Below, piece after piece: positions 1 to 7,870 of a stretch of 7,870 nt of DNA. A program made the position numbers and the translations under genes. The notes beneath the pieces are model-generated. The model worked only from the letters and a program-made list of their open reading frames with translations. It was not told the origin of the DNA and searched no databases. How positions within the stretch are numbered: the first letter of the stretch is position 1; every line of letters begins with the position of its first letter. Source of the stretch: a virus (taxonomy: Duplodnaviria; Heunggongvirae; Uroviricota; Caudoviricetes). Location of the stretch: the IMG/VR virus record IMGVR_UViG_2534681697_000021; one strand, 5' to 3'.

Positions 1-108
1 TGCAGCTACACAGACACTCCCACCAGCCACGAAGTACCCAAGTTCACCAGAGCAGAACGCAAAGGCATTGACGAAGTAATTCGGGCAATTACACCGAGGG
101 AACGTTAT

Positions 109-495
109 ATGCCAACCAGAAAGAGCACAAAGAACAGCATCAAAAATTATTTGAATAACTTCGACAGCTACGAGCAACTACCAAGCAAGCTTGATGATAT
201 TTTTATTGGGTTCTGTAGAAGTGAATGTCACCCAAAATACGACAGGAAATTGTTTTATCTTCTAAAGAATCTTGACGAAATTAACACATCCAGCGTGACA
301 AATTATCTTCAAAGACAATCAACCAGACTTAGCTACGAATTACCAAGCGATAAATATTGTGCATTGCTTGCTGTAATGTGTGCAAAGCTAATTGGTATTG
401 TTGAACATCATATTGCCGTTGGGAATATTGAGCCAATGGAAAACGAGCAACCAGATTTCGAGTTTGACCCGTATTTAGTTACAGAGGAATTTTAA
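109..495 (+). CDS. hypothetical protein (128 aa from ATG109), possibly 5'-partial
   Basis: ORF with SD-like GAGGG about 8 nt upstream of ATG109. The same frame is open from window position 1 (36 sense codons, no stop), so the true start may lie upstream of the window. Acidic C-terminal tail (EQPDFEFDPYLVTEEF). No family recognised. Confidence 0.5.
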   Translation: MPTRKSTKNSIKNYLNNFDSYEQLPSKLDDIFIGFCRSECHPKYDRKLFYLLKNLDEINTSSVTNYLQRQSTRLSYELPSDKYCALLAVMCAKLIGIVEHHIAVGNIEPMENEQPDFEFDPYLVTEEF

Positions 496-708
496 ATGGA
501 AAATAAACACACATTAACCCGTATTTCAGAGGAAGCTTTTGGCGAGCTTGCCAGAATTAAACGAGCAACTAACTTACCTCACCAAACTGTTATGCATCTT
601 GCAATTGCTAAAGAAGTCACTGAGTCGGATTTACTTAAATATCCAGTCTCTAAAGGTCGTAAACACATCCGAATTACTCAGGACGCTTTAGATACTTTGA
701 AGGGATAA
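496..708 (+). CDS. hypothetical small protein (70 aa)
   Basis: ATG496 directly abuts the stop of the upstream ORF (TAA|ATG); SD AGAGGA about 8 nt upstream. Small, Lys/Arg-rich. No family recognised; a nucleic-acid-binding role is only a guess. Confidence 0.5.
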   Translation: MENKHTLTRISEEAFGELARIKRATNLPHQTVMHLAIAKEVTESDLLKYPVSKGRKHIRITQDALDTLKG

Positions 709-774
709 CGGCTTTAAAATTGATATTGCCCGTCTATTGAGTCTTAAAATTCACAAGTTGGCGATGGAGGTTTA

Positions 775-990
775 ATGCTATGCGTTACCTTTGAATACCA
801 CACGGATAAAATGATTCGCTACATCTCCGACCTCCTGATTAAAGGAAACGGATTCGGTGACATCCATAACTCAAAAGATATTTTCATTAAAGCCATTGGC
901 CCAAATGAAGCGCTGAAAACAGCAGTTAAACCGGAATGGTTTGAGCGTCACAAGATTGAATTAGGTTATTGGGGTGAGGAGGTTTTATGA
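775..990 (+). CDS. hypothetical protein (71 aa)
   Basis: SD GGAGG 5 nt upstream of ATG775; stop overlaps the start of the next ORF (ATGA at 987-990). No family recognised. Confidence 0.5.
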   Translation: MLCVTFEYHTDKMIRYISDLLIKGNGFGDIHNSKDIFIKAIGPNEALKTAVKPEWFERHKIELGYWGEEVL

Positions 991-1274
991 AACCTTGGCA
1001 TGAAGATGTTAGACGATATTTTACAGAACACCTTATCTATGATGAATCCAGTGATTCCCTGTGCTGGTCTGATGGAGAGTCAGTCACGATAAATACCGAC
1101 GACTACGGCAACAAAACATTTAATATAGGCCGATACACTTTCTACGTGAAATATGTTGTCTGGTTCCTTTATCATGGCTATCAATCCAATAAGCAAATTA
1201 TCCATCGAAATGGTAACAGAGCCGATACCAGACCAAAAAATCTTATGCAAGTCCGAGACTTTAAGAGAAATTAG
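987..1274 (+). CDS. HNH endonuclease-like protein (95 aa, minimal or truncated HNH_3-type)
   Basis: Strong SD GAGGAGG 5-6 nt upstream. Translation contains ...YTFYVKYVVWFLYHGYQSNKQIIHRNGNRADTRPKNL..., matching the His-x-(D/N)-G-N ... N-L core of phage HNH endonucleases. The protein ends about 12 residues after the motif, so it is unusually short. Confidence 0.55.
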   Translation: MKPWHEDVRRYFTEHLIYDESSDSLCWSDGESVTINTDDYGNKTFNIGRYTFYVKYVVWFLYHGYQSNKQIIHRNGNRADTRPKNLMQVRDFKRN

Positions 1275-1432
1275 AAAAACAGCTTCTCAGTCGCTCTCAA
1301 TCGCATTCTAACGCAAAAAAAACTATCTTATTTTAGGGTGGGTAATACCACTGTACAGGCTACCCCTGAAAAAGACTGTTTAGCTCGTTACAGAGCGATT
1401 GAAGAGGTCTGGTAAAAAGGAGGTTTTAGGAA

Positions 1433-1741
1433 ATGAACAATTACCCAATGCAAATTATGGTTGACCAAGAAACTATGAATTGGTTGATTGACCTGAACAG
1501 GTCAGGATTTAACGTGCATTTCATGAATTGCTTTGAAGCTTCAAGTTATATCGACAAGCGCACCATCAACGAAATTAAACTTGACGACTATGTTCACAAG
1601 CTGGAAGTGACAGACCCACACAACAAGCGCTTTATCATTGAAGAGTGCAATCGACTTGATTTAAGTCCTGAGCAATTATTGAAGCTGAATGTATTCTTGA
1701 CCTATCAGAATGAATTAAACCCTTACAGTGAGGTGATGTAA
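1433..1741 (+). CDS. hypothetical protein (102 aa)
   Basis: Strong SD AAGGAGG about 9 nt upstream of ATG1433. No family recognised. Confidence 0.5.
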   Translation: MNNYPMQIMVDQETMNWLIDLNRSGFNVHFMNCFEASSYIDKRTINEIKLDDYVHKLEVTDPHNKRFIIEECNRLDLSPEQLLKLNVFLTYQNELNPYSEVM

Positions 1742-1818
1742 TGACACTCGTTATTCTCTGGACGGCTTTAGGTATATTGTGTGGTTGCTTGGTAGGCAAC
1801 ACAGTAAATAAGAATTGA
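1741..1818 (+). CDS. putative small hydrophobic peptide (25 aa, MTLVILWTALGILCGCLVGNTVNKN)
   Basis: ATG overlaps the stop of the upstream ORF (TAATG at 1739-1743), suggesting translational coupling. One predicted transmembrane-like segment. Too short to be in the ORF track; speculative. Confidence 0.2.
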   Translation: MTLVILWTALGILCGCLVGNTVNKN

Positions 1819-2073
1819 TGTTATCAATCTGTTAAAGGCTGTTGACAAATAACCTTAGACATGAGATGATGGTAATAGGGGAGAGCAACTCTTCCTGAAT
1901 TAAACTATTAATCATCTCTACATCGATGATAACTATATTCTGAGTTGGTGAGGTATGTTCTATACCGAATATTCTGAAAGGTGCAATGCTTTTCGCCATG
2001 GCCTATTTAGCCCACACTAGATAGGCTATCTCAAAAAGTACTCTTGTTCATTCGTTTGAATCCTTTACAGATT

Positions 2074-2101
2074 GCCCTAATCATGAGTTAGGGCGTTTTT
2101 T
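2074..2101 (+). terminator. rho-independent terminator-like hairpin
   Basis: 7-bp stem GCCCTAA (2074-2080) / TTAGGGC (2088-2094), 7-nt loop, followed by GTTTTTT (2095-2101). Confidence 0.5.
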
Positions 2102-2163
2102 AAGAGTTTTTAAAGAAATTTCTTCACCAGCCCTTTATAGCGTTTTAGTTATCTAGGGCTTTT

Positions 2164-2249
2164 TCAGCTTTTAAAAAGCACACTTGGCAAACCGCCTTTT
2201 AAGTCTCTTCTAAGTTCGTAGGCTGTCAGGTGTGCTTTTTAAAAACTGA
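2164..2249. repeat. 86-bp inverted-repeat structure: 20-bp arms (1 mismatch) around a 46-bp spacer
   Basis: Left arm TCAGCTTTTAAAAAGCACAC (2164-2183); right arm GTGTGCTTTTTAAAAACTGA (2230-2249) is its reverse complement apart from one base. Lies about 30 bp upstream of the ORF at 2281. Confidence 0.8.
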
Positions 2250-2280
2250 AACATAAATTCTCTTAGAAGAGGAAAAAATA

Positions 2281-2508
2281 ATGTCTATCCGTAATGAAAA
2301 TGAAATGCTTATCGAAAACCGACCAAGTGCACTTGATATTCACGAATTAAGTTTGCGTGAATCTTTTGATAGAGCTTGGCGGGAATCACACGAAGTAAAT
2401 AAAGGTCCATATATTCCACCAGAACCACTCGAGATTCCAAGAGTTGAAATTGATTTTTCTATGAACGAACGGTGTGAACTTGATTTGAAGTTGAAGCTAC
2501 AACGCTGA
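2281..2508 (+). CDS. hypothetical protein (75 aa), possibly the 5' part of a disrupted longer gene
   Basis: SD AGAGGA about 9 nt upstream of ATG2281. The same frame stays open after the TGA at 2506-2508 for another 57 codons. Confidence 0.45.
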   Translation: MSIRNENEMLIENRPSALDIHELSLRESFDRAWRESHEVNKGPYIPPEPLEIPRVEIDFSMNERCELDLKLKLQR

Positions 2509-2541
2509 TATTTCCAAGCTATTAAAGACTCTCAAGAAGCA

Positions 2542-2906
2542 ATGAGAAGTGTTTACGAGAAAATTCAGTCCAAGCTTGAAGACGAAATTGACGAAATGGC
2601 TATTTTGATGGAGCTTCAAACCAATCCTTATGCTTATTTCTCTCGACTAGACCGTGACGGTTGGGGGATGACCCTGTAGAGATTGGTAAAGTGATTGCAG
2701 ATTTACCAGAAGGTCAAAGAGTTGTTCGTACAGAAAGAGCTGTCAGAGCACCACATCGACTGTCTCTAATTGTTGCTGATAAATCACAAGCTGAGCTGAT
2801 TAGTGACCATCAAGCGCTGGCTAAGGAGTACCGTCAAGAATTGGCACAGATTATCAGCTTCAATGATTTTCTGAGTGTTCCACGAGAATTTAGCAAGGCT
2901 GTTTGA
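2542..2906 (+). pseudogene. frameshifted hypothetical gene (frame 1 2542-2679, frame 0 2661-2906, joined at G5 run 2663-2667)
   Basis: Two overlapping ORFs in adjacent frames meet at the homopolymer GGGGG. The downstream ORF has only a TTG start and no SD, which argues against an independent gene. Removing one G fuses them into about 121 aa. Confidence 0.35.
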
Positions 2907-2929
2907 TTATGCAATATGTGAGGTGATTA

Positions 2930-3142
2930 ATGTTTGAAGAACGTTTAGAGACTATTCGGTCTGTTTGCGAAAGACTCCAGCTACAACCAAATAGACAAAA
3001 GCTACGAATTAAGAATAACCGTCATTACATCACCTCACACAAACCAAAAACACGCAAGATTCCAAAGTGGTGTATTGACCGTATTCCTTCTGATGCTCAA
3101 ATCATAGGTGAAACGGAATTACATTACCTTGTCAGACATTAA
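2930..3142 (+). CDS. hypothetical basic protein (70 aa)
   Basis: SD GAGGTGA 5 nt upstream of ATG2930; followed by a terminator hairpin. No family recognised. Confidence 0.5.
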   Translation: MFEERLETIRSVCERLQLQPNRQKLRIKNNRHYITSHKPKTRKIPKWCIDRIPSDAQIIGETELHYLVRH

Positions 3143-3164
3143 AAAGGATTGGTTGGGTAAATAC

Positions 3165-3204
3165 GGGGAGAGATTAACCTTAATTGGTTGACTCTCCCCT
3201 TTTT
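3165..3204 (+). terminator. rho-independent terminator
   Basis: 8-bp stem GGGGAGAG (3165-3172) / CTCTCCCC (3192-3199) with a 4-bp inner stem, followed by TTTTT (3200-3204). Sits just after the ORF ending at 3142. Confidence 0.6.
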
Positions 3205-3282
3205 CGTATATAAACACTTAAAGAGGTGAAAAATATGAATGAGCAAATTCACAGTTGATTCGTTTATCGTTGAGCTAGGCTT

Positions 3283-3490
3283 TGAAGTGGCACACTGAAT
3301 TTGGCCACCTGAACAGAGGTGATATGCTCACCTCAGAACAACACAGGTGCTCCAATGAAAAAAAGAAATTTTAGCGCAGAGTTTAAACGCGAATCCGCTC
3401 AACTGGTTGTTGACCAGAAATACACGGTGGCAGATGCCGCCAAAGCTATGGATGTTGGCCTTTCCACAATGACAAGATGGGTCAAACAAC
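3283..3490 (+). mobile_element. IS911 remnant, left end (IRL plus 5' part of orfA), interrupted by IS600
   Basis: Starts with TGAAGTGGCACACTGAATTTGGCCACC, recalled as an IS911-type terminus, followed by the orfA start. Left boundary is approximate. Confidence 0.55.
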
Positions 3491-3498
3491 TGAGGTAG
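3355..3498 (+). pseudogene. IS911 orfA (InsN-like) N-terminal fragment, 47 codons
   Basis: Translation [47 protein letters not shown] matches the IS911 OrfA N-terminus from memory. The frame is closed by a TAG that belongs to the IS600 left terminus. Confidence 0.75.
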
Positions 3499-3554
3499 CC
3501 TGAGTTTAACGGACACTCCTTCCTGAAATAGAATGGCATCAGAAGGAGCTAATA

Positions 3555-3857
3555 ATGAGCAGAAAAACCCAACGTTACTCTAAAGAGTTCAAAGCCGAAG
3601 CTGTCAGAACGGTTCTTGAAAATCAACTTTCGATCAGTGAAGGCGCTTCCCGATTATCCCTTCCTGAAGGCACTTTAGGACAATGGGTTACCGCCGCCAG
3701 AAAAGGGCTCGGTACTCCTGGTTCCCGCACGGTGGCTGAACTGGAATCTGAAATTCTGCAACTGCGTAAGGCGTTAAATGAAGCTCGCCTTGAGCGAGAT
3801 ATATTAAAAAAAGCAACAGCGTATTTTGCACAGGAGTCGCTGAAAAATACGCGTTAA
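3555..3857 (+). CDS. IS600 transposase OrfA (100 aa)
   Basis: SD AAGGAG about 8 nt upstream. Translation MSRKTQRYSKEFKAEAVRTVLENQ... with a leucine-zipper-like C-terminus, typical of IS3-family OrfA. Confidence 0.9.
   Translation: MSRKTQRYSKEFKAEAVRTVLENQLSISEGASRLSLPEGTLGQWVTAARKGLGTPGSRTVAELESEILQLRKALNEARLERDILKKATAYFAQESLKNTR
3806..3813 (+). promoter_or_regulatory. programmed -1 ribosomal frameshift site (A7G slippery run) of IS600 orfAB
   Basis: A AAA AAA G at 3806-3813 inside orfA. A -1 slip here enters the orfB frame and reads ...[33 protein letters not shown]... Confidence 0.6.
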
Positions 3858-3892
3858 TCGAACAATGGCGACAACAATTTCCCATTGAAGCG

Positions 3893-4711
3893 ATGTGTCA
3901 GGTATTTGGTGTATCCAGGAGCGGTTATTACAACTGGGTACAGCATGAACCCTCAGACAGAAAACAAAGTGATGAGCGGCTAAAACTGGAGATTAAGGTG
4001 GCACATATCCGCACTCGCGAAACATATGGAACCCGGCGGCTCCAGACGGAGCTGGCAGAGAATGGCATCATCGTTGGTCGTGACCGACTGGCACGTCTTC
4101 GTAAGGAGCTAAGGCTACGCTGTAAGCAGAAACGCAAGTTCAGAGCGACTACGAACCCGAACCACAATCTGCCAGTTGCGCCAAATCTGCTGAACCAGAC
4201 GTTCGCTCCTACAGCACCAAATCAGGTCTGGGTGGCGGACCTGACGTATGTTGCCACACAGGAGGGATGGTTGTACCTCGCTGGCATCAAAGATGTTTAT
4301 ACGTGCGAAATTGTCGGCTACGCCATGGGAGAGCGCATGACAAAAGAGCTGACAGGTAAAGCCCTGTTTATGGCGCTCAGGAGCCAGCGCCCACCTGCCG
4401 GGCTAATCCACCACTCTGATCGAGGTTCACAGTACTGCGCATACGATTACCGGGTCATACAGGAGCAGTTTGGTCTGAAAACATCAATGTCGCGTAAAGG
4501 TAACTGTTACGACAACGCTCCGATGGAAAGCTTCTGGGGAACGCTGAAAAATGAGAGCCTGAGCCACTATCGTTTTAATAACCGGGATGAAGCCATCTCA
4601 GTAATACGGGAATACATTGAGATTTTCTACAATCGTCAGCGTCGTCACTCTCGTCTGGGGAATATCTCCCCGGCAGCCTTCAGGGAAAAATATCATCAGA
4701 TGGCTGCTTAA
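3893..4711 (+). CDS. IS600 transposase OrfB (DDE catalytic domain), expressed as OrfAB fusion by -1 frameshift
   Basis: Coordinates are from the first ATG, but the frame is open from about 3812. It lies in the -1 frame relative to orfA. DDE motif context present: VWVADLTYV ... HHSDRGSQY ... [14 protein letters not shown]. Confidence 0.9.
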
Positions 4712-4754
4712 AAAAAGAACAAATGGTAGTGTCCGCTATTGCCAGTACACCTCA

Positions 4755-4999
4755 TGGAAAAACCGTCCTGAAAAACCAGACGGCAGACGGGCTGTATTAC
4801 GCAGTCAGGTACTTGAGCTACATGGCATCAGCCATGGTTCGGCCGGAGCAAGAAGCATCGCCACAATGGCAACCCGGAGAGGCTACCAGATGGGACGCTG
4901 GCTTGCTGGCAGGCTCATGAAAGAGCTGGGGCTGGTCAGCTGTCAGCAGCCGACTCACCGGTATAAACGTGGTGGTCATGAACATGTTGCTATCCCTAA
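4755..4999 (+). mobile_element. IS911 internal fragment (orfB portion), same orientation as the left IS911 remnant
   Basis: Immediately after the IS600 right end the sequence encodes [81 protein letters not shown], recalled as IS911 OrfB. The end near 4999 is approximate and marks where the translation stops resembling IS911. Confidence 0.55.
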
Positions 5000-5888
5000 A
5001 GGATTTGTTGTCGGTGACGGCAACTACCAGTATGCAGTTTCCCGCGATACGGTGGTGCCGGAAAGCGGGCAGACTGAGCCAGTCTACTGTGTGGCCACAA
5101 CGTCAGGCTCATGGGCTGTACCGGAAGGAACCGTAACGCAGGTCATTACATCGGTACCCAAAGATCAGCCTGTAAAATGCACGAACCTTACCGCAGGGAT
5201 GCCAGGTCAGGAGGCGCAAACGTGGGCATCTTACCGCGCCGAAGTCATGGAGTCCGGCATGTTTGGTGTGCAGGGAACACCGGATTGCTTTAAAGCGATG
5301 CTCAAATCAGTAAGCGGTGTGCGAGAAAACCTGATTTCTTTCCGGCAGTCGTCGCTGGGGAAATGGGTTGCGGTTGTTGGTGGCGGTGATCCGTATGATG
5401 TGGCTTATGCTATTTACAAATCTGTACCGGATATTTCGAAACTGATCAACGATGTTAGCAATCCATCTGGTGCGGCAGTGGAAAAACGCACGGTTTCAAT
5501 AACCGTTTCGCCAGATGTTTATCAGGTGCCGTTCGTTATCCCGTCATCACAAAACGTCATGGTGCTAATCACCTGGAACACTGTATCTGATGATTATGTT
5601 GATCCGGCGGGTATTGCTATGGCTGTGCAGCAAAACGTTGCTGATTACATCAATTCTATTGAAGTCGGACACCCGATAAATCTGCTGCGAATCCAGGATA
5701 TTTTTACCAGTTCCGTCAGATTGTTGGTTGATGCGACGTTGATCTCAACAATCAGTGTGAGCATTGGCATTAATGGCCATATTGTTCCTCCGGCAAAAGA
5801 CACAAGCCTGGTTTATGGCGATACCTATTCCTATTTTTCGACGGTGGCATCACAGGTTCAAGTTAACAAGTATGCAATATCTGACTGA
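5000..5888 (+). pseudogene. phage baseplate assembly protein (P2 gpJ / Mu gp47-like), 5'-truncated fragment
   Basis: About 296 codons in frame downstream of the IS911 fragment, with no own start or SD. Assigned by position (immediately upstream of the tail-fibre genes, with a 17-nt overlap onto the next gene) and a loose resemblance to baseplate-J proteins. Family assignment is tentative. Confidence 0.45.
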
Positions 5889-6498
5889 AAAAATTCTCCC
5901 TGCTTATCCGTTTGTGCAGTACAGAGATGATCCGAATGTTGTTGCGTTCTTTGATGCATACAATGAAATTGCTCAGGAATACCTCGATTCACTCAACAAT
6001 CTGGCATTGCCATGCTGGACATCGGAATCAATAACCGGGCAATTGCTGGACTGGATTGCTCTCGGGATTTATGGCGTTGAAAGGCCTTTACTACAGGTTT
6101 CCGAGGAGGCTATTGCACGCGGCGCATACGATACCATTGAATACAATACAATCCCTTATGCGGCAATGCGGAATTATGTTCCGGGGCAGGCATCGTATGT
6201 TCCGGATGATTATTTCAAGCGAATATTAACTTGGAATTTTTATAAGGCTGACGGTTCGCATTTCTGCATTGACTGGTTAAAGCGCCGTGTGGCACGGTTC
6301 ATTCATGGGAAAAACGGAATAGACCCGCCGTTGCAGCACACTTTTGATGTGAGCGTGACTGTATCGGACAGTGTTTTTTCTATTCAGATACCAGAATATG
6401 GTGATGGTATAGGCTATTTTCTGAAAGATGCCATTGACCAGAAATATGTAAAACTCCCTTTTATTTATTCCTATGCAACAACGGTGATTCAAAAATGA
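5872..6498 (+). CDS. phage tail/baseplate protein at the Mu gp48 / P2 gpI position (208 aa)
   Basis: ATG5872 ([13 protein letters not shown]...) overlaps the upstream gene by 17 nt, and its stop overlaps the next start (ATGA at 6495-6498). The gene order baseplate J - this gene - tail fibre matches Mu-like and P2-like tail modules. The longer ORF-track start at 5764 is rejected. Confidence 0.55.
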
Positions 6499-7649
6499 TT
6501 CTTGGATTCGGAAATAACGTTGTTTCAGCACTGGCTGGTGATATTACGACGATTCAGACTGATATTCCGGTGATGCCGGGCACGGGAGCTAAATTTGCAA
6601 AATTGCTTTCTGCCGATTTTGAAAATAAATCGAACGGGCAACGCGTCTATGCAAAAATTACGCTTACCGATAATAAAGAGTCTGCATTTGAGATTTGTCA
6701 CCTGGTATCGGTAAGCGGTGATGTGCTGAAAGTCATTCGTGGGCAGGAAGGAACAACCGCGAAAGGTTGGTCCCTTAATGACGTTGTGGCTAACTTTGCC
6801 ACGCGTGGATCGGAAAACTATTTCGTACAGATAGCGCAGCTTCAGAGCGGTCATTATATTGCGGGTGTTGCTGGTGGCACTGCAAACACACTGACGCTGG
6901 AACTTCCCTCGACGTTTTTTGTTAATGAGGGTACAGATTGGACGCTACGAACCCCGATTATCGTTTTCCCCGTTCAGAACAATACCAACGCGGCGACACT
7001 TCAACTAACACTAGGCGGAAAGGTTCTTGGTACGCTCCCACTTTATAAGGGGAACAAGTCCGAGCTGGTGGCGAATGATATCATTAAGGGTATTCCTTTT
7101 ATTTGCCTTCTTGATAGCGAGAAAAGCTATTTCAGCGTGATAAACCCCGGCAATATCTATTCAGATTTTGATCTGCGATATGTAAAAAAATCTGGTGATT
7201 TGATGACCGGGGAGCTGAAAATCCGTGGTGTTAATGCGCTGAGGATTTTCAACGAAGCATTTGGTCTGATTTTTCGTCGTTCGGAAGAGTGCCTGCACCT
7301 TATCCCTACCAGTGAAGGTCAGGGCGAGAATGGCGATATTGGCCCCCTGCGCCCGTTCACCATTAATTTGCGGACGGGTGAAATATCCATGTCGCATAAA
7401 GTGTCTGTTGGCGGTGGTTCGCAGGTCAATGGTGCGCTGGGTATCGGCGTTCAGAACGCCCTGGGCGGAAACTCAATTGCTTTCGGGGATAACGATACAG
7501 GTATAAAACAAAACGGCGACGGCATTCTGGATGTTTATGCGAATGGACAGCATGTATTTCGTTTCCAGAATGGTGTGGCGATAGCGTTAAAAAATATTCA
7601 GGCCGGAAATGCTAAAAAATTCACGTTATCTGAGGTGTACTGGCAATAG
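6495..7649 (+). CDS. phage tail fibre protein, C-terminally truncated by IS600 insertion (384 aa as read)
   Basis: Translationally coupled start (ATGA). Tail-fibre-like Gly/Asn/Thr-rich sequence with ...KKSGDLMTGELKI.... The last 5 codons and the stop (EVYWQ*) are read from the IS600 terminus starting at 7631, so the native C-terminus is missing. Confidence 0.6.
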   Translation: MILGFGNNVVSALAGDITTIQTDIPVMPGTGAKFAKLLSADFENKSNGQRVYAKITLTDNKESAFEICHLVSVSGDVLKVIRGQEGTTAKGWSLNDVVANFATRGSENYFVQIAQLQSGHYIAGVAGGTANTLTLELPSTFFVNEGTDWTLRTPIIVFPVQNNTNAATLQLTLGGKVLGTLPLYKGNKSELVANDIIKGIPFICLLDSEKSYFSVINPGNIYSDFDLRYVKKSGDLMTGELKIRGVNALRIFNEAFGLIFRRSEECLHLIPTSEGQGENGDIGPLRPFTINLRTGEISMSHKVSVGGGSQVNGALGIGVQNALGGNSIAFGDNDTGIKQNGDGILDVYANGQHVFRFQNGVAIALKNIQAGNAKKFTLSEVYWQ

Positions 7650-7870
7650 CGGACACTACCATTTGTTCTTTTTTTAAGCAGCCATCTGATGATATTTTTC
7701 CCTGAAGGCTGCCGGGGAGATATTCCCCAGACGAGAGTGACGACGCTGACGATTGTAGAAAATCTCAATGTATTCCCGTATTACTGAGATGGCTTCATCC
7801 CGGTTATTAAAACGATAGTGGCTCAGGCTCTCATTTTTCAGCGTTCCCCAGAAGCTTTCCATCGGAGCGT
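7631..7870 (-). mobile_element. IS600, second copy in inverted orientation, partial (runs off the window)
   Basis: The reverse complement of 7631-7870 matches the right 240 bp of the first copy (4515-4754) by eye, including the OrfB C-terminus and terminal repeat. Confidence 0.85.
7674..7870 (-). CDS. IS600 transposase OrfB, 3' portion (partial at window edge)
   Basis: Minus-strand translation ...[62 protein letters not shown] is identical to the C-terminus of the OrfB at 3893-4711. The gene continues beyond position 7870. Confidence 0.85.
   Translation of the reverse strand, partial: APMESFWGTLKNESLSHYRFNNRDEAISVIREYIEIFYNRQRRHSRLGNISPAAFREKYHQMAA

Follow-up and report, generated by a model that had tools for sequence, protein, structure and literature searches.

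What is the cluster of small genes that opens this stretch of phage-like DNA, and what may it do for its carrier? The window, that is the whole stretch analysed, comprises 7,870 nt of the virus record IMGVR_UViG_2534681697_000021. A preliminary description of positions 1-3282 had offered a phage early or moron region, a satellite element or a defence island, without choosing among them. We found that these positions are the central segment of an 11-12 kb mobile island which encodes a large serine recombinase as its integration enzyme. Satellite is the best-fitting of the three options and defence is compatible with the data, whereas the phage early or moron region does not fit. With somewhat more confidence than doubt, we infer from gene content an island of satellite or defence type comparable to the PLEs, living as a satellite-like parasite on virulent myophages of the Felix O1 type.

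Positions 1-3282 truly contain eight genes, of which two are pseudogenes, and the opening 15 codons of a tape measure (TMP) gene. The block of ORFs is real, but the 'nine or more' counted before come down to eight. All credible ORFs lie on the + strand and the longest minus-strand ORF has 56 aa, in line with the earlier statement that none reaches 60 aa; SD sites of GAGG/GGAGG type stand ahead of every start, and the junctions reported (TAA/ATG at 493-498, ATGA at 987-990, TAATG at 1739-1743) read as described. The region is AT-rich, with a GC content of 0.36-0.415 over 1-3200 against 0.42-0.557 downstream, a contrast below the claimed 35 versus 50%. Several ORF calls had to be revised. The 128-aa ORF at 109-495 is an artefact of the window edge: p185 reads without a stop in frame 1 from the first base, and 163 of its residues align with the family; the ORFs 2281-2508, 2542-2679 and 2661-2906 all belong to a single broken gene of 234 aa; and the 70-aa ORF 496-708 is a frameshifted copy of a 92-aa gene. 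The pseudogene fragments, the continuation into a tail module, a structured RNA in the gap between ORFs and the inactivation of this copy had all been overlooked. Judged from its reading frames, the copy in the window is dead and cannot work, because rhh92 and p234 are pseudogenes and an IS, whose end lies at ~3284, interrupts the TMP gene behind its 15th codon. The genes for hub and recombinase lie outside the window. Another copy (L002) has decayed too, with IS insertions in the TMP and recombinase genes.

The upstream part of the island has the order tm62 (minus strand), p185, rhh92, p71 plus HNH (or hth128), p107 and a 25-aa membrane peptide. The window begins within p185 (1-495, +), of which it holds the 3' 164 codons, the 185-aa gene starting upstream. 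The protein is an all-helical orphan (AF2 model, pLDDT 44; dN/dS 0.21) whose N-terminal half is hypervariable and whose C-terminal half is conserved. At 90% identity its family falls into 1088 clusters, from E. coli, Shigella, Salmonella and E. albertii; it has no family match and only 25 matches among 1.84 billion representatives, and none of the seven longer remote relatives scanned has an above-cut-off Pfam domain. The rhh92 pseudogene (496-772, +) consists of the ORF 496-708 and a remainder in another frame at 707-772, and tblastn recovers it as two pieces in different frames. Intact copies (dN/dS 0.15) encode 92 aa with two ribbon-helix-helix-like repeats, a putative DNA-binding protein and likely a regulator; the family alignment takes in Citrobacter p96b homologues, and database matches are limited to sub-threshold ones of DndE/VapB type in 7 of 13 members. 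The 71-aa orphan p71 (775-990, +; dN/dS 0.14) is 97% identical to the copy in island L001 and shares an ATGA overlap with the HNH95 gene (987-1274, +). The HNH motif noticed earlier is borne out: the 95-aa product is a minimal HNH_3 endonuclease domain (34.3 bits against a Pfam cut-off of 24.8) that also matches PHROG HNH families and is likely a nuclease. HNH95 is optional in the island family, being missing from L012, L013, L015, L016 and L022, and a 128-aa HTH protein replaces the whole p71+HNH cassette in other islands (L009, L012, L013, L022).

Downstream of the HNH gene lies copy B of an imperfect palindromic non-coding element of ~135 nt (1279-1415, +) with the direct repeat families D1 and D3. 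By nhmmer, copy B occupies this position in 10/10 distinct HNH95-type E. coli-type islands and in E. albertii; copy A, found in five distinct islands, adjoins the tm62 gene outside the window. The orphan p107 follows, here as a 102-aa allele (1433-1741, +; dN/dS 0.22) that is 28% identical to the commoner 107-aa one. It has no above-threshold family match and one weak PADLOC candidate match (PDC-S26, E 0.004). The 25-aa ORF at 1741-1818 (+) proved to be a genuine gene: this hydrophobic micro-protein is conserved, and its position and its translational coupling to p107 through TAATG are kept in 14/17 loci. Taken together, p185-rhh92-p71-HNH-p107-25aa may constitute an upstream regulatory or interference operon.

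The 460 nt between ORFs at 1819-2280 are not empty but contain a promoter, a structured RNA and three terminator-like hairpins. The sigma-70-type promoter (1842-1870, +; TTGACA, 17 nt, extended -10) is the best match of the region, with 10/12 positions plus TG, and its -35 hexamer and flanks are invariant in 14 loci, even at ~65% protein identity. Behind it lies a structured small RNA or leader of ~230 nt (1877-2104, +; 190-230 nt elsewhere), which comprises a 5' hairpin, another whose loop GUGCAAUGC is invariant, a third of 13 bp and, in its 3' part, the intrinsic terminator T1 (2073-2095 plus U run, +). This conserved structured RNA inside the block is a new finding and is supported by covariation. 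Its fold has z = -4.2, and by RNAalifold 9 of 36 pairs show compensatory changes; the share of paired cells is 93.2%, compared with 42-60% in slid controls, ten pairs are changed on both sides against 1-3, and the observed values were reached by 0/500 shuffles. One copy is present in each of 20/20 island locus records (a few overlapping, on the same contig), none in Felix O1, and it matches no Rfam family. The sole candidate for pairing with phage RNA is a 14-nt match with E ~0.05. T2 (2129-2165, +; AGCCCT...AGGGCT plus a T run) is a terminator-like hairpin kept in 14/14 aligned loci, those lacking T1 included. The 14-bp hairpin T3 (2176-2237, +), 44 nt 5' of the p234 start codon, retains 14/14 pairs in ten sequences, with compensatory changes at three pairs.

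These elements precede the tail module, and the downstream part of the island runs structured small RNA, p234, (p102), p70, TMP, Dit-like hub and recombinase. The operon opens with p234 (2281-2906, +), in the window a pseudogene: a stop codon interrupts the frame at 2506-2508, the frame shifts near 2661-2667, and 26 codons are deleted. Intact copies (dN/dS 0.16) encode a 234-aa helical, coiled-coil orphan whose AF2 model is all-helical (pLDDT 57.6); its family has only 40 clusters, and no match was found in the PDB, in phage records or by fold. Directly 5' of the tape measure gene, p70 (2930-3142, +) encodes a basic 70-aa orphan, 100% identical to the L001 copy. It occurs in 15/17 mapped loci, including all that read through into the TMP gene; the other two stop short. 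By its position p70 is a candidate tail assembly chaperone, and neither p70 nor p102 has detectable similarity to the Felix O1 chaperones ORF65/66. Between p70 and TMP stands the terminator-like hairpin T4 (3165-3204, +; GGGGAGAG...CTCTCCCC plus a T run), which is conserved in both L001 and L004. The 15 codons that begin the TMP gene (3239-3283, +; MSKFTVDSFIVELGF) were aligned with the intact genes of these two islands; in intact islands the protein has 688 aa and a TMP_3 domain.

We also found that the block travels as a unit. The preliminary description had named a lack of conserved co-occurrence as a refutation, and the loci show the opposite: the ORFs stay together at differing chromosomal locations in E. 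coli, E. albertii, Salmonella and Citrobacter, and the gene order is conserved across genera (17 mapped loci). The island is carried by 479/5426 complete E. coli genomes (~9%), chromosomal in every case, and outside E. coli by Shigella, Salmonella, Citrobacter and E. albertii. It uses three recombinase types in four chromosomal contexts: tonB (E. coli, Citrobacter sp.), yecE-like, the wrbA side in Salmonella and the ykuD side in C. freundii. Precise att cores were determined for two of the four. Comparison of L001 with the empty K-12 site gives a 13-bp core, CAATGACCCTTGA, at each end of 11.7 kb, its inner flanks forming inverted repeats; in L013, 11,460 bp lie between 10-bp cores and their removal in silico restores a 272-aa DUF72 ORF. 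These junctions show a discrete insertion bounded by short att cores. Recombinase modules are swapped between islands while the remaining gene set is retained, and alleles are mosaic (TMP 41-97%, hub 62-99% and p234 28-98% identical). Orthologues in 8-14 loci, with dN/dS of 0.13-0.29 at dS 0.1-0.9, place the ORFs beyond chance and show purifying selection on all block genes. Apart from HNH, the block proteins stay below threshold for every family in Pfam, PHROG, PADLOC and NCBIfam. The island has no recognisable gene for a capsid, a terminase, a portal or the redirection of capsid size, nor, by family-profile comparison, a replication initiator in its E. coli variant; an HTH_36 protein is present in the Citrobacter variant only.

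A partner is indicated by the tail genes and by non-coding DNA. By protein comparison, the TMP and Dit-like hub of the island are related specifically to the Felix O1-like phages (Ounavirinae). The island hub is 67% identical to Felix O1 ORF68 (E 1e-126; 64-82% among islands), the gene immediately after the phage TMP gene, and matches 299 phage records, with a Felix O1-like phage in every sampled row. For TMP, the best full-length matches are Felix O1-like phages at 29-31% identity. The likeness to ORF67 (TMP) and ORF68 (Dit-like) lies in the TMP-then-hub order with identities of 30% and 67%; the phage chaperones, tube, sheath and other baseplate genes have no counterpart in the island, whose sole virion genes are these two. 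The alignments also place in the island non-coding segments that are present only in Ounavirinae. In L001, positions 17364-18284 match 146 phage records, mostly in unannotated DNA, and the matches listed all come from phages of 82-90 kb that infect Escherichia, Salmonella, Shigella or Citrobacter; other islands have different segments of Felix O1 and SUSP2 non-coding DNA in common. Felix O1 contains a non-coding, iteron-like array at 12305-13928 (CTTAACA 16 times against 1.0 expected, 11-bp phasing), and a related hexamer, CTTAAC, is clustered in the islands. Island and Felix O1-like phages have the same host range. HNH95 shares the HNH_3 domain with the homing-type endonuclease ORF95 of Felix O1 (167 aa; 30% identity over 57 residues, E 6e-9, a weak family-profile link), but lacks its C-terminal DNA-binding part and is not carried by every island.

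Since the island has its own versions of two tail parts together with phage non-coding DNA, it probably parasitises or sabotages Felix O1-type phages. Upon infection by such a phage, the phage-like cis sequences would allow the island to be replicated and/or packaged by the phage machinery; the operon p234-(p102)-p70-TMP-hub would then be expressed, and the island TMP and hub would replace those of the phage in its tails, as with the PLEs of V. cholerae. If so, chimeric tails would let the island spread and/or spoil phage progeny. The RNA made from the promoter at 1842 may be a trans-acting regulator like the PLE sRNA SviR, or a terminated leader which, together with T1-T3 and T4, gates read-through into the tail operon. 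Several observations weigh against the satellite reading. Both visible promoters have the look of strong constitutive sigma-70 promoters, not of promoters that depend on a phage. The absence of recognisable capsid, terminase and portal genes and, in the E. coli variant, of a replication initiator, the lack of similarity of p102 and p70 to the phage chaperones, the single candidate RNA pairing, the decayed copies and the outcome for the attP junction given below count on the same side.

Other explanations have to be weighed against this one. A moron or ordinary prophage early region is excluded: block DNA is absent from all 50,697 phage records, the block proteins have no tblastn match in them, the weak HNH link to ORF95 coming from a family profile, and the block is always part of an island of 11-12 kb that has a serine recombinase and no more than two virion genes. 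We consider it improbable that the locus is a cryptic prophage, a decaying remnant of an otherwise unknown temperate phage with the block as early region and TMP and hub as its last tail genes. RefSeq annotators label the neighbours as phage genes, the loci stand in IMG/VR as predicted proviruses, the region is AT-rich like foreign DNA and the window copy is clearly decaying. However, a gene set of 11-12 kb kept at 60-70% protein identity in four contexts and several genera, the low dN/dS and the exchange of recombinase modules with retention of the rest speak against it; moreover, extra head or tail genes occur in 0/17 loci, no phage record has the block genes by tblastn, and TMP and hub have no phage relatives other than strictly virulent ones. 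It is very hard to credit an integrative element functionally unrelated to phages, its similarity being historical only, from which the Felix O1-like phages took hub, TMP and non-coding segments, or which shares a third source with them. Modules are exchanged between phages and host elements, and the TMP identity of only ~30% would agree with it, but there are three independent similarities (two adjacent structural genes, in phage order, plus several non-coding segments), confined to one phage subfamily with the same host range, and a dN/dS of 0.13 shows strong purifying selection on the island's hub. To our knowledge, a tail hub has no role outside a tail.

An unlikely reading, though less so than the two preceding ones, is a defence island that phages do not transfer. 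TMP and hub would be dominant-negative decoys poisoning Felix O1-like tail assembly, the block would serve sensing and regulation, and spread would occur by, for example, generalised transduction or recombination. Phage-specific homology of TMP and hub is equally expected here, and interference with tail assembly is an established strategy, e.g. Tai, Tab and Rta (PMC11364771, PMC10884400, PMC12987554). The lack of recognisable packaging or capsid genes would also agree, as would the result for 27-mers across the predicted attP junction of both recombinase types: none is matched exactly by a contig of IMG/VR or of the JGI metagenomes. Nevertheless, such an island leaves unexplained the phage-like non-coding segments and the upkeep of a large serine recombinase that is intact, has precise att sites and occurs in three swapped types, and it has no above-threshold PADLOC match. 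Because defence and transfer coexist in PLEs, it is a sub-case rather than a true alternative to the satellite-like parasite.

The closest analogue of the island is the PLE of V. cholerae. PLEs are ~18 kb in size and integrate via a large serine recombinase. They are satellites of a virulent myophage that build chimeric tails; their chaperone, TMP and baseplate hub are 20, 20 and 41% identical to those of the phage, and a conserved sRNA binds phage tail transcripts (PMC12987554). PLE and island alike are small chromosomal elements with a large serine recombinase, a virulent myophage partner (for the island a presumed one), part of a tail module, namely TMP and baseplate hub (with a chaperone, in the island the candidate p70), a conserved small RNA adjoining the tail genes, many orphan genes and mosaic variants. 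In both, the hub is more phage-like than the TMP (41%/20% in PLE, 64-82%/~30% in the island). They differ in host family and phage family and in size (island ~11.5 kb), the PLE being compared by its published description; the island has no recognisable RepA-type initiator, capsid-scaffold (TcaP) or NixI-type gene and contains phage-like non-coding segments instead.

Two further satellites offer partial parallels. The PICMIs of Vibrionaceae have tyrosine-type integrases and genes of AlpA, Fis and primase type, and lack tail genes. In the island, no such integrase, AlpA, Fis or primase-type gene was found; the likeness is that PICMIs, as is presumed for the island, are small satellites that exploit virulent phages, and that both have a reduced set of genes and none for capsid remodelling. 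PICMI DNA is packaged as concatemers in full-size capsids (PMC10803314), and by analogy concatemers could be a way for an 11-kb island to fill the 86-kb Felix O1 head. The satellite P4 is likewise an 11-12 kb integrative enterobacterial element relying on helper virion genes, a reliance that for the island is presumed. P4 has a tyrosine integrase, the alpha primase, Sid/Psu/Delta and cos sites, no tail genes, and the temperate P2 as helper; none of its families was detected in the island. Its operon is controlled by a small RNA and premature transcription termination (CI RNA), and the promoter-RNA-terminator cascade at 1842-2237 of the window resembles this control in form.

The block at window positions 1-3282 is the central segment of a chromosomal island of 11-12 kb. 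By megablast it is present in 479 of 5426 complete E. coli genomes, always on the chromosome, with a median of one site in each genome (maximum 4) and mostly at 80-95% identity, and no phage record contains DNA of the block. In E. coli the island lies between yciI and tonB; phage phi80, known from the same region, was ruled out as its identity for lack of any phage DNA match. The order there, with most proteins named by their length in amino acids, is a small serine recombinase, a Dam-HTH protein, a 62-aa membrane protein on the opposite strand, p185, rhh92, p71, HNH, p107, a gap of about 500 nt, p234, in some cases p102, p70, a tape measure protein (TMP), a Dit-like "baseplate" protein (hereafter the hub) and a large serine recombinase. 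Comparison of an intact E. coli island (L001) with the empty K-12 site delimits 11.7 kb flanked by a duplicated 13-bp core, CAATGACCCTTGA (L001 16285-16297 and 28033-28045, outside the window), and the tonB start codon falls within this core. Just inside the cores, the two ends are imperfect inverted repeats of each other, like serine-integrase attP sites. Similarly, in a metagenomic genome (L013) 11,460 bp between 10-bp cores split a DUF72 (yecE-like) gene, and deleting them in silico rebuilds a DUF72 ORF of 272 aa. The large recombinases at the island end have 506-547 aa, with Resolvase and Recombinase domains and in some cases Zn_ribbon_recom. Judged from its sequence, the island is a mobile unit rather than a remnant.

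The preliminary description proposed comparing gene neighbourhoods to see whether the block travels as a unit. A tblastn map of 17 loci shows that it does, with a constant gene order and mosaic alleles: identity ranges over 41-97% for TMP, 62-99% for the hub, 28-98% for p234 and 25-85% for p107, and p71 plus HNH alternate as a cassette with a 128-aa HTH protein. The same arrangement of genes recurs elsewhere on the chromosome around divergent p234 homologues (65-69% identity). Intact islands are carried by, for example, the E. coli of NZ_CM151386 (L001) and NZ_CP116987 and the Salmonella of GCA_041864865. The Salmonella island adjoins wrbA/yccJ and has a third recombinase type, and in one Citrobacter species the island is once more found at tonB. 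Among 185,579 species representatives, p185 was found in E. albertii and one Citrobacter only. Cargo varies in the third of the island nearest attL (L001 16298-19400; L013 4677-7300; L016 1351-2594): it is the small serine recombinase with the Dam-HTH fusion in islands of E. coli and Salmonella, a 275-aa membrane/coiled-coil protein in others and, in C. freundii, an HTH_36 protein of 317 aa. The block genes are not chance ORFs, as dN/dS values of 0.13-0.29 (at dS 0.1-0.9) over 8-14 orthologous loci show.

The copy in the window is inactivated. As described earlier, the block reads from a single strand (all ORFs longer than 56 aa are on the + strand), the junctions TAA|ATG (493-498), ATGA (987-990) and TAATG (1739-1743) are as reported and GAGG/GGAGG ribosome-binding sites occur where stated. 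The block is also more AT-rich than the DNA downstream, although the contrast in GC content (0.36-0.415 versus 0.42-0.557) is smaller than the 35% against 50% first given. The list of nine or more small ORFs holds in that the block is real, but comparison with intact relatives shows that several of them are pieces of genes. The p185 gene (1-495) extends past the 5' end of the window, the ORF at 496-708 is a frameshifted copy of the 92-aa gene rhh92 (496-772) and three ORFs in 2281-2906 are fragments of the single 234-aa gene p234, which is broken by a stop codon, a frameshift and the loss of 26 codons. Positions 3239-3283 hold the initial 15 TMP codons, and nothing more of TMP is found in the window, where an IS911-like fragment (3284-3498 and again about 4760-4990) truncates the gene at about 3284; this fragment is itself interrupted by an IS600-like element of the IS3 family (orfA 3555-3857, orfB 3893-4711). 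It is the rhh92 and p234 pseudogenes together with the cut TMP gene that make this copy a dead one. The names IS911-like and IS600-like are our assignment, made from the transposase sequences. The IS911-like fragment links the island to baseplate J (truncated), tail and tail-fibre genes (4990-7649), which match the E. coli C7 prophage at the Rac site (ompN side) at 99.1% identity and phage Rac-SA53 at 96%. We rejected these tail genes as part of the island, since TMP and the next gene of the Rac-site prophage are unrelated to those of the island. A second IS600-like end, inverted, occupies 7640-7870, and IS-mediated rearrangement may have relocated the segment between the two IS600-like copies.

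That the proteins of the block, apart from HNH, are unrecognisable was borne out by Pfam, PHROG, PADLOC and NCBIfam, in which HNH_3 (PF13392) is the sole match above threshold for any of them (34.3 bits, gathering threshold 24.8). The HNH protein (987-1274) has its motif IIHRNGN...NL with His73 and the Asn residues in place, is a predicted endonuclease and shares 30% identity with ORF95 of phage Felix O1. A non-coding element of about 135 nt, imperfectly palindromic and conserved across islands, occurs in two copies per island, one 3' of the HNH gene (1279-1415) and one beside the 5' end of the gene for the 62-aa membrane protein (L001 19608-19718). The rhh92 protein has two ribbon-helix-helix-like repeats, for which DndE/VapB matches recur, all below threshold. 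Both p185 and p234 are predicted to be all-helical, in AlphaFold2 models of low confidence (pLDDT 44 and 57.6, respectively); the p234 model has no Foldseek match below E 0.1 among viral structures, and searches of PDB sequences were empty or spurious. An exhaustive HMMER search with a p185 profile gave 25 matches, mainly fragments, and none of the seven longer remote ones scanned has a Pfam domain above cut-off. We also considered p185 as a short relative of the 317-aa HTH_36 protein of Citrobacter, which was rejected at an hhalign probability of 0.2. The two halves of p185 differ, the N-terminal one (window 1-250) being hypervariable and the C-terminal one nearly invariant, and at 90% identity its family forms 1088 clusters (named from E. 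coli, Shigella, Salmonella and E. albertii) against 40 for p234; the hypervariable half is possibly an arms-race surface. After p71 (775-990) and p107 (1433-1741) comes a conserved hydrophobic micro-ORF of 25 aa (1741-1818), coupled to p107 through TAATG in 14 of the 17 loci. Its membrane core resembles that of the opposite-strand 62-aa protein (inverted repeat I5). Additionally, p70 (2930-3142) and, where present, p102 sit in the position expected of a tail assembly chaperone, without similarity to the Felix O1 chaperones ORF65/66 and without any family match.

Three island proteins lead to Felix O1. Besides HNH, these are TMP, which carries a TMP_3 domain and whose top full-length matches (29-31%) are Felix O1-like virulent myophages, and the hub, which shares 67% identity (E 1e-126) with Felix O1 ORF68, the product of the gene that directly follows the TMP gene in that phage. 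Among the islands, identity to the phage is 64-82% for the hub and 27-37% for TMP. The island TMP has 688 aa against 742 aa in the phage, and at about 0.15 nm per residue a tail built on it would be shorter by about 8 nm. The hub matches 299 phage records, and among the matches listed these are Felix O1-like throughout, with Escherichia, Salmonella, Shigella, Citrobacter, Erwinia and Yersinia as hosts. No other island protein matches Felix O1 ORFs, and neither p234 nor eight concatenated island proteins gave a tblastn match in 50,697 phage records. The resemblance extends to non-coding DNA: that between the small recombinase and Dam matched 146 phage records, all of them, among the matches listed, Felix O1-like phages of 82-90 kb and mainly in unannotated DNA. 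The pieces of Felix O1 or SUSP2 non-coding DNA that are shared differ from island to island; in SUSP2 the gap concerned is at 28.9-29.5 kb. In Felix O1 itself, a 1.6-kb non-coding region (12305-13928) contains CTTAACA 16 times against 1.0 expected, partly in an 11-bp phase, and looks like an origin or another iteron-like, protein-binding array. Segments of this region recur in the islands, which hold clusters of the related hexamer CTTAAC.

The gap between the micro-ORF and p234 (1819-2280) carries a promoter at 1842 (TTGACA, 17 nt, extended -10) that is the top match in the region, with the -35 hexamer and its flanks identical across 14 loci. The 190-230 nt downstream of it form four helices, the last an intrinsic terminator (T1). 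The window copy folds with z = -4.2, and RNAalifold found compensatory changes at 9 of 36 pairs; 93.2% of positions pair, compared with 42-60% when the partners are slid, and 10 pairs are altered on both sides compared with 1-3 in the slid controls (0 of 500 shuffles reached the observed values). One copy is found in each of 20 island locus records, a few of which overlap on the same contig, and it is absent from Felix O1; Rfam, run on the whole window, returned a spurious miRNA below threshold as its sole match. The region 1877-2104 thus fits a bacterial small RNA with its own promoter, a covarying structure and an intrinsic terminator. Further hairpins are T2, 3' of the RNA, T3, of 14 bp with three compensatory pairs directly 5' of the p234 ribosome-binding site, and T4, between p70 and the TMP gene, so that the tail operon would be insulated by a terminator-like series. 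The invariant loop of the RNA, GUGCAAUGC(UUUU) (window 1981-1994), equals the + strand of Felix O1 at 60067-60080 in 14 of 14 nt, and since this stretch lies inside ORF94 the loop would be antisense to ORF94 mRNA. The match, which adjoins HNH ORF95 and the DNA polymerase gene, was the single 14-nt candidate of a short-match scan of the RNA against the phage (E about 0.05), and ORF94 as its pairing target is only a lead.

PLEs are serine-recombinase islands that parasitise the virulent myophage ICP1, and the PLE of V. cholerae is the closest described system to our island. Both have a large serine recombinase and a short att core (13 bp or 10 bp in the island, whose removal in silico restores the empty site or ORF), and both encode a TMP and a hub that are relatives of virulent-myophage proteins. 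PLE has a chaperone, a TMP and a baseplate hub of its own (20, 20 and 41% identical, respectively, to their phage counterparts), forms chimeric tails about 10 nm shorter and expresses a conserved small RNA, SviR, that binds the phage chaperone and hub transcripts (PMC12987554). Chimeric-tail satellites have so far been shown for Vibrio PLEs only (Nature 2026, PMC12987554); tmp genes were noted in other putative satellites, with no enterobacterial or Felix O1 case named (PMC12987554). Other satellites are further away. Unlike P4, the island has a serine recombinase as its integrase and lacks a tyrosine integrase, the alpha primase/helicase and Sid/Psu/Delta (Pfam and PHROG, all island proteins); the island proteins scanned likewise include none of the tyrosine integrase, AlpA/Stl-type regulator, Pri-Rep, terS or capsid proteins that mark PICI/SaPI and cf-PICI. 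Our literature search found no described satellite of Ounavirinae, the Felix O1-like phages. From the likeness to PLE we infer a PLE-like life style. The island appears to be an undescribed family and a satellite of the PLE kind. As a joint reading, which we put forward tentatively and hold to be somewhat short of an even chance, it may represent the first family of satellites for Felix O1-type virulent phages, with Escherichia, Shigella, Salmonella and Citrobacter as hosts: a serine-recombinase island of 11-12 kb that copies cis-acting phage DNA and swaps its own TMP and hub into the tails, with the RNA and terminator cascade as control and the orphan proteins p185, rhh92, p71, p107, the 25-aa peptide, p234 and p70 for take-over. 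In the PLE-like life style, phage infection would induce the island, the shared cis sequences would serve replication or packaging, transcription would read through into the tail operon and the island TMP and hub would replace those of the phage.

Several observations count against this PLE-like reading. Packaging and capsid genes are missing, the E. coli variant has no replication genes (no initiator domain in Pfam or PHROG), the promoters look constitutive and 27-mers over the predicted attP junctions (such as ACAATACAATGACCCTTGAATGAAGTC) were unmatched in public contigs. One of the two main rivals is a pure defence-decoy role. Ten island proteins (8 from the block) scanned against PADLOC-DB 2.0 gave no convincing match, the weak ones being p107 to the candidate PDC-S26 (E 0.004) and a wHTH type for the Citrobacter 317-aa protein, and none of the attL-side cargo proteins is convincingly in PADLOC. 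Of the origins left open in the preliminary description, the satellite or defence-island branch is kept and the others are dropped. The other main rival, that the island is what is left of a cryptic prophage, would agree with the decay of the window's own copy; it is hard to reconcile with the evidence for a mobile unit, and the gene set is constant in the 17 loci, dN/dS points to purifying selection and none of these loci has a further virion gene beyond TMP and hub.

Felix O1-like phages have a classical use in typing Salmonella and are frequent components of the cocktails employed in biocontrol and phage therapy of Salmonella, E. coli and Shigella. If the island, carried by about 9% of complete E. 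coli genomes, interferes with such phages or rides on them, both phage efficacy and gene flow would be affected; chimeric-tail satellites would then extend to the enterobacteria, and a genetically tractable model would be gained. Furthermore, the conserved orphan proteins and the new structured RNA gain a functional context that can be tested. Integration also bears on tonB, which serves iron uptake and the entry of several phages and colicins. The integrated island leaves the native tonB promoter region at attL, 11.7 kb off. At attR, tonB is preceded only by the gap that separates it from the divergently oriented recombinase gene, some 90 bp of island DNA, and carriers may therefore regulate tonB differently.

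Follow-up and report, generated by a model that had tools for sequence, protein, structure and literature searches.

The segment at positions 2281–2906 of the stretch of DNA analysed here (7,870 nt at full length, hereafter the window) is very probably a triply mutated pseudogene, the remains of an island gene for a 234-aa protein on a Shigella boydii-type chromosome, and it would have decayed after the loss of its operon partners. The feature itself can be described as follows.

2281..2906, + strand: pseudogene, remnant of a 705-nt/234-aa island gene, as read from a colinear 97–98% alignment to intact CDSs and from the protein alignment

Reading frames and lesions of the remnant

Frame 1 of the segment is open from an ATG at 2281 to a TAG at 2677–2679, with a TGA at 2506–2508 as its sole internal stop, and a −1 shift at the G5 run at 2663–2667 links this frame to a TTG-start ORF at 2661–2906. 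On these points the sequence and its translation agree with the initial annotation, which also proposed that one broken ancestral gene accounts for all three pieces, now ORFs of 75, 45 and 81 codons in the ORF list. The homologues, which present a single intact ORF at 95–98% nucleotide identity, confirm this proposal. A three-way nucleotide alignment, checked by script, gives a count of exactly three lesions relative to the intact CDS.

2506..2508, + strand: lesion 1, a C→T transition changing CGA (Arg76) to TGA, from the alignment
2663..2668, + strand: lesion 2, a 1-nt deletion, the T after the G5 run being missing between 2667 and 2668, from the alignment
2794..2797, + strand: lesion 3, the junction of a 78-nt (26-codon) in-frame deletion with a 4-nt AGCT microhomology, from the alignment

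At the position of the first lesion, the 20 loci outside the window lineage, whether intact or otherwise truncated, all have CGA or AAA as codon 76, and TGA is restricted to the window lineage among the 25 loci compared. The alignment to intact homologues places Arg or Lys at the TGA position, within one ORF and with no frameshift; neither three separate genes nor the stop is found in these homologues.

The second lesion falls at codon 130, and the shifted frame terminates four codons on, at the TAG at 2677–2679. Intact copies read GGGGGTATGAC where the window reads GGGGGATGAC; GACGGTTGGGGGTATGACC has an exact match in 12 intact or S. sonnei-type loci, the T being aligned in 20/20 such loci, and GACGGTTGGGGGATGACC is the form present in the window and in loci L003–L006. 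A frameshift of the G5 run had been proposed at this point. The frame does change there, but not through a change in homopolymer length, as the base lost is the adjacent T and the tract is G5 in 25/25 loci, intact or broken. This comparison bears directly on the idea, raised together with the frameshift, that the gene could be a contingency gene toggled by slipped-strand changes of G-run length. The G5 tract is indeed located exactly where the frame changes, and in this respect the locus resembles the contingency loci of Neisseria, Haemophilus and Campylobacter, with their poly-G tract at the frame-change point. In contrast to those loci, the tract here is invariant and the flanking T is mutated, and two further disabling lesions are present: the nonsense codon 53 codons upstream and the 78-nt deletion would defeat any switch. 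Five Gs are also shorter than typical contingency tracts. Therefore, with a constant G5 in the 25 loci and an adjacent T that causes the shift, phase variation fails as an explanation and appears extremely improbable.

The third lesion removes the residues LEEIAKEKLMKARENEINLLKSRLAK, located in the C-terminal helix, and is a microhomology-mediated deletion. The 78-nt deletion is absent from 112/112 E. coli genomes holding the central region, and an exact scan for the deletion junction retrieved no match in the species-representative genomes, among which Shigella is probably not separately represented. This 26-codon deletion was overlooked in the initial annotation and, as a consequence, the ancestor was underestimated at about 208 aa instead of the 234 aa of the intact homologues, none of which has a 208-aa form. 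No allele with one or two of the three lesions was found among the 25 loci.

Intact homologues and the distribution of the lesions

In a nucleotide search, positions 2200–2950 of the window matched 265 complete E. coli chromosomes, of which 93 cover the whole query at 95–98% identity (E = 0), in two pieces that span about 831 nt against the 751 nt of the query. Wherever the annotation was inspected, the corresponding locus carries a single 705-nt "hypothetical protein" CDS of 234 aa; WP_001461099.1 and P0001 are such intact examples. A search of 5.8 billion protein clusters yielded 40 proteins from E. coli, Shigella sonnei and Citrobacter, and an exhaustive profile search of 1.84 billion representatives yielded 13 clusters, the whole family amounting to about 13 clusters at 50% identity. 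Escherichia albertii is the sole carrier among 185,579 species-representative genomes. The full-length members measure 233–235 aa, even at 64% identity. A 4,004-aa giant adhesin-like protein (P0046) was rejected as a relative: it consists of about 25 near-identical repeats of around 100 aa, over which summed weak matches gave E = 5e-22.

Among four intact copies, the six pairwise comparisons give dN/dS values of 0.15–0.25, with dS up to 0.48. Therefore, the long frame is protein-coding and constrained, and the intact gene is under purifying selection. The TGA, the T loss and the 78-nt deletion are found only in the window and in loci L003–L006, and in 0/20 of the other loci; judging from this distribution, the lesions are derived and lineage-specific.

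The exact 75-aa and 81-aa products of the remnant are encoded in the complete genome CP026875.1 (locus L003), which corresponds to Shigella boydii NCTC 9734 (Hawkey et al., 2020, supplementary file 20, PMC7373316). The same products are present in the Logan assemblies of SRR1811688 (a contig found in six samples), SRR4787083 and DRR015921. All these loci hold the three diagnostic junction strings CTACAACGCTGATATTTCC, GGTTGGGGGATGACCCTG and CACAAGCTGAGCTGATTAGTGACC, and the same lesions are thus found in five independent sequences from different projects, the window being counted. The window is 99.7% identical to CP026875 over positions 514–7870, but the identity falls to 67% over its first ~360 nt, which shows that the window comes from a separate genome. 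Two distinct genomes therefore share the lesions, which arose before at least two strains separated. As for the early region itself, positions 1–513 of the window are about 67% identical to positions 5720–6232 of L003 and 91% identical to E. coli TUM9812 (L008), and this mosaic boundary suggests recombination within the early region of the island. Compared with the closest intact copy (L001), the missense differences of the window are located at codons 5, 7, 10 and 14 and are all shared with intact relatives. There is no extra decay beyond the lesions, so the inactivation is evolutionarily recent.

The recurrence of the lesions also decides on the suggestion that an intact gene was misread through sequencing or assembly errors at the homopolymer and at 2506. 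The frameshift does adjoin the G5 run, and some platforms miscall homopolymer length. Nevertheless, the base lost is a T and not a G, the 78-nt deletion and the C→T substitution are not homopolymer errors, and the complete genome of S. boydii NCTC 9734 has the identical three lesions, as do separate assemblies of reads from three or more sequencing projects; the window itself represents a different strain from CP026875. Since all three lesions recur in independent assemblies, sequencing error is ruled out for practical purposes, and its probability is close to nil.

The operon, its leader and the surrounding island

The intact gene is always located within a compact, prophage-like island of ~10–11 kb, whose genes keep a conserved order. 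In E. coli, the island begins with a small resolvase, Dam, an HTH replication-initiator-like protein and small ORFs (sometimes with an HNH endonuclease), continues with an ORF-free leader of 450–580 nt, the 234-aa gene, a 70-aa gene, the tape measure and a Dit-like protein, and ends with a large serine recombinase in convergent orientation. Examples are found at ~1300–11900 of L001, at ~4700–15690 of L024, and in L021 and L008; the counterpart in the window covers 1–3283. At least four chromosomal sites harbour the island (ymdF/wrbA, a split DUF72 gene beside aspS, near yciI, and near msyB), which is devoid of head, terminase, tube or sheath genes. Nucleotide and protein searches retrieved no match in 50,697 phage records or 72,556 plasmids, and no description was found in the literature searched for the island itself or for its protein and run accessions. 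Upstream of the leader, the window contains a small gene at 1433–1741 (5180–5503 in L001), encoding 102 aa against 107–109 aa in the E. coli islands, which is highly diverged in sequence and conserved in position, with no family match.

The tape-measure partner belongs to Pfam TMP_3, TIGR02675 and phrog_4036, and the partner downstream of it is a Dit-like distal-tail protein. In the window, the leader and the region downstream of the pseudogene contain the following features.

2162..2251, + strand: long hairpin in the ORF-free leader (1742–2280), an inverted repeat with 28-nt arms and a 34-nt loop
2930..3142, + strand: 70-aa gene of the same operon, intact, its protein 100% identical to the E. 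coli copy
3239..3283, + strand: tape-measure stump of ~16 codons (MSKFTVDSFIVELGFE...), fused to the IS911 terminal repeat, from the sequence and its translation
3280..4999, + strand: IS911 fragments enclosing a complete IS600 (3491–4754, 1264 nt), annotated as IS3-like IS600 and IS911 family transposases

The homology to the intact island stops at ~3276, and the IS911/IS600 block stands where the tape-measure, Dit-like and serine-recombinase genes were; the window retains neither the Dit-like nor the serine-recombinase gene. With the tape measure cut at ~16 codons and the downstream genes replaced by insertion sequences, the operon is therefore destroyed. The IS600 interrupts the IS911, whose orfA lacks its middle part. 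Beyond ~4999 come the remains of an unrelated Baseplate_J and tail-fibre region and, from ~7630 (7630–7870), another, inversely oriented IS600. The ORF at 4617–5888 is chimeric, combining the end of IS600 with a piece of IS911 orfB and a Baseplate_J gene truncated at its 5' end.

For the 234-aa protein, Pfam, PHROGs, NCBIfam, PADLOC and PDB sequences contain no significant match, and the 70-aa protein belongs to no family in the same resources. A sequence or profile match to any known family of phage tail assembly chaperones was likewise not found. The best match, to DUF7384 (21 bits against a cut-off of 27), was dismissed, as it covers only the coiled-coil-like C-terminus, and other coiled-coil matches were treated in the same way. 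The AlphaFold2 model, built from a 23-sequence alignment and of low confidence (pLDDT 55), predicts two long helices at 61–114 and 170–224. We assign the 234-aa protein to no chaperone family. Our best guess, held with low confidence, is that the ancestral protein could be a tape-measure-associated assembly factor or chaperone, on the grounds that it is encoded directly 5' of the tape-measure gene, is acidic and helical, and always co-occurs with the tape-measure and Dit-like proteins.

This genomic position has to be considered together with a further possibility, namely programmed recoding, in which the TGA would be read as selenocysteine or read through and the pieces joined by a programmed −1 frameshift of the G/GT tail-chaperone kind. 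Programmed −1 frameshifts classically sit upstream of tape-measure genes, as in lambda G/GT. The gene studied here is similarly placed directly 5' of a tape-measure gene (the order 234-aa protein, 70-aa protein, TMP_3 protein being found in all intact islands), its product is likewise acidic, and −1 is the shift needed to join the pieces, for which a P-site tRNA-Gly could re-pair from GGG to GGG. In contrast to lambda G/GT, every intact homologue is one ORF without overlap or shift, unbroken down to 64% identity and with Arg or Lys at the TGA position; there is no sequence match to a chaperone family, and the shift corresponds to a lineage-specific deletion, the lesions being confined to one Shigella lineage. 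Moreover, the zero-frame context T TGG GGG (the next base being A) is not an X XXY YYZ slippery heptamer, the RNA 3' of the shift site folds no better than shuffled sequences (z = −0.2), the RNA 3' of the TGA is weakly structured (z = −1.9), and no SECIS or frameshift element was found in Rfam at E ≤ 1. The recoded gene put forward in the initial annotation therefore fails, because the lesions are lineage-specific and are not accompanied by a SECIS, a slippery heptamer or a stimulatory structure, and we give this alternative almost no weight.

The hairpin of the leader (MFE −42.6 kcal/mol, z = −5.3) is located ~30 nt upstream of the ATG and shows conservation among the E. coli relatives and, in part, in S. 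sonnei. Variation of one stem pair between C-G, U-A and U-G is consistent with a + strand RNA stem. No Rfam family corresponds to this hairpin, and sub-threshold Rfam matches to plant and animal miRNA precursors were discarded as reflecting merely a generic hairpin. It is probably a 5'-UTR element of the operon. A second small hairpin, at 2258–2273, overlaps the likely Shine-Dalgarno GAGG.

The conservation of the promoter-proximal leader, the hairpin, the Shine-Dalgarno region and the start codon, together with the intact adjoining 70-aa gene and the fact that several assemblies call the 75-aa ORF as a gene, would be in line with the pieces being kept as functional small genes, for example as a 75-aa N-terminal protein. 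However, no stand-alone homologue of the 75-aa or 81-aa ORF was found outside this lineage, and on this basis three genuine small genes are rejected; the short family members found elsewhere are contig-end or IS truncations. In addition, the 81-aa ORF has a TTG start only, no ribosome-binding site is obvious for the 45-aa piece, the partners in the operon are destroyed, and the lesions are too recent for selection on the fragments to show. The survival of functional small genes is thus very unlikely. Nevertheless, as the leader and the Shine-Dalgarno region are intact, the 75-aa N-terminal fragment may undergo residual translation.

Loss of the gene in Shigella

Therefore, we favour the decay of a single gene over the alternatives discussed above. 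The gene was once the first cistron of a tail-tip operon encoding the 234-aa, 70-aa, tape-measure and Dit-like proteins. An insertion of IS911/IS600 and a deletion took out the tape-measure gene and everything downstream. On the simplest reading, selection on the gene would have been relaxed once its partners were gone, and point lesions would then have accumulated; this order of events is inferred. The gene acquired three independent mutations (the nonsense substitution, the T loss and the 78-nt deletion), all of them older than the divergence of the window strain from S. boydii NCTC 9734.

In S. sonnei, record HE616528.1 (L010 6001–7730) included, the same gene is intact to approximately codon 198, where it is followed by an IS3-family (IS600-like) element and then by IS1. 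The 70-aa, tape-measure and Dit-like genes are lost from this copy, which is seen on 157 contigs. By its different structure, the S. sonnei inactivation can be recognised as an independent loss of the same gene.

Shigella reference genomes contain at least 199 pseudogenes each, and IS1, IS2, IS4, IS600 and IS911 are expanded in them (Hawkey et al., 2020, PMC7373316). The locus agrees with this genome decay both in its point and indel pseudogene beside IS600/IS911 insertions and IS-mediated deletions, and in the loss of the same gene by different routes according to the lineage, the S. boydii type here and an IS insertion in S. sonnei. Nothing essential differs from the decay described, and this gene and its island are unmentioned in the literature searched. 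The locus is, in this sense, a case of ordinary Shigella genome reduction, a textbook multi-lesion pseudogene.

The three ORFs are consequently best annotated as one pseudogene and not as three hypothetical proteins. That the S. boydii type and S. sonnei inactivated the same island gene in different ways provides a small data point for convergent loss. Any wider interest would lie outside the pseudogene, in an uncharacterised serine-recombinase island that carries only tail-tip genes, and in the conserved leader hairpin. It is conceivable, although we consider it unlikely, that the island is a satellite-like mobile element that supplies a helper phage with tail-tip parts or replaces those it has, the 234-aa protein acting as a tape-measure chaperone. 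If this were true, the window would show an undescribed mobile element being dismantled in Shigella.
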